The notes beneath the pieces are model-generated. The model ran no database searches. It saw only the letters and a program-made list of their open reading frames with translations, and was not told the DNA's origin. A DNA stretch of 64,000 nt. Source: Acidobacteriota bacterium. GTDB lineage: Bacteria; Acidobacteriota; UBA4820; DSQY01. The position numbers and the translations under genes were made by a program. This document shows positions 1 to 64,000 of the stretch, one piece after another. Where the stretch lies: the NCBI GenBank assembly GCA_049967655.1, contig JBMFSH010000002.1:32001-96000 (forward strand), in the 5' to 3' direction. Position 1 is the stretch's first letter; each line of letters starts with the position of its first letter.

Positions 1-161
1 AGGGTAACAGATGGTTTGCAGGGGAAACGGATGGAGGCCGCGGGCCGGATCCGTGCCTTGAACATTTTTTCCTCTTGTGGATATATTTGCCTTTACAATT
101 GTTGGCGCAGACCTTCTAGGCAGCGCCATCACGGGTGCGATGAAGTCGAGGGAGGAAGCAG

Positions 162-644
162 ATGCGTGTCGCCAGAGCCTGCCTGATCGCCGCGTTTCTG
201 GCCCTGTCATTGCCGGCCCTTGCCCAACAGAGCACTTTCCTCATGATCGGACCGGGCCTGGCCAATTTTCGGCACCACACCCACTACGGTTATGGCTCCG
301 TGGAGGCCCGCCACCTCTTTCATTCGTGGGGAAAATTGTCCATTGGTTTCGGCGGGGCCCTGGAGGTGAGCCGCAACGAAGACTATGTGGGGCCCAACCT
401 GACCCTGGACTACCACTTTGCCCCCCACTGGGGGGCCTCCCTGACCTCCGGCCCTGGTTGGTATTCGAACCATTCCTTCAACCTGGGAAGCCATCTGGAG
501 TTTCGCTCGGGGCTGGAGTTTTTCTACTTCTTCCACGGGAATTGGCGGATCGCCGCGGGGATATTTCACTATTCCAACGCCGGCGTGGCCTCACACAACC
601 CGGGGACGGAGTCGGTGCGGCTCGCCATCGTGATCCCGCTCTGA
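162..644 (+). CDS. PagL-like acyloxyacyl hydrolase / lipid A 3-O-deacylase family outer-membrane protein
   Basis: Signal peptide; C-terminal HYSNAG...NPG motif typical of PagL; GGAGG SD upstream. Confidence 0.8.
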   Translation: MRVARACLIAAFLALSLPALAQQSTFLMIGPGLANFRHHTHYGYGSVEARHLFHSWGKLSIGFGGALEVSRNEDYVGPNLTLDYHFAPHWGASLTSGPGWYSNHSFNLGSHLEFRSGLEFFYFFHGNWRIAAGIFHYSNAGVASHNPGTESVRLAIVIPL

Positions 645-728
645 GTCCGAGCGGACCGATGGAGCCTTCCGGGCCGCCGGCTCTGGAACGGGCCATTCGG
701 GGCGAAGGTCCGTCGGCGTAGCGGCCAA

Positions 729-1370
729 TCAGGCCGAAGCGGCGATGAGCCACTGGGCCGCGGTGTAGGCGCTCAGGATCAGGAGCTGCGCGCTTCGGAA
801 CCGCCCGCGGAAGCGGTCGAGGGCCAGGGTCGCGTCGGAGGCCACGAAGAGCAACGCTCCCGTGGCGGCCCCGAACGCTTCAGCGCCGCCCACTTGCTGC
901 CATCGGACCAGGGCGCGCCACGCCATGCAGAGGATGACCGCGACATACAGGAGGACGGGAATCCTCATGCTTCCCAGATGCGGCCACAGGAGCCACAGCA
1001 GAATGGCGGCGGCGGCCACGAGCGGCAGGGTGGTCCAGGGGGAAAGCCCCATGGCGACGCCCGATGAAAAGGCCGCGATGTAGCAGAGGTGGGCCACCAG
1101 GAAGCTGACCAGGCTGGCCACGAAGCGGTCCCGCGGCAGCATGAGAAAGATATCGCCCGCCAGGGAGAACAGGAGCCCGGCGAGGATGGCGCCCCGGTAC
1201 AAGAGGCCCGGCGCGTGGGGCGGTGCCAGGGCCACCAGAAGGATCAGGGCGGTGGTCAGGGGCTTGAAGAGGTACACCTGCCAGCGGGGCCCTCGGTACT
1301 CGGCGCGGATGTGCCCGAACGCCGAACCGACGACGGCCAGGGACAGCCAGAGCCGAACGTCACCCATCAT
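729..1370 (-). CDS. YhhN family lysoplasmalogenase-like membrane protein
   Basis: Multi-TM protein; FKP, SLAGDIFL, FLVAHLCY and FVASD motifs. Confidence 0.85.
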   Translation of the reverse strand: MMGDVRLWLSLAVVGSAFGHIRAEYRGPRWQVYLFKPLTTALILLVALAPPHAPGLLYRGAILAGLLFSLAGDIFLMLPRDRFVASLVSFLVAHLCYIAAFSSGVAMGLSPWTTLPLVAAAAILLWLLWPHLGSMRIPVLLYVAVILCMAWRALVRWQQVGGAEAFGAATGALLFVASDATLALDRFRGRFRSAQLLILSAYTAAQWLIAASA

Positions 1371-1540
1371 GCCCCCTCTCCGAACGGAGGCCCGCTTGCC
1401 ACCGAGCTTGGCCCCGCACCCTCCAGTCCTGTACCGCCTACCATCACCCGCCCGCCCATGTGCTCCGCGAAATGAACCATGTTATCATCGAAACACTCCA
1501 CAGACGGTACCTTCGAGGTTTGAGGACAATGGGGGCGACC

Positions 1541-2077
1541 ATGAAGAGAGTATGGCTGTTGGCGGTTTTGGTGCTGACCGGATCGAGCGTGCTGCGGGCG
1601 CAGGAGCCGCTCCATCGCTGGACGTGGGAGCTTCAGGGCGGCTACAACACGTCGAGCGGCTGGGTGGACAGCGGCTGGATGGCCCAGACCGGGATCGGTT
1701 ACGCCTGGACGGACCACTTTTCGGTGGTGCTTCACGGGGCTTACTACCAGGGAAACCTGAAGGGGATATCCGGCTCCAACGCCCTCTACACCTTCACCCT
1801 GGCGCCGGAGCTGAGGAGATCGGTGTCAGCCCACGGGGAGGTGTACGTCTTCCTGGGCGCGGGCGTAGCGGGAACCTACAGCTACTATTGGGGACGGGGG
1901 TGGCGACAAATCCACATCCCATCGCAGACCAAGTGGGCTGGTGAGGCGGGCATCGGCTACCGGCATTTCTTCAGCCGCCGGGTGGGGATGAGCTTCCAGG
2001 TGACCTACACGCACATGGCCTTCGATCCGAGCGTCGATGTGGGAGATGGCCGATTCGGCTTGGTGGTTCGCTTCTAG
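1541..2077 (+). CDS. Small outer-membrane beta-barrel protein
   Basis: Signal peptide MKRVWLLAVLV, alternating aromatic beta strands, C-terminal Phe; start moved to ATG 1541. Confidence 0.7.
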   Translation: MKRVWLLAVLVLTGSSVLRAQEPLHRWTWELQGGYNTSSGWVDSGWMAQTGIGYAWTDHFSVVLHGAYYQGNLKGISGSNALYTFTLAPELRRSVSAHGEVYVFLGAGVAGTYSYYWGRGWRQIHIPSQTKWAGEAGIGYRHFFSRRVGMSFQVTYTHMAFDPSVDVGDGRFGLVVRF

Positions 2078-2090
2078 GGCGCCTATCTCC

Positions 2091-2675
2091 TCACGATTCG
2101 TCGGCCTGAAGATCCGATGTCAGCTCCCGGCGGAGGGCCGCCTGGACCTCCACCTCGGCGGGGCAGAAGGGGTGCGTGGTCCCGATGTGCAGGGCCTCTC
2201 CGGCGAGAAAGCGGCGGAGGAACGAGGGTGTGAGCGTCCAGGTGAGGTAGTGGACCGTGCTGGTGTAATCCTCGCGGCTTCGCCCCTCTTCGCCCACGGC
2301 CCGGATCCGGTCATCCCCGATGCGCGCGTAGAAGGAGTGTTCGACGCCGGGCAGCTTGGGGAGGGCGGCCTTGAGGCGCGCCTCGTCCGGGATCTCGATG
2401 TAGAGCGTGGTCTTCCATTGGTTGGGGCCGGGGATGAGGGGGCTGTAGGCGTCGATCTCCCCCTGGATGGCCGCCTCCTCCACCATGCGCTCGGCGCGCG
2501 CCATCTCCTGGATCTGGTACCAAACCGTCCGGCGGTTCTCGAAGAGCAGGGTGAGGATTTCGTTCACCGGCAGCCGCCGGTTCACCTTCATAGCCATCAC
2601 CTCGCCCCGGAGCTCCTTGCGGCGCTTCTCGTATTGGGTCAGGTCCAGGATGTCCGACAACTCGAGCCTCTTCAT
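2091..2675 (-). CDS. DUF3501 family protein
   Basis: LFENRRTVWYQIQEMARAER and STVHYL motifs; lies downstream of rubrerythrin and Fe-S oxidoreductase. Confidence 0.85.
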   Translation of the reverse strand: MKRLELSDILDLTQYEKRRKELRGEVMAMKVNRRLPVNEILTLLFENRRTVWYQIQEMARAERMVEEAAIQGEIDAYSPLIPGPNQWKTTLYIEIPDEARLKAALPKLPGVEHSFYARIGDDRIRAVGEEGRSREDYTSTVHYLTWTLTPSFLRRFLAGEALHIGTTHPFCPAEVEVQAALRRELTSDLQADES

Positions 2676-2757
2676 GCGTTCTCCTCAATAAGCCGACGGG
2701 AGCAGGGAATCGGGGGCCGCTGGGCCGGCGGCGCTCCCCCTCTGCCCGTGGGCCGGA

Positions 2758-4056
2758 TCAGTCGTTGGCAGTGACGACGATGCCGTAGGCCCTGGCCAGC
2801 AGGACCACGGGGTGAACGGCCTGTCGTCCGGTGGCGTGGTCGATCTGGAGGGCGGAGAGGGGGCACTCGGTGGCGATGTGGCCTTCCGCGTCCCTCACCT
2901 TGTTGAAGAGTTTGCGGCCCACCTTCATGGAAGCCTCGTATGTCCCGGTGCGGATGCCGTAGGTGCCGTCGTGACCCGAGCAGGCATCCAGGACCTTCAC
3001 GGTGGTGCCGGGAATGTCGCGAAGCAGGTCGCGCCCCTTAAACCCGACGCCCATCTGTTTGAGGTGGCACGGGAGGTGATAGGCCACCTCACCGAGGGGC
3101 GAAGGTTGCGAGGCCGGCCAGAGGCCCCTGGCCTTCAGGTCGGCCAGGTAGTCGAAGAGGTCCCGGGTGGCTGCGGCCACCGCCTTGGCCGCCTCACCCG
3201 CGACGAGGAGCGGGTATTCGGTGGCCAGCGCCATGGCGCAGGAGGAGACGGGAGCCACGATCGCCAGCCCCTGCTTGGCGTACGGGTAGAGCAGGGCCAC
3301 GTTCTTTCGCGCCTTGGCGGCCGACGTCTCGATGTCGCCGATGTCGAAGGAGGGAATGCCGCAGCACTCCTGGCCGGAAGGCAGGAGGACCTCCACCCCG
3401 CAGGCCGCGAGAAATGCGACGAGAGCCTCGCCCAGGCCCGGGTAATTCCCGTCCACCAGGCAGGTCGTGAAAAGGACCACCCGTTCGCGCGGCTCGGAGG
3501 GCTTGGCCATCTTCCGGAAACGGGAGGTGAAGGAGTGGGAGGCAACGGGCGGAAGCGGCGCCTCCGGGTGAATCCCGAGAAAGGCCGACATCAATCTGCG
3601 GGCGGGCTTCGAGCGGTTGACCGCGTTGGCGAGGGGCGCAACGGGCCGGGACTTGCGCGTCATTCCGGCGGGGTCGGCGAGGAGGCGGCCGGAGAAGCTC
3701 GATCCCCGCTTCTTGAATTGAACGGCCTTGTGGCGAAGGGCGAGGTGCGGGAAATCCAGCCGGAACTCGTGGGGCGGGGTGTAGGGGCACTTGGTGTAGC
3801 AGAGCTTGCAGTAGTAGCAGGCATCCATGACCGCGTGGAGGTCGTCGCCGGAAAGCTCCGCGGCCGAGATGTCCCTGGAGTCGATGCGGTCGAAGAGAAT
3901 GTCAAAGGAAGGACAGAGGCCGGCGCAGAGCCTGCATCCGTGGCAGACCTCGAAGATGCGCCGCTCCTCCTCGGCGAGCGATGCCTCGTCGTAGAACTCC
4001 GGCGAGGCCGGATCGAAGACGTACTCCTTGATGCCGCCAAGGCCCTGTCCGCTCAT
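2758..4056 (-). CDS. Rubrerythrin-associated Fe-S oxidoreductase (GlpC/HdrD-like, two 4Fe-4S clusters plus CCG domains)
   Basis: CHGCRLCAGLCP and CYYCKLCYTKCP; ECCG and CSG CCG motifs; start taken at ATG 4056. Confidence 0.85.
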   Translation of the reverse strand: MSGQGLGGIKEYVFDPASPEFYDEASLAEEERRIFEVCHGCRLCAGLCPSFDILFDRIDSRDISAAELSGDDLHAVMDACYYCKLCYTKCPYTPPHEFRLDFPHLALRHKAVQFKKRGSSFSGRLLADPAGMTRKSRPVAPLANAVNRSKPARRLMSAFLGIHPEAPLPPVASHSFTSRFRKMAKPSEPRERVVLFTTCLVDGNYPGLGEALVAFLAACGVEVLLPSGQECCGIPSFDIGDIETSAAKARKNVALLYPYAKQGLAIVAPVSSCAMALATEYPLLVAGEAAKAVAAATRDLFDYLADLKARGLWPASQPSPLGEVAYHLPCHLKQMGVGFKGRDLLRDIPGTTVKVLDACSGHDGTYGIRTGTYEASMKVGRKLFNKVRDAEGHIATECPLSALQIDHATGRQAVHPVVLLARAYGIVVTAND

Positions 4057-4252
4057 CTTGAACCCCCTTTTCTCGAGTCCCTTCGCCCGGATTCTCGTCG
4101 CACCACGGCTACGCAACGACCCTCCCGCAACATGCACCAAGGGTCCCCTTCGAAGAGTCCCTGCCAGCGGCTGCCCGCCCGCTCGCCCCATGAGAAATGG
4201 AGCCCGCCCGGCGGGATTCCCCGTTGGCTGCCCTTCGAAGGGGCCCTCGGGA

Positions 4253-4281
4253 TAGGGGAAGGGCGGCGTTGCGCCCTTCCC

Positions 4282-4284
<3 letters not shown>
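4253..4284 (-). terminator. Perfect 13-bp hairpin at the rubrerythrin stop codon (terminator or mRNA stabiliser)
   Basis: TAGGGGAAGGGCG-6nt-CGCCCTTCCCCTA; no U-tract. Confidence 0.45.
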
Positions 4285-4701
<417 letters not shown>

Positions 4702-4702
4702 G

Positions 4703-5113
4703 TTACACCTCCTTGGAAAAGGGGTTGGGGGCCGCGGCGCAGGAGGCGCAGCAGCCTTTGATGGTGACCTCTCTGGCCTGCGGTTCAAAGCCCGCCGGCA
4801 TGGGCAGGTCCCACCGGGTGTTGGGGCCGAGGGGCATGTCCCATACGCGCTGGCAATGTGTACACGTCACATGGTAGTGGGGTTTCAGGTTCGCGTCAAA
4901 CCGGTCCGGACCCTCATCCAGCCGCAGTCGCCGCACGTGTCCCGAGGCCACGAGGATGTCGAGGTTGCGGTAGAGGTTCGACAGACTCACGCGGCCGTAC
5001 TCGGCGGCCATGCGCTTGGCCACCTCGGCGGCGGTGGGGTGTTCTTCCGTCGACATGAGCAGATCGAGGAGACGCTGGCGCTGGCCGCTTCGCCCCTTAA
5101 TGTTCGGAATCAT
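4703..5113 (-). CDS. perR: Fur-family peroxide-stress repressor (PerR-like)
   Basis: HPTA, RFD, HYH-x2-CxxC, PerR-type Asp (VWD), C-terminal CxxC; adjacent to dps and rbr. Confidence 0.8.
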   Translation of the reverse strand: MIPNIKGRSGQRQRLLDLLMSTEEHPTAAEVAKRMAAEYGRVSLSNLYRNLDILVASGHVRRLRLDEGPDRFDANLKPHYHVTCTHCQRVWDMPLGPNTRWDLPMPAGFEPQAREVTIKGCCASCAAAPNPFSKEV

Positions 5114-5117
5114 TCCG
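5100..5117. promoter_or_regulatory. Putative PerR/Fur operator overlapping the perR start codon
   Basis: ATGTTCGGAATCATTCCG; palindromic core CGGAAT-C-ATTCCG; shares ATGTTCGGAAT with the reverse complement of the 5688 site. Confidence 0.55.
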
Positions 5118-5168
5118 CTAGCTCCTTCGACAATGTAGGGCCGCCTCGGGGAGCCGTCAAGTCCGATC

Positions 5169-5654
5169 TCAGGAGGTGCTGCCTTCGAGGGTCGCGCGGA
5201 GCATCCAGGCCATCTTCTCGTGGCTCTCCATGAGCCCCGTCAGGAAGTCCGCCGTGCCCGCATCACCGTGCTCGTCGGCGCAGAGGTCCACGTCCTTCCG
5301 GAGCTGGCGGATCAGCGCCTCGTGGTCGTGCAGGAGCAGGCCGACCATGTCGGCGGCCGGCGGAGCGGAGCCGGGTTTCTCCGTGAGCCGGGAGTGCTCG
5401 ACGAACTCCCGCAGGGAGCCGAGGCTCCTGCCTCCCAGTTGCCGGACTCGCTCGGCGAGGTCGTCCACGGCCTCGTCCAGGGTTCCGATCTGTTCGCCGA
5501 AGAGCAAGTGGTAATCGCGGAAATGCGGTCCGGTGACGTTCCAGTGGAAGCCGCGCGTCTTGGCGGCCAGCACGTATTCGTCCGAAAGCAGCCGGTTTAA
5601 CATGAGTCCGACCGCCTCTCTGCTTTTGTCCTTCAGTCCGATCTCTGTGGGCAT
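5169..5654 (-). CDS. dps: Dps DNA starvation/stationary-phase protection protein
   Basis: FHWNVTGPHFRDYHLLF and DDLAER ferroxidase motifs; HEKMAWMLR. Confidence 0.95.
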   Translation of the reverse strand: MPTEIGLKDKSREAVGLMLNRLLSDEYVLAAKTRGFHWNVTGPHFRDYHLLFGEQIGTLDEAVDDLAERVRQLGGRSLGSLREFVEHSRLTEKPGSAPPAADMVGLLLHDHEALIRQLRKDVDLCADEHGDAGTADFLTGLMESHEKMAWMLRATLEGSTS

Positions 5655-5687
5655 GGGTGCCTCCTTTCAAGATAGGCTCAACACGGC

Positions 5688-5710
5688 ATGTTAGGAGTTA
5701 TTCCGAACAT
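5688..5710. promoter_or_regulatory. Putative PerR/Fur operator upstream of dps
   Basis: Inverted repeat ATGTTAGGA-GTTAT-TCCGAACAT (8 of 9 symmetric), AT-rich in a GC-rich context. Confidence 0.6.
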
Positions 5711-5810
5711 ATGGCCCCCTTCCCCAGCCACGTGCTGTGCGGGATATGCGCCCACGGCACCCACCGTCGCGGTCCTGTACAATGAAGTCTTTGAGAAGGT
5801 GAAGACGGCC

Positions 5811-7037
5811 ATGGCCAAACGGTGGACCAGGCAGGGATGGCACGTCCGGGTCGGGCTGGTCGTCGCGCTTCTCCTCGCGGTGGCTTGCGCCCACCGCCCG
5901 GTGGCCGAAAAGCAGCCCTCGCCTCGGGGCGCCGTTCTGGTGCCGGCCCACTGGCGCGATCTGGGGAGCTTTCAGGACGACCGGGACTTCGACGGGCTCG
6001 TGAGCGCCGTCGAAGGGAGCCTGGCCTATTACGGGCGGCTCGCACCCTACAGCCCCCTGCGTTTCGGCGACCGCGGTGTGACCGTCAAAGACTACGCGGC
6101 GGGGCTGAGGTGGCTGCTGATGGTCCTTCGGGACGGTGGGCTCTCCGCCTCAGAGAAGCTGGAGCGCATCCGGGCCCGGTTCGATCTCCTGCGGAGCGTG
6201 GGCAGCGACGGCAAGGGGGGGGTGCTGTTCACCGGGTACTACGAGCCCGAGCTGGAGGGAAGCCTCACCCCGGACGCGCGGTTCCGCTATCCCCTCTACC
6301 GCCGCCCCACCGACCTGCTGACCATCGATCTCAGCCAGTTTCCGCTGGCCATGAGCGACCGGACGATCGTGGGACGGTTGGATGGGGAGAGGGTCGTTCC
6401 CTATTTTTCAAGGCGCGACATCGACGGGAAGGGCGTTCTGGACGGGAAGGGGCTGGAATTGCTCTGGCTGGACGACCCGGTGTCGATCTTCTTCCTCCAG
6501 ATCGAAGGCTCCGGCATCGTGAGGCTTCAGAACGGCGATGAGGTCCACGTCCAGTACGACGGCAAGAACGGGCGCCCCTACGTGAGCCTCGGAAAGCTCA
6601 TGATCGAGCGGGGCTTGCTGCCGAAGGGCCAGGCCTCCATGCAGGCCATCCGGCGCTACCTGGCGGACCATCCCGCGCAGCTCAGGGAGCTGCTGGATCT
6701 GAACCCCAGCTACACCTTCTTCCGCATCGCGAAGGATGGGCCCTTCGGCAACATTGGTGTGGCGCTGACGCCGGGACGCTCCATCGCCACGGACTCCCGC
6801 CTCTTTCCCAAGGGGGCCCTCTGCCTGATCCGCACCGAAGAGCCCGAGCTGGCGAGTGACGGCCACGCCAAGGCGTGGAGACCCTTCACCCGCTTCGTGT
6901 GCAACCAGGATACGGGCGGGGCGATCACCGGGCCGGGGAGAGTCGATCTCTTCTGGGGCGCGGGAGAGAAGGCCGAAGCCTCGGCGGGGCTGCTCCAGCA
7001 GCCCGGATCGCTCTACTTTCTCGTGCCCAAGGGCTGA
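5811..7037 (+). CDS. mltA: Membrane-bound lytic murein transglycosylase A (lipoprotein)
   Basis: Lipobox-like LAVAC; FTGYYEP, FFLQIEGSG, NPSYTFF and QDTGGAI..GRVDLFWG motifs. Confidence 0.92.
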   Translation: MAKRWTRQGWHVRVGLVVALLLAVACAHRPVAEKQPSPRGAVLVPAHWRDLGSFQDDRDFDGLVSAVEGSLAYYGRLAPYSPLRFGDRGVTVKDYAAGLRWLLMVLRDGGLSASEKLERIRARFDLLRSVGSDGKGGVLFTGYYEPELEGSLTPDARFRYPLYRRPTDLLTIDLSQFPLAMSDRTIVGRLDGERVVPYFSRRDIDGKGVLDGKGLELLWLDDPVSIFFLQIEGSGIVRLQNGDEVHVQYDGKNGRPYVSLGKLMIERGLLPKGQASMQAIRRYLADHPAQLRELLDLNPSYTFFRIAKDGPFGNIGVALTPGRSIATDSRLFPKGALCLIRTEEPELASDGHAKAWRPFTRFVCNQDTGGAITGPGRVDLFWGAGEKAEASAGLLQQPGSLYFLVPKG

Positions 7038-7044
7038 GAGAATG

Positions 7045-7207
7045 AACCGCAGAGGCACGGAGACACAGAGGAAAATTGTTTTGCCGGTAGCAAGAGAGGC
7101 CTTGGACCCCAATCACGCAATAGGAAGGAGACCGGCGACAGGCAGAAAGCCGGTTATTCTCTTTTTCCGCTAGCCTTTTTTCTCGGTGCCTCTGTGTCTC
7201 TGTGGTG
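7045..7207. repeat. Intergenic palindromic element with octamer-periodic inverted arms
   Basis: AACCGCAGAGGCACGGAGACACAGAG (7045-7070) versus CTCGGTGCCTCTGTGTCTCTGTGGTG (7182-7207); 20 of 26 complementary. Confidence 0.75.
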
Positions 7208-7259
7208 AAAGAGGCGAAGGTTTAGCCGGGGGGAAAAAAGGTCGGGAGGCAGACCCGCC

Positions 7260-7997
7260 TCAGGCGGCGTTGGCGGTGTCTCGGACGATGAGGCCGTCGC
7301 GTATCTCCACGACCCGGCCGGCCCGATTGGCGAGGGCCATGTCGTGGGTGACCACCACGAGCGTCCCGCCCTGCTCCCAGAGGTTCTTGAACAGGGTCAT
7401 GATGTCTCCGCCCGAGGCCGAGTCCAGGTTGCCGGTGGGCTCGTCGGCCAGCAGGATGTCGGGGTTCATAGCCAGGGCCCGCGCGATGGCCACGCGCTGC
7501 ATCTGGCCGCCCGAGAGTTCGGTGGGTTTGTGGTCCATGCGATTGCCGAGCCCGACGCGCTCCAGGAGCTCGCTGGCCCGCTCATGGCGCTCCTTCTTGG
7601 AGACGCCGCCGAAGAGCATGGGCATCTCCACGTTCTCAAAGGCGCTGATCTGCGGAAGCAGGTTGAAGTTCTGGAAGATGAACCCGACCCGCCGGTTGCG
7701 GACGTCGGCGAGCTGGTCGCGATCTAGCCCCGACACGGCCTCACCGGCCAGATCGAAGCGCCCCTCCGAAGGGGTGTCCAAACACCCGATCAGGTTCATG
7801 AGGGTGGACTTGCCCGAGCCGGAGGGGCCGACGATGGCCACGAACTCGCCCTTCTGGACCGAGAGGTCGATGCCCCGCAGCGCCTCCACCTTGACCTTGC
7901 CCGTGTCGTACACCTTGGTGATGCCGTCCATATGGATGATGGCGCCGGTGCCGTTGGCGCCGTTCTTGCCGTTTCTCCTGATCAGCGGCCAGTTCAT
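7260..7997 (-). CDS. ABC transporter ATP-binding protein (MacB/LolD-like)
   Basis: GPSGSGKST, LSGGQMQR and ILLADEPTGNLD motifs. Confidence 0.95.
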   Translation of the reverse strand: MNWPLIRRNGKNGANGTGAIIHMDGITKVYDTGKVKVEALRGIDLSVQKGEFVAIVGPSGSGKSTLMNLIGCLDTPSEGRFDLAGEAVSGLDRDQLADVRNRRVGFIFQNFNLLPQISAFENVEMPMLFGGVSKKERHERASELLERVGLGNRMDHKPTELSGGQMQRVAIARALAMNPDILLADEPTGNLDSASGGDIMTLFKNLWEQGGTLVVVTHDMALANRAGRVVEIRDGLIVRDTANAA

Positions 7998-8122
7998 CGG
8001 ATCCTCCTGCGTGCTTTTACGAGGGCCGGGGGTTCAGGGTTTCTAGAAAGTGGGAAGGGAGGAGTGAGGGGCAAAGAAAGCGACAAGTGAGAAGCGCAAC
8101 GCTGGCCTTCTTCTCCAGTTAC

Positions 8123-8162
8123 CTACTTATCTACTCACCTACTCACCTACTCACCTACTCAC
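8123..8162. repeat. Tandem octamer repeat (CTACTCAC)x4 plus one degenerate copy
   Basis: CTACTTAT followed by four exact CTACTCAC units in the permease-ATPase intergenic gap. Confidence 0.85.
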
Positions 8163-8177
8163 CTCCGCTTCCCGCCG

Positions 8178-9428
8178 TCATTCGTACCTGAGGGTCTCGG
8201 CCGGATCGATGCTGGCGGCGCGGCGCGCCGGGAAGTAGCCGGCCAGCAGGCCGATCAGGCCCAGGATCGCCGCCGTGGAAATGCCGATGGGCCAGGAGAG
8301 GGTAGGCTTCCCGAGGAAGGCCAGCGCCTGGTTGCCGCCCGTGGGGATCAGGCTCAGCAGGATGACGATGGTGACGGCGATGACGAGGCCGCAGGCCCCG
8401 CCCAAGAGGGTGTAGATCAGGCCTTGCAGGACGAAGGGGCCGGTGATCCACGAGCGGCGGGCGCCCATGGCCATCTGGATGCCGATCTCCCGGGTCTTCT
8501 CCTTCACCACGGCGTACATGATGTTGGCGACGCCGATGCCGCCGATGAGCAGCGTCAGCGCGCCGATGATGCCCAGGAAGAGCTCGATGCCCAGCATCAT
8601 CTTGCCCATGATCTCCGAGCCCTTGACCGTGTCCCAGATCCCGAAGACCTTGGGGTCCTCCGGGTCGAAGCCGTATTTGGCCGAGAGGACCTGCTTGAAG
8701 CGCTTCAGGGCCTCGGGCATCTCCTCGGGACGGCGCACCTGGATGACGAGGTTGTTCAGCTGCTGCGTGCCGTACTGGGCGATGTAGGTGGTGATCGGAA
8801 TGACGGCGTGTTCATCCTCCGGGCCGGCATAGTTGCCCATCTGGAGCTTGGGCTTCATGACCCCGATGACGAGGTAGGGGGAGCCGTTGAGCTGGAGCGT
8901 CTTGCCCACCGGGTCCTCCTTCCCGAAGATGTCCGTGGCCAGTTTGTTTCCCAGGAAGACCACGCGGCGCTTCTCGGCCTCGTCGATGGGGTTGAAAAAG
9001 CGTCCGCCGGGTTGCGGGATGTGGTTTCGCATCTCCCCGTAGATCCAGTTCGTGCCGATGACGTGGCCGGTGACGGTCTTCCTGCCGTAGGTCAGCGTGG
9101 TGCCCCAGCTGTGGATCTCACCCAGGACGCCCTTGAGGTCGGGCATCCTCTGCCGGAGGTACTCCACGTCGTCGGCGATGGGGCGCACGGGCCTTCCGGC
9201 CGGCAGCCCCTTCCACGGCTGCGAGGTCTCGCCGGGCCAGATGACCGCGATGTTTAGCCCCATGGCCCGCCGGCTTTTCATGAGTTGGTCCTTCAGCCCC
9301 TGCCCGAAGGCGAGCAGGAGCAGGATGGCGACCGTGCCCCACGCGATGGCGGCCACCGTGAGGATGGCCCGCTTCTTCTGCAGCATCGAGGAGCGGAGAA
9401 ACAGCTGGAAGATCAGCTTCAGGCGCAT
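8178..9428 (-). CDS. ABC transporter permease (MacB-PCD/FtsX family)
   Basis: GGIGVANIM...KEKTREIGIQMAMGA and PARRAASIDP motifs. Confidence 0.92.
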   Translation of the reverse strand: MRLKLIFQLFLRSSMLQKKRAILTVAAIAWGTVAILLLLAFGQGLKDQLMKSRRAMGLNIAVIWPGETSQPWKGLPAGRPVRPIADDVEYLRQRMPDLKGVLGEIHSWGTTLTYGRKTVTGHVIGTNWIYGEMRNHIPQPGGRFFNPIDEAEKRRVVFLGNKLATDIFGKEDPVGKTLQLNGSPYLVIGVMKPKLQMGNYAGPEDEHAVIPITTYIAQYGTQQLNNLVIQVRRPEEMPEALKRFKQVLSAKYGFDPEDPKVFGIWDTVKGSEIMGKMMLGIELFLGIIGALTLLIGGIGVANIMYAVVKEKTREIGIQMAMGARRSWITGPFVLQGLIYTLLGGACGLVIAVTIVILLSLIPTGGNQALAFLGKPTLSWPIGISTAAILGLIGLLAGYFPARRAASIDPAETLRYE

Positions 9429-9451
9429 GAGGAAACCCAGGCAAGGGGCTT

Positions 9452-9531
9452 ACCACCAAGGCACCAAGGCGCCAAGAGGGATCTATTCCTCTTCAAATTC
9501 CCTGTTCTTGGTGTCTTGGTGCCTTTGTGGT
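9452..9531. repeat. Intergenic palindromic element with octamer-periodic inverted arms
   Basis: ACCACCAAGGCACCAAGGCGCCAAGA (9452-9477) versus TCTTGGTGTCTTGGTGCCTTTGTGGT (9506-9531); 23 of 26 complementary. Confidence 0.8.
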
Positions 9532-9545
9532 TCATCTTTTTCTCC

Positions 9546-10784
9546 TCACAGCTTCATGGCGACGACGGGATCGAGGTTGGCCGCGTCGCGCGCCGGAAAG
9601 TAACCCGCCAGCAAACCGACGAATCCGAGGACTCCGGCTGTGAGAGCCGCCACGGACGGGGAGACGAGCGGCGTGCCCACGTATTCGGTGAGCCCGAACT
9701 TTGGGAAGATGGCGCAGATCCCGGCCGAGAGGAGCAGCCCCAGCGCCCCGCCGATCCCGGTGAGCGTCATGGTTTCGAGGAGGAACTGTCGGAGGACGTC
9801 CCCCCGCTTGGCTCCCAGCGCCATCTTGATGCCGATCTCCCGGGTGCGCTCTTCCACGACCACGTTCATGATGTTGGAAACGCCGATGCCGCCCACCACG
9901 AGCGTCAGGGAGCCGACGATTCCCAGGAAGAGTTGGAAGCCCAGCATGAAGGCGTCCATGAAGGCGAACATGTCGGTGGTGTCCCACACCATGAGCGCCT
10001 GATCATCCTTGGGATCGAAGTGAAGGCGCTTGGCCAGAATGCCCCGGATGTCGAGGGTGAGAGGCTTGTTGCCTTCCGGAGCCTCGGCCTTGTAGATGAA
10101 GTCGTCCATGTATTTCTCGCCGGTGATGGCCCGGAAGGTGGTGGAGGGGATGAACATCTTGTCCTTGTCCCGCCCGCTGTAGCTGGAGTCCTGTTCCTTG
10201 GGCTTGAGGACGCCGACGACCAGGAACGGCGAGTCGGCGAGCATGAAGGTTTTGCCCACGGGATTGGCCTCCCCGAAGAAGTCCTTCGCGAACGCGTCCC
10301 CGATGAAGGCCACCCTCCGCCGGTCGCTCATGTCGAGCGGGTCGAAGAACCGGCCCCCCTCCTGGGGAATCAGGTTGCGCATGGCGCCGAAGACGGGGGA
10401 GACGCCCGAGACATCCACCATCATGGTCTTGTTGCCGCTGTGGACCTTGAAGCTCTTGGCGTACTCGCTGGAGATGCCCGCCAACCCCGCGGCCTGGCGT
10501 TTGACGGCCTCGATGTCCTCCTCCGTCATGAGGAGGCGGCGTCCCTTCCCGATGCCCTCCCAGGGGAGCGAGGTGCGCATCGGCCAGCCGATGACGATGC
10601 GGTCGCCGAGGCCCGCCGCGCTCTGGATCATGGACTTGTGAAGCCCTTGGCCGAAGGCCAGCAGCAGGCTCACGGCCACGGTGCCCCACACGATGCCGAA
10701 GGTGGTGAGGAAGGTGCGGAGCTTCTGGCTGCGGAGGTTCCGATAGAGCTGGCGGAAGACCTCGATCGGGCCGGATATGGACAT
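9546..10784 (-). CDS. ABC transporter permease (MacB-PCD/FtsX family)
   Basis: GGIGVSNIM...EERTREIGIKMALGA and PARDAANLDP motifs. Confidence 0.92.
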   Translation of the reverse strand: MSISGPIEVFRQLYRNLRSQKLRTFLTTFGIVWGTVAVSLLLAFGQGLHKSMIQSAAGLGDRIVIGWPMRTSLPWEGIGKGRRLLMTEEDIEAVKRQAAGLAGISSEYAKSFKVHSGNKTMMVDVSGVSPVFGAMRNLIPQEGGRFFDPLDMSDRRRVAFIGDAFAKDFFGEANPVGKTFMLADSPFLVVGVLKPKEQDSSYSGRDKDKMFIPSTTFRAITGEKYMDDFIYKAEAPEGNKPLTLDIRGILAKRLHFDPKDDQALMVWDTTDMFAFMDAFMLGFQLFLGIVGSLTLVVGGIGVSNIMNVVVEERTREIGIKMALGAKRGDVLRQFLLETMTLTGIGGALGLLLSAGICAIFPKFGLTEYVGTPLVSPSVAALTAGVLGFVGLLAGYFPARDAANLDPVVAMKL

Positions 10785-10854
10785 GGCTCCCTCCCTGGGA
10801 TCGGGCGGCGAGGGGGCGTGGCGAGGGACCCTCCGCCGCGCGGCCGGTTCTGAC

Positions 10855-11961
10855 CTAGCTGATTTCCTTCGGCGGGCGCTGGACCACCTTTTCGCCGACC
10901 TTCAGCCCCGAGACCACTTCGATGTTCAGGCCGTCGGAGAGGCCGAGCGTCACCGGCACCTTCTTGGGCGGCTCGTCGGACCTGGCCGCCGGCACCTCGA
11001 CGTAGGCCTTCTTGCCGCCGTCCTCGAAGGAGACCAGCCTTTCGGGGATGATGGGGATGTCCTTCTTCTCCCGGATGATCACGTCCGCGTTGGCGGAGTA
11101 GCCCGCGCGCAGGGTGATCTTCGCGTCGGGAGTCAGCTCGATCTCCACGTCGAAGAGGGTGGAGCCCTCCTTCTTCTCGGCCTGGGGCGCGATGCGGGAG
11201 ACGCGGCCGGTCACGACGTCCGAGGGCAGGGCTCCCACCTTGATCCTGACCGGCAGGCCCAACCTCATCTTGCCCACGTCGATCTCGTCCACCGTGCCCT
11301 TGAAGATGAGGTCGCTCATGTCGGCGATGCTGGCCAGCTCGGTGCCCGCCTGGTAGGAGGTGAGGGGCACCACGGGGTCGCCAGGATCCACGCTTCGCGT
11401 CAGCACCGTGCCGGCGGCGGGGGCCCGGATGATGGTCTCCATGGCCGCCCCTCCTCCCGTGACGCGGCCCTTCATGGTCAGCTCGCGGTTGTCACGGGCT
11501 CGCGCGAGGGCCACCTGGGCCTTCTCGTAGGCCTCGCGCATGGCGTCCAGATCCTCCCTCGCCACGACGCCCTGAGAGGCCAGCTCTTTGTAACGCAGGA
11601 AGTCCGCCTTGGCCCGGTCGAAGCCGGCCTGGGCATTCTGGAGGTCCCGGTCCACTTGAATGAGATCCTGGGGCGTGGGATCGGGTGCGATCTCGAAGAG
11701 GGGGTCGCCCGCCTTCACCGTGTCGCCCACCTGCACCACGCACCGCTTCACGATGCCGCTGATCTTGGATTTGACCTGAAATTTCTGTCTCGGTTCGATC
11801 TGTCCGACGGCCAGTGCCTTCTCCGTGATGGAGCCCCGTTCCACTGGAACAAGCTTGAAGTCGTCCTTCTTGGAGCCGGCGTGTCTGACCCACGCGTACA
11901 CCCCTGCCGCCGCCACCCCCACGGCGACCAGGATGAACAGAATCTTCACCAACCTCGCCAT
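10855..11961 (-). CDS. Efflux periplasmic adaptor (MacA/HlyD-like membrane fusion protein)
   Basis: N-terminal TM helix, lipoyl halves (VQVGDTVKAGDPL; IRAPAAG), VDEIDV and GLKVGEKVV. Confidence 0.92.
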   Translation of the reverse strand: MARLVKILFILVAVGVAAAGVYAWVRHAGSKKDDFKLVPVERGSITEKALAVGQIEPRQKFQVKSKISGIVKRCVVQVGDTVKAGDPLFEIAPDPTPQDLIQVDRDLQNAQAGFDRAKADFLRYKELASQGVVAREDLDAMREAYEKAQVALARARDNRELTMKGRVTGGGAAMETIIRAPAAGTVLTRSVDPGDPVVPLTSYQAGTELASIADMSDLIFKGTVDEIDVGKMRLGLPVRIKVGALPSDVVTGRVSRIAPQAEKKEGSTLFDVEIELTPDAKITLRAGYSANADVIIREKKDIPIIPERLVSFEDGGKKAYVEVPAARSDEPPKKVPVTLGLSDGLNIEVVSGLKVGEKVVQRPPKEIS

Positions 11962-12192
11962 CGTCCTCTCCTTAGCTCTCTTCGGCGGATGCCCTGAGGT
12001 TCACCACGCTGGGTTATACGGGGGGAGGGGAGAAAGGTTTGGCCGGGCCAGCCAGGCCGAGGGCCGCGCAGACCCGCCGGGGGAATAGCGGAGGCGGCAA
12101 GCAGGGAGACTTGACGACCACGGTCCGCCGCTCGGCGGATGGACCGCCCGGCCTACCCAAGAACAGCATTGCTCCAGTTGGAAGATGCCGTC

Positions 12193-12642
12193 CTAGGCCG
12201 GGAACTTGCCCGTCTTGTTGCGCCGGTAGCGGAGGCCGAGCGCGGCGAGCGCCACGGCGAGGAAGCCGAAGTCCCGGAGGATGGAGAGGAGGATCTCCCC
12301 GCGGGCGCCGGAGTGGCCGAAGCATCCGCAGTTGATGTCCAGGCCGCGGACCCAGGCCTGGCCCATGGCGGCCAGAAACGCCACCAGCATGAGGTTGGCC
12401 AGGACGATCCCCCCCTCCGCCGAGAAGCCGGATAGGAGGGCCAATCCCATGACGGCCTCGATCCAGGGAAGGATCACGGCCAGCGGATTGACCAGCCCGT
12501 CCGGGAGTATCGCATAGTGGGAGATGTCGGCCGCAAAGCCTGATGGATTCAGGATCTTGGGAACGGCGGCGGCCAAGAAGATGCCCGCCACGGCCCAGCG
12601 GGCGAGGCGCTCCGCCCAAATCACCCAGCCGCTTGGTTTCAC
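12193..12642 (-). CDS. MauE/DoxX family membrane protein
   Basis: FLAAAVPK, LPWIE and GLDINCGCFG motifs; GTG start overlaps the rhodanese stop (GTGA). Confidence 0.85.
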   Translation of the reverse strand: MKPSGWVIWAERLARWAVAGIFLAAAVPKILNPSGFAADISHYAILPDGLVNPLAVILPWIEAVMGLALLSGFSAEGGIVLANLMLVAFLAAMGQAWVRGLDINCGCFGHSGARGEILLSILRDFGFLAVALAALGLRYRRNKTGKFPA

Positions 12643-13118
12643 GGTTTGTAGGTCCCCCGTTCGATAGGCAGGTTGGCCCTCATCCAGCCCGGCAGTCCGT
12701 CGTGGAAGACGGCCACCCGGTTGTCCGAGTAGCCCTTGGCGATGAGCTCCTTGGCCAGCTCCTCGGAGGTGCCGCACGAGCCGCCCGAGCAATAGACGAT
12801 GATGAGCTTGGCCTTCTGGAGCTCGGGGGCCACCTTGGCGTAGTAGGGAGCGAAGTTGTCCGCCGGCACGTTGAGCGCGTGGGGAATGTGGCCGAGCGCG
12901 AATTCCTCGGAGGAGCGAGCGTCCACGATGACCGTGCCCGGCTGCTGCAGATAGTACCGGACCTCCTGGAGGGACATCATCCGCGCCCCCTCCTGGGCCA
13001 GGCGCGCGGCTGTGCCTCCGCGCAGAGGAAGTCCACTGGGTGAAAGGGCGTTGTAGGCCAGGCCCACCAGGGAGCCGACGGCAACCAGGGCGGCCATCTG
13101 AAGGAAACTGCGGCGCAT
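12639..13118 (-). CDS. Membrane-anchored rhodanese-like domain protein
   Basis: N-terminal TM helix; VDAR..EF..GHIPHA, YCSGGSCGTS and GLPGW motifs. Confidence 0.85.
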   Translation of the reverse strand: MRRSFLQMAALVAVGSLVGLAYNALSPSGLPLRGGTAARLAQEGARMMSLQEVRYYLQQPGTVIVDARSSEEFALGHIPHALNVPADNFAPYYAKVAPELQKAKLIIVYCSGGSCGTSEELAKELIAKGYSDNRVAVFHDGLPGWMRANLPIERGTYKP

Positions 13119-13521
13119 GATTCCTCCTCGTCGAAGAACGCAATCTTATAACCAAGGGGCAAGGGGGAGCAAGCGGCTCCCGCCGGAACCTGAGCCGAGG
13201 ACAATTCTCAACTAGGAGGAGCAGCTGAGACCTTCCGACATCCACGAGCCCCAGGTTCGACATCCAAAATCCAGACGACCCTCCGCGGAGGACCTTCACG
13301 CAATCCCGATCTCCGATGGAGAAACATGGGATGCGCGTGGTTTCATCCCTGATACCCCGGCCTCCGCGAAGGAGACCGAGAGGCCGACGGCCCGGCCGAG
13401 CTCCCGCGGCACTGCGTCTCCGCCATGGGCCGTCCAGCGTCCAGATCGGACTCCTTATAGCGGGACGAGCACCATCTGGCATTGAGCTTGCTGAAGTAAC
13501 CCCCCGGAGGCGCAGGCAGGC

Positions 13522-15177
13522 ATGGTCAAAAGTTCTTTCGAGTGGCGGGATTGGGGGCCGTCGGCTTTGGAGGAGGCCGGTCGGTCGCGCAAGCCGCTCT
13601 TCCTGCTGGTCACAACCTTCAGTTCGGAGCAAGCAATCGGTATTTCCGGGGCCATCGCGGAAGACAGGGTGCTCTCTTCCCTCCTGGCCCGCTCCTTCGT
13701 TCCCGTGCTTGCCGATGGGGATTGCCACCCGGAATTGGGGCGACTCTACTTCTCGACACCGGCGCCCGCTGCGGCCCTCCTGCATCCCGACGGGACCCTC
13801 CTGGCCAACTGTCCGCTGGAGGCGCCCGGCACCCTCGTGAAGCTCCTTAGGTCGGCGGTCGTGGCGGCCTCCCATTACAGCCCGCCGGTGGCGCCGGTTT
13901 TCGGAGGATACCCGGTGCCCTTCATCGAGCATCATCCTCGTAGCCTCGAGCGCGGGTTGGAATTGGTGGAGGGTATCTACCAGAAGCTCCTGGACCGTCT
14001 GATCGTGGAAGGAGGCGAATTCGGCGAAGGGGCCGGAGCGCCGTGCATCGAACCGATCCGCTTCCTCTTGCGGTACGGGACCTTCATGGGTAGCCGCGAG
14101 GCCCTCGAAAGGGCTGTTCAGATACTCCAGTCGTTGGCCTACTCGCCCCTTTACGACTCCGTTGAGGGCGGATTCTTTCACGCCCGGGACGGCTCGCGGC
14201 TAGATACCCGAAAGTTCCTTCAGGACAACGCCCACTGGCTCATCCTGTCGCTCCGCGTGGCCGCCGTGCCGGAGGGCGGATTTGCCCTTCCTCTGGCGAG
14301 GGGCATCCTCCATTATCTCCAGCAGAAGATGCTCCAGAAGGGAGGCCTGTTTGCGGCCGCGCAGCGGGATGACGATTCCTACTACGCGCTGAGCGGAGAA
14401 GAGCGACGGCGCGTGCGGCCGCCGCAGCTGAATGCGGCGGCCTTGGCGCCGCCCAACGCACTGGCCGTGAGGGCCCTGTGCAACGGGTGGCAATTTCTGG
14501 GGGAAAGGGCCTACCTGAACTTCGCCCAGCGGGTCCATGGCCGGCTCGAGAGCGACCTGATGGGACCGGATGGAGCCCTCGCCCACTCCAGAACCGGTGA
14601 GGCGCTCGGTGCGGCGTACCTCGGCGCCCAGGTGGAACTCGGCTACGCGCGGCTGGCCCTATACCAGTCCACGTTGGATCCCCGCTATCTGGAGGGGGTG
14701 GAGAAGGTCGCCAGGCTCCTGGTGTCGGACTACTCCAATCCGGCGGGCCTGGGATTCCTAGACGTGCGTCCCAAGGACAGGGACCGGCTGGCCGTCTTCC
14801 GGCCCATGCTTGATCCGGTCATGAACGCAAGAGCGGCTGGCTTCCTGATCCTCGCCTCGGCCCAACTGGAGGATGAGAAACTGGCCCTTCCCGCGCGGAG
14901 GGTGCTGGGCGCCCTCGTGGAGGCCGAGCTCGAAGATCTGAGTGCCCTGTGCCAATTGGGCAACGCGCTCCTGGTGACGCTCACGCCCCTGGCCGTCTAC
15001 GTTGCGGTGACCGATGGTTCAAGCCGGCAGCGCAATCACGTTCTGGAGAAGCTCCGGAAGCTCGGCGCGTCCTTCAGTCTGGTCATGCATCGCGGGCCCT
15101 CCCGTTTCGAGAAGATGCAGGCCCTGCCCCGGCTCATCGCCTGCTGCGGGAACCAGCAGCGCGAGATCCCCATCTGA
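13522..15177 (+). CDS. DUF255/YyaL-like thioredoxin plus six-hairpin glycosidase-like protein (divergent)
   Basis: W..WG..A.EEA...RKPLFL start; LYDSVEGGFFH; KFLQDNA resembling EKMLYDNA; CxxC absent. Confidence 0.7.
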   Translation: MVKSSFEWRDWGPSALEEAGRSRKPLFLLVTTFSSEQAIGISGAIAEDRVLSSLLARSFVPVLADGDCHPELGRLYFSTPAPAAALLHPDGTLLANCPLEAPGTLVKLLRSAVVAASHYSPPVAPVFGGYPVPFIEHHPRSLERGLELVEGIYQKLLDRLIVEGGEFGEGAGAPCIEPIRFLLRYGTFMGSREALERAVQILQSLAYSPLYDSVEGGFFHARDGSRLDTRKFLQDNAHWLILSLRVAAVPEGGFALPLARGILHYLQQKMLQKGGLFAAAQRDDDSYYALSGEERRRVRPPQLNAAALAPPNALAVRALCNGWQFLGERAYLNFAQRVHGRLESDLMGPDGALAHSRTGEALGAAYLGAQVELGYARLALYQSTLDPRYLEGVEKVARLLVSDYSNPAGLGFLDVRPKDRDRLAVFRPMLDPVMNARAAGFLILASAQLEDEKLALPARRVLGALVEAELEDLSALCQLGNALLVTLTPLAVYVAVTDGSSRQRNHVLEKLRKLGASFSLVMHRGPSRFEKMQALPRLIACCGNQQREIPI

Positions 15178-15261
15178 TGAATCGGGCAGAAAAGTCGACG
15201 GAATTGCGTCCGGAGAGGGTAATGTGGTATTAGAACGAGGTCCGGGGGAGTTCTTCCGTGT

Positions 15262-15338
15262 GCGCCCGTAGCTCAGCCGGATAGAGCGTCGGCCTTCGAA
15301 GCCGCAGGTCCCCCGTTCGAGTCGGGGCGGGCGCGCCA
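15262..15338 (+). tRNA. tRNA-Arg (anticodon TCG)
   Basis: GCGCCCG/CGGGCGC acceptor stem, anticodon loop CT-TCG-AA, GTTCGA T-loop, encoded CCA. Confidence 0.93.
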
Positions 15339-15475
15339 AGTATCCGGGGCGGAGCGTTCGCTGGCAGAAGTGCTCGCCCGGCGGCAATCTCCACGTCAGA
15401 CCGCATCCCACGCCAGGTTGCCTCTGCCCGGAAAATCCACGGAGGCTCCGGAGGACAACGCAGGTAGTGAGATGG

Positions 15476-15560
<85 letters not shown>

Positions 15561-15719
15561 GTTGATCGAGGATGGCTGCCCGCGCGGGGCACGGATGGCT
15601 CGTGCGGGCGTCTGGGCGGGGTGAGGCCGAGAAGGCCCGCCGGAAATGGGTCGAAGCCGCGGGAAGAGCCGGCCTCAGAGGGAGGCCGCAGGGAGCTCCA
15701 CAAAGATAAAGGATTCAGG

Positions 15720-17072
15720 ATGGACATCACATTCAAGCGAGAAGATGGGTGCCAGCGGCTGTACGAGGCGGTCGCCTCATGGGAAGAGATCGCCCCGCGG
15801 TTCTCCGAAGTGGCGCGCACCCTCAGGAGCCAGGTGAGACTGCCCGGTTTCCGGGCGGGCAAGGCCCCCGAGTCCATGGTGCGATCGCGGTTTCGGCGGG
15901 AGATCCGAGAAGAGGTCCTGGATCACCTGCTGGCGGACACGGCCAAGAGCATGGTCGAACAGTACGGCCTCAAGCCGGTGGTGGAGCCCTACGCCCAGGA
16001 GGTGCATCTCGAAGAGGGGGAACCATTCCGATGCACCCTGGTGGCCGAAGAGGCTCCGCAGGTTCCCGCGGTGGAGGCCGCTGGAATCACCATCGAGGTG
16101 CCCAAGGTCGAGGTCTCCGAGGAGCAGGTCGGACGAGCTCTCGAGTCCCTCAGGCAGAGGGCGGCGGTGATGAAGCCCCAGGAGGGTCCCGCGGCGGAGG
16201 GCGATTTCGCGGTGACGACCCTCCAGCGTAAGGGGCAGAGCAAGGGGCAGGAGCGCTTTTTCTGCGCCCTCTCCAAGAGTGAGCATCCCGCTGAAAGAGT
16301 CCTCGTCGGGGCCAAGCCGGGAGACCTGTTGAAGCTTTCGGTTCCTCAGGAGGACCACGGCCACGAGGAGGGTCACGCCCACGAGCACGACCACGGGCCT
16401 GGGCACCTGGCGCCCGGGGAGTACACGCTCAACGTGGTCAAGGTGGTGCGCCGTGAGGTTCCCGAGCTGGGCGACGAATTGGCCAAGGATCTCGGGGCCG
16501 AGAGCCTCGATGCCCTCAAGGGGCAGGTCCGAAATGACATGGAAGCCCGCTTCGCCTCGGAGGTGCGCGGCATCGAGGAGGAGCGCCTGGTGGGAGAGCT
16601 GCTCGAGCGCTACCCGTTTCCGGCCCCGCCCACGCTGGTGGACCGCCAATTGAGAAACGACCTCGAGGAGCTGGCCGAGGAAATGACCAGGCAGGGAGTA
16701 GACCTGGAGAAGGCCGACATGAACTGGGAGGAGATCGCCAAGTCCCGCCGGCCCATCGCGGAGCGCAAGGTGAAGGCGTACTATCTCTTCGAATCCGTCG
16801 CATCGGCCAAGGGCCTGACGGTCTCGGATGCGGAGGTGGACGCCTACTTCGAGCGCAAGGCCGAGGGCACCCGGGTCACGGCCGCTCAGCTCAAGAGCCA
16901 CGCGGTGAAGGAGAAGCAGATCGACATGGTGCAGCGCCTTCTTCTTCACCAGAAGGCCCTGGACTTGCTTCTTTCTCAAGCTTCGGTTACATTCACGGAG
17001 GGGAAATCCGCCACACAGGAGGGATTGAATGCCCCTGATTCCGATAGTCGTGGAGCAGACCAACCGCGGTGA
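15720..17072 (+). CDS. tig: Trigger factor with a His-rich insert
   Basis: PGFRAGKAP ribosome-binding signature; tRNA-Leu-tig-clpP-clpX synteny. Confidence 0.9.
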
Positions 17073-17625
17073 GCGGTCCTACGACATCTACTCCCGGCTG
17101 CTCAAGGACAACATCATCTTCGTGGGCGAGGAGATCGACGATCATCTGGCGAATCTGGTCATCGCCCAGCTCCTCTTTCTCGAAGCTGAGGACCCGCAGC
17201 GCGACATCTGGCTGTACGTCAACAGCCCGGGAGGTTCCGTGACCTCCGGTCTGGCCATTTACGACACGATGCAGTTCGTGAAGCCGGACATCAACACGAT
17301 CTGCATCGGCCAAGCTGCATCCATGGCGGCCGTTCTGCTGGCCGCCGGGACCAAGGGCAAGCGCTTCGCGCTTCCCAACTCCCGGATCATCATCCACCAG
17401 CCCTTGGGCGGCGTGAGCGGGCAGGCCAGCGACATAGACATCCAGGCGAAGGAGATCCTGAGAATGCGGGAGGCCATATTTCAGATCCTCGCCAGTCATA
17501 CGGAGCGGCCGATCGAGACCATCCGGGCCGACTGCGACCGGGATTTCATCATGACGCCGGCACACGCGCTGGAGTACGGGATCGTGGACAAGATCCTTAC
17601 GCACCATGGGATACCGGAGAAATAA
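17029..17625 (+). CDS. clpP: ATP-dependent Clp protease proteolytic subunit
   Basis: [23 protein letters not shown] and IHQP motifs. Confidence 0.98.
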
Positions 17626-17677
17626 AACGGCCTGGCCGAGCATTGCTCTGGATACCCCGGTGGCGGAGGGAAGGTAG

Positions 17678-18910
17678 ATGAGCCGAGGTTACGCGGACAA
17701 CGAACTCAGGTGCAGCTTCTGCAACAAGCCCCAGCGCGAGGTCAAGAAATTGATCGCGGGGCCCAACGTGTACATCTGCAATGAGTGCGTGGACACCTGC
17801 AACGAAATCCTGGCCGAAGACGTCGAAAAGGACGAGAAAGGCCGCAACCCTCTCCCCAAGCCCAAGGAGGTCAAGACCTTCCTGGACGAGTACGTGATTG
17901 GCCAGGATTTCGCCAAGAAGCGGATCGCGGTGGCGGTGTACAACCACTACCGTCGGACCCAGCTGAACGTGCGGCGCGGGGACGTGGAGGTCCAGAAATC
18001 CAACATCCTCCTCGTAGGCCCCACGGGGACGGGGAAGACCCTTCTAGCCCAGACCCTCGCCCGGCTCCTACAGGTTCCCTTCGCCATTGCCGATGCCACC
18101 ACCCTGACGGAGGCGGGCTACGTGGGTGAGGACGTGGAGAACATCCTCCTCAAGCTGCTCCAGAACGCCGACGGCGACAAGGTGCGGGCCGAACGGGGTA
18201 TCGTCTACGTGGACGAGATCGACAAAATCGCCAGGAAGGGCGAGAACCCCTCGATCACCCGCGACGTCTCGGGCGAGGGAGTCCAGCAGGCCCTCCTGAA
18301 GATCCTGGAGGGGACCGTCGCCAACGTGCCTCCTCAGGGCGGCAGGAAGCACCCCCACCAGGAGTTCATCCAGATTGACACGACCAACATCCTCTTCATC
18401 TGTGGGGGCGCCTTCGTGGGTTTGGACAAGATCATTGAACGGCGCCTGCACAAGTCCTCCATCGGGTACGGCGGCGTTCCCGAGCAGGGCGACCCCAAGA
18501 GCCTGAGCGACCTCCTCCACCTCGTGCAGCCGCAGGACCTCATCAAATACGGGATGATCCCGGAGTTCGTCGGCCGGGTGCCCGTCGTGGCGGCCCTGAA
18601 CGAGCTGGATCTCGATGCCCTGAAGACGATCCTGACCCAGCCCCGCAACGCCCTGGTCAAGCAGTTCCAGAAGATCTTCGAAATGGAGGGCGTAAAGCTC
18701 ACCTTCACGGCGGAGGCCGTGGAGGAGATTTCCAAGGAGGCCATCGCCCGGGGCGTGGGAGCCCGGGGATTGCGGATCATCATGGAAGACCTCATGCTCG
18801 AACTCATGTACGACATCCCTTCGCAGAGCAACGTCAAGGAAGTGGTCATCACGCGCGACGTCGTCCTGGCCAGCGCCAAGCCCATCATGCTGATGGAGCA
18901 CGCCGGCTGA
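17678..18910 (+). CDS. clpX: ATP-dependent Clp protease ATP-binding subunit ClpX
   Basis: CSFC/CNEC zinc finger, [22 protein letters not shown] and RKHP motifs. Confidence 0.98.
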
Positions 18911-18936
18911 ATCGCGCCCGGCAAAAAGGTTCCCTC

Positions 18937-21345
18937 ATGAAAGAACTTTTCGCCTCTCCACCAGGAGCCCCCAACCTGGAGGTCGTCCCCCTCATCACCC
19001 TGAGGGACATGGTGGTCTTCCCGCACTCCGTCCGGCCCTTCATCGTCGGCCGGACGAATTCCATCGCCGCCGTGGAGGCGGCCCTGGCCTCCGACCGCCG
19101 CGTTTTCCTGTCGCTTCAGCAGGACCCGCAGGCCCAGGAGCCCTCTTCCGCCGGGCTCCACCGGATGGGGGTGCTGGCGCAGGTGGTCCAGTCCCTCTCG
19201 CTCCCCAGCGGCCATCTCAAGGTGCTCGTGGAGGGTCTCAGCCGGGGCTTCGCGAAGGATTTCCTGCTCGACGAGAAGGTCCCCCACGCCTGCGTGGAGA
19301 CCGTTCCGGACCCCTCCCCGGTGGAGGTGGAGACGGAGGCTCTGGCCTTCGAGGTGAGCCGGAGCTTCGATGAGTTTGTCCGCAAGCAGCAGGGCTTTTA
19401 CGGGTCGGTCAGCGCTTCCTCACTCAATCCCGAGGACCCCGGACGGTTCTGCGACCAGGTCGCCTCCTACCTCTCCATTCAGACGGCTCTCAAGCAGAAA
19501 ATCCTGGAGACGGTGCCCACCCTGGACCGGCTCAAGCTGGTGAAGCGGCTCCTGGGTTCCGAGATCGAGCAGGCCCACCTCGATCAGCGCCTCAACAAAG
19601 AGGTGGAAAAGCAGATCGAGAAGACCCAGAAAGAGTACTACCTCAACGAGAAGATGAAGCTCATCAAGAAGGAGCTCGGCCGCGAGGACTCCACGAACGA
19701 GATCGAGGAGCTCCGGGAGCGGATCGAGAAGGCCGGCATGACGGAGCTGGCCAAGGAGAAGGCCATCTCCGAGCTCAAGCGGCTGGAGATCATGCCGCCG
19801 GTTTCGGCCGAAGCCACCGTCTCCCGCTCCTACATCGACTGGCTTCTGGCCCTCCCGTGGTCCAAGGCGAGCAAGGACAATACCGACATCCACCGGGCCC
19901 GGAAGATCCTCGACGAGGACCACCACGGGCTCGAGAAGGTGAAGGAGCGGATCCTGGAGTTCCTCTCCGTGCGACAGCTCGCCAAGGAGCACAAGGGCAG
20001 CATCCTGTGCTTCGTGGGGCCGCCCGGTGTGGGGAAGACCTCCGTGGCCCGGTCCATCGCGCGGAGCATGGGGCGGGAGTTCGTGAGGCTTTCGCTCGGC
20101 GGCGTGCACGACGAGGCCGAGATCAAGGGCCACCGCCGCACCTACATCGGGGCCTTTCCCGGCCAGATCATCCAGCTCCTCAAGAGGGCCGGGACGCAGA
20201 ACCCCGTGTTCCTTCTGGACGAGGTGGACAAGCTGGGCGCCGACTACCGGGGCGATCCCTCCTCGGCCCTGCTGGAGGTCCTGGATCCCGAGCAGAACAA
20301 CGCCTTCGTGGACCACTACGTGGACGTTCCCTTCGACCTATCGAAGGTCTTCTTCATCACCACGGCCAACGTGACCCATACCATCCCGCCCGCCCTACTG
20401 GACCGGATGGAGGTGGTCTCCTTCTCCGGCTACACCCTTCCCGAAAAGCTCTCCATCGCCAAGGGCTACCTGATCCCCAAGCAGCGGAAGAGCCACGGGC
20501 TGAGGGTCAAGGACCTGGAGTTCACGGACGATGGTCTGTCCTTCATCATTGACGGCTACACCCGCGAAGCCGGGGTTCGCAACCTGGAGAGGGAAGTCGC
20601 CTCCGTGTGCCGCAAGGTGGCGCACAAGGTGGTCAAGGAGCACCGAAGGGCCCACGAGGTCATCAACCCCGCGAAGGCGGAGGAATACTTGGGCGTCGCG
20701 AGGTTCAAGACGCGAAAGGTCCTCCCCGGGGACGAGGTGGGGATCTCCGTCGGGCTGGCCTGGACGCAGAACGGCGGGGACATCCTCCTCGTGGAATCCA
20801 GCCTCATGCAGGGCAAGGGCGAACTGATCCTCACCGGCCAGCTGGGCGAGGTCATGCAGGAATCCGCGCGGGCGGCCCTCTCCTTTATCCGCGGACAGTC
20901 CGAGCACCTTGGGCTCGCCAGGGACTTCTACTCGAATCACGACGTTCACATCCACGTGCCGGAGGGAGCCATCCCCAAGGACGGACCCTCGGCCGGAATC
21001 GCCCTCGGCGTGGCCATGATCTCCACCTTCACGGGCATGCCCGTGAGGCACGACGTGGCCATGACCGGAGAGATCACTTTGAGGGGCAAGGTCCTGCCCG
21101 TGGGTGGGCTCAAGGAGAAGATCCTGGCCGCCAAACAGCACGACATCACGGAGGTGATCCTGCCCAGGGACAACGAGAAGGACGTTTCCGAGGTGCCCGA
21201 GAGCCTACGGCAGGGGATGGTGTTCCACTTCGTGGAGTCACTGGAGGAGGTCATCGGGCACGCGTTCCGCAAGGATCCGTACCGGTCCCATCCGTCACTT
21301 CTGCTAGAAAAGCCGGACGCGGCACAGCCCGAGAAGAGGCCCTGA
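18937..21345 (+). CDS. lon: Lon protease (endopeptidase La)
   Basis: GPPGVGKT, GHRRTYIGA, PKDGPSAG and GGLKEK motifs. Confidence 0.98.
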   Translation: MKELFASPPGAPNLEVVPLITLRDMVVFPHSVRPFIVGRTNSIAAVEAALASDRRVFLSLQQDPQAQEPSSAGLHRMGVLAQVVQSLSLPSGHLKVLVEGLSRGFAKDFLLDEKVPHACVETVPDPSPVEVETEALAFEVSRSFDEFVRKQQGFYGSVSASSLNPEDPGRFCDQVASYLSIQTALKQKILETVPTLDRLKLVKRLLGSEIEQAHLDQRLNKEVEKQIEKTQKEYYLNEKMKLIKKELGREDSTNEIEELRERIEKAGMTELAKEKAISELKRLEIMPPVSAEATVSRSYIDWLLALPWSKASKDNTDIHRARKILDEDHHGLEKVKERILEFLSVRQLAKEHKGSILCFVGPPGVGKTSVARSIARSMGREFVRLSLGGVHDEAEIKGHRRTYIGAFPGQIIQLLKRAGTQNPVFLLDEVDKLGADYRGDPSSALLEVLDPEQNNAFVDHYVDVPFDLSKVFFITTANVTHTIPPALLDRMEVVSFSGYTLPEKLSIAKGYLIPKQRKSHGLRVKDLEFTDDGLSFIIDGYTREAGVRNLEREVASVCRKVAHKVVKEHRRAHEVINPAKAEEYLGVARFKTRKVLPGDEVGISVGLAWTQNGGDILLVESSLMQGKGELILTGQLGEVMQESARAALSFIRGQSEHLGLARDFYSNHDVHIHVPEGAIPKDGPSAGIALGVAMISTFTGMPVRHDVAMTGEITLRGKVLPVGGLKEKILAAKQHDITEVILPRDNEKDVSEVPESLRQGMVFHFVESLEEVIGHAFRKDPYRSHPSLLLEKPDAAQPEKRP

Positions 21346-21453
21346 AGCCTCCGGAATCCGGTTCGCAGAACGAGCAAGGCAAGTCCGGACGCTTACCCCG
21401 CATAAGGTTCTAGGGGCGGAGCGCATCGTGGGCCGCGCCATTGGGGTGTAGGA

Positions 21454-22044
21454 TTGAACGAATTGGCCGCGCAGTTGGAGAGGGTCGCCGCAAACCGCGG
21501 CCAGCTTCCCGTGCCTACCCTTCCGGAAGTTCCGGTCATCGGGCGATCCAACGTGGGGAAGTCCTCCTTCATCAACACCTTGACCGGGAGGAAGGGATTC
21601 ATGAGGGTCAGCAACTCCCCCGGACGCACGGGCGCCGTGTTCTTTGTGAATGTCGGGGGAAGGGGCTATGTGGTGGACCTTCCGGGTTACGGGTTTGCCA
21701 AGGTTCCCCTGCCGGTCAAGCGGGCTTGGGCCGACCTCGTGGAGGCCTACCTGGCGAGACCGGCCAGGGGCGGAGGAATCCTGCTGGTGGATGCCAGGCG
21801 CGAGCCCAGCGCAGGGGACCGGCAGATGGTGTCCTACTTTCGCCACTACGGCCGGCCCTTCAGCGTGGTGATGACGAAGGTGGACAAGATTTCGAGAGGA
21901 CGTTGGAAAGGGAGGGCCACGGCCATCGCCGATGCGCTGGGCCTGGGGGCGGATCAGGAGCCCATCCCCTTTTCGGCTGTGACGAATGAGGGTGCGAAAA
22001 GGGTACTTCGGCTCATCGAGGAGTATATGGAGCAAACGGCATGA
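21454..22044 (+). CDS. engB: Ribosome biogenesis GTPase YihA/YsxC
   Basis: [15 protein letters not shown] and TKVDK motifs; follows lon. Confidence 0.92.
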
Positions 22045-23315
22045 ACAAAGGGCGGACGGAAAATCTAGACTTGGCCAAAATGCACGACATGAGCTACCAG
22101 GATCTGCTGAAGCTGGGGAGGGAGTACGAGATCGAGGGTATTTCGTCCCTGAAGCGTCAGGAGCTCATCTTCCAGATCCTCAAATCCCAGGCCGAGGCCA
22201 ACGGATTCATCTTCGCCGAGGGGGTACTGGAGATCCTTCAGGACGGATTCGGCTTCCTGAGGGCGCCCGAGTACAACTACCTTCCCGGCCCCGACGACAT
22301 CTACGTAAGCCCCTCCCAGATCAAGAAGTTCGGCCTGCGAACCGGCGACACCATTTCGGGCCAGGTGCGTCCGCCCAAGGAGGGTGAAAAGTACTTCGCC
22401 CTCATCAAGGTGGACGCCATCAACTTCGAATCCACGACCAAGACGCGGGACCGCATGTGGTTCGACGCGCTGACGCCCATCTACCCCAACCGGCGCATCA
22501 AGCTCGAAACCAGCCGTGAGGCCATGTCCGGGCGAGTGCTGGACATGGTGACGCCCATCGGTTTCGGCCAGCGCGGCCTCATCGTGGCCCCGCCGCGGAC
22601 CGGCAAGACCATGCTGCTGCAGGCCATCGCCCACGCCATCACGGCCAACCATCCCGAGGCCTACCTCCTGGTCCTGCTCATCGACGAGCGGCCCGAGGAG
22701 GTGACGGACATGCAGCGCTCGGTGAAGGGCGAGGTCCAGGCCTCCACCTTCGACGAGCCCCCCACGCGCCACGTCCAGGTGGCCGAGATGGTGATGGAGA
22801 AGACCAAGCGCCTGGTGGAACAGGGCCGAGACGTGGTCATCCTGCTGGACTCGATCACCCGCATGGCGAGGGCCTACAACACCGTGACGCCCCCTTCGGG
22901 CCGGGTCCTTTCGGGAGGTCTCGACGCCAACGCCCTCCAGAAGCCGAAGCGCTTCTTCGGCGCGGCGCGGAACATCGAGGAGGGAGGCTCCCTGACCATC
23001 ATCGCCACGGCGCTGGTGGACACGGGCTCCCGAATGGATGACGTCATCTTCGAGGAGTTCAAGGGCACGGGCAACATGGAGATCCACCTGGACCGTAAGC
23101 TCGTGGACAAGCGGGTCTTCCCCGCCATCGACATCAACAAGTCGGGCACCCGCAAGGAGGAGCTGCTCACCGGCGAGTTCGAACTGAACCGGATGTGGAT
23201 CCTGCGCAAGATCCTCAACCCGCTCTCCACCGTCGAAGCCATGGAGCTGCTCCTGAACAAACTCGGGGAATTCGAATCCAATGAGGCCTTCCTGAAGGGA
23301 CTGTCGGGAGGGTGA
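22041..23315 (+). CDS. rho: Transcription termination factor Rho
   Basis: [32 protein letters not shown] and SGTRKEELL motifs. Confidence 0.98.
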
Positions 23316-23696
23316 TCCGAACGGGCCGTATGGCCTCCATTCTCGTCCGGCTTCCCTCCGGGCGAGCCGCCCGCGGAACGGGGCTCCGCCCGTGGCCGGC
23401 GACCTGTGCCGCGCAAGTGACCACCGCTCACCACCCAGACCCGCCGACTCGGCACCGGCTGGCAGCCGCCAAGCGAACGTCCGTCCGGCGCTGGTCGCGG
23501 CGCTGAATGCCGCATCGATCGTGCAGGGTCATGGCTGTCCAATTGAGGGGTTTGCCTTCCGGAGCGGAGCCACGCTCGCGTGGACGCGCCCGGCCCAGGC
23601 CCCCAGCGCCGCGCCAAAGGCGCGGCCCAGACCCAGCCGTGGTTCGGACCCGGCAGGGCAGTCTATGTTGAACAGGCGTGATGCAGGGTTTTCCAG

Positions 23697-23957
23697 CCCC
23701 AATCTCGCGATGGAACGGGGGAAAGAACATGGGAAGCAGGCGGAGCAAGCCATTGAAGAAGAGGCCTTTGTCACCTATCAAGGGATTGGGGCGCCCTCGA
23801 GCCAAGGGCGAGAGGGCACCAAGGGCGGGGTGAGCCTCCACGGGCTTTGCCCGTGGAGCGGGGAGGGAATGGCCCTCCCCGTCCAGGAGATAACGCCTTT
23901 CCCCGGTGAACCCGAGCGGTAGCCGGAGGCACCCGCGTTTCCATCGCGGAATTTGGG
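23697..23957. mobile_element. Putative MITE (~261 bp) with 19-bp imperfect terminal inverted repeats
   Basis: CCCCAATCTCGCGATGGAA (23697-23715) versus TTCCATCGCGGAATTTGGG (23939-23957), 16 of 19; its last 117 bp recur at 32867-32983. Confidence 0.55.
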
Positions 23958-24044
23958 TCCAATGGCCCGCTGGTCCGATTCGGGGCGGGAGGGTAGAATC
24001 GTCTCTTGGGAGTGGGGATCTCCGCAAAACTCGAGGAGGAGGCG

Positions 24045-25730
24045 ATGAATAGACCCGCGATGGGGCTGGCGCTGGCGCTGGCTGGAAGTCTGTTCGCCCT
24101 GGGCGCGCTGGCCCAGGAAGTTCCCGGAAAGGTCCTCAGGCAGTTCCCGCTTGACCTCAAGACTCCCACCGGCCTGACCTGGGATGGGAGCCGTCTGTGG
24201 GTAGCCGATTTCGACTCGGCCAAGCTCTACCGGTTGAATCCTTCAGACGGCAAGGTCGAGGAGAGCGTGGATGCTCCAGGCTATTCGCCCATGGGACTCG
24301 CGTGGGATGGCTCCAAGCTCTGGTGCCTGGACCTCTCCGACAAGACCGCCTACGCCCTGAATCCCACCACGCGCGTCACGCTTCGCGCCCTCGCCCTGGA
24401 CACCGATACGGCCGAAGGGATCGCGTGGGACGGCGAGGCCCTCTGGACGGTGGACGCCAGGGCGGGGGTGATCAATCGGCTGGACGACGAGGACGGGACG
24501 ACCTTCAAGAGCTTCACCTGTCCCACGGGCGGCGGATCCCGCCGCACCGAGGAGATCGGCATGGCCTTCGACGGCGCGCACCTCTGGGTGAGCGACCGGA
24601 TCACCGACGCCATCTACGAGGTCGATCCCGCCAGCGGCGCCGTGCTGGCCGACTTCCCCTCTCCCGGTCCCTATCCCGCGGGCCTGGCCTGGGACGGGCA
24701 CCACCTCTGGTGCGCGGACTACGAGACGCGGACCCTCTACGAGCTTCAGGTGACCAGTTCGGCCCCTTACGTCACGCGCGATCCCAAGCGCGAGGAGATG
24801 GTTTACACCGAGGCCTGGCGAAACTTTGGGCCGGGGGTCGTGAAGAGCCTGGATGTCTATATCGCCGTTCCGCAGGACCTGCCCAACCAGAAACTGCTCG
24901 CCCCCCCGCGGTTCGAGCCGAGCCCCGCGGATTTCGTGACGGACCAGTGGGGGCAGAAGTGCGCCCACTTCGCCTTCCACGACGTGAAGCCCGACCAGGA
25001 GGTCACGGCCGTCATGCGGGTGAAAGCTGAACTCTACCGGGTTCGGTGGTTCGTCGATCCCGAGAGGGTGGGCAAGCTGGAGGAGATCCCGGAGGCGATC
25101 CGGAAGGCCTACACCCAGGACAGCAGCAAGCTCGTGATGACCGACCCGGTGATCGAAAGAGCGGTGAAGGAGGCCCTCGGCGGGGAGCACAACCCCTACT
25201 GGATGGCGCGCAAGATCAACCAGTACATCCAGGACCACATGCACTACGAGCTGGCGGGGGGATGGAACGTGGCGCCCACGGTCCTGGCGCGCGGCTCGGG
25301 CTCCTGCTCCGAGTACACCTTCGTCATGCTGGCCATGTGCCACGCCGCTGGCCTGCCGGCGCGCTATGCGGGCTCCGTGGTGATCCGGGGCGATGACGCC
25401 TCCAGGGACGACGTGTTCCACCGGTGGGTGGAGGTGTACCTGCCCAATTACGGATGGTTCCCCGTGGACCCCTCGGGCGGAGACTCGCCGGTGCCCGCGG
25501 AGCAGGCGGACTACTTCGGCGGCCTGGCCAACCGCTTCCTCATCACGACGCTGGGGGCCGGCGACAGCAAGACGCTGGGGTGGGACTACGACAGCAGCGC
25601 CTCTTGGACCGCCGTGGGCCGAGTGAAGCTCATGCAGAGGAGGGCGGGCGAGTGGAGCCCCATGGGCAAGCGCTTCGAGCCCGCCCTCGTGGGCGAGCCC
25701 GGAGGGCTCACCTGCAATCCCAAGGGGTGA
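24045..25730 (+). CDS. Secreted transglutaminase-like protein with an N-terminal beta-propeller
   Basis: Signal peptide; five G(L/I/M)x(W/F)DG..LW repeats; triad GSCSEY / HRWVEVY / PVDP. Confidence 0.85.
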   Translation: MNRPAMGLALALAGSLFALGALAQEVPGKVLRQFPLDLKTPTGLTWDGSRLWVADFDSAKLYRLNPSDGKVEESVDAPGYSPMGLAWDGSKLWCLDLSDKTAYALNPTTRVTLRALALDTDTAEGIAWDGEALWTVDARAGVINRLDDEDGTTFKSFTCPTGGGSRRTEEIGMAFDGAHLWVSDRITDAIYEVDPASGAVLADFPSPGPYPAGLAWDGHHLWCADYETRTLYELQVTSSAPYVTRDPKREEMVYTEAWRNFGPGVVKSLDVYIAVPQDLPNQKLLAPPRFEPSPADFVTDQWGQKCAHFAFHDVKPDQEVTAVMRVKAELYRVRWFVDPERVGKLEEIPEAIRKAYTQDSSKLVMTDPVIERAVKEALGGEHNPYWMARKINQYIQDHMHYELAGGWNVAPTVLARGSGSCSEYTFVMLAMCHAAGLPARYAGSVVIRGDDASRDDVFHRWVEVYLPNYGWFPVDPSGGDSPVPAEQADYFGGLANRFLITTLGAGDSKTLGWDYDSSASWTAVGRVKLMQRRAGEWSPMGKRFEPALVGEPGGLTCNPKG

Positions 25731-25794
25731 AACGGGCCGCCCGGCCGCGGGAGGCCCGCCGCGGAGCGGCTTCCCGTGGGGACTCCCCCAATCG

Positions 25795-25822
25795 GAACGG
25801 CCGCCCGTGCGGGCGGCCGTTC
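25795..25822. terminator. Hairpin between convergent genes (probable bidirectional terminator)
   Basis: GAACGGCCGCCCG-TG-CGGGCGGCCGTTC perfect inverted repeat. Confidence 0.6.
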
Positions 25823-25849
25823 GCATTTCCTGGGAAGCCTGAGAGGGCC

Positions 25850-27202
25850 TCAGTGGTTGCCGTCCGAGTTGGAGCCGGCCACCACCAAACCGAGCTTCTC
25901 GGCCAGCAGCTCGCCGAGATTCAGCCCCGGCGGGGGCGTCTCCTTCATCTTCACGGGGCGTTCCTCCGAGCGCCTGGCAGACCTCGGTGCCGGCCGCTCG
26001 CGCCTGGGCGCGTCCTCCACCCTGGGTTCACGGGGCTCGCGCGGCGCCGGGGCCTCGAGCGTGCCCGGAGGCAGGTCTTCCACCCTGAGGGGTGGCGGAG
26101 CATCCTTGCCGAGCCGCGATCGCACCGAACGAACCTTTTCCTGGAGCTCGGCGGCCGTCTCCTTGACCTTCTCCATGCGGCCGCGCTTCTCCTCGACCCA
26201 CCTCGTCATGCGCTCGGAGAGGCCGGGCTCGGTGGCCGAGGCGATCCTGGTGTCCAGATCCGCAATCTCTGCGGCGAGGCGCTCCTGATAGAACTGGTTC
26301 TTGAGGAGGGTGATCTCCCAACGCTGGAGGTGCTCGCGCATGCGTTCAACCCAGTCGTCGTGCTGGCGCCGTCGCTGCTGGCGGCCCTCTTCGATGCGTT
26401 CGGAGCAACGCTTCCAAGCGTTTCTCAAAGTTTCGCGGATCTTTTCAGCCTTGGGAGGCGGCATGGGCGAGCCCTTCAACTCCAACTGGAAGTCCCGAAT
26501 CTGCCCCTGGACGCCGTGCGGTTCCTCGCTCTCGGCTGCGGCGAGCAGGGCGGCGGCACGCTCCTCCAGCTCGCCGAACAGCTTCTGGCGGAATTCACCG
26601 CGGTGCTTCCGGATGGCCTCCCTGGCTTCAAGCCAGCGGATCCAGCACGACTCGCGATCCTCTTTCAAAAGCCTGGCCGTGACGAGGGGGTCGGCTCCCG
26701 AGGGGTTGGGTGACCCCGAATCGCCCTCGGTCTTCTCGTCCGAGGAGGAAACCGCTTCGGCTGCGGCGGAGGAGACGGACAGGGGATCCTGGTTCTTCAT
26801 GAGCGCCAGGGCCCGATTCAGGGCGGACTGGGCGCGCTCCAACTCCTCAAGCGTGGAGGCCTGATCGTTGAGGCTCACCGCCTCTTCGGTGAGGGCCTCG
26901 ATGGCGGCGCGCTTGAGCTGGGACTCCTCTCGAAGCTTGGCCCTCTCCCCATCTTGACGGGAACGGGTCTGCTTGCAGAGGTCGTGGAAGTCCTTCCAGA
27001 GCTGCTCCCGCTCCTCCGGTTCGAGGGGTTTGAAGGACTTGAACTGGGAGGTGATCTCCCTGGCCTGCGCCCAGAAGTCGACGTACTGGGCGGCTGAATC
27101 GCCCTCGACGAAACCTCTGAGCTTGACGATCTCCGTCCGGATGACCTCGGCATTCGCCCTGGCGAGCTGAAGCCAGCGTTCCCGGTCCAATTCTCCGCTC
27201 AT
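25850..27202 (-). CDS. Coiled-coil protein with DUF349-like repeats
   Basis: FKSFKPLEPEEREQLWKDFHDLC resembles DUF349 units; GGGAGG SD; start taken at ATG 27202. Confidence 0.6.
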   Translation of the reverse strand: MSGELDRERWLQLARANAEVIRTEIVKLRGFVEGDSAAQYVDFWAQAREITSQFKSFKPLEPEEREQLWKDFHDLCKQTRSRQDGERAKLREESQLKRAAIEALTEEAVSLNDQASTLEELERAQSALNRALALMKNQDPLSVSSAAAEAVSSSDEKTEGDSGSPNPSGADPLVTARLLKEDRESCWIRWLEAREAIRKHRGEFRQKLFGELEERAAALLAAAESEEPHGVQGQIRDFQLELKGSPMPPPKAEKIRETLRNAWKRCSERIEEGRQQRRRQHDDWVERMREHLQRWEITLLKNQFYQERLAAEIADLDTRIASATEPGLSERMTRWVEEKRGRMEKVKETAAELQEKVRSVRSRLGKDAPPPLRVEDLPPGTLEAPAPREPREPRVEDAPRRERPAPRSARRSEERPVKMKETPPPGLNLGELLAEKLGLVVAGSNSDGNH

Positions 27203-27460
27203 GATGTCCTCCCAGCGCTCTGCCGACAGGTTCTCGGCGGCCGAGGAACCCGTGCGACGCATTCTACCAGAAAACGGCCTTAGCGTCAGGCGGGGGATCC
27301 GCATGCCCGAGGTGTGGGTCAGGTCACCAAAGCGCGCGAAGGAGGAGGCGTGGAACGGCTTGGCCACGTTCCCTGGAACGGCGGCGGGCTTCCGTTACGA
27401 ACGGGTCCGGGGCCCGGATGGACCGGGCCCCGGTATGGATGAAAAGAGGCGCGATGGGGA

Positions 27461-28732
27461 TCAGTCGTCTCCACCTCCGCCGTCTCCTCCGCCGCTTCCA
27501 CCGTGCGGACCTTCGGAGGAATCGGGTGAGTTGGTGTGGCAGGCGCTGCACTTCTGGCCGATGGATCCTGAAGTGCCCTGGTAGTTGATGGGCTGCCAGT
27601 TGTCGGCGGCCCGCATGGAGGGGTACCACGCGTGCGGGCTGTTGTGGCATGCGGCGCAAGCCACGCCGTGGTGTCCCACGCTGTTGCGGTAGAGCACCGA
27701 TCCCGTGTTCATGTTGGAGCCGTCGTGGCAGTCTCCGCAGTTCGGCTCGTCGAGCCAGGGCCTGCGTCCCTGCTGAATGGTCGCCGCCACGTTGGCCAGG
27801 GTGCCGTGGCAGTGCTGGCAGTTGGGATCGGTGGGACTGTTGGGGCCCATCTCCTCGATGGCGCTCCTGTTGCACTGGGTCTTGGCGCCGGGGTGGCAGT
27901 CGTAGCAGGCGGGTTGGTCGGCCTGGGATAGGGAGCCGTGCTTGAGGTGCATGGCGAGGGAGAGGGAGGGAACGCCGTAGCTCCCCGGCATGCCGAGCGC
28001 ATTATCGCTGTGACAGCTCGAGCAAAGCACCGGCTGGTGGTCGTAGAGGTTGGTCCCGTAGGTGGCGTCGTGGAGCATCAGGATGTTGCCCTCGGGCGTG
28101 CCGCTGGAGAATCCGCCCGTACCCACTCCTCCGTCGGCGTGGCACTTCTGGCAGTTCATTTCGTCGGAGATGGGGGCCGTGGCCTGGATCTGCGAGAGGA
28201 TCTTTCCCGTTGAGGACGATTTCACCGTGATCACGGCTGTCTGGTAGGGATTCCAGGTCATATCGTCGTTGTAAGGAAGCAGCGGAATGCCGGTGGCTTC
28301 GTAGTGAGGGAAGGGGCTGGTGTTGAGGACCATGTTGCCGGAGAGCCCGTTGCCCGTGAGCCCTTTGCCCTGAGGAAGGGCCACGCCGAAGAGGGCCTGA
28401 GCGTAAGTCCAGAAGTCGGTCTTACCGACCGTGGTGGTGTTCTGAGGAAAGTTGTAGGAGACGGTGATGCCCGAGGTGACGAGCTGAGGTTCGTCGCCGC
28501 GCTTGATGACCTGGACCATGAGGTTGTTGTAGGGAGGAAGAATGGCCATCTGGGCGAAGCGGGGGCTGATGCAGTGCATGCCCAGATCGTTCCAGGCCAG
28601 CACCGTATAGCTGCTCGATGTTCCGCTACGCCTGTCGGAGTAAACGGCCAAGCTGGTTGCCAGGCCGAGGAGCAACAAAATAACTGTCCCGGCGGCCACG
28701 AGGCTCCGCCGGTCTATTCGAGGCTTGAACAT
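27461..28732 (-). CDS. Exported multiheme c-type cytochrome (7 CxxCH)
   Basis: N-terminal signal/TM segment, LAWNDLGMHC motif; CQKCH, CSSCH, CYDCH, CQHCH, CGDCH, CAACH, CSACH; AAGGAG SD. Confidence 0.88.
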   Translation of the reverse strand: MFKPRIDRRSLVAAGTVILLLLGLATSLAVYSDRRSGTSSSYTVLAWNDLGMHCISPRFAQMAILPPYNNLMVQVIKRGDEPQLVTSGITVSYNFPQNTTTVGKTDFWTYAQALFGVALPQGKGLTGNGLSGNMVLNTSPFPHYEATGIPLLPYNDDMTWNPYQTAVITVKSSSTGKILSQIQATAPISDEMNCQKCHADGGVGTGGFSSGTPEGNILMLHDATYGTNLYDHQPVLCSSCHSDNALGMPGSYGVPSLSLAMHLKHGSLSQADQPACYDCHPGAKTQCNRSAIEEMGPNSPTDPNCQHCHGTLANVAATIQQGRRPWLDEPNCGDCHDGSNMNTGSVLYRNSVGHHGVACAACHNSPHAWYPSMRAADNWQPINYQGTSGSIGQKCSACHTNSPDSSEGPHGGSGGGDGGGGDD

Positions 28733-28778
28733 GTCGGACTCCTTGTCCCAAAGTCTCGTCTGTACTGGGAAACGACTG

Positions 28779-28924
28779 CGGGGCGGGTCCTTTGGCAACC
28801 CTCCTTTCCGGTAACCGGGCCCCCGAGTCCGGCTCAACCAACCGTTCTCAGATCGTCGCGGTACAGGTCCACTTCGGGGCGGGTCCTATGGCAAGCCTCC
28901 TTTCCCGGTAACCGGGCCCCCGAG
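28779..28924 (-). promoter_or_regulatory. Tandem ~50-nt structured motif upstream of the cytochrome gene (candidate cis-regulatory RNA)
   Basis: Two copies at 28779-28827 and 28875-28924, differing by 2 substitutions and 1 indel; each can form nested stems. Confidence 0.55.
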
Positions 28925-29016
28925 GTATTGCAAGATGAAATACTCGGCAAAAGGTAACAGGCGGGCGCCGGCCGGTAGCCGGCCCCAGTCCGGCGAGATA
29001 GGGGCTCGAGGCCGAG

Positions 29017-29044
29017 AAAAGGGCCCGGCGTTTCCGCCGGGCCC
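29017..29044 (-). terminator. Intrinsic terminator downstream of the aldehyde dehydrogenase
   Basis: Minus strand GGGCCCGGCG-GAAA-CGCCGGGCCC-TTTT. Confidence 0.75.
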
Positions 29045-29150
29045 ACCGTCATCGGGGCAGGAACGCTCTGGGAGCGGGAGCTCCGCCAGAAGCGAAAGGT
29101 CCCCCTCGCTCAGCCCTCGGGTTCTTTCCTCCCAGGCCCCGACCTTGCCG

Positions 29151-30665
29151 CTACTCCACCTTGACGATGGCGTCCGTGTCGATCTGGGCGCGCTGTAGGC
29201 TTCCAGAAAAGTCCACGTAGACGGCCTTCCACTCGGAGAAGAGGTCCAGGGCCTCCTTGCCGCCTTCTCGGTGGCCGTTGCCGGTCTGCTTCACGCCGCC
29301 AAAGGGCAGGTGATTCTCGGCGCCGATGGTGGGGGCGTTGACGTAGAAAAGACCGGTGTGTACGTCGCGCATGGCCGCGAAGGCCTTGTTCACGTCCTGA
29401 GTGTAGATGGCACCCGAGAGACCGTAGGCGCAGTCGTTCTGAAGCGCGATGCCCTCCTCGAAGGTATTGAAGGGCACCACCGAGAGGACCGGACCAAAGA
29501 TCTCCTCCTTGAAGATGCGCATGGACGGCTTCACGTCGGCGAAGATGGTCGGCTCCAGGAAGAAGCCCTTGGCGTAGGACTTGCCTGTGAGCCGCTTCCC
29601 ACCGCAGAGGAGCTTGGCGCCCTCCTTCTTTCCGATGGCAATGTATTCCAGATCGGTGTTGAGCTGGGCCTCATCCACCGCCGGGCCCATCTCCACGCTC
29701 TCGTCCAGGCCGTTGCCGATCTTGAGGGCCTTAGCGCGCTTGACCAGGGCGTCGAGGAACTTCTTGTAGATCCCCTTTTGAACGAGACATCGGCTCGTGG
29801 CCGTGCAGCGCTGTCCGGTGGTGCCGAAGGCGCCCCAGAGCACCCCGTCCACGGCCAGGTCCAGGTTGGCGTCGTCCATAACGATGACGGCGTTCTTCCC
29901 GCCCATCTCCAGACCCACGCGCTTGAAGTCCTTGGCGCAGGCGAGATTGATCTGACGCCCCACGTCGGTGGAGCCCGTGAAGGAGACGAGGGACACGTCG
30001 GGGTGTTCGCAGAGGGGGTTACCCACCTTCCGGCCGGAGCCGGTGACGTAGTTGACCACGCCCTTGGGGAAGCCCACCTCCTCGGCGCCCTTGACGAGGT
30101 TCCAGACGGTCAGCGGTGTGAGGGTGGCCGGTTTGATCACGACCGTGTTTCCGCACACCAGTGCCGGCATCATCTTCCAGGTCGGGATGGCCATGGGAAA
30201 GTTCCAGGGCGTGATGAGGGCGCAGACGCCGATGGGCTGGCGGACCGCCATGGCGAACTTGTTGGGAAGCTCGCTCGGGGTGGTTTCGCCGTACATGCGG
30301 CGTCCCTCGCCTGCCATGAAGAGGGCCATGTCGATGCCCTCCTGCACATCGCCGCGGGTCTCGGTGAGGATCTTCCCCATCTCCCGGGTGGCGTCATGGG
30401 CCAGCCGCTCCTTGTTCTCCTTGAGCCAGAGGCCGAGTTTCATGACCAGCTCGGCGCGCTTGGGCGCGGGCACCAAGCGCCACCTCTGGAAGGCCGCCTT
30501 GGCAGCCGCCACGGCGGCGTTCACGTCGCGCTCGTCGCTGTCCTGAAAGTACCCGATCACATCGTCGGTATCGGCGGGGTTGACGTTCGCGAAGGTCTTC
30601 CGGGTGGCCGAGGCGACCCACTCCCCGTTGATGTAATTTTTATAGACCGTCGGTTTCTTGGCCAT
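29151..30665 (-). CDS. NAD(P)-dependent aldehyde dehydrogenase
   Basis: ITPWNFP, FTGS, LEMGGKN, GQRCTA, EEIFGP and PFGG motifs. Confidence 0.96.
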
Positions 30666-30847
30666 TTCATGCCTCCTCTTGGGATTGAACGAGCGCCATT
30701 ACGCAGGGGAGAGTCTATCAGCGGGCTTGCGGGGCGTCAAAGTGCCGAGGGGAAGGGGACAAGGGACAGGGGTTAAGGGAAGCAGCGGCAGTAGCCTCCT
30801 CTCGGAATCCCCTCATCCCCTCATTACGAATCCTCCGGCTCCAGAGG

Positions 30848-31576
30848 TCAGCGCGCCTCCAGCGTCTTCAGGGCCTCCTCCACGACCTCGTCCATCGCCT
30901 CCCCGGCCGGAAGCCTCCACGACCTCTGGCAGAGCTGGGAGAGCGGAGTGGCCTCGGGGTTCACCTCCCAGAGCGCGGCGCCGCAGGTTTCGGCCACCCT
31001 CGCTAGGCTCGCGGCGGGCTCCACCACCGCCGAGGTCCCCACGACCAGGAAAAGGGCGCAGTCCTGGGCCGCCGCCACGGACTTCGCCAGGACCTTTTCA
31101 GGAAGAAACTCGCCGAACCAGACCACGCACGGGCGCAGCAGGGCCCCGCAGGATCCGCAGCGTGGCGGCAGAGCGGGAAGGGGCACGGTCCGGTCCTCGG
31201 CCTCCGCGCCGCAGACGGTGCAGCGCAGGCGCCAGAGGCTTCCGTGAAGCTCCAGGACCTCCTGGCTCCCCGCGGCCTGGTGCAGGCCGTCCACGTTCTG
31301 GGTGATGAGGATGAGCCGGGGGCCGAGGCGCCGGCCCAGTTCCGCCAGCGCCCGATGGGCCGCATTGGGTTCGGCGCGCGCGGCCTGGTGCCGACGCGCC
31401 TCGTAGAAGCGCCACACCTTCAGGGGATCCTTGGCGAAAGCCTGGGGGGTGGCCACCGCCTGCACGGGCTCGTTCTCCCAGAGGCCGCCCCTTCCCCGAA
31501 ACGTCCCCAACCCGCTCTCTGCAGAGATCCCGGCGCCGGTCAGAACGACCAGCCGCCTCGCCTCAAGGGCCGCCAT
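30848..31576 (-). CDS. cobB: NAD-dependent protein deacylase (sirtuin)
   Basis: [21 protein letters not shown], two CxxC, VVWFGE and GTSAVV.PAA motifs. Confidence 0.92.
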
Positions 31577-32189
31577 GCCACGCCTCCCGGATGCGCAGGG
31601 CGCCGATGGGTCCCTCCCGGAGGACCACCGGTTCCTCGCCGGCGGCCGCGACCACCGTGGAGGGCAGGCCTCCCGGCGCCCTCCCGCCGTCCAGCACGAG
31701 GAGAGGGGCCCCCGGAAAGGCGCGAGCCACCGCCTGGGCATCGAGACAGGGCGGCTCACCGCTCAGGTTGGCGCTGGTCACCGCCAAGGGGTCCTCGGCC
31801 TTGGCGAGCAACCGCAGGGCAACGGGATGGTCGGGAACCCTCACGGCCAGCGTGGAGCCTCCGGGAGCGAACCAGGCCGGGCACCTGGGCGGCCTGGGGA
31901 GGACGAGGGTGAGGGGGCCGGGCCAGAAGGCGAGGGCCAGCCGCTCGGCCCCCCGGGAAAAGGGAAAGCCCCAGGCTCGAACCCGGGCCAGGCTGTCCAT
32001 CTGGAGGGGAAGGAGCTTCTCCTGCGGCCTGCCCTTGAGTTCGAAGATCTGCTCCGCGGCCGAAGGCCCGTTCAAGCAGGCCGCCAGGCCGTAGACCGTT
32101 TCCGTCGGAAGAGCCAGCACACCGCCGGCCTTTAGGTGTTTCCAGGCCTCCTCGATCCAGCCCTCGCCCCGGGTCCCTATGGTCCGCAC
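31563..32189 (-). CDS. tsaC: L-threonylcarbamoyladenylate synthase (Sua5/YrdC)
   Basis: PTETVYGL, KGRP, FWPGPLT, VRVP and TSANLSG motifs. Confidence 0.92.
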   Translation of the reverse strand: MRTIGTRGEGWIEEAWKHLKAGGVLALPTETVYGLAACLNGPSAAEQIFELKGRPQEKLLPLQMDSLARVRAWGFPFSRGAERLALAFWPGPLTLVLPRPPRCPAWFAPGGSTLAVRVPDHPVALRLLAKAEDPLAVTSANLSGEPPCLDAQAVARAFPGAPLLVLDGGRAPGGLPSTVVAAAGEEPVVLREGPIGALRIREAWHGGP

Positions 32190-32294
32190 GTCCCACCTCT
32201 GAAGCCCGGGCTCCCACCCGTTGAGCGCGTTCCCGCCGGGCCCATTCCCCCCTCCGTCGCTCCATCTCCCTCTATCCGCTGAAGCGATGAGGCC

Positions 32295-32792
32295 TCAGCG
32301 ATTCGCAGCGCTTCGGTCCTTGGCCAGGATCTCCTCCCGCTTGGCCTCGCGGGACTTCTTGATGGCGGCGCGGAGCTCCGGCCTGGAAAGAGAGAGGATC
32401 TGGGCCGCCAGATGGGCGGCGTTGGCCGAACCGTTGATGGCTACGGTGGCTACCGGCATCCCGGGGGGCATCATCACCGTGGAGAGCAGGGCGTCTTGCC
32501 CGTTCAGGGGGCCGGAGGCCACGGGGATGCCGATCACCGGCAGCGCGGTATGGGCCGCCGCCACTCCCGCCAGGTGGGCCGCCATGCCCGCGGCGGCGAT
32601 GATGACCTCGATGCCCCGCTGCTCGGCCCCTTCAACGTAAGCGGCCGTCTCGTGAGGGGTCCTGTGGGCGGAGAGGATCCTGCACTCGAAGGGAATGGAG
32701 TAACTTTCCAGCGTCTTCAGGCACGCATCGAGGACCGGAAGGTCCGATGCGCTGCCCATGAGCACCGCCACCAGGGGATGCGCCTCGCTCAT
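32295..32792 (-). CDS. purE: N5-CAIR mutase
   Basis: MGSASD, SAHRTP, AAHLAG, PVIGIP and PVATV motifs. Confidence 0.96.
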
Positions 32793-32866
32793 TGTGTCAC
32801 CTCCAAAGAATCATTCTAACAACGGGCCGGCAGCCGAGGAAAGCCGAGGGGGAGGTGGGGCCTCAT

Positions 32867-32983
32867 CGGGCTTTGCCCGTGGGGCGGGGAGGGAATGGCC
32901 CTCCCCGTCCAGGAGACAACGCCTTTCCCCCGTGAACCCGTGCGGTAGCCGAAGGCACCCGCGTTTCCATCGCGGAATTTGGG
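32867..32983. repeat. Second, truncated copy of the MITE-like repeat
   Basis: 112 of 117 nt identical to 23841-23957, same orientation. Confidence 0.9.
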
Positions 32984-33075
32984 ACCCTGGAATGGCTTGA
33001 CCGGTGTTTCGCCACCGTTTTATTATGATGACTTGTCCATTGCATTTCGGAGGTAAAAGGAAAGGAGGCCCGCTC

Positions 33076-35907
33076 ATGGTTCGCAAGTTCGGTACTGCGT
33101 TGGCGGTGGTGGCGGCGTCACTGGTCATTCCCTTTTCCCTGATTGCGCAGACGGTGACCGGGGCCATCTCGGGGCACGTCAAGGACGAAAACGGGCGACC
33201 CATCGCTGGCGCAGTGGTTGAGGTGACCTCCTCCCACCTTCAGGGCGCCCGCTCCATGGCCACGGACGAGAACGGAGACTTTCTCATCGCCTACCTCCCG
33301 CCCGCGCACGACTACGCCATTTCCATCCACGCCGAGGGCTACAGCAAGGTCATCCAGTCCGACGTGCGGGTGGCACTGGGAACCACCACGACCATGCAGG
33401 TGGTTCTCAGCGGAACGGGCACCAGTTTGGAGGTGCGGGCCACCCCCTCCCTGCTCGACCTCAAGGACAGTAAGATCAGCACCGACCTCAGCCAGGAGAC
33501 GCTCCAATCCCTCCCCATCGGCAGGCAGTTCCAGCAGGCCTTCTACCTCGTGCCCAACGTGGTGGATTCGGGCCTGACGCTCGAGCCCGGCAACCCTGGC
33601 GTGGCGGGCTCGACGGCCACCGAGAACGTCTTTGTCGTGGACGGTCTCAACATCACCGACCCCGTGGGCGGCGTGCTCGCCAGCAACTTCAACTACAACT
33701 TCGTGCGGGAGATCCAGGTTACCACCGCGGGCGCCAGCGCCGAATACGGCCCCAGCACGGGTGGTCTGTTCAATATCCTGACCAAGTCGGGGAGCAACGA
33801 GTTCCACGGCGAGGTCTTCGGCTACTACACCAACGAATCCCTGGCCGCAAGTGCCCGGACTCCGGGACTTTCGCTCAACCTCTCCACTCCCCAACCCTTC
33901 CATAACTACGACTACGGGTTCGACCTGGGGGGCCCCATCCTGAAGGATCACGTCTGGTTCTTCGTGGGGTTCAATCCCACCCTCAAGACCCAGCACTTCG
34001 AGGGGCTCTCCGTCGTCCAGAACGTCTACACGGGCCAGACGCACTTCCTCCCCTATCGGTACGACGATCTGAGCAAGGACTGGCTGGGCCTGGCCAAGTT
34101 CACCTTCCGCGCTAGCGGCCGCCACAACTTCGAGCTCAACTTCATCACCGACCCCTCCCACGACTGGCTGAACGAGGGGGCTGGCAATACGGCTTGGCAG
34201 GCCCCCACCGTTCCCAGCGTCCGCTCCGACGCACAGACCACCCGGCGGTACACCAGCGGTTATTCGGTCGGTCTCCGGTGGTTCGCCAATTGGACCGACA
34301 ATTTCTACCAAGAGTCGGAGATCGCCCACATCCACACGGTGGCCGAGATTCTTCCCTGGGACCAGTCGGGCTACGGCGAGCCTCAGATCATCGATAATGA
34401 CTGGGCCCCCGCCGTGAGCGTCGGGAACGGCACGGGCACGCTGTACTGGGACACGCGGGACCGAACGCAGGTCAGCTCCAAGGTGACCTATCTCGTCCAC
34501 CGGAACGAGATCAAATTCGGCTTCGAGTGGGAAGATTTGAAGTGGGACAGCTACAATGGCTACACGGGCGGGGTGCAATATACGGTGCAGGGAGGCTTCC
34601 CCGGGATCAACCCCTTCTCGTCGAACCTGAGGGACTACGCGTACGTCATCGCGAATTCCCTCGAAAACCCACATTCGAAGGATAACGGCCGGTACATCGC
34701 GGGCTTCGCCCAGACCAAGTGGTCGGCCACGGACTACTTCACTCTAGCCGCGGGCCTGCGCTGGGAACACAACGAACTCATACCCAGCAGCGCTCAGAGC
34801 GCCTCGTTCAACTCCTTCTCGCCGCGCGTGGGCCTCTCCTGGGATTTCATGCACAACGGAAAGTCTAAGTTCTACATGAACTGGGGCCGTTACTACGACC
34901 GTCTACCCATCGCGGCCACCTACCTCATGGACCCGGGTCACGAACAGTACACCGACGTCAGGTACCTGGGCCAACTCGTATCGCACTACGTGTTTGGTAC
35001 CACGCCGCTCCGCGTGCTGGGGGGAACCAAAAACCAGTACGATGATGAATTCCTGGTGGGCACGGAGTACGAACCGCTTCCCAACCTTGTGATTGGCTTC
35101 AGCGCACTCTACCGAGACCTGGGCAGGGTCTTGGAGGACGTGGGCTACTACGACAGCCATGGGAACTTCAGCTTCCTCCTCATGAACCCTGGCTCTTATC
35201 AGTGGCCGGCGGTTATGCAGGGCTGGGCGCGGATCCTACCGGACTACGAGCGCTTTCCCAACCCCATCCGCCACTATGCAGGCTACACACTGAACGTGGA
35301 GCGCCGCTTCTCGCACCACTGGTTCCTGAACGCCAGCTACACGCTCTCGTACTTGAAGGGGAACTACGAAGGCGGATCGGGCGGCTACGGCGTGGACGCC
35401 CTGGCCCCCACCATCTCCACGGCCTACGACTTCCCCGAGCACATCCTCAACATGAACCGATACGGCTGGCTGCCCGAAGACGTCCGCAACAACTTCAAGC
35501 TTCAGGCCAGTTACCGCTTCGACTGGGGCCTTCTGCTCGGCGTGAATTTCAACGCCCGGAGTGGGCGCCCCTACGACAAGCTCTACAACTACCCCTTGAG
35601 CGGACCCGGCTACGGGACCATCTTCGCCGCCCCTCGCGGCTCCGATCGTCTGCCTGGCCTATGGCAGCTGGACCTTCACGCCCAGTACGACTTCAAGATC
35701 TGGCGCTCGGCCCTCTCCCTCTTCTTCGACCTCTTTAATGCCACCAACCGGCAAACCGCCCTGACGGTCAATCAGAACTACTACCTGCCGCCCGCCACGC
35801 TCACGCAGGTCTTCTCGGGCCAGCTCGTCAGGGACCCGAACTGGGGAAAATCCACCTCCCTTCAGGCTCCTCGGTCTTTCCAAGTGGGCATGAAGTGGAG
35901 CTTCTGA
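33076..35907 (+). CDS. Oar-like TonB-dependent receptor with an N-terminal carboxypeptidase-regulatory-like domain
   Basis: Signal peptide; G.V.D..G.PI.GA.V; plug motifs N.F.VDGLNITDP and AEYG..TGG..N..TKSGSNEFHG; C-terminal Phe. Confidence 0.9.
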   Translation: MVRKFGTALAVVAASLVIPFSLIAQTVTGAISGHVKDENGRPIAGAVVEVTSSHLQGARSMATDENGDFLIAYLPPAHDYAISIHAEGYSKVIQSDVRVALGTTTTMQVVLSGTGTSLEVRATPSLLDLKDSKISTDLSQETLQSLPIGRQFQQAFYLVPNVVDSGLTLEPGNPGVAGSTATENVFVVDGLNITDPVGGVLASNFNYNFVREIQVTTAGASAEYGPSTGGLFNILTKSGSNEFHGEVFGYYTNESLAASARTPGLSLNLSTPQPFHNYDYGFDLGGPILKDHVWFFVGFNPTLKTQHFEGLSVVQNVYTGQTHFLPYRYDDLSKDWLGLAKFTFRASGRHNFELNFITDPSHDWLNEGAGNTAWQAPTVPSVRSDAQTTRRYTSGYSVGLRWFANWTDNFYQESEIAHIHTVAEILPWDQSGYGEPQIIDNDWAPAVSVGNGTGTLYWDTRDRTQVSSKVTYLVHRNEIKFGFEWEDLKWDSYNGYTGGVQYTVQGGFPGINPFSSNLRDYAYVIANSLENPHSKDNGRYIAGFAQTKWSATDYFTLAAGLRWEHNELIPSSAQSASFNSFSPRVGLSWDFMHNGKSKFYMNWGRYYDRLPIAATYLMDPGHEQYTDVRYLGQLVSHYVFGTTPLRVLGGTKNQYDDEFLVGTEYEPLPNLVIGFSALYRDLGRVLEDVGYYDSHGNFSFLLMNPGSYQWPAVMQGWARILPDYERFPNPIRHYAGYTLNVERRFSHHWFLNASYTLSYLKGNYEGGSGGYGVDALAPTISTAYDFPEHILNMNRYGWLPEDVRNNFKLQASYRFDWGLLLGVNFNARSGRPYDKLYNYPLSGPGYGTIFAAPRGSDRLPGLWQLDLHAQYDFKIWRSALSLFFDLFNATNRQTALTVNQNYYLPPATLTQVFSGQLVRDPNWGKSTSLQAPRSFQVGMKWSF

Positions 35908-36090
35908 TTCTGTCAGGCCACCCGGGAGAGTTAAGGTTCTCCCGGGTGGCAGGCAGAGGCTAGAGCCATAGGAGGATGGGCGGCGGAGAGGTTCCTGCGT
36001 CGAGCCGTTAGGCCTTTGCCGTGGGGTCCCTCGTTCCGCTTGCCCCTTCCTGCGGTTTTCGGGCATACTCCGCTAGAACGGGAGTCGAGG

Positions 36091-36738
36091 GTGGCCGCAG
36101 ACCTCAAGTTCCACTACATCGCCGTGGAAGGACCCATCGGGGTGGGCAAGACGACCCTGGCCCAGGCCCTGTCCAAGAAGCTGGGCGCGACCCTGCTCAT
36201 GGAGGACCTTCAGAACCCCTTCCTGCGGGACTTCTATGCCGGGAGGAAGGGAGCCGCCTTCCAGTGCCAGCTCTTCTTCCTCCTCACCCGCTACCAGCAG
36301 CAGCAACAGTTGGTTCAGCGCAGCCTGTTCGACAGCCGGCTGGTGGCCGATTACGTCCCGAGGAAGGACAAGATCTTCGCCTACAACAACCTGGACGATT
36401 CGGAGCTCATCCTTTACGAGAAGCTCTACGCCCTTCTCATGGCCTCGGTCCCCAAGCCGGACGTGGTCATCTACCTCCAGGCCACCACGCCAGTCCTCTT
36501 GAAGCGCATCCGCGGCCGCAACCGCGATGACGAGAGCAAGATCTCCGACGAGTACGTGGAAGAGCTCAACAAGGCTTACAATTACTTCTTTTTCCACTAC
36601 CAGGAGACTCCCCTCTTGATTGTAAACACCAATGATGTAGATTTTGAGAAGGACCCCTCCGAGCTGGAGCACCTGATCGCTCAGGTGAACCGGCTGGAGA
36701 GTGGGGTTCTCTTTTACGCCCCGCTGGGATCCGCCTAG
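36091..36738 (+). CDS. Deoxynucleoside kinase (dGK/dCK family)
   Basis: IAVEGPIGVGKTTL, NPFL..FY and PKPD..IYL motifs; precedes panB. Confidence 0.9.
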   Translation: MAADLKFHYIAVEGPIGVGKTTLAQALSKKLGATLLMEDLQNPFLRDFYAGRKGAAFQCQLFFLLTRYQQQQQLVQRSLFDSRLVADYVPRKDKIFAYNNLDDSELILYEKLYALLMASVPKPDVVIYLQATTPVLLKRIRGRNRDDESKISDEYVEELNKAYNYFFFHYQETPLLIVNTNDVDFEKDPSELEHLIAQVNRLESGVLFYAPLGSA

Positions 36739-36773
36739 CGGACCTGGACGGGGACGGAAGTCCGTCTTTTTTT
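36711..36773 (+). ncRNA. pan-motif-like hairpin with an overlapping intrinsic terminator upstream of panB
   Basis: Stem 36711-36760 with bulged A36748 and A36754; mutually exclusive with GACGGGGAC-GGAA-GTCCGTC-T7 (36747-36773). Confidence 0.6.
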
Positions 36774-36830
36774 GCTTTCCCTCAAGCCCAGAGGCGTCGA
36801 CCGACGGGATGGGGAGAAAGGAGTCGAACC

Positions 36831-37709
36831 ATGTCGAAGATGCGGCAAGCCCTGCCCCAGGCCATCACGGTTCCCGTCGTCCGTGCGCGCAAGGCGTCCG
36901 GCGAGAAGGTGGTCATGCTCACCGCCTACGACTATCCCTCCGCCAGGATTGCCGAGGACTCCGGCGTGGACGTCTTGCTCGTGGGAGATTCGCTCGGAAT
37001 GGTGGTGCAAGGCCGCTCCGACACGCTCGGCGTGACCCTGGAGCAGATGGTGTATCACTGCACCATGGTGGCCCGGGCTGCCAAGAGGGCGCTCGTAGTG
37101 GCGGACATGCCCTTCCTCACCTACCAGGCCGGCCCCCGCGACGCGCTCATCAATTGCGGGCGCTGCCTCAAGGAGGGCGGCGCCCAGGCCGTGAAGATCG
37201 AAGGAGGCGCGCGGCGCGCGCCCCTCGTCCGCCGCCTCGTGGAGAACGATATCCCCGTCATGGGGCACATCGGTCTCACCCCCCAGTCGCTCCACGCCCT
37301 CGGCGGGTTTAAGGTGCAGGGGCGGACCCTCGAAGCTCAGGAGCAGTTGCTGAAGGATGCCCTGGCCCTGGAGCGCGCAGGGGCCTTCTCCCTCGTGCTC
37401 GAGTGCGTCCCCTCGGAGGTGGCCAGGGAGATCACCTCCGCCGTCCGGATCCCCACCATCGGCATCGGCGCCGGCCCTTACTGCGACGGACAGGTGCTCG
37501 TCTTCCACGACCTGCTCGGGCTCTACGAGGGCCACCTGGCCCGCTTCGTCAGACCCTATGGCGACTTCGGACGTCAGATGCGGGAGGCTCTTTCCCATTT
37601 TGGAGAGGACGTACGGAGCGGCAAGTTCCCCACGGAGGAGGAGGCCTTCCACCTCCAGACCGACAGCACCCACGCCGCGGCAAAGAAGGAGGGCCATGGA
37701 ACTCCTTAA
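36831..37709 (+). CDS. panB: 3-methyl-2-oxobutanoate hydroxymethyltransferase
   Basis: LTAYD, LVGDSLG, VKIEGG, GHIGLTPQS and GQVLVFHD motifs. Confidence 0.97.
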   Translation: MSKMRQALPQAITVPVVRARKASGEKVVMLTAYDYPSARIAEDSGVDVLLVGDSLGMVVQGRSDTLGVTLEQMVYHCTMVARAAKRALVVADMPFLTYQAGPRDALINCGRCLKEGGAQAVKIEGGARRAPLVRRLVENDIPVMGHIGLTPQSLHALGGFKVQGRTLEAQEQLLKDALALERAGAFSLVLECVPSEVAREITSAVRIPTIGIGAGPYCDGQVLVFHDLLGLYEGHLARFVRPYGDFGRQMREALSHFGEDVRSGKFPTEEEAFHLQTDSTHAAAKKEGHGTP

Positions 37710-38544
37710 GACTCCGGCGGAGGCGCGGGCCTTCAGCCGCGGCGCCAAGGCGCGAGGGGAGCGCGTGGCGCTGGTGCCCACCATGGGGTATCTCCACGAG
37801 GGCCACCTCTCCCTGATCCGACTGGCGCGGCAGGGCGCCGAGACCGTCATGGTCTCCCTCTTCGTCAACCCCAGACAGTTCGGCCCCGTTGAAGACCTGG
37901 ACCGCTATCCCCGCGATTTCGAACGGGACCGCGCCCTCTGCGAGCGCGAGGGGGTCAAGGCCCTCTTCGCCCCAGAGGTCTCCGCGGTTTATCCTCCCGG
38001 GTTCTGCACCTCGGTGGAAGTGACGGGGGCCGTCAGCGAGGGTCTGTGCGGAGCGAGCCGGCCCGGGCACTTCCGGGGCGTGGCCACGGTCGTCACCAAG
38101 TTGCTGTGCACCTGCGAGCCTGACCTCGCAGTCTTTGGCCAGAAGGATGCCCAGCAGGCGGCGGTGATCCGGAGGCTGGTTCGTGACCTGGATCTTCCAG
38201 TGGAGCTCCTCGTGGCACCCATCGTGCGGGAGAGCGACGGGCTAGCCATGAGCAGCCGGAACGTCTATCTCTCGCCCGAGGAGCGCGCCCAGGCGTCGGC
38301 CCTCAAGGCCGCGCTGGATGAGGCGTCCGGTCTTTTTGCCCGGGGCGAGCGCCGGGCGGACGTGCTCGCCGGGGCCGCCCGGGCACGGCTGGGGATGGCT
38401 CCCCTGGCCCGGATAGACTACGTCGAGCTCGTGGATGCCGAAAACTTGTCGCCCGTGAAAACCGTCGACCGACCGTCCCTGCTGGCTCTGGCGGTCTTCT
38501 TCGGGACCACCCGGCTCATCGACAACGCCCACCTGATACCCTGA
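37696..38544 (+). CDS. panC: Pantoate--beta-alanine ligase
   Basis: [45 protein letters not shown] and RLIDN motifs. Confidence 0.97.
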
Positions 38545-38560
38545 CGAGAGGGAGCGGAAC

Positions 38561-38944
38561 ATGTTAGTGACGATGTTGAAAGGAAAAGTCCACCGCGCAA
38601 CGGTGACGGACGCCGACCTAGAGTACGAGGGCTCGGTGGCGGTCGACCAGTCCCTGCTGGAAGCCGCTGGCATCTTGCCCTACGAAGCGGTCGACGTGCT
38701 CGACGTAACCAACGGCGCAAGGCTCACCACCTACACGATCGAGGCCCCGCCAGGTTCAGGGACCGTCTGCATCAACGGGGCCGCCGCTCACCTGGTCAAG
38801 AAAGGAGACGTGGTGATCCTTTGCGCGTACGCTCAGATGGACGCCATGGAGGCACGGACCTTCCAGCCCAGGGTCGTCCTCGTGGACGCCGCCAACAAGA
38901 TCAGCAGGGTCTCGCGCTACAAAGCCTCGTCCATCGCCCGGTAG
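38561..38944 (+). CDS. panD: Aspartate 1-decarboxylase
   Basis: KVHRATVT; Gly24-Ser25 autocleavage site; NGARLTTY and INGAAA motifs. Confidence 0.96.
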
Positions 38945-38973
38945 CCGCCCACGTTCCGTGGTATCCTTCCGCC

Positions 38974-39492
38974 ATGCGCGTGGCGACGGCGAAGAGATGG
39001 CTCCCGATCCTGGTTCTTCTGGCCTCGGTTGTTTTCGCCCCCTTCCTCTCCCTCGCCTCACCCTCCTACGACCTTTTCCTGAAGAGCGATTACGGACGGG
39101 CCCGCTTCTGGCTCAACACCCAGACCGGCGAATTTCGCTGGGAGGACGAGCCCCACAAGCTGCTCATCGAGGCCAAGGGAACCCTGGCCTTCCCGAATCT
39201 CGGTCCGGTGATCTTCACCTTCTCCGGCGAAGTCCCCGGCTATGATTGGGTGAGCATCTGCCTGAAGCTTTACGGCACCACGGCAACCGGCTATCTGGCC
39301 GCCTTCCCCGAGGGCGAACCGGTTCGGAAGGTCGTGTCGAACATGTACGACCGCGACACGCGGGACGACCTTCCACCCCAGGAGAAACGGGCGAAGAAGG
39401 AGGCGCCGAAGCGCCGCGCCCCGCCCCGCGTCGAGGGACTCAACCCCCACCCGGCTGAGGTCCCGAGCGCCGCATCACCCAAAGTGCCCTGA
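38974..39492 (+). CDS. Hypothetical exported protein
   Basis: Signal-peptide-like N-terminus, beta-rich core, Pro/Lys-rich tail; fills the panD-rph gap. Confidence 0.6.
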   Translation: MRVATAKRWLPILVLLASVVFAPFLSLASPSYDLFLKSDYGRARFWLNTQTGEFRWEDEPHKLLIEAKGTLAFPNLGPVIFTFSGEVPGYDWVSICLKLYGTTATGYLAAFPEGEPVRKVVSNMYDRDTRDDLPPQEKRAKKEAPKRRAPPRVEGLNPHPAEVPSAASPKVP

Positions 39493-39495
39493 GTC

Positions 39496-40233
39496 TCAGA
39501 GGTTGTACACCGATGGATCGAAGGGCAGCGCTTGCCGCTGGAGCGCCAGGAGCTGGTCGATGCCCTGGGCGGCCAGCGCCAGGAGCTGGTCGAGATCGCC
39601 CTTCGAAAAGGGCGCCTGTTCGGCCGTGCCCTGGACCTCAATGAACCGGCCGTCGTCGGTCATGACGACGTTCATGTCCACCTCGGCGATGGAATCCTCG
39701 CTGTACCTGAGATCCAGCACCTTCTCGCCCCTGAGGATGCCGACGCTCACGGCGGCGAGCAGGTGCTTCAAGGGAAACGACTTGATGACCTTGGCCTCCA
39801 CCAGATGGTGAAAGGCCATGGCCACGCTCACCAGAGAGCCGGTGATGGCGGCGCAGCGGGTGCCCCCATCGGCCTGGATGACGTCGCAATCCACCCAGAC
39901 GGTCTTGTCCGGGAAGGTTGCGAAGTCCACCACCGAGCGGAGGGACCGGCCAATGAGGCGCTGGATCTCCTGCGTGCGGCCCGACTGTTTTCCCCTGGAG
40001 GCCTCCCTGGGCGTGCGCTGCTGCGTGGCCGCGGGGAGCATCCCGTACTCGGCCGTGATCCATCCCTGGGCCGTGCCCTTCATGAAGGGCGGCACCTTGT
40101 CCTCCACCGTGGCCGCGCACAAGACCTTGGTATTGCCGAACTCCACCAGGCAGGAGCCCTCGGGGTACTTGAGGAATCCCGGATGAATAGCGACGGGGCG
40201 CAGCTCGCCCGGTTTACGACCGTCCGGTCTCAT
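39496..40233 (-). CDS. rph: Ribonuclease PH
   Basis: [36 protein letters not shown] and EVQGTAE motifs. Confidence 0.97.
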
Positions 40234-41057
40234 GCCAACACCAGCCTTTCTTCTTCTACCGGTATGAGCTCCGCGAGGGGCTCGCCCAAGATGCGTTCGC
40301 CCACCTCTCGGAAGTGGGTCCCCGCATCGGTGACGTAACAGCGCAGGCCGCCCCTGCCACCCGGCGCGGCGCCCCCGCGAAGTGTCTCTCCCGCCAGGGC
40401 GCCCTGAAGAGCCTTGGCCGCGCACCTTGATGAGGAGAGGAGCTTCACGGAAGGCCCAACGATCCGGCGCAGAACCGAGCCGAGCACGGGATAGTGGGTA
40501 CAGCCAAGGATGAGCGTGTCCACGCCTCTTTCCAGAAGAGGTTTCAGGTACCGGCGCGCCACCTCCTCGGCGACCGGGTCCTGGGCCCACCCCTCCTCCA
40601 CCAGCGGCACGAAGAGCGGACAAGCCTGCGAGAAAACCTGGATAGAGGGATTCAGCGCCAGCAGCGCCTTCTCGTAAGCGCCGCTCTGCACCGTGGCGCG
40701 GGTGCCGATGAGCCCCACCCGGCCCGTTCCGGTGGCCTCGGCGGCGGCCCTGGCCCCCGGCTCGATCATCCCGAGCACCGGCACGCTCGTCTCGGCGCAG
40801 AGGGCATCCAGGGCCAGGGCGCTGCTCGTGTTGCAGGCTACCACCAGGAAACGAATGCCCTTGGCCTCCAAAAAACGCGCGACCTCCTTGGAGTAACGGG
40901 TGACCGTCTCCGGCGACTTGTTTCCATAAGGGACGCGAGCCGTGTCGCCAAAATAGAGGATTTCCTCTGCGGGCATGGCCCGGCGGATCTCGGCAACCAC
41001 CGTGAGCCCGCCCACTCCTGAATCGAAGACACCGATGGGGCCCCTACGGATGGACAT
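40230..41057 (-). CDS. murI: Glutamate racemase
   Basis: [15 protein letters not shown] and LGCTHYP motifs. Confidence 0.97.
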
Positions 41058-41691
41058 CGCTTGTCGCCCCGGAAGAAGAAGCCGGTGGTGCGGGAGGCTG
41101 ATCAGGCGACAAGGGCGGAGCGTAGGACTCCAACATGCCCGGCTCGGGAGGCAGTGAATGGCTCAAATCCACGTGGCCCAGCAGGGTCTCGGTCTCCTGG
41201 CCATCCACCAGGATCTTCACCGCGGTGATCTGGGGAAAGTTCTGGTTGAGCGTGTCGATGATCCCGTACACCCTGGCCAGTTCGGTCGCCGAACCCCCTC
41301 CCGTTTTCACGGGCCCGCCCAGGTCCACCACGACCTGGTTCCCCCCGAGGATAAAGAGGCTGCGCACGGTGCAGTTGTCCGGGAAGGGCAGCACCTGCCC
41401 ATTTCCGGCGGGCCCGTCGAGGTATCGCTGGATCAAGGCCTGCATGTTCTGCTGGTCGCTGCCCAGATCCGGCAGCATGACCTGGAACTCGGTCAGGAGC
41501 ATGTCTTCCTCCGACGGGTAGAGTAGGGTGCGCTGAACCATGGCCTGATTCGGGGTGGCTTGAGCCTGCTGAGACTGGGACACGGCCGGATTTCCGGCGG
41601 GCGCGTGCTTGCACCCGGCCACAAGGAGCAAGGCCAGCCCGACGGCCGTAAGAAGGCTAAGGTGTGGGAGCCGTCGGATTGGGGTTCTCAT
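41044..41691 (-). CDS. GerMN domain lipoprotein
   Basis: Lipobox VAGC; GGSATE...Y.I..TL and V.ILVDG...ETL.GHVDLS motifs; lies between the amidase and murI. Confidence 0.85.
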   Translation of the reverse strand: MRTPIRRLPHLSLLTAVGLALLLVAGCKHAPAGNPAVSQSQQAQATPNQAMVQRTLLYPSEEDMLLTEFQVMLPDLGSDQQNMQALIQRYLDGPAGNGQVLPFPDNCTVRSLFILGGNQVVVDLGGPVKTGGGSATELARVYGIIDTLNQNFPQITAVKILVDGQETETLLGHVDLSHSLPPEPGMLESYAPPLSPDQPPAPPASSSGATSDVHP

Positions 41692-43192
41692 AGCGTGCCT
41701 TGAACCGGAGAACGGCCTGCGTCAACGCGTTGGCCACCTGATCCTGAAAGGTGGAATCGGACAGCTTCTTGGCTTCGGAAGGGTTGGAGAGAAAGGCCAC
41801 CTCCACGAGGACCGCCGGCATTTGAGCCCCCTCCAGGACGACGAAGGGAGCCTGCCGCACGCCGCGGTTCTGGGTGCCCAGAAGGGTGTTGAATTCATCC
41901 TGTATGGTCTCCGCCAGGGCGGCGCTCTCCACGATGTGCGAGGTCTGCGCCAGATCCCACAGCACGAGGTTGAGCCCTCCCGCCGGGGCCGAGGAATCGG
42001 TGCCGCCGGCAGCGTTTTCCCTGTCGGCCAGCTGGCTGGCCCAGAGATCGGTGGCCTGCTTGCTCAGGTAGTACGTCTCGGTTCCATGGGCCTTGGCGGT
42101 GGGGGCGGAGTTGATGTGGATCGAGATGAAGAGGTCGGCTTGGTTGAAGTTGGCCAGGGCGGTCCTCTGCTGGAGCGGCACCGTCACGTCGGAGGTCCTC
42201 GTGAGAACCGCCTTCAACCCTTGCTTTTCCAAGTCGTTGGCGAATTTGGTGGCGATCGCGAGGGTCAGATCCTTCTCCTCCAGGCCGTCCGGCCCCAAGG
42301 CGCCGGTGTCGGCTCCGCCGTGGCCGGGATCGATGGCGATGACATCGAAGCCCTGAGTCCTGGCGGGTGGGACGTTGGGAACCCGGGCTGATCCCTGGCC
42401 GCCAGGAGGCGCGGGCTGTTGGACGGGCGGGGGCGTTGCGGGGACCGTCTGGTCTTTCCCTTTCAACAAAATGACGAGCCGTTCCGGCTTGAGCAGCCTG
42501 AGGGTCTCGAAGCGCTGAAACCCTGCTCCGAGAGCAAGCCGTAGGGAAGTACCCCGTGCGCTCAGGTTCTCGAGAATCCCCTTCCCGACCTCCCGATGCG
42601 CCTCGGCGAAGCTTCCCTTCGCCAGCATCACCACCACCTCCTGCCCCTCCTGCCTGACCTGGGCGCGCGAGAGATCGTCTCCGGTGAGCGTCACCCGGGC
42701 GAAATCTGCCCCCACGGCGAGGTCTACCCCCACTTTCTCCGTCGTGGGACCCGGCGCCGCGGCGGGAATAGGCCTGGGCGCCGAAGGCGTCTGAGGCGCA
42801 GCCGAACCCACCACCGTCACGCTCCCCCCCAGCGCCTTGGGCAAGGCGCTCGTGAGGAACTCCTCGGGCAACCACAGGCAGCCTTCGCCCTCCTTGGCCA
42901 CGTGCGAGAGGTTGATGAGATTTCCGTCGACGGAGGCTACGGGCGTCGCGGTGGAAATCAGAATCCGATGGCCCGAAAGAACGAGGACCGGATATGCCGA
43001 CACGGCGTCCCGAGTGAAAGTCCCATGGAGTGCCTCCGCCAACTGGCTCGCGCACACCCACGTGGTGCCCTCCGCGGTTCGTTGGCGGAGATTGATGGTC
43101 CCCGCCGGTGTTTTCAATTCCAACGCACCTACCGGAACCAGCCCCACGACCAGCAACAGGATGGCGCAGACCAAACGCCGCATGGGCTTCAC
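41657..43192 (-). CDS. N-acetylmuramoyl-L-alanine amidase (Amidase_3)
   Basis: Signal peptide; IDPGHGG, EK, LTR, FISIHIN and LVEVAFLSN motifs. Confidence 0.93.
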   Translation of the reverse strand: MKPMRRLVCAILLLVVGLVPVGALELKTPAGTINLRQRTAEGTTWVCASQLAEALHGTFTRDAVSAYPVLVLSGHRILISTATPVASVDGNLINLSHVAKEGEGCLWLPEEFLTSALPKALGGSVTVVGSAAPQTPSAPRPIPAAAPGPTTEKVGVDLAVGADFARVTLTGDDLSRAQVRQEGQEVVVMLAKGSFAEAHREVGKGILENLSARGTSLRLALGAGFQRFETLRLLKPERLVILLKGKDQTVPATPPPVQQPAPPGGQGSARVPNVPPARTQGFDVIAIDPGHGGADTGALGPDGLEEKDLTLAIATKFANDLEKQGLKAVLTRTSDVTVPLQQRTALANFNQADLFISIHINSAPTAKAHGTETYYLSKQATDLWASQLADRENAAGGTDSSAPAGGLNLVLWDLAQTSHIVESAALAETIQDEFNTLLGTQNRGVRQAPFVVLEGAQMPAVLVEVAFLSNPSEAKKLSDSTFQDQVANALTQAVLRFKARYENPNPTAPTP

Positions 43193-43349
43193 CTCAAGGG
43201 AAAACCCCGCGGCGCAGCACTTCCGCGCCGGGGGAAAGAAGCGGACGCATTGTACCCCCCTACGCCTGCAACGCGCAACCGAGGTCGCTCCGAGGTCGCT
43301 CCGGCCCCTTGACCCCGAGGCCGCTCTGTGGGTATCCTCTTCAACCTGG

Positions 43350-43425
43350 GCGGGCGTAGCTCAGTTGGTAGAGCGCGAGCTTCCCAAGCTTGAGGTCGCG
43401 GGTTCGAGACCCGTCGCCCGCTCCA
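43350..43425 (+). tRNA. tRNA-Gly (anticodon CCC)
   Basis: GCGGGCG/CGCCCGC acceptor stem, TT-CCC-AA loop, GGTTCGA, CCA; TTGACC-N18-TATCCT upstream. Confidence 0.96.
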
Positions 43426-43469
43426 AAGAGATTGAAACCGAGAGACAGGGAGACAGGGAAACAGGGAGG

Positions 43470-43495
43470 AAAGGCCGCCGGTCAGGCGGCCTTTT
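43470..43495 (+). terminator. Intrinsic terminator after tRNA-Gly
   Basis: AAAGGCCGCC-GGTCA-GGCGGCCTTTT. Confidence 0.7.
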
Positions 43496-43630
43496 CCATG
43501 TGCAAGATCATCTCTTCATTGCCCCGGCACGGCGCCTCCCCTCCTCGAAAGAAGAGCCTCGTCCATTATCCCTCATCGATCCGTTGCATTTGCGGCGCGG
43601 GGCGCTTAGATTGCATGCCCGGGAGGATGC

Positions 43631-43981
43631 ATGCCGTTTTTCAAGAAAGAGCCTCCACCGCCGCCGCCGATGACCCGCATCGGTGCGGGAACGCGTATGG
43701 AGGGTACTCTCAAAACGCAGAAGACCGTTGAATTGCATGGCCGATTCAAGGGAAATATAGAAGCGGAGGGATGCACGCACCTCCTGGCTGGCTCTGAGTT
43801 CGAGGGCGAAATCCGAAGTGGTGAGCTGCAATGCCACTCCAAAGCCAAGGGCAAGGCCTGGGTGGCTGGCGTGGCCTCCTTTTCAGAGGGAGCGCAGTGG
43901 GAGGGGGAGCTCCGGTACAGGGCGCTGAGCGTGCGCCCCGGCGCCAGGCTGTTGGGCCGCGTGGCCCGGGAGGCCCCTTGA
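43631..43981 (+). CDS. Bactofilin / polymer-forming cytoskeletal protein
   Basis: T.IG.GT..EG.L and beta-helix repeats (F.G.I; V.PGA.L.G); N-terminal FFKK membrane-targeting-like motif. Confidence 0.8.
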   Translation: MPFFKKEPPPPPPMTRIGAGTRMEGTLKTQKTVELHGRFKGNIEAEGCTHLLAGSEFEGEIRSGELQCHSKAKGKAWVAGVASFSEGAQWEGELRYRALSVRPGARLLGRVAREAP

Positions 43982-44604
43982 TCCTTTACGCCATTACCGA
44001 TCGCCGCCTCTCTGCGGGAGGCGATCTGGTACAGCAAGCCTCCACGCTTCTCAGGGCGGGAGTGGACTGGCTCCAGGTCCGCGAAAAGGACCTGCCCGAT
44101 CGCACCCTGTTCGACGTCCTGCGGATCCTTGTCCAGGAATCCCGGCGCTTTGGGACGCGAATCCTCTTGAACGGGCGCGCGGACCTGGCCTCCGCGGCAG
44201 GGGCACACGGCGTACACCTTCCCTCCGACGGCCTGCCCACCGAGTCGGTCCGACGGGTTTTCCCCAGGCCATTCCTGGTGGTCCGCAGCTGTCACAGCGA
44301 GTCCGAGGTGATGGAGGCCTCTGCCGCCGGGGCGGACGCCGTGACCCTCGGGCCCGTCTATGAGACGCCCTCCAAGAGCACCCTCGGACGGCCCTTGGGA
44401 GTGGAGCGCTTCGCGGAGGTCTGCCGCAAGGCCCCCCTTCCCGTGCTGGCTCTGGGCGGGGTGAGCGCCCCTCGCCTCGGCGAGGTGGCCGCCGCCGGAG
44501 CCGGAGGGGTCGCGGCCATCCGCCTGTTCTGCGGCTTGTCCAACCCCTTCGTCGCCATACCGGCGCTTCGTGCCTTGGCGAAAGAGGGCGAGAAGTGCCC
44601 GTGA
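43978..44604 (+). CDS. Thiamine phosphate synthase ThiE/TenI family protein
   Basis: LYAITD, QVREK, GVHL, SCH, GPVY.TPSK and ALGG motifs; TTG start overlaps the bactofilin stop. Confidence 0.85.
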   Translation: MILYAITDRRLSAGGDLVQQASTLLRAGVDWLQVREKDLPDRTLFDVLRILVQESRRFGTRILLNGRADLASAAGAHGVHLPSDGLPTESVRRVFPRPFLVVRSCHSESEVMEASAAGADAVTLGPVYETPSKSTLGRPLGVERFAEVCRKAPLPVLALGGVSAPRLGEVAAAGAGGVAAIRLFCGLSNPFVAIPALRALAKEGEKCP

Positions 44605-44706
44605 GAGCCGCTAAAAACCTGGGGGCGGCAATATTTTGAGGCGTGTACCGTTTTGCCTTACAATGGGCCTCCGGCCCTGCCGGAGCGTACCCGAGGAGGA
44701 CTGATC

Positions 44707-45126
44707 ATGAAGGTCAAATGGACAGTGGGCCTGATCATCACGGTTGGAGCCCTTGCCCTTTTTTTCCTATCTAGCACGGGAAACAGCAAGCCGGTCTTTT
44801 ACTACAATCCCTCCCAATTCCTGGCCAACCCAAAGATCCGGGAGGACCACGTCCGGTTGAAGGGCACCATCCAGCCCGGCAGCGTCAAGATGTCCCCCGA
44901 CCGGTTGAACCTGTGGTTCAACATCACGGACGGCAAGCAGAGCATTCCGGTCCACTATTCCGGGGCCATACCCGACGCCTTCCAGCAGGGTCTCGAGGTG
45001 GTGGTGGACGGCCGGATGGATGCCAAGAACACCTTCGAGGGGCAAGAGCTGATCGTGAAATGCCCCTCCAAATATGAGTCCAAGGCCAGCGGCCCCACCG
45101 AGCCTGGTCCCAAGGAATCTTCATGA
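44707..45126 (+). CDS. ccmE: Cytochrome c maturation heme chaperone CcmE (CxxxY type)
   Basis: N-terminal TM helix; V.Y.G..PD.F; KCPSKY. Confidence 0.9.
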   Translation: MKVKWTVGLIITVGALALFFLSSTGNSKPVFYYNPSQFLANPKIREDHVRLKGTIQPGSVKMSPDRLNLWFNITDGKQSIPVHYSGAIPDAFQQGLEVVVDGRMDAKNTFEGQELIVKCPSKYESKASGPTEPGPKESS

Positions 45127-47195
45127 ATGCCCTCGGGAACTACTCCCTCTACATCGCCTTCGGGCTTTCGGTGTGGGGCATCGCCAGCGCGTACCTGAGC
45201 TACCGGAACCGGGACGAGCGGTACCTGCACAGCGCGCTTCACGCCATCTACGCCATCTGCGGCCTGGTCGTGCTGGCCATTATCCTCCTCTGGGCCGCGC
45301 TCCTGCGGAACGACTTCACGCTCAAGTACGTGTGGGAGTATTCCCGCACCACCCAGCCCGCCATCTACAAGATCACAGCGCTCTGGGGCGGCATGGACGG
45401 ATCCCTCCTCTTCTGGTGCGGCCTGCTGGCCATCTTCTCGGCCCTGGCCATCACCTTCAACCGGAAGAACAACATGAGGCACTTGCCCTTCACGAGCATG
45501 ATCCTGCTCATGACCCTGGGGTTCTTCCTCTTCCTTCTGAGCTTCAAAACCAACCCCTTTGAGCCGCTCCGCGACTCGGCGGGCATCCTGGTCTCCACCT
45601 ACACGCCCCAGATGATGCGGGGGGTGCAGGGTAACGGCCTCAATCCCCTGCTTCAAAACTTCTACATGGCCATCCACCCTCCCATGCTCTACACGGGCCT
45701 GGTGGGATTCGCGATCCCCTTCGCCTTCATCCTCGGCGCCCTCGCCCACCAAGAGCGGAACACCTTCTGGATGCGCTCCGCCCGCAACTGGGCGGTCTTC
45801 GCCTGGATGACCCTGGGCGTCGGCATCCTGCTCGGAGGCTACTGGGCTTACATCGAGCTGGGCTGGGGCGGTTACTGGGCCTGGGATCCGGTGGAGAACG
45901 CCTCCTTCCTGCCCTGGGTGATGGGGACGGCCTTCCTCCACACCTTCTTGATGCAGGAGAAGCGCGGTATTTACCGCTTCTGGAACGTCTTCTTCATCGT
46001 GATGGCCTTCCTCCTGTCCATCTACGGCACCTACCTCACCCGCTCCGGAATCCTCCAGTCGGTGCACGCCTTCGGGCAGGAGGATCCCTCCATCCCCTGG
46101 TACTTTCAGCTCGGCAACATCTTCCTGCTCTTCATGGCCATCATGGCGATCCTGAGTTTCGGCTTGATCCTCCGGAGGCGGGCGCTGTTGAAGAGCGGAC
46201 AGGAACTGGAATCGGCGGGGAGCCGGGAGAGCATGTTCCTTTACGGAAGCCTGCTTCTCGGGCTCATCGGTTTCGTAGTTCTCTTTGGATTGAGCAGCCC
46301 CATCTTCTACCGGATGGTGACCCACCACGAGCTCAATCGAGGCCCCGAGTACTACAACCCCCGAATCCTCCCTATCGCCCTCATGGTGCTCCTCGTCATG
46401 GGGATCGCCTCCGTGTCGCCCTGGAAGAAGGGCGGCTGGGCCAGCTACAAGAAGCAGCTGGCCATTCCCTTCCTGGCCGGCCTTTCGGCGCTGGCAGCCT
46501 CCCTCTTCGCCTTCCTCCGGGGTGGGCAGGCCTCGCTCGCAGACTTTCACAGCCGGCCCCTGACCTACGTCTACTTGTTCGCCTGCGTCTCCTTCTCCTT
46601 CTTCGTCTCCGCCATCATCCTGGAGGAGTACTTCCGGACCGCCCGCCAGGCCTACCGGATGGGGCGTGCCGGAAAGCTCTCCTGCCTCCTCTCCCCTTTC
46701 CGGGAGAACCCGCGACGGTATGGCGGCTACGTGGTTCACCTGGGCATCGTCTGCGTCTTCCTGGGCGTGGCCTTTTCGGCCACCTTTCAGAGGGAGTACC
46801 AGGAGACCATGAAACCCGGTGATGCGGTGCGTTTCGGGCCCTACGTGGTCCGGATGGCCGACTTGAAGCACGACGACCTGAACGCCGACCTCCAGAAGGT
46901 CAATGACGTGAGGATCTGGGCGGACCTCCAGGTCTTCCGCGGGAACAAGCTGGTGGCTCTGCTGAGGCCCATGCGCGTCTTCTACTCGGCCAACCCGCAA
47001 CAGCCCACCTACGAGGTCGCCATCCACTCCTCCCTCATGCGTGATTTCTATACCTTGCTGGCGGGATTCGACCTGAACAGCGACACCGCCACCATAGGCG
47101 CCTTCGTAAATCCAATGGTGGCGTGGCTCTGGCTGGGCGGAGTCCTCTTGCTCGTGGGCGGCCTTACCGCCCTCATTCCCATGAGGAACTGGTGA
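45123..47195 (+). CDS. ccmF: Cytochrome c heme lyase CcmF
   Basis: GLNPLLQ, HPP, WGGYWAWDPVENAS (WWD domain) and SVHAF motifs. Confidence 0.95.
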   Translation: MNALGNYSLYIAFGLSVWGIASAYLSYRNRDERYLHSALHAIYAICGLVVLAIILLWAALLRNDFTLKYVWEYSRTTQPAIYKITALWGGMDGSLLFWCGLLAIFSALAITFNRKNNMRHLPFTSMILLMTLGFFLFLLSFKTNPFEPLRDSAGILVSTYTPQMMRGVQGNGLNPLLQNFYMAIHPPMLYTGLVGFAIPFAFILGALAHQERNTFWMRSARNWAVFAWMTLGVGILLGGYWAYIELGWGGYWAWDPVENASFLPWVMGTAFLHTFLMQEKRGIYRFWNVFFIVMAFLLSIYGTYLTRSGILQSVHAFGQEDPSIPWYFQLGNIFLLFMAIMAILSFGLILRRRALLKSGQELESAGSRESMFLYGSLLLGLIGFVVLFGLSSPIFYRMVTHHELNRGPEYYNPRILPIALMVLLVMGIASVSPWKKGGWASYKKQLAIPFLAGLSALAASLFAFLRGGQASLADFHSRPLTYVYLFACVSFSFFVSAIILEEYFRTARQAYRMGRAGKLSCLLSPFRENPRRYGGYVVHLGIVCVFLGVAFSATFQREYQETMKPGDAVRFGPYVVRMADLKHDDLNADLQKVNDVRIWADLQVFRGNKLVALLRPMRVFYSANPQQPTYEVAIHSSLMRDFYTLLAGFDLNSDTATIGAFVNPMVAWLWLGGVLLLVGGLTALIPMRNW

Positions 47196-47425
47196 TGGTC
47201 GGAACCCTGCTCAGCCTCGTCGTGGCCGTGGCCGCCTTCGGATGGGTCCTGTCACCCCTCTTTGGGGAACCCAAGGAGATTTCCCAGGTACGATCGTCCG
47301 ACCAGATCCAGGATGCCGTGGACCGCTCTGTGAGGGAGCTGAAAACGGATTTGGAGCTCCAGAAGATACAGGCCTCCGACCTGGAGGAGATCCAGAACTT
47401 CCTGGAGGCGGAATCCAAGCGGTAG
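47195..47425 (+). CDS. Small membrane protein resembling the CcmI/CycH N-terminal module
   Basis: TM helix ending in PL, then RELKTDLELQKI...DL helix; translationally coupled to ccmF (TGATG). Confidence 0.55.
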   Translation: MVGTLLSLVVAVAAFGWVLSPLFGEPKEISQVRSSDQIQDAVDRSVRELKTDLELQKIQASDLEEIQNFLEAESKR

Positions 47426-47439
47426 AACCGGGGGGTCCC

Positions 47440-48498
47440 ATGCAGGCCCACATCTGCTGGACTGAGCGTCGAACGCTGCGCCTCATGGACCAGCGACTCC
47501 TTCCCCTCGAGGTGCGCTTCGAGGAGTACGATCGTGCCGAGGCCGTGGCGGAAGCCATCCGGAGCATGGTCGTGCGAGGCGCCCCCGCCATAGGCGTCAC
47601 GGCGGCTTACGCCATGGCCCTATCCGCCGCCCAATCCGCGAAGGCGCGAGATCCCAGAGAGGCGCGGCGGCTGATCCTCAGGGACGCCGATCTGCTCAGG
47701 CAGGCCCGCCCCACCGCCGTGAACCTGGCCTGGGCCGTGGACCGCATGGTCCATCTGGCACAGGACCTGTCGAAGAGCGGCGCGGAAGGCGAGGAGATCG
47801 CCCAGGCCCTCGCGGACGAGGCCGTGCAGATCCACGCGGACGACATCGCCGCCTGCCGGGCCATTGGGCGCGCGGGCCTGCCCTTCGTACCCGAGGGGGC
47901 GACCATCCTCACGCACTGCAACGCCGGCGCGCTCGCCACGGGTGGATACGGGACCGCCTTGGGCGTGGTCCGAGCAGCGCACGAAGCGAGCAAGCTGGCG
48001 GGCGTCCTTGCCGACGAAACCCGCCCTTTTCTTCAGGGCGCACGCCTCACCGCCTGGGAGCTTCATGAAGACCATATTCCGGTGACCCTGCTGTGCGACA
48101 GCGCGGCCGGGGCGCTCATGGCCCAAGGCAGGGTGAGCGTGGTCGTGGTGGGAGCGGACCGCATCGCAGCCAACGGCGACACGGCCAATAAGATCGGCAC
48201 CTTCTCCCTGGCGGTTCTGGCCCGCCACCACGGGATACCCTTCCTGGTAGCAGCGCCCCGTAGTACCTTTGACCCGTCTGCTCCCGACGGCTCGGCCATT
48301 CCCATCGAACAAAGGGCGCAGAGCGAAGTACTTTCGCTGGCGGGCCGGCTCCTGGCCCCGGACGGGGTGAAGGCCGTGAACCCCGCCTTCGACGTGACGC
48401 CCCACGACCTGATTCACGCCATCCTCACGGAGGACGGCCCTATTCATCCGGTGGGCACGGAGACCGTCTCCAGGTTTCTGGCCAAGGCGCCTGCATGA
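47440..48498 (+). CDS. mtnA: Methylthioribose-1-phosphate isomerase
   Basis: DQRLLP, VRGAPAIG, RPTAVNL, THCNAG.LAT, ETRP.LQGARLT and ANKIGT motifs. Confidence 0.96.
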   Translation: MQAHICWTERRTLRLMDQRLLPLEVRFEEYDRAEAVAEAIRSMVVRGAPAIGVTAAYAMALSAAQSAKARDPREARRLILRDADLLRQARPTAVNLAWAVDRMVHLAQDLSKSGAEGEEIAQALADEAVQIHADDIAACRAIGRAGLPFVPEGATILTHCNAGALATGGYGTALGVVRAAHEASKLAGVLADETRPFLQGARLTAWELHEDHIPVTLLCDSAAGALMAQGRVSVVVVGADRIAANGDTANKIGTFSLAVLARHHGIPFLVAAPRSTFDPSAPDGSAIPIEQRAQSEVLSLAGRLLAPDGVKAVNPAFDVTPHDLIHAILTEDGPIHPVGTETVSRFLAKAPA

Positions 48499-49556
48499 GT
48501 CTGATCCTCGGCATCGAGACCTCCTGCGACGACACCTCCGCTGCCGTCCTGACGGGCGAGGGGCGCGTGTTGTCCAGCGCGGTCTCCTCCCAATTGGAGG
48601 TTCACGCTCCCTACGGCGGCGTGGTCCCCGAGCTGGCCAGCCGACATCACCTGGAGAATCTGCCGGAAACCGTGACCGCAGCCCTGGCCAAGGCCGGCGT
48701 TGAACAGGGCGATCTTTCTGCCGTGGCCGCCACCGCTGGACCTGGGCTGCTGGGAAGCCTCCTGGTCGGCCTCTCCTACGCCAAAGCCCTCGCGTGGGGG
48801 CTCGGTCTTCCGCTCTTCACCGTCAACCACGTGGAGGCGCACCTGCGCTCGCCCTGGATCGAACACCCGGATCTTCCCTATCCCGCGCTTTCTCTTGTCG
48901 TCTCGGGCGGGCACTCCCACCTGTTCTTCTGCGCCTCCCCGAGGCAGACCAGGCTCGTGGCGGGGACCAGGGACGATGCGGCGGGCGAAGCACTCGACAA
49001 GCTGGCCAAACACCTCCACCTGCCCTATCCGGGCGGACCCGTGTTGGATCGCCTCGCGCCGCGAGGAAACCCGAAGGCCGTGGCTTTCTCGCTCCCGAAA
49101 ATGAGCGCCGGTTCGTTGGACTATTCCTTTTCCGGGCTGAAAACCGCCGCCCTTCACTATCTCCGAACCCGCGCGCCAATACCGAGTGTCACCGGCGACC
49201 TTGACCGGCTGCCGGCTTGGGAGTACGACCTCATCGCCTCCTTCCAGAAGAGAGTGGTGGACCACCTGCTGCAGCGCATGAAGCAGGCCGCCCTCCTGCT
49301 GAAACCCCGCTCGCTCACCATGGCTGGCGGCGTGGCGTGCAACTCGCTGCTCCGGGCCCGCCTCCTCTCGCTGGGCGAGGAGCTGGGGCTTCCGGCCGCC
49401 TTTCCCAGCCCCGGCCTCTGCACGGACAATGCCGCCATGGTGGCCTTTCAAGCGCTGGATTTCCTGCGCTCCCGCGCGGCCGCTCCGCCCGAGGTGGACG
49501 CCTTTCCGACCGCGCGATGGCAATCCGTGGAGAGGACCGGGCGCCCCTCCTGCTGA
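48495..49556 (+). CDS. tsaD: tRNA N6-threonylcarbamoyltransferase TsaD
   Basis: LGIETSCDDT, GGVVPELASRHH, HVEAH, SGGH, DDAAGE and CTDNAAM motifs. Confidence 0.96.
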   Translation: MSLILGIETSCDDTSAAVLTGEGRVLSSAVSSQLEVHAPYGGVVPELASRHHLENLPETVTAALAKAGVEQGDLSAVAATAGPGLLGSLLVGLSYAKALAWGLGLPLFTVNHVEAHLRSPWIEHPDLPYPALSLVVSGGHSHLFFCASPRQTRLVAGTRDDAAGEALDKLAKHLHLPYPGGPVLDRLAPRGNPKAVAFSLPKMSAGSLDYSFSGLKTAALHYLRTRAPIPSVTGDLDRLPAWEYDLIASFQKRVVDHLLQRMKQAALLLKPRSLTMAGGVACNSLLRARLLSLGEELGLPAAFPSPGLCTDNAAMVAFQALDFLRSRAAAPPEVDAFPTARWQSVERTGRPSC

Positions 49557-49614
49557 CCCAGCCAGCACTTCAGCGCCCGCCGCCGCTCTTCCTCCGGCTC
49601 CAGGCCCATTCTGG

Positions 49615-49642
49615 TTGACACCGAACGGGAAATAGATATAAT
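49615..49642 (+). promoter_or_regulatory. Sigma70-type promoter of tRNA-Lys
   Basis: Perfect TTGACA-N16-TATAAT ending 7 nt before the tRNA. Confidence 0.85.
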
Positions 49643-49649
49643 ACCGGGC

Positions 49650-49725
49650 GGACCGCTAGCTCAATCGGTAGAGCAGCGGACTCTTAATCCGTTGGTTCGG
49701 GGTTCGAGTCCCCGGCGGTCCACCA
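49650..49725 (+). tRNA. tRNA-Lys (anticodon CTT)
   Basis: GGACCGC/GCGGTCC acceptor stem, CT-CTT-AA loop, GGTTCGA, CCA. Confidence 0.96.
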
Positions 49726-49916
49726 AGGGTCATCCCACAAAGAAGAGCCGGGGACGAGAAGGGCGGGAGACGGCGTAGCCCCGCCGCGAGAGCGCGAGCG
49801 AAGAGCGAGTGCGCGCAGGGGTGCGGGGCAAGCCGAGGGACCCGCCCCGGGAACCGTGGGTAGCCTCGAAACGCAGCCGCCAGTCTCCGGCGGCGGCGAG
49901 GCTTCTAGGCCGCGCA

Positions 49917-49944
49917 GGTTCGAGTACCCGGCGGTCCACCAAGG
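49917..49944 (+). repeat. Duplicated 3' end of tRNA-Lys (att-like direct repeat)
   Basis: GGTTCGAGTACCCGGCGGTCCACCAAGG versus 49701-49728; 27 of 28 identical. Confidence 0.85.
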
Positions 49945-50071
49945 AGAGGGAGACAGAGAGATAAGACCGCCGAGGAAGCCGGCATTTTATCTTTTATCCC
50001 CCCTCATCCGCCCGCGCCACGTTGCCCCGACAACGCTTTGGCGGTACAATGCTTGCACTGGCGGAGGAGCC

Positions 50072-50611
50072 ATGGCTGTAAGGTCCACCCTGACTCGCAT
50101 CGGTCACGCACTCTTCACCCTCGGTCTGTCCCTCGCCCTCGCGGTCCTTTTTTTTCACTTTGTCTTTCAGCCATTCCAGGTCTCGGGGCTGAGCATGAGC
50201 CCCACCTTGAAGGATCAGGATTACCTCCTGGTGGACCGGCTTCTCACGGGCAAAGCCCACCTGCGCCGAGGCGAGATCATGGTCCTGCGGATGCCGCAGG
50301 GAGGCCCTTTCATCGTGAAGCGGCTGGTGGGGCTTCCCGGCGACTCGGTGGAGATTCGCGACGGGGTGATCCGCGTCAACGGCAAGGTCTTTCCCCCCCC
50401 TCCTGGCGGCCGGGTCGGCACCAAGGACTTCGGTCCGTTCAGGGTACCCCAGGGACATCTCTTTTTCTTGGGGGACAACGGGCCCGTTAGCCTGGACAGC
50501 AGACAGCTCGGCGCCATCCCCGTGAAAGACCTGTATGGAAGAGTGGTTCTGCGCTATCTTCCCCTTTCGCGGTGGGGCTTTATCCCAGGGGTTCCCCATG
50601 AAAGCCGGTGA
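50072..50611 (+). CDS. lepB: Signal peptidase I
   Basis: TM helix; SMSPTL, VKRLVGLPGD and GDN...SLDSR motifs; GGAGG SD. Confidence 0.92.
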   Translation: MAVRSTLTRIGHALFTLGLSLALAVLFFHFVFQPFQVSGLSMSPTLKDQDYLLVDRLLTGKAHLRRGEIMVLRMPQGGPFIVKRLVGLPGDSVEIRDGVIRVNGKVFPPPPGGRVGTKDFGPFRVPQGHLFFLGDNGPVSLDSRQLGAIPVKDLYGRVVLRYLPLSRWGFIPGVPHESR

Positions 50612-50650
50612 GCGCTCTTCAAGCACACGCCGTTTGTCGCGAGGCCTCCC

Positions 50651-51769
50651 TTGACCCATGCCGCTCTTCCGCTCCAGGGAAATTTCTCTGAGCTGGGGCT
50701 TCCCGAAATCCTGGACTACCTAAAAACCACCGCCAAGACGGGCGTCCTCCTCGTGCGCAACGGCACCGTCACCAAGACCCTCCACTTCAAGAAGGGCATC
50801 GTGGTCTTTGCCACGTCCAATCTCTCCGAGGAGCGATTCGGGGAGATGCTCCTTCGCGAAGGCAAGATCGGTCGCGACCAGTTCGACGAGGCCAGCCTGC
50901 ACGTCACCCGGGGAAAGCGTCTCGGGAAAATTCTGGTGGAAATGAAGGCGATCGGCCCCAAGGACCTCTGGAACGAGGTGCGCCACCAGGTCCAGGAGAT
51001 CGCCTACAGCATTCTTGCCTGGGACTCGGGCTCCTTCCAATTTTTCGAAGGCGAGGAGAGGACGGGCGAGAACATCACCACGTCGCTGACCGTGCCGGAG
51101 CTCCTCCTGGGCGGTCTGAGGCGCATCCAAGATCGGACTCTCTTCGAGCGCCGCATGCCGACCCTCGATGTGGTCTTCGAGCGTGTTTTGCCAGCGCACC
51201 GTCCGCAGGGCCTCCATTTCGAAGATCACGAGAAGCACGTCTTCAGGCTCGTGGACGGGAAGCGGAGCGTTCAGGAAATCTGCGATCTCAGCGAAATCGG
51301 GGAGTTCGAGACCCTCAGGGCCCTTTACATCTTCTTCACCATCGGATATCTGCACGTCAAGAGCCGCAAGGATCACTTTGCTGAAGAGCAGCGAGAGCTC
51401 CAGGACCTCTCCGCCCTCATCAAGAGCTACAACGAGATGTTTTCCTTCCTCTTCCACTATCTCCTTCGCGAGGTGGGCCCCATCGCCGAGAACATCCTCG
51501 AAAAATACCTCGGTCGGCTAAAGGCGGCGCAGCCCGAAATCTATGCCAGGGTGACCCTTCGGAGCAACGGCGCCCTTTCTGAGGAGCGCCTGATCGAGAA
51601 TCTGAAGCAGATACCACGGGAGCGAGAGGCCCTCCTGGTGCAGGCCCTCAACGAGTACCTCTACTCCGCCCTCCTCGCTATCCGCCGCACGCTGGGCGCG
51701 GAGCACGAGCACCGGGTCTACGAAACCCTCAGGAATACGCGGAGGGACCTCTTCCGTGAGCCGGCCTAA
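50651..51769 (+). CDS. DUF4388 (PatA N-terminal-like) domain protein
   Basis: LQGNFSE..LPE.L....KTG.L; F..G....A.SN; RLGKILV; W..G.F.F motifs. Confidence 0.8.
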   Translation: MTHAALPLQGNFSELGLPEILDYLKTTAKTGVLLVRNGTVTKTLHFKKGIVVFATSNLSEERFGEMLLREGKIGRDQFDEASLHVTRGKRLGKILVEMKAIGPKDLWNEVRHQVQEIAYSILAWDSGSFQFFEGEERTGENITTSLTVPELLLGGLRRIQDRTLFERRMPTLDVVFERVLPAHRPQGLHFEDHEKHVFRLVDGKRSVQEICDLSEIGEFETLRALYIFFTIGYLHVKSRKDHFAEEQRELQDLSALIKSYNEMFSFLFHYLLREVGPIAENILEKYLGRLKAAQPEIYARVTLRSNGALSEERLIENLKQIPREREALLVQALNEYLYSALLAIRRTLGAEHEHRVYETLRNTRRDLFREPA

Positions 51770-52724
51770 TCCCGCTAACACGGCGCTCCCTCCAACGATT
51801 TGGATCGTGGGCCCGACGGCGGCGGGCAAGTCGGACCTCGCCCTTGATGTTGCTCTTCGGTTCGGGGGAGAGGTGGTCTCCTGCGACTCCATGGCCGTCT
51901 ACCGGGGGCTCGACATCGGTACCGACAAACCCTCTTGGGAAGCCCGCCGCCTGGTACCCCACCACCTGATCGACGTGGCCCAACCCGGCTCCTACTTCTC
52001 CGCGGGGGCCTTTCGGAACATGGCGCTGGAGGTCATGGCCGGCATTGCAGCTCGGGGGCACCTCGCCGTGGTCGTGGGGGGAACGGGGCTTTACTACCGC
52101 GCTCTCGCCGAAGGGCTGGCGCCGCTGCCTCCCAGGGACGAGGGGCTGCGGGCACGAATCGCAGGCCGGATCGCCTCCAGGGGGCCCGAACGGGTGCACC
52201 GCCTTCTCGCCCGCCTGGACCCGGCGGCCGCTTCCCGGATCGGCATCCGCGATGTGCTCCGGATCACCAGGGCCCTGGAGGTTCGCATCCTCACCGGCCT
52301 ACCGATCTCGCGCCGATTGAGCGAGAGCCCTTTCGGCTCGGCCCCATCCTTGGGCGGCCTCAAACTTGGTTTGACGGCCCCCAGGGCCTACCTTTACACT
52401 AGGACCGATCGAAGGGTAAGGGCCATGGTGGAGGCGGGCCTTCTGGAGGAAGTCCGGCAGCTCCACTCGTCGGGACAGCTCACGGGGCCGGCCCGAAAGG
52501 CCATAGGTTACGGGGAATTGGCCGAATACCTGGAAGGTTTGATGACCTTAGAGTCGGCTGTGGTTAGGATCCAGCTCAGGTCGAGGCACCTGGTCAAACG
52601 CCAGCTGGCGTGGTTCCGCCGCGAAGACGGCATTATATGGTTTTCCGTGGACAAGGAGGCCTGGAAAAATGATGCAATGGAATTCATCAAAAGATGGCTC
52701 TCGGAAGCCGGCCGTAAACCGTGA
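51756..52724 (+). CDS. miaA: tRNA dimethylallyltransferase
   Basis: GPTAAGKS, DSMAVYRGLDIGT.KP, VGGTGLY, AIGY and KRQ..WF motifs. Confidence 0.96.
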   Translation: MSRPNPANTALPPTIWIVGPTAAGKSDLALDVALRFGGEVVSCDSMAVYRGLDIGTDKPSWEARRLVPHHLIDVAQPGSYFSAGAFRNMALEVMAGIAARGHLAVVVGGTGLYYRALAEGLAPLPPRDEGLRARIAGRIASRGPERVHRLLARLDPAAASRIGIRDVLRITRALEVRILTGLPISRRLSESPFGSAPSLGGLKLGLTAPRAYLYTRTDRRVRAMVEAGLLEEVRQLHSSGQLTGPARKAIGYGELAEYLEGLMTLESAVVRIQLRSRHLVKRQLAWFRREDGIIWFSVDKEAWKNDAMEFIKRWLSEAGRKP

Positions 52725-53028
52725 AGTGAACATCCAGAATCAGATCCTCAACTTCGTCCGGAAGGATCGGGCCCTCATCACCATCTTCCTGGTGAGCGGC
52801 AAGAAGTTCGTGGGTCAGGTCATGGGGTTCGACCGCTACACCATCCACATCCGGGGGCGCGATTACGATCAGATCGTCTTCAAGCACGCCATCACCAACG
52901 TCTCGGTGCCCAGGCACATCATGCATAAAATGCAGGGGACCGAGGGCGAAGGCGATGCATCCCTGGAAGGGGAAATGCCGGTCGAGACCGAAGGCCTGGG
53001 CCCCGGGCCAGAGGATGAGGAGAGCTGA
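52669..53028 (+). CDS. hfq: RNA chaperone Hfq with an acidic C-terminal tail
   Basis: IQ...LN, IFLVSG, FDRY and FKHAI Sm motifs; miaA-hfq synteny; AAGGAGG 9 nt upstream of ATG 52669. Confidence 0.88.
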   Translation: MMQWNSSKDGSRKPAVNREVNIQNQILNFVRKDRALITIFLVSGKKFVGQVMGFDRYTIHIRGRDYDQIVFKHAITNVSVPRHIMHKMQGTEGEGDASLEGEMPVETEGLGPGPEDEES

Positions 53029-53099
53029 AACCCCCACCGCCGCCCCGGGCCGTGCTCGCGGCCCGGGGCGGTGTGAGGGTAGCGCTGCCGGGGGGTGCG

Positions 53100-53765
53100 G
53101 TGATCAACAAGGACCTTCTGCGCAAAGCCAGCCTTTTCGCCGACCTGGATGCCGGGCAGTTGGAGAGCATCCTCAGGGTGGCGGAAATCCGGCGCTTTGC
53201 AAAAAACACCGTCCTTCTCAGGCAAGGTGAGCGGGGCGACGCTCTCTACCTGGTGCTCTCTGGCCGCGTCAAGGCGGTGCTGGTGGCGGAGGACGGCAGG
53301 GAGGTCACCCTGGCCATGCTCGATCCGGGGGAGATGGTCGGGGAGATGGCCGTCTTCGATTCCGAGGAGACGAGGTCGGCCACGGTGATCACCGTGGAGC
53401 CTTCGGAGCTCCTCATCCTTTCGGGCAACCAGTTCAAGCAGGCTCTTCAGGAGAACCCCTCCATCGCCATCGCGGTTATCCGCACCCTCTCCCGCCGCCT
53501 GAAAGAGACCAACAACCGTATCGGGAGCCTGATCTTTCTGGACACCTACAGCCGAGTCACCCGGTACCTGCTGGATCTGGCCAAACGCCAGGGCCGGCAG
53601 CTGGCGGACGGCTCGATGGTGGTGGTGCGGCCCACCCAGCAGGAGGTCGCGCTCTACCTGGGCACCAGCCGTGAGACGGTGAGCCGCGCTCTCACAGACC
53701 TCGAACACCAGGGGCTGATCCGGCTTCTGGGTCGAAAAATCATCCTGTACAGACTCCAGCGCTAA
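53100..53765 (+). CDS. crp: cAMP receptor protein (Crp/Fnr family)
   Basis: cNMP pocket GEM...RSA; C-helix RRLKETN; HTH GTSRETVSR; GTG start inferred. Confidence 0.88.
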   Translation: MINKDLLRKASLFADLDAGQLESILRVAEIRRFAKNTVLLRQGERGDALYLVLSGRVKAVLVAEDGREVTLAMLDPGEMVGEMAVFDSEETRSATVITVEPSELLILSGNQFKQALQENPSIAIAVIRTLSRRLKETNNRIGSLIFLDTYSRVTRYLLDLAKRQGRQLADGSMVVVRPTQQEVALYLGTSRETVSRALTDLEHQGLIRLLGRKIILYRLQR

Positions 53766-53818
53766 TACCCGCGGCCCGTTCACGGCCCTTGCTCTTCTCC
53801 TCTTTCCGCGGGAGGCCT

Positions 53819-53859
53819 TGTGCTGGCCGTCACAGTCCATGCGGATCCTGTGGTACTAT
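53819..53859 (+). promoter_or_regulatory. CRP box plus extended -10 element
   Basis: TGTGC-TGGCCG-TCACA (53819-53834; 9 of 10 to TGTGA-N6-TCACA) and TGgTACTAT (53851-53859). Confidence 0.65.
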
Positions 53860-53881
53860 CGTGTACATCAAGGAGGATCCC

Positions 53882-54988
53882 ATGAAGCTCCGACGGGTCG
53901 GCCGCGTGCTTGCCCTGTGCGGCTTGGTGGTTTTGGCGGCCTTCGCTCAGCGAGGCCCTTACTCCCCTTACAGGGAGAGGCTGCCCAATGGGATGGTGGA
54001 CTGGGACCAGGGCTGGATTCGAGCCGACGCGAGCGTCCCCCTGCGCAAGGGCATTCCTCCCGCCCAGGCGCTCGTGGAGGCCCAGCGGGTGGCCATGATC
54101 AAGGCCCAGGCCACGGCCCTGATGATCGCCATGCGGCTACCGGTCAACAGCGAACGCCGCCTCGAATCGTACGAAGCCCTCAAAATAAGGATCAAAGGCA
54201 TCGTGGCTGGCGGAGAGGTGGTGGACGAGGGAACGTCCGACGGGGTCTACCACATCTCCCTCAAGGTGCCCGTGAACGGAGTCCACGGCATCGTGTCGGC
54301 AGTCTCCATCGTGACCCTGCCGCCGGAGCCCCAGCCCCCGCCGAAAGAGCCCTCAGGCCGCACTGAGGCCAGGGGCAATGAGCCATCCCCCTCCGTGAAG
54401 CCTCCCCAGCAAAAGGAGGAGGCCCAGGCCGGAACCGGCCAGGAGGGGCCCTCCGACCTCTCCTCCTTCGCCTCGGTGACGGTGGACGCCACGGAGGCGG
54501 GCGTAAAGCCCGCCCTCCAGCCCCGCATCATCGACGAAAAGGGTCAGGAGGTGTATGGCCTAAAGACGGTCAAACCGCTGGTCGCCGGCACGAGGACACT
54601 GGCGAGATACGTCACGCCGGCCGTTGATGGCGCTGCCAACCCCTCCCACACCAGCTGGCTGGGGCCGGACCGCGTGGGACCTCTTCCTCTTGCCTTGATC
54701 TCGCCCCCCTGGAGGTTGCTGGCGCAATCGCAAGGAGAGCGCTCCATCGGACCAAGGGGAGCCTTGAACAGCCTAGTGGTGAAAGCCGTCAAGGCCTCGG
54801 GCACGCTCAAGGCGGACATCGTGGTGTCCGAGGAGACGGCCAGAAAGTTGCGGGAGTTGGACGCCCGCACGGGCGCTCTCTCGAACGGGCGGGTGACGGT
54901 CGTGGTCCGTTCGGACGTGGGCGGGGTGGAAAGCCGCCGGCTAAATCCGGAGGCTCAGGGCCCCTACGAACTCCTCGCCAAGAACTGA
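53882..54988 (+). CDS. Secreted LPP20-like protein of unknown function
   Basis: Signal peptide; G.VDW..GWI.A, A...A.R.A and VDA...V.PAL.PRIIDE.G.EVYG; Pro-rich linker; AAGGAGG SD. Confidence 0.65.
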   Translation: MKLRRVGRVLALCGLVVLAAFAQRGPYSPYRERLPNGMVDWDQGWIRADASVPLRKGIPPAQALVEAQRVAMIKAQATALMIAMRLPVNSERRLESYEALKIRIKGIVAGGEVVDEGTSDGVYHISLKVPVNGVHGIVSAVSIVTLPPEPQPPPKEPSGRTEARGNEPSPSVKPPQQKEEAQAGTGQEGPSDLSSFASVTVDATEAGVKPALQPRIIDEKGQEVYGLKTVKPLVAGTRTLARYVTPAVDGAANPSHTSWLGPDRVGPLPLALISPPWRLLAQSQGERSIGPRGALNSLVVKAVKASGTLKADIVVSEETARKLRELDARTGALSNGRVTVVVRSDVGGVESRRLNPEAQGPYELLAKN

Positions 54989-54994
54989 CGAGCC

Positions 54995-56863
54995 ATGCCG
55001 GTCCCCTCGCCCCCATTCCCCGCCAAGGTCTGGCGGGAGCGCCTGACGGTCGCCCTCCTGCTGGCCGTCGTAGTGGCCCTCCCTCTCGCGCTGGGGATCG
55101 CCCGAGGCGGAGAGGGCTGGACGTACGACCTGCTCCTTCGGCTCCAGGTGTGTCCGCCCTCTTCGCGCGTCCTGCTCGCCTGCATCGACGACGCCACCTA
55201 CAGGGACCTCGGAGGCCACGATCCGAACCGGGCCGAGATCGCCCAGGCCGTCGGCACCCTCTGGGCGAGGGGCGCCTCTCTCATCGGACTGGATCTCCTT
55301 TTCTGGCAGCCCAAGGAGCAGGAAGAGGCCGGGAACGAAGCCCTGGAAGCGGCCCTCTCCAAGGCCGACGTAGTCCTCGCCTCGGATCCGGCCCAGGGTT
55401 ATCTTCCCATCGGGCGCTTTCGCAGACAGGCCGTAGGGCTGGGTTCGGTTGATCTCGTCACGGACTCCGACGGCATTCTCCGCAGCCTGCCCGGCCCCTT
55501 CTTTGAGCCTTCGCCGGGAGGCCTCCGAATCAAGGCACTCCCGTTCGCCCTGGCGTGCGCCCTCCTGGAGTGGTTTCCCAATGGAGCACCGCCGGTCAGC
55601 ATGGAGCGCAGCGGAATCTCGTTCGGCCCGCACCTCTTCGCCATGCGGGGCGGACGCTGGTGGATCCCCTACTGCGGCGGTGACGGAACGCTGCCGCGCG
55701 TCTCCTTTATCGATGTGCTGAGGAATTCGCGGACTCTCCCCTCGATGAAGGGCCGCATCGTCCTCGTCGGCAACACCCGGCCGAGCGAGCACGACTACTT
55801 CTCCGTCCCCCTGCCCTCCGCGGTTCCTCCGCAGAGCGGCTTCAACGAGATCTCGACTCACTCCATGTCGGGCGTCGAGGTGCACGGGCAGGCCCTGTCG
55901 GCGCTCCTCTTGGGCCGCTCCATCCTTCCCATCTCCTCAGCCCAGCGGTGGGCCGCCTTCGCGCTCCTCGCCTCCGTGGGAACGCTCCTGGTGCTCCTGC
56001 CGCTGAAGCCTATCCCCTCCCTCGTGGCGTGGCTCTCGGCGGGAGCCGCCCTCGCCGCCACGGGCGTCGCAGCCATCCGATCGGGCCACGTCCTGCCCAT
56101 GTTCAGCCTGGGGCTGGGATGGATCGCCTACGCTGGCGCCTCCTTCGCCTATCAGCGCTACAGCGACTTCCGCCAGAAGCGCGCCGTGGAGCGGCTCTTC
56201 TCCCGATACGTCTCCCCCAACATCGCCAGCAAGCTCCTTCGCCAGCCGGACCTCGTGCAGTTGGGCGGGAGGCGAAAGGAGCTGACCATCCTCTTCTCCG
56301 ATATCAGGGGATTCACCACCCTCTCGGAGCAGATTCCCCCGGAGCAGGTGAGCTCCCTGCTGAACGATTACTTCACCGAGATGACCCGCATCCTGTTCGA
56401 GTACGACGGCACCCTCGACAAGTTCATCGGCGACGCCATCCTGGCCTTTTTCGGAGACCCCGTGAACCAGGAGGACCATTCGGCCCGCGCCCTGGCCTGC
56501 GCCGTGGCCATGCAGGAGCGGGCGGCCTCGCTGAGGGCCCGCTTCCAAGCCGAGGGCAAGCCGCCCCTCCACATGGGCGTGGCGGTCCATACCGGGCCCG
56601 TGGTGGTGGGCAACAACGGTTCGGAGAACAACTTCGTCTATACCGTCATCGGCGACACCGTGAACCTCACCTCGCGCCTCCAAGGGCTGGCCCAGCAGGA
56701 CGACGTCATCGTGACCGCTTCCACGGCGGAACGGATTCCCGGTTTCAATGAGCGCTACGAGAACGAGAGGCTCGATCCCGTCCGGGTCAAGGGAAAGGCT
56801 GAACCCATCGAGATCGTACGTGTGAAGGGACTCAAGAACGAGGAGGCTTCCCATGAACACTAA
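54995..56863 (+). CDS. CHASE2-domain membrane adenylate cyclase (class III)
   Basis: IDD..Y, IGLDLLF, DSDGILR and GVEVH (CHASE2), 3 TM helices; FSDIRGFT, DKFIGDA and YTVIGDTVNLTSRLQ catalytic domain. Confidence 0.93.
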   Translation: MPVPSPPFPAKVWRERLTVALLLAVVVALPLALGIARGGEGWTYDLLLRLQVCPPSSRVLLACIDDATYRDLGGHDPNRAEIAQAVGTLWARGASLIGLDLLFWQPKEQEEAGNEALEAALSKADVVLASDPAQGYLPIGRFRRQAVGLGSVDLVTDSDGILRSLPGPFFEPSPGGLRIKALPFALACALLEWFPNGAPPVSMERSGISFGPHLFAMRGGRWWIPYCGGDGTLPRVSFIDVLRNSRTLPSMKGRIVLVGNTRPSEHDYFSVPLPSAVPPQSGFNEISTHSMSGVEVHGQALSALLLGRSILPISSAQRWAAFALLASVGTLLVLLPLKPIPSLVAWLSAGAALAATGVAAIRSGHVLPMFSLGLGWIAYAGASFAYQRYSDFRQKRAVERLFSRYVSPNIASKLLRQPDLVQLGGRRKELTILFSDIRGFTTLSEQIPPEQVSSLLNDYFTEMTRILFEYDGTLDKFIGDAILAFFGDPVNQEDHSARALACAVAMQERAASLRARFQAEGKPPLHMGVAVHTGPVVVGNNGSENNFVYTVIGDTVNLTSRLQGLAQQDDVIVTASTAERIPGFNERYENERLDPVRVKGKAEPIEIVRVKGLKNEEASHEH

Positions 56864-57932
56864 ATCGCTGGCCCTCTGCGCACTCCTGGGAGTGGCGACG
56901 GCTCTGGGCGTCCACGCGCAGCAGACCGTTACGGCCACCGGCACCGCCGCGATCCTGAACAAGGACGCCGCGCAGGCGCGGGACAGGGCCGTGGAAAGCG
57001 CCCTTCGCGCGGCAGTCGAGCGCGTGGTGGGCACGATGGTGGATTCGGAGAGTCTGGTCAAGAACAACGACCTGATCTCCGACAAGATCTACACCCAGAC
57101 GAAGGGCTACATCTCCAACTACACCATCCTCTCCGAAACGCCGGACCTGGAGGACAACATCTACTCGGTGAAGGTGGAGGCCACGGTAAAGGAGGGCGAC
57201 CTCGCCGATGACCTGAACTCCCTGGGCGTCCTCATGCACCGGATGAACATGCCCCGGGTGGCCGTGGCCCTGCGGGAGCAGGACAGCACCGCCTCCGACC
57301 AGATCCTCAGGATGCTCAAGGACAAAGGATTCCTGGTGGTGGATACGGGGGAGAGCGCCAGGTCCCAGGGGTTCTGGGGAATGCCCGAGGGCCAGCAGGC
57401 CGATCTCATGAAGAAGTACGGCGCCGAGGTCGTGGTGCTGGGCAGCGCCAGCGGGCAGGCCGGCTCTAACGTGGGCCGCTCCAGCCTCATTTCCTACCAG
57501 GCCAACGTGAGTCTCAAGGCCCTCAAGACCGATACCCACGAACTGCTGGGCACGGCCTCCGGCAGCGGCACCGCCGTGAACGTGGGCGACGCGGGCCTGG
57601 CCCAGGCCCTTCGGCAGGCCTCCACGGTCGCCGGCAACGACCTGATCAGACAGATCACCAACCAGTGGGCCAAGGAGGCCTCCTCGACGCGCATGCTGAC
57701 GCTGGTGCTCCGCGGGGTGACGCCGGCCCGAGCCGAAGAGGTGGCCCGGCGCCTTCGCGAGGAGGGGCGGGGGATCCAGGACGTCATCGTCAGGGAATCC
57801 TCCGGACAGGAGGCCACCCTGGACGTCTCCATGCAGGGCGACGCGGCGGCCCTCGCGCAGGAGCTCACCAAGGTGTTCCCCAAGGCCAGGATCCTCTCCC
57901 AGACCGCCAACCGTTTGACAGCCTCACTGTGA
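56853..57932 (+). CDS. Secreted FlgT N-terminal-like domain protein
   Basis: Signal peptide; V.ATG.A.I....A.ARD.A...ALR.AVE...G..V.S. Confidence 0.65.
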   Translation: MNTKSLALCALLGVATALGVHAQQTVTATGTAAILNKDAAQARDRAVESALRAAVERVVGTMVDSESLVKNNDLISDKIYTQTKGYISNYTILSETPDLEDNIYSVKVEATVKEGDLADDLNSLGVLMHRMNMPRVAVALREQDSTASDQILRMLKDKGFLVVDTGESARSQGFWGMPEGQQADLMKKYGAEVVVLGSASGQAGSNVGRSSLISYQANVSLKALKTDTHELLGTASGSGTAVNVGDAGLAQALRQASTVAGNDLIRQITNQWAKEASSTRMLTLVLRGVTPARAEEVARRLREEGRGIQDVIVRESSGQEATLDVSMQGDAAALAQELTKVFPKARILSQTANRLTASL

Positions 57933-57966
57933 GGTCGGTATGCTCGAACCCAAGGAGGAAAGAACC

Positions 57967-58854
57967 ATGAGGCGCACGCTCCTTTTCGTGGTGTTGTTCC
58001 TCTCGATGGCCGCAGCGGCCGTGAGCACCTTCGCCCAAAAGCCCCGCATCGCGGTTCTGAAGATCCGCAACGATTCCGCGTACGGCTCGGCCCGCCTTGG
58101 GCCCGCCATCCAGGACTGGCTCGTGGAGGGCCTCGTCCAGTCAGGCCAATTCCACGTGGTGGAGAGAAAGGAGCTCGAATCCATTCTGAACGAGCAGGGC
58201 CTATCCCTCAGCGGCGCGGTGGACGATAAGACGGCCATCCAGGTAGGGAAGCTGCTGGGATGCCAGCTCGTGGTGCTCGGGGCCGTCACGGACTTCTCCA
58301 GGCACCAATCGGGGGGCCACGGCGTCTGGGGCATCGGCTTCAGCGTGGTCGTCACGAAGGCCGAGGGCACCGTCAACATCAGGTTGGTCAACACGACGAC
58401 GGGCGAAATCGTATGGACGGGCTCGGAGAAGGGCGAGCACTCCTTCAGCAACGTGGACGTGGCTGGCTTCGGCGGCGGCGTGGATTGGGACGAGTCCCAG
58501 GCGCGTCAGATTTTCGAGCCGGCGGTGACCGCCCTCGTCCAGAAGATCGTCAGTGCGGCGGGGAACATCAAGGAGAGCCTGGGCTCCGTGGCGGTCCTCT
58601 CGGGCAAGGTGGCCAAGGTCGACGAGGGCCGGGTCTACCTGAACATCGGGAGCGTGGACGGCGTCAAGGAGGGCGACCAGTACACCCTGTACCACGTGGG
58701 TGAGACCATCACCGACCCCGACACGGGCAAGGTCCTCGGCCAGGAGAAATCCCGCATCGGCACGGTGAGCGTGACCAAGGTGCTGGGCGATCACCTCTCC
58801 ATGGCCGTGGCCAACGGCGGCCCCGTGCAAGTGGGAGACGTGGTCCAGAAATAG
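57967..58854 (+). CDS. Secreted CsgG/HfaB-family protein with a FlgT C-terminal-like domain
   Basis: KPRIAV, SG.F.VVER.EL..IL.EQ.L, GKLLG and RLVN.TTGEI; C-terminal GKV..V....VYLNIGS.DGVK.GD. Confidence 0.8.
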   Translation: MRRTLLFVVLFLSMAAAAVSTFAQKPRIAVLKIRNDSAYGSARLGPAIQDWLVEGLVQSGQFHVVERKELESILNEQGLSLSGAVDDKTAIQVGKLLGCQLVVLGAVTDFSRHQSGGHGVWGIGFSVVVTKAEGTVNIRLVNTTTGEIVWTGSEKGEHSFSNVDVAGFGGGVDWDESQARQIFEPAVTALVQKIVSAAGNIKESLGSVAVLSGKVAKVDEGRVYLNIGSVDGVKEGDQYTLYHVGETITDPDTGKVLGQEKSRIGTVSVTKVLGDHLSMAVANGGPVQVGDVVQK

Positions 58855-58977
58855 AAGGAACGGAATGCTTCCACCGCCTTGGACAGAAATCGTACCGGAT
58901 TGCGGGGGAAGGGACACCACGAAGGCGCCCCTTCCCCCGAGAATTGATCGCCCGGCCTCATTCCAGCTGGAGTTCCC

Positions 58978-59529
58978 GTGACGCTCGCCAACCTACTCAC
59001 CGTCTTCAGGCTGGTTCTGATCCCCTTCTTCCTCATGGCGGTCTTTTACGGCCATGCCCGGGTGGCCTTGGCGATCTTCCTCTGTGCCGGAATCACCGAC
59101 GGTCTCGACGGCTTCATCGCCCGGTTCTTCAACCAGCGGACGGCCCTGGGGGCATTTCTCGATCCCATGGCCGATAAGCTCATGCTCACCAGCGCCTTCG
59201 TCGCCCTGGCCATCCCCGAAGCCGGACTTGGCTACAGCATTCCCGTCTGGCTCCCGGTGCTCACCATCGCCCGCGACGTGGTCATCGTGCTCCTCTCGCT
59301 TCTCCTGAACCTTGCCTTCAATCTCAAACAGTTCCCTCCCTCGGTGCCGGGAAAGATGACCACCTTTTTCCAGATTAGCTTCGTGGTGGCCGTCCTGCTG
59401 CAGAACGCCTACTCCTTTCCTGCCGAGGTCGTCACGGGCCTTATGTGGACCGTGGCCTTCTTTACCGTCTTTTCCGGGATCCATTACTTGTGGAGGATGC
59501 GCTCCATGACGAAAGGGGTGGATTCGTGA
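58978..59529 (+). CDS. pgsA: CDP-alcohol phosphatidyltransferase (PgsA-like)
   Basis: ANLLT..R; DGLDG..AR...Q.T.LG..LDP.ADK. Confidence 0.85.
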   Translation: MTLANLLTVFRLVLIPFFLMAVFYGHARVALAIFLCAGITDGLDGFIARFFNQRTALGAFLDPMADKLMLTSAFVALAIPEAGLGYSIPVWLPVLTIARDVVIVLLSLLLNLAFNLKQFPPSVPGKMTTFFQISFVVAVLLQNAYSFPAEVVTGLMWTVAFFTVFSGIHYLWRMRSMTKGVDS

Positions 59530-60020
59530 AGCCTGCCTGCTGGGTACCACCACTCCTCCTGCTTCTGGCCTTCACCTCCGCCTGCGGCGGATCCCCGCCA
59601 GCCCCGGCTCGTCCAGCCGCCGCGCCCATCGCTGTGTTTCCCGATGGGTGGACGGTCAAGCTCAAGCTGGCCCTGACTCCCGAGGAGCAGGCGCAGGGAT
59701 TGATGTACGTCAAGGAGCTGCCGCCCGATCGAGGCATGCTCTTTCTCTTCCCCGATGATGCCCAAAGGCCCTTTTGGATGAAGAACTGCTTCATCTCGCT
59801 GGACATGATCTGGCTGGACGCCAACAACGTGGTGGTGGACATTACCCGCGACGCTCCACCCTGCACCCAGGATCCCTGCCCCAATTACATGCCCGACCGC
59901 TCCGCGAGAAACGTGCTGGAGGTCCTGGGCGGCCTCTGCGCCACCCACCACGTCGAGGTGGGAGACCGGCTTCTGCTCATCGGCGTTCCCAAGCTTCCCT
60001 CCGCCCGGGAGGGCTCTTAG
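59526..60020 (+). CDS. DUF192 domain lipoprotein
   Basis: Lipobox TSAC; GLM, GMLF, FWMKN..I.LD and VLE motifs; GTGA overlap with pgsA. Confidence 0.88.
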   Translation: MKPACWVPPLLLLLAFTSACGGSPPAPARPAAAPIAVFPDGWTVKLKLALTPEEQAQGLMYVKELPPDRGMLFLFPDDAQRPFWMKNCFISLDMIWLDANNVVVDITRDAPPCTQDPCPNYMPDRSARNVLEVLGGLCATHHVEVGDRLLLIGVPKLPSAREGS

Positions 60021-60029
60021 GAGGCATCC

Positions 60030-60470
60030 GTGGTCTGGAAGGGACGTAGCGGCAGCGACCGCGCCTTCAACGCACCCCTAGCACTCGGCTTCCTTCTGCT
60101 TCGGACCGCCGTGGGCGTGATCTTCGTCGTGCATGGGTGGGAGAAGGTCAGCACGCGGGTTCACCACTTCACTCCCGTAGTAGCCAGCCTTCGATTCCCC
60201 CACCCCGTGGTTTTCGCCTGGCTGGCCGCCCTCTCCGAACTGCTCGGGGGCCTCTCGCTGATCCTGGGGGTGTACGCCCGCGTAGGCGCCCTCTTCCTGT
60301 GCGTCGTCATGGCCGTGGCGATCATGGGTGTGCATTGGAGCCACGGCCTGACGGGTAGCGAGGGGTTCGAGTTTCCGCTGGCGCTCTTCGCCTCCTGCCT
60401 CCTCCTCCTGCTCGGCGGCGGGGGTCCGTGGAGCCTGGATCGCCTCTGGACCCGCTCTCCCTGGCGTTGA
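60030..60470 (+). CDS. DoxX family membrane protein
   Basis: LLR...G..F..HG..K; E..GG; VH; G.E..L; G.G..SLD. Confidence 0.88.
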   Translation: MVWKGRSGSDRAFNAPLALGFLLLRTAVGVIFVVHGWEKVSTRVHHFTPVVASLRFPHPVVFAWLAALSELLGGLSLILGVYARVGALFLCVVMAVAIMGVHWSHGLTGSEGFEFPLALFASCLLLLLGGGGPWSLDRLWTRSPWR

Positions 60471-60527
60471 CCACCTCGGAACCTTCAGAACCGCCTTTCA
60501 CAGCACCTTGATAGGCCCTTGATACCA

Positions 60528-60556
60528 TTGACACGCCCGAAGGGCGGGGCTATACT
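60528..60556 (+). promoter_or_regulatory. Sigma70-type promoter of rpsA
   Basis: TTGACA-N17-TATACT. Confidence 0.8.
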
Positions 60557-60614
60557 CGCTCCGGTTTTCTGCTCTGCATGAAGACCAAATAAAAAACCAG
60601 GAGGTAGTTCATTC

Positions 60615-62405
60615 ATGAGCACAAGCGAAGAGAAGGACCACCAGGGTCAAACTGCGCCTTTCGAGGTTCCGGCCGAATGGCTCAGCCTGAGTTCCGACAC
60701 CATTGGGGACGCAGCACCCGTGGACATGGGAGCGCTGCTGAAGGCCAAGGTGGCGGACCACAGCGAGCGGCAGCTCATCTGCGGGCGTGTGGTGGCCGTA
60801 ACCCCCACGGATGTTCTGGTCGACGTGGGGCTTAAGAGCGAGGGCGTGGTGCCCCGCGAGGAGTTCACGAGCCCTAGGGGCGAACTCACCGTGCAGATCG
60901 GGGACGACGTGGAAGTGTTCCTCGAGCGCATGGAGGACGCCAACGGGCACGTGGTGCTCAGCAAGGTCAAGGCCCAGAAGATGAAGGCCTGGGAAGAGGT
61001 GGAGCACGCCTACAAGGAAGGCCGCCCCATCAAGGGCGTCATCCTCGACCGCGTGAAGGGCGGCCTCGCCGTCGACGTGGGCGTTCGCGCCTTCCTTCCC
61101 GGATCCCTGGTGGACCTTCAGCCCGTTCGCAACCTGCGCGCCCTCAAGGGCCAGGAAGTGGAAATGCGGGTCATCAAGGTAAACCGCAAGCGCGGAAACA
61201 TCGTGCTGTCCCGTAAGGCCTTCCTGGAGGAGCGCGTGGCCTCCCAGAAGGAGCGCATCCTCGAGGCCGTCCAGCAGGGCAGGCCCGTCAAGGGCGTGAT
61301 CAAGAACCTGACCAACTTCGGCGCCTTCGTGGACCTGGGCGGAATCGACGGCCTGCTCCACGTCACCGACATGTCCTGGAAGCGGATCAACCATCCCTCC
61401 GAGATGTTCCAGGTGGGCGACGAGGTGGAGGTGCTCATCCTGAATTACGACGAGGAGAACGGCAAGCTCCAGCTCGGGTTCAAGCAGAAGGAGCCGTCCC
61501 CCTGGACCAACGTGGCCGAACGCTACCCCATCGGCACCAAGGTGAAGGGCAAGGTGATCTCCCTCACCAACTACGGCGCCTTCGTCGAGCTGGAGCCGGG
61601 GATCGAGGGCATGATCCACGTCTCCGAGATGTCCTGGACCAAGAAGGTCAAGCACCCCTCGGCGGTCTTGAACGTGGGAGACATGGTGGAGGTGGTGGTC
61701 CTGGATATCGACCAGGACGCCCAGCGCATCTCCCTGGGCCTCAAGCAGGCGGAGCCCAACCCCTGGGATATCATCACCGAGACTTACAACGAGGGCGACC
61801 GCGTGGTGGGCAAGGTCCGCAACATCACCGATTTCGGCGTTTTCGTCGAGGTGTTGGACGGAGTGGATGGCCTGGTGCACATCTCGGACCTCTCCTGGAA
61901 GCGAATCAACCACCCCAGCGAGGTGGTCAAGAAGGGGGATGAGGTCGAGGCGGTCATCACCAACATCGACGCCGTGAACCAGCGACTCTCCCTCAGCATG
62001 AAAGCCCTCCAACCCGATATTTGGGAGAAGTTCTTCCAGGGACATTACGTGGGCGACGTGGTCCCCGGCGTGGTCACCAAGATCGTCGACTTCGGAGCCT
62101 TCGTGGATCTGGGCGACGGCGTCGAGGGGCTGGTCCACATCTCGGAACTCTCCGACAAGCACATCAGCAGCTGCGCCGAGGTGGTCGAGGTGGGCCAATC
62201 CTATCCCTTCAAGATCATCCGCCTCGAACCCCACGAGAAGCGCATCGGCCTTTCCCTCAAGGAGGGCTTCCGCCGCGAGCGCCAGCAGCATCGCGAGCGG
62301 GAAGAGGAACCCACCCATTACTCCTCCGGGGACGAGGGCCGGGTGAGCCTGGGCGATGTCCTGGACTTCAGCGGGTTTCATAAGAACGAGGAGGATGCGG
62401 AATGA
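60615..62405 (+). CDS. rpsA: 30S ribosomal protein S1
   Basis: Six S1 repeats (FGAFVDLG..DGL.H.S); GLKSEG and AFLPGS motifs. Confidence 0.97.
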   Translation: MSTSEEKDHQGQTAPFEVPAEWLSLSSDTIGDAAPVDMGALLKAKVADHSERQLICGRVVAVTPTDVLVDVGLKSEGVVPREEFTSPRGELTVQIGDDVEVFLERMEDANGHVVLSKVKAQKMKAWEEVEHAYKEGRPIKGVILDRVKGGLAVDVGVRAFLPGSLVDLQPVRNLRALKGQEVEMRVIKVNRKRGNIVLSRKAFLEERVASQKERILEAVQQGRPVKGVIKNLTNFGAFVDLGGIDGLLHVTDMSWKRINHPSEMFQVGDEVEVLILNYDEENGKLQLGFKQKEPSPWTNVAERYPIGTKVKGKVISLTNYGAFVELEPGIEGMIHVSEMSWTKKVKHPSAVLNVGDMVEVVVLDIDQDAQRISLGLKQAEPNPWDIITETYNEGDRVVGKVRNITDFGVFVEVLDGVDGLVHISDLSWKRINHPSEVVKKGDEVEAVITNIDAVNQRLSLSMKALQPDIWEKFFQGHYVGDVVPGVVTKIVDFGAFVDLGDGVEGLVHISELSDKHISSCAEVVEVGQSYPFKIIRLEPHEKRIGLSLKEGFRRERQQHREREEEPTHYSSGDEGRVSLGDVLDFSGFHKNEEDAE

Positions 62406-62677
62406 CCAAGGCTGATCTAATCGAACTGGTCGCCCAAAGGGCAGACCTGCCGAAGAAACCCGCCGAGATCATCGTCAATACCATCTTCCAGTCCGTGACG
62501 GAGGCGCTGGACAAGGGTGAGAAGGTGGAACTTCGGGGTTTCGGCTCCTTCCGCATGAAGATCCGCGAGGCCCGCACCGCTCGGAATCCGAAGACCGGTG
62601 AGAGGGTTCAAGTGGGCCAGAAGAAGGTCCCCCACTTCCGCGCCGGCAAGGAGCTGCGGGAAGCGGTCAACCGTTAG
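62402..62677 (+). CDS. ihfB: Integration host factor beta / HU family DNA-binding protein
   Basis: MTKADLIE, VELRGFGSF, ARNPKTGE and F.AGKELR motifs; rpsA-ihfB synteny. Confidence 0.85.
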   Translation: MTKADLIELVAQRADLPKKPAEIIVNTIFQSVTEALDKGEKVELRGFGSFRMKIREARTARNPKTGERVQVGQKKVPHFRAGKELREAVNR

Positions 62678-62690
62678 CAAACCAAGCTGA

Positions 62691-62730
62691 GGGGGTCCCG
62701 CTCTTCCAGAGCGTGGGCCCCTTCTCTTTT
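62691..62730 (+). terminator. Probable intrinsic terminator after ihfB
   Basis: GGGGTCCCGCTCT-TCC-AGAGCGTGGGCCCC followed by TTCTCTTTT. Confidence 0.55.
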
Positions 62731-62744
62731 CCTCGGGCCTGCTC

Positions 62745-63236
62745 ATGGAGATCGTCTACACGCCCTGGCGTCTGGAGTACGTGCAGTCCCCCAAGCAGGC
62801 GGGCGAGTGCGTCTTCTGCAGGGCCTTCACCGACGAGCCGTCCCTCGAAAATCTTGTGGTCTATCGGGACGAGGAAATGGCCGTGATGCTCAACCGCTAT
62901 CCTTACACCAACGGTCACATGCTGGTGATCCCGCGGCCTCACGTCAACAGCCTCACGGGACTGACCCCGTCCCTGCGAGCCTCCGCGGCAGAGATCCTCA
63001 CCTACTGCGAGGCGGTCCTGCGCAAGCTCTACCACGCACACGGAATCAACGTGGGCTTGAACCTGGGCCAAGCCGCCGGCGCCGGAATCATCGACCACCT
63101 CCACTGGCACATCCTGCCGCGATGGACCGGCGACACCAATTTCGTCACCGTTTTTGGTAACCTCCGCGTCATACCCGAGGACCTGGCAGACTCCTTCGCG
63201 AGGCTTGGTGGTGCCTTCCCAGAGCGAATTCGCTGA
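62745..63236 (+). CDS. HIT family hydrolase (Ap4A phosphorylase/Fhit-like)
   Basis: PWR..Y, CVFC, LNRYPY..GH, N.G.NLG.AAGAG and HLHWH histidine triad. Confidence 0.9.
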   Translation: MEIVYTPWRLEYVQSPKQAGECVFCRAFTDEPSLENLVVYRDEEMAVMLNRYPYTNGHMLVIPRPHVNSLTGLTPSLRASAAEILTYCEAVLRKLYHAHGINVGLNLGQAAGAGIIDHLHWHILPRWTGDTNFVTVFGNLRVIPEDLADSFARLGGAFPERIR

Positions 63237-63252
63237 GCCACCGTCCGGTTCC

Positions 63253-63642
63253 ATGAACTCCCAGCTTCCGCCGGCCACCCTCCACTTTCAGCGCTACCGT
63301 GCGGCCTACGAGGCCATGGAGACCGCTTCGGCGAAGGGCGATCTTCAATCCGCCGGGGTCGCGGCCCTGGAAGCCGTACGCCAGGCGCTGCTGGGCCTGC
63401 TGGAACAGAAGACGATTCCCCACGCGCCGGACGTCGGCTTCATCGAGGCCTCCCAGGCATTGGCCAAGCATATGGGAACGCCCTGTCTCCCCTCCAAGGT
63501 GGCCTCCGTTCTCCTGCTCGGCGCCGATGTGGGAAGCAGTTCTCAGGAGCTTTCCCGGAGACGCAACCTCATCTCCACGGCCTCCGACATCGCTTCCACC
63601 TTGGCTTCCATGCTGGACCCGAAGAGCGCTCCGAAGCCCTGA
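63253..63642 (+). CDS. Hypothetical helical protein, weakly HEPN-like
   Basis: ORF downstream of HIT; A...ALEAVRQALLGLL....IP resembles the HEPN N-terminal helix. Confidence 0.45.
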   Translation: MNSQLPPATLHFQRYRAAYEAMETASAKGDLQSAGVAALEAVRQALLGLLEQKTIPHAPDVGFIEASQALAKHMGTPCLPSKVASVLLLGADVGSSSQELSRRRNLISTASDIASTLASMLDPKSAPKP

Positions 63643-63764
63643 AAGGGTCCTCTTCTCCCCTGCAAACCGCTGAAGGCAGCGCACGCCTGGCGGAGAGGAC
63701 GGGGCCGGCGGCCAAGCCACTTTCCCTGGGGTCTTCGGCTCCTCGAGGCCGCACGGCTTCCCGG

Positions 63765-64000
63765 CTAAGGCTTGCCCGAAGGGCTAGGCGCGGGACGCGG
63801 AGCCTTCGGCTGCGGGCTCTCTTGCCCCGCGGGAATGGCAGGATTCGCCGCGTTCGCGGGCAAACTGTACCCCCACCGGGCTTCGGGCAGCCGGATCTCC
63901 CCCCCCAGGTTCGCGGTCCAGCCCATGAGGCCCGCGATGCCGAGGGAGAGCGCCAGGCAGGTGCCCATGAACCACCTGGGGACGTCCTTCTCATGCCTCC
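63765..64000 (-). CDS. 3' end of a membrane protein (DUF2231-like), truncated by the window edge
   Basis: Open frame from the edge: ...RWFMGTCLALSLGIAGLMGWTANLGGEIRLPEAR. Confidence 0.55.
   Translation of the reverse strand, partial: RHEKDVPRWFMGTCLALSLGIAGLMGWTANLGGEIRLPEARWGYSLPANAANPAIPAGQESPQPKAPRPAPSPSGKP

Follow-up and report, generated by a model that had tools for sequence, protein, structure and literature searches.

Four co-directional genes in the 64,000-nucleotide window of Acidobacteriota DNA analysed here, encoding an exported protein (P2), a CHASE2 adenylate cyclase and two further exported proteins (P4 and P5), form a unit that is conserved across the host's family, and a CRP-type box ahead of P2 suggests that this unit is likely a target of cAMP-CRP. 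In the model put forward here, the box would drive the four-gene operon, P2, P4 and P5 probably make up a periplasmic, non-flagellar scaffold whose state the cyclase probably senses via P2, and cAMP-CRP would feed back on the operon's own transcription. Taken whole, this reading is given slightly less than an even chance of being correct. No operon of P2-cyclase-P4-P5 composition was found described in the literature searched, which mostly excluded subscription journals and bioRxiv supplements. The features of the locus are:

53100-53765, plus strand: CRP-family regulator, 221 aa, Pfam cNMP_binding and HTH_Crp_2
53819-53834, plus strand: CRP-type palindrome TGTGC-N6-TCACA, 9/10 consensus bases
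53851-53859, plus strand: extended -10 like element TGGTACTAT of an inferred promoter, hexamer starting 19 nt past the box
53882-54988, plus strand: P2, 368 aa from an ATG with a GGAGG site, no Pfam family
54995-56863, plus strand: membrane class III adenylate cyclase, 622 aa, Pfam CHASE2 (E 2.9e-38) and Guanylate_cyc
56853-57932, plus strand: P4, 359 aa, Pfam FlgT_N (E 9e-8)
57967-58854, plus strand: P5, 295 aa, Pfam CsgG (E 6e-31) and FlgT_C
58978-59529, plus strand: CDP-alcohol phosphatidyltransferase (pgsA-like), 3' neighbour of P5

The ORF coordinates bear out the five plus-strand genes and the spacings of the original prediction, with gaps of 116, 6, -11 and 34 nt from the CRP gene through P2, the cyclase and P4 to P5; the start of P2 was set at the ATG at 53882 with its GGAGG site in preference to the TTG at 53789 given by the ORF finder. 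The genes do co-occur in other genomes, P2-cyclase-P4 being present in 18/18 family loci and P5 as well in 17 (the 18th stops at a contig end), but the CRP gene adjoins the operon in 13 of the 18. Where the operon has relocated CRP remains with hfq, and the operon also occurs in a 97%-complete relative that lacks the CRP orthologue. The conserved family unit is therefore four genes, P2-cyclase-P4-P5, and not the five first proposed, and an obligate five-gene unit was rejected because the CRP gene is loosely linked, travelling with hfq, and the cyclase and the exported trio are separable. Nor is the module self-contained as originally described: three further class III cyclase genes, in which no CHASE2 was found, lie elsewhere in the host genome, and three genomes (G083, G105 and G073) retain the exported trio with no CHASE2 cyclase orthologue detected in them.

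A CRP-type box lies ahead of P2 in 11/19 promoters of the host's family. It precedes the -10 hexamer by 19 nt in four promoters, by 21 nt in one and by 39 nt in five, giving two main spacing classes approximately two helical turns apart. With a 6-nt spacer 12/21 regions reach 8/10, compared with 0-3/21 for spacers of 4, 5, 7 and 8 nt, and the background rate of 9/10 boxes is 8/8132 windows. The box is retained at two loci without the neighbouring CRP gene (L036 and L038); seven family promoters that could be assessed lack it, among them the three from genus g6. A whole-genome scan gave 3 perfect boxes against 0.08 expected and 15 near-perfect ones against 7.1 expected, and a matrix scan 65 matches, mostly intragenic; these did not delimit a genome-wide regulon. 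The box at 53819-53834 had been overlooked in the original prediction. Its conservation ahead of P2 makes the operon a likely CRP target, with P2, P4 and P5 as probable outputs of cAMP-CRP. The 19 nt spacing falls 2 nt short of the E. coli class II value and the 39 nt spacing 2 nt short of the class I value, and the sign of regulation is therefore not fixed by them; cAMP-CRP probably activates rather than represses.

The regulator carries the features of a cAMP-binding CRP, namely the cNMP pocket (GE, R-S/T and C-helix T-S/N) and an RE...R recognition helix (RETVSR). Of the contacts listed previously, G81-E82, R92 and R191-E192...R196 are invariant in eight orthologues, but T-S or S-S can take the place of the T137-N138 pair. 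Its closest solved relatives are Corynebacterium GlxR (alignment E 1.7e-38) and mycobacterial Crp, and it scores 153 bits against a cut-off of 266 for the NCBIfam equivalog of enterobacterial CRP (NF008732); by sequence it is best regarded as a family member and not as the E. coli orthologue. A second CRP-family protein is encoded elsewhere in the host genome.

The cyclase comprises a CHASE2 domain (24-327; PF05226, above cut-off) and a catalytic domain (428-603), with hydrophobic segments at 14-40 (the N-terminal helix) and 318-361, and CHASE2 would thus be extracytoplasmic, between membrane helices. The metal-binding Asp pair, Lys, Thr and N..R residues are intact as predicted, D436, K476, D480, T550, N557 and R561 being invariant in 48 aligned homologues. 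Among solved chains the closest are bacterial adenylate cyclases, and the enzyme is predicted to make cAMP. It is the sole CHASE2 gene found in the host genome, and across the host's family a single CHASE2 gene is present in 20/21 positive genomes, always within the P2-cyclase-P4-P5 operon, which makes P2 the candidate CHASE2 partner. The weakest step of the model, proposed tentatively and at rather less than an even chance, is that the scaffold supplies the input of CHASE2. A three-chain complex prediction of CHASE2 (38-316), P2 and P4 scored 0.00 in both runs, with the controls not folded, and speaks neither for nor against contact.

P2 is predicted to be exported and consists of the D1-D2 tandem unit of Treponema pallidum Tp0624 with a Pro-rich linker. 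The Foldseek match to Tp0624 has an E of 3e-9 and a Z of 14.7, with 195 aligned residues and an rmsd of 11.5 (the domains are placed differently), and hhalign gave 98.9%. Both domains occur in the same order, but the OmpA-like D3 of Tp0624 is missing from P2 and the linker of P2 is longer. D1 has the Lpp20/FlgP/FlgT-N fold (Z 8.1 to Lpp20), so the earlier description of P2 as LPP20-like stands for the first 110 residues only. Assignment of P2 as an LPP20 lipoprotein (PF02169) was rejected, with no Pfam match, no lipobox Cys and only the D1 fold in common. The Tp0624 structure paper (PDB 5JIR) found about 50 sequences, reported the purified protein as a monomer and could assign no function (PMC5104382). 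Clustered at 50% identity, the D1-D2 family comprises 1809 representatives, and it is matched in 99/101 spirochaete genomes, but none of 20 spirochaete loci has a CHASE2 cyclase, P4 or P5 alongside within the retrieved stretch.

Pfam matches confirm P4 as FlgT-N-like and P5 as CsgG/FlgT-C-like. P4 is composed of FlgT-N, a FlgT-M/TolB-N/PelC-like domain and a small C-terminal alpha/beta domain, and matches FlgT with an E of 7e-11 in a fold comparison; P5 joins a CsgG-like domain to a FlgT-C/TsaP-like domain. The single-chain N+M+C architecture of FlgT is not seen, N+M lying in P4 and M-like+C in P5, and the two proteins resemble a split, non-flagellar FlgT/CsgG pair. Neither flagellin (PF00669) nor FlgH (PF02107) was found in the 99.3%-complete host genome, in which controls were detected; on these grounds a flagellar role was rejected, there being no motor to encircle. 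P4 also has a distant likeness to LipL46, but orthology was rejected at 42 bits against a cut-off of 400, and P5 matches DUF4136 weakly (E 2.6e-4, under the cut-off). Secretion of all three proteins, as first proposed, is in keeping with their hydrophobic N-termini and an Ala before Gln, kept in orthologues, but P4 falls under the hydropathy cut-off; P4 and P5, like P2, are predicted to be exported. Mature P5 begins at Gln past an Ala-type signal in 12/12 aligned rows (predicted cleavage) and has no N-terminal lipid anchor, and P2, P4 and P5 are not lipoproteins here, because a lipobox Cys is missing from the cleavage site in all three. Among 11 genes scanned with Pfam no beta-barrel family was found, and with neither a beta-barrel nor a lipoprotein gene in the operon the trans-envelope character first proposed is at most putative.

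Beyond the family, P2-cyclase adjacency extends to five Acidobacteriota families. In non-family Acidobacteriota the cyclase lies directly 3' of P2 in 5/14 P2-positive genomes, plus G029, and P2 lacks an adjoining cyclase in 8/14; where located, P4-P5 of the genomes with P2-cyclase are elsewhere. All 30 P4-bearing Acidobacteriota genomes also match P2. The P2-adjacent acidobacterial cyclases form one 15-row clade (SH-aLRT 97) in a quick tree with several long outgroup branches and with L190 unplaced. Acidobacterial adjacency is thus one ancestral event and not repeated independent evidence, and it is proposed that the scaffold is older and that the cyclase is an accessory which Acidobacteriota acquired a single time and some lineages have since lost.

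Other phyla were sampled by genome search. There the exported trio occurs mostly without the cyclase, alongside wall-binding SLH and FecR genes, and the P2 family adjoins FlgT-, CsgG-, SLH- and FecR-type genes; in two other phylum samples 3/40 P2 loci have a CHASE2 cyclase in the retrieved stretch. Locus L190, from the Desulfobacterales phylum, has the order P2 fusion-cyclase-P4 and a 9/10 box, and CHASE2 cyclases lie in or beside such operons at L139, L149, L216 and L217, three of which have a FecR gene in the operon. Co-occurrence of P2 with CHASE2 in the G306 phylum sample was 24/26 vs 47/95 (counted by hand, full-length P2 at E<=1e-20; Fisher p 4e-5, which overstates significance, related genomes not being independent). 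A fusion of FlgT_N to the P2 unit is present in 14/32 long homologues (scan at E<=0.001) and at four loci in family f35. From these gene fusions and the co-occurrence, P2, P4 and P5 probably assemble together, and the assembly may brace wall and outer membrane, since the partners seen in other phyla are anchored by SLH, OmpA-like or lipoprotein elements. One query for the TPR-SLH partner known from other lineages found no match in the host genome.

The trio could instead be output only, CRP-driven effectors making no contact with CHASE2, while the cyclase responds to some unrelated signal in the periplasm or works with a partner encoded elsewhere, for example a FecR-domain protein such as the one encoded elsewhere in the host genome. 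The conserved box ahead of exported genes fits this, as does the working of the trio without a cyclase in many genomes, and the Clr-activated neighbours smc02177 and smc02178 of Sinorhizobium meliloti, not required for signal perception (PMC5498481), provide a precedent. However, in the split operons of f24, f35 and f55 the cyclase keeps with P2 and not P4-P5, and neither those P4-P5 genes nor most non-family P2 genes showed a box; co-regulation alone therefore fails to explain the P2-cyclase pairing, and this alternative is considered fairly unlikely.

A purely historical link, in which a single arrival placed the cyclase in a long-standing envelope operon at miaA/hfq/hflX-pgsA, slow rearrangement has kept it there and CRP is a mere hfq neighbour, would suit the single acidobacterial clade, the repeated loss of the cyclase, the attachment of CRP to hfq on relocation and the family-wide synteny of the whole lepB-DUF4388-miaA-hfq ... 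pgsA-rpsA region. It is made improbable by the box, which is kept and moves with the operon despite a varying spacer and two phased positions, by the joint relocation of all four genes away from hfq in G007, G011 and G004, and by the other-phylum operons, at least two of whose cyclases come from a different part of the tree. Very improbable is an export function, in which a P5 oligomer like CsgG/PelC would form a channel or anchor in the outer membrane that serves a surface protein or polysaccharide, with P2 and P4 as periplasmic accessories and the cyclase reporting traffic: the Gly-rich hairpin of P5 aligns with a CsgG hairpin, the P4 middle domain best matches PelC (Z 11.8) and CsgG (Z 11.1), and Desulfobacterales-phylum orthologues of P5 carry a lipobox Cys and lie next to a GNA1162-like gene, a pairing known from the Acinetobacter 'curli-like' cluster, but P5 here has no lipid anchor, the P4 middle fold is common to many non-pore proteins (TolB-N, LptE, LpoB) and no substrate gene is linked.

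The closest known system to the proposed CRP-driven scaffold sensor is that of S. meliloti, where a trans-envelope CHASE2-cyclase-CRP pathway is already described with different partners: CyaD1, CyaD2 and CyaK, acting with Clr, need the envelope protein NsrA (PMC13001267, PMC7529298), and the route from NsrA to cyclase appears to be a genetic one. There too a CHASE2 class III cyclase adjoins a CRP-family gene (clr-cyaD1-smc02177-smc02178), function-unknown neighbours lie behind a regulator box and cyclase input passes through an envelope protein (PMC13001267, PMC5498481, PMC7529298). In contrast, the operon described here has no NsrA-like beta-barrel (11 genes scanned), its partners are Tp0624-, FlgT- and CsgG-like instead of FecR/TPR proteins, its box is of the TGTGA-N6-TCACA type and not a Clr box, and the cyclase itself lies behind it. 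The Burkholderia BiofilmReg operon (response regulator, LysM-FecR, CHASE2 kinase and DUF4136; PMC5192318, where the CHASE2 signal is stated as unknown) likewise co-transcribes a CHASE2 sensor with exported wall-associated partners and a regulator, but uses a phosphorelay and not cAMP, and other partner families.

Among ring-forming proteins, Vibrio FlgT/FlgP/FlgO and the Campylobacter FlgP disk (3W1E, 8Z5N; PMC12222027) share the FlgT N and M type domains of P4, the M-like (CsgG) and C domains of P5 and the Lpp20/FlgP fold of P2 D1, but here the FlgT domains are spread over two genes and the middle domain is duplicated. The Acinetobacter csgG cluster, which affects the surface matrix (bioRxiv 10.1101/2021.05.19.444899), shares the CsgG-family domain and, with the longer operon form of another phylum, a GNA1162-like partner; P5 here differs in having no lipobox and an added FlgT-C, and this operon has no GNA1162-like gene. 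If the scaffold reading holds, it would define a widespread envelope structure to which ring-forming flagellar parts may be kin. A broader extension, speculative and thought unlikely, is that the Tp0624 D1-D2 unit, the split FlgT-like pair and the TPR-SLH/GNA1162/FecR partners of other phyla form an ancient non-flagellar wall-outer membrane ring or scaffold whose assembly state is the CHASE2 ligand. If true, the system would sense envelope integrity, CHASE2 would have a protein as its ligand and cAMP-CRP would provide positive feedback. Two questions are made testable: what CHASE2 senses and the role of the Tp0624 D1-D2 unit.

In one metatranscriptome, short contigs of a relative cover hfq, CRP, P2 and P5 (share of words 0.05) and none covers the cyclase or P4, although such contigs cannot show operon structure or level. 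A sigma-70 scan, whose list does not include the P2 promoter, gave a 10/12 site at 57915-57944, ahead of P5. The pgsA-like gene comes after P5 or P2 in loci of Acidobacteriota and the Desulfobacterales phylum and is possibly part of the ancestral operon.

The five genes share one orientation, and when the ORFs were re-read the junctions between the last four measured 6, -11 and 34 nt, just as originally claimed; the gap from the CRP to P2 is 116 nt.

53100-53765, + strand: CRP-type regulator (CRP)
53882-54988, + strand: predicted exported protein P2
54995-56863, + strand: CHASE2 class III adenylate cyclase
56853-57932, + strand: predicted exported protein P4
57967-58854, + strand: predicted exported protein P5

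Pfam assigned cNMP_binding and HTH_Crp_2 to the CRP, CHASE2 and Guanylate_cyc to the cyclase, and no family to P2; FlgT_N in P4 and CsgG plus FlgT_C in P5 bear out the original descriptions of these two. The motifs read in the enzyme and regulator also held up: six catalytic residues are invariant across 48 cyclase homologues, and the pocket and RE...R helix of the CRP are preserved across 8 orthologues, and by solved structure this regulator is nearest to GlxR and mycobacterial Crp. P2, P4 and P5 have Ala-type signal ends, from which export is predicted, and inspection of these ends found no lipobox. The cluster is flanked by lepB-DUF4388-miaA-hfq on one side and pgsA-DUF192-doxX on the other, with GC content unchanged across it. 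A sigma-70-like site (TTGACA-18-TATGCT, 10/12) at 57915-57944 spans the end of P4, a possible internal P5 promoter; near-perfect sigma-70 promoters lie at 49615-49642 in the tsaD-lepB gap (12/12) and at 60528-60556 upstream of the doxX/rpsA junction (11/12).

The operon is real and conserved, and the conserved unit is four genes rather than five. P2 was found in 23/24 genomes of the source genome's own family, and P2-cyclase-P4 is intact in all 18 fetched family loci, with P5 next in 17. In 13 loci the CRP (one copy frameshifted) sits immediately before P2; 3 lack it there, and the other 2 end before that point. In three relatives (G007, G011 and G004) the CRP orthologue remains behind hfq on a different contig with other downstream genes, and none was found in G012 (97% complete). 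The source genome has a single CHASE2 gene, but class III cyclase domains occur in three further genes and it encodes another CRP-like protein; therefore the circuit is not sealed, contrary to its description as self-contained. Apparent frameshifts in the CRP of G020 (L029:3435-4066) and the cyclase of G005 (L033:5465-7178) may be either assembly error or decay.

P2 was originally called LPP20-like. Lpp20 is indeed the second-best structural relative (Z 8.1), but over the first domain only, and Treponema Tp0624 is far better (Z 14.7 over 195 residues), the high rmsd of 11.5 arising because the domains are placed differently. The P2 model (mean pLDDT 68) has two confident domains with low-confidence linker and loops; its best Foldseek match was Tp0624 (E 3e-9), the next entry reaching only 0.04. 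Furthermore, a 91-homologue P2 profile aligned with a 476-aa OmpA-fused Tp0624-type ORF across both tandem domains, D1 and D2 (hhalign 98.9%, E 2e-17). Tp0624 is reported as monomeric, and its D1-D2 is termed a functional unit of unassigned role that occurs in nearly 50 other sequences (PMC5104382). The P2 family now numbers 1809 representatives at E<=0.001, and FlgT_N is fused to the P2 unit in 14 of 32 long representatives scanned.

The P4 model (pLDDT 83) best matches FlgT (E 7e-11); its middle domain resembles PelC, CsgG and TolB-N (Z 10-12), and hhalign (94%) also shows it to be a homologue of P5's first domain. In P5, the alignment with CsgG runs through a Gly-rich hairpin, and the C-terminal part aligns with TsaP/FlgT-C. 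FlgP, Lpp20 and FlgT are described as sharing one fold used in rings and disks (PMC12222027). Searches of the source genome (99.3% complete) recovered neither flagellin nor FlgH. A second exported protein there (C30:12080-13609) has a FlgT-C-like stretch resembling the P5 C-terminal domain.

P2 matches occur in 99/101 genomes of a spirochaete sample around G307, mostly one per genome and some partial, in 33/121 genomes from the phylum containing a Desulfobacterales record and in 6/61 from that containing a Fidelibacterota record; P4 matches occur in 46/101 and 41/121 of the first two. In spirochaetes the Tp0624 D1-D2 family appears to be a near-core envelope protein, and 20 spirochaete P2 loci (L156-L175) had no common neighbourhood. 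A longer operon in the Desulfobacterales phylum encodes P2, a TPR-SLH lipoprotein, P4, a GNA1162-like lipoprotein, lipidated P5, PEGA and FecR, and recurs at the same miaA/hflX...pgsA position. An operon of this longer kind, with pgsA, is seen at L139, L140, L141, L144 and L181 in the phylum of G306, and also at L184, L188, L074 and L075. In at least six Acidobacteriota families and three G306-phylum loci, the pgsA-like gene (58978-59529 in the window) comes next after P5 or P2, often accompanied by an AI-2E transporter gene.

A CHASE2 cyclase was present within the fetched stretch in 3/40 P2 loci of the Desulfobacterales- and Fidelibacterota-record phylum samples (L139, L149, L190) and 0/20 from spirochaetes; tracing three nearby CHASE2 matches gave two more linked cases (L216, L217) and an unlinked one 10 kb away (L219). 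Locus L190 (genome G339) shows the same P2-cyclase-P4 arrangement and has a 9/10 CRP-type box 67 nt upstream. At L190:6511-11185 this operon is divergent from two MshEN/PilB-type ATPase genes and a PilT-like gene; the C domain of the window's P5 is TsaP-like. Among 301 Acidobacteriota genomes, P2 matched in 35, P4 in 30 (all within those 35) and some CHASE2 gene in 122. Of 14 P2-positive genomes outside the family, 5 (families f24, f35 and f55) have the cyclase immediately after P2 and 8 do not, while the locus of the remaining one is a short fragment; the pair is also present in G029 (f3). Three genomes (G083, G105 and G073) carry P2, P4 and P5 without a detectable CHASE2 cyclase orthologue, the G073 locus reading CRP-P2-P4-P5. 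In a quick tree of 32 rows, the 15 P2-adjacent cyclases included from Acidobacteriota group together (SH-aLRT 97), and the acidobacterial cyclase therefore appears to have been gained once and lost later. The proposed scaffold of P2, P4 and P5 is the old part and the cyclase an accessory.

Upstream of P2, and absent from the original description, lies a CRP-type palindrome, TGTGC-N6-TCACA (53819-53834). Sites matching at least 8/10 consensus positions occur no more than 150 nt from the P2 start in 11/19 family promoters and 5/6 genera (7 lack one, 1 is truncated), against a source-genome background of 111/8132 comparable windows reaching 8 and 8/8132 reaching 9. When 400 nt were scanned in 21 regions (the family promoters, L039 and L190), 12 scored at least 8 with the 6-nt spacer, versus 1, 0, 1 and 3 with spacers of 4, 5, 7 and 8. 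The arms are held while the spacer sequence varies. An extended -10 hexamer follows the box at a distance of 19 nt in four promoters, of 21 nt in one and of 39 nt in five, two classes two helical turns apart; the eleventh has no detectable extended -10 element. In E. coli the CRP values are 21 nt (class II) and 41 nt (class I), a resemblance that by analogy favours activation. The box is kept in L036 and L038, both separated from the CRP gene; it is missing in a genome without a CRP orthologue (L027), but likewise in two sister genomes keeping CRP. Elsewhere in the source genome, a long non-coding stretch holds two perfect candidate boxes separated by 54 nt (C101:1212 and 1266). The other intergenic candidates, at C9:22640, C44:11582, C2:125398, C6:63033 and C9:2716, lie in front of genes for an exported beta-propeller/PKD protein of 1200 aa, a small YXWGXW-like lipoprotein or D-Ala-D-Ala carboxypeptidase, a dodecin and a metallo-beta-lactamase-fold hydrolase.

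Given this conserved, phased box, P2, P4, P5 and the cyclase too are probably outputs of cAMP-CRP. That the exported proteins are outputs only is nevertheless rather unlikely, mainly because the cyclase keeps with P2 where the operon is split: in f24, f35 and f55, P4-P5-pgsA lies at a separate place from P2-cyclase. The same association ranks a passenger role (quite unlikely) and an export pore (very unlikely) below the reading that we tentatively prefer and infer from gene order only, in which the cyclase would read the scaffold through P2. That the scaffold is itself the CHASE2 ligand is unlikely. A structural envelope role for the scaffold is likely, since its partners elsewhere carry wall-binding anchors (SLH, OmpA-like) and outer-membrane anchors (lipoprotein; a small beta-barrel in f35), and its proteins share the folds of periplasmic rings.

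The original prediction knew of no system of this composition, and none was found in the open-access literature searched; the kind of system is, however, already known. In S. meliloti, CHASE2 cyclases are activated via the outer-membrane protein NsrA and act through the CRP-family regulator Clr (PMC13001267, PMC7529298); its cluster comprises clr, cyaD1, smc02177 and smc02178, the last two being Clr targets dispensable for signal perception (PMC5498481). A Burkholderia operon combines a regulator, a LysM-FecR protein, a CHASE2 kinase and DUF4136 (PMC5192318), and an Acinetobacter cluster of CsgG and two lipoproteins affects the surface matrix (bioRxiv 10.1101/2021.05.19.444899). New here are the Tp0624-type identity of P2, the conservation of a phased box, the evidence that CRP and cyclase are both detachable, and the longer ancestral operon. 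In that longer operon, the SLH domains are borne by lipoproteins of two-membrane bacteria.
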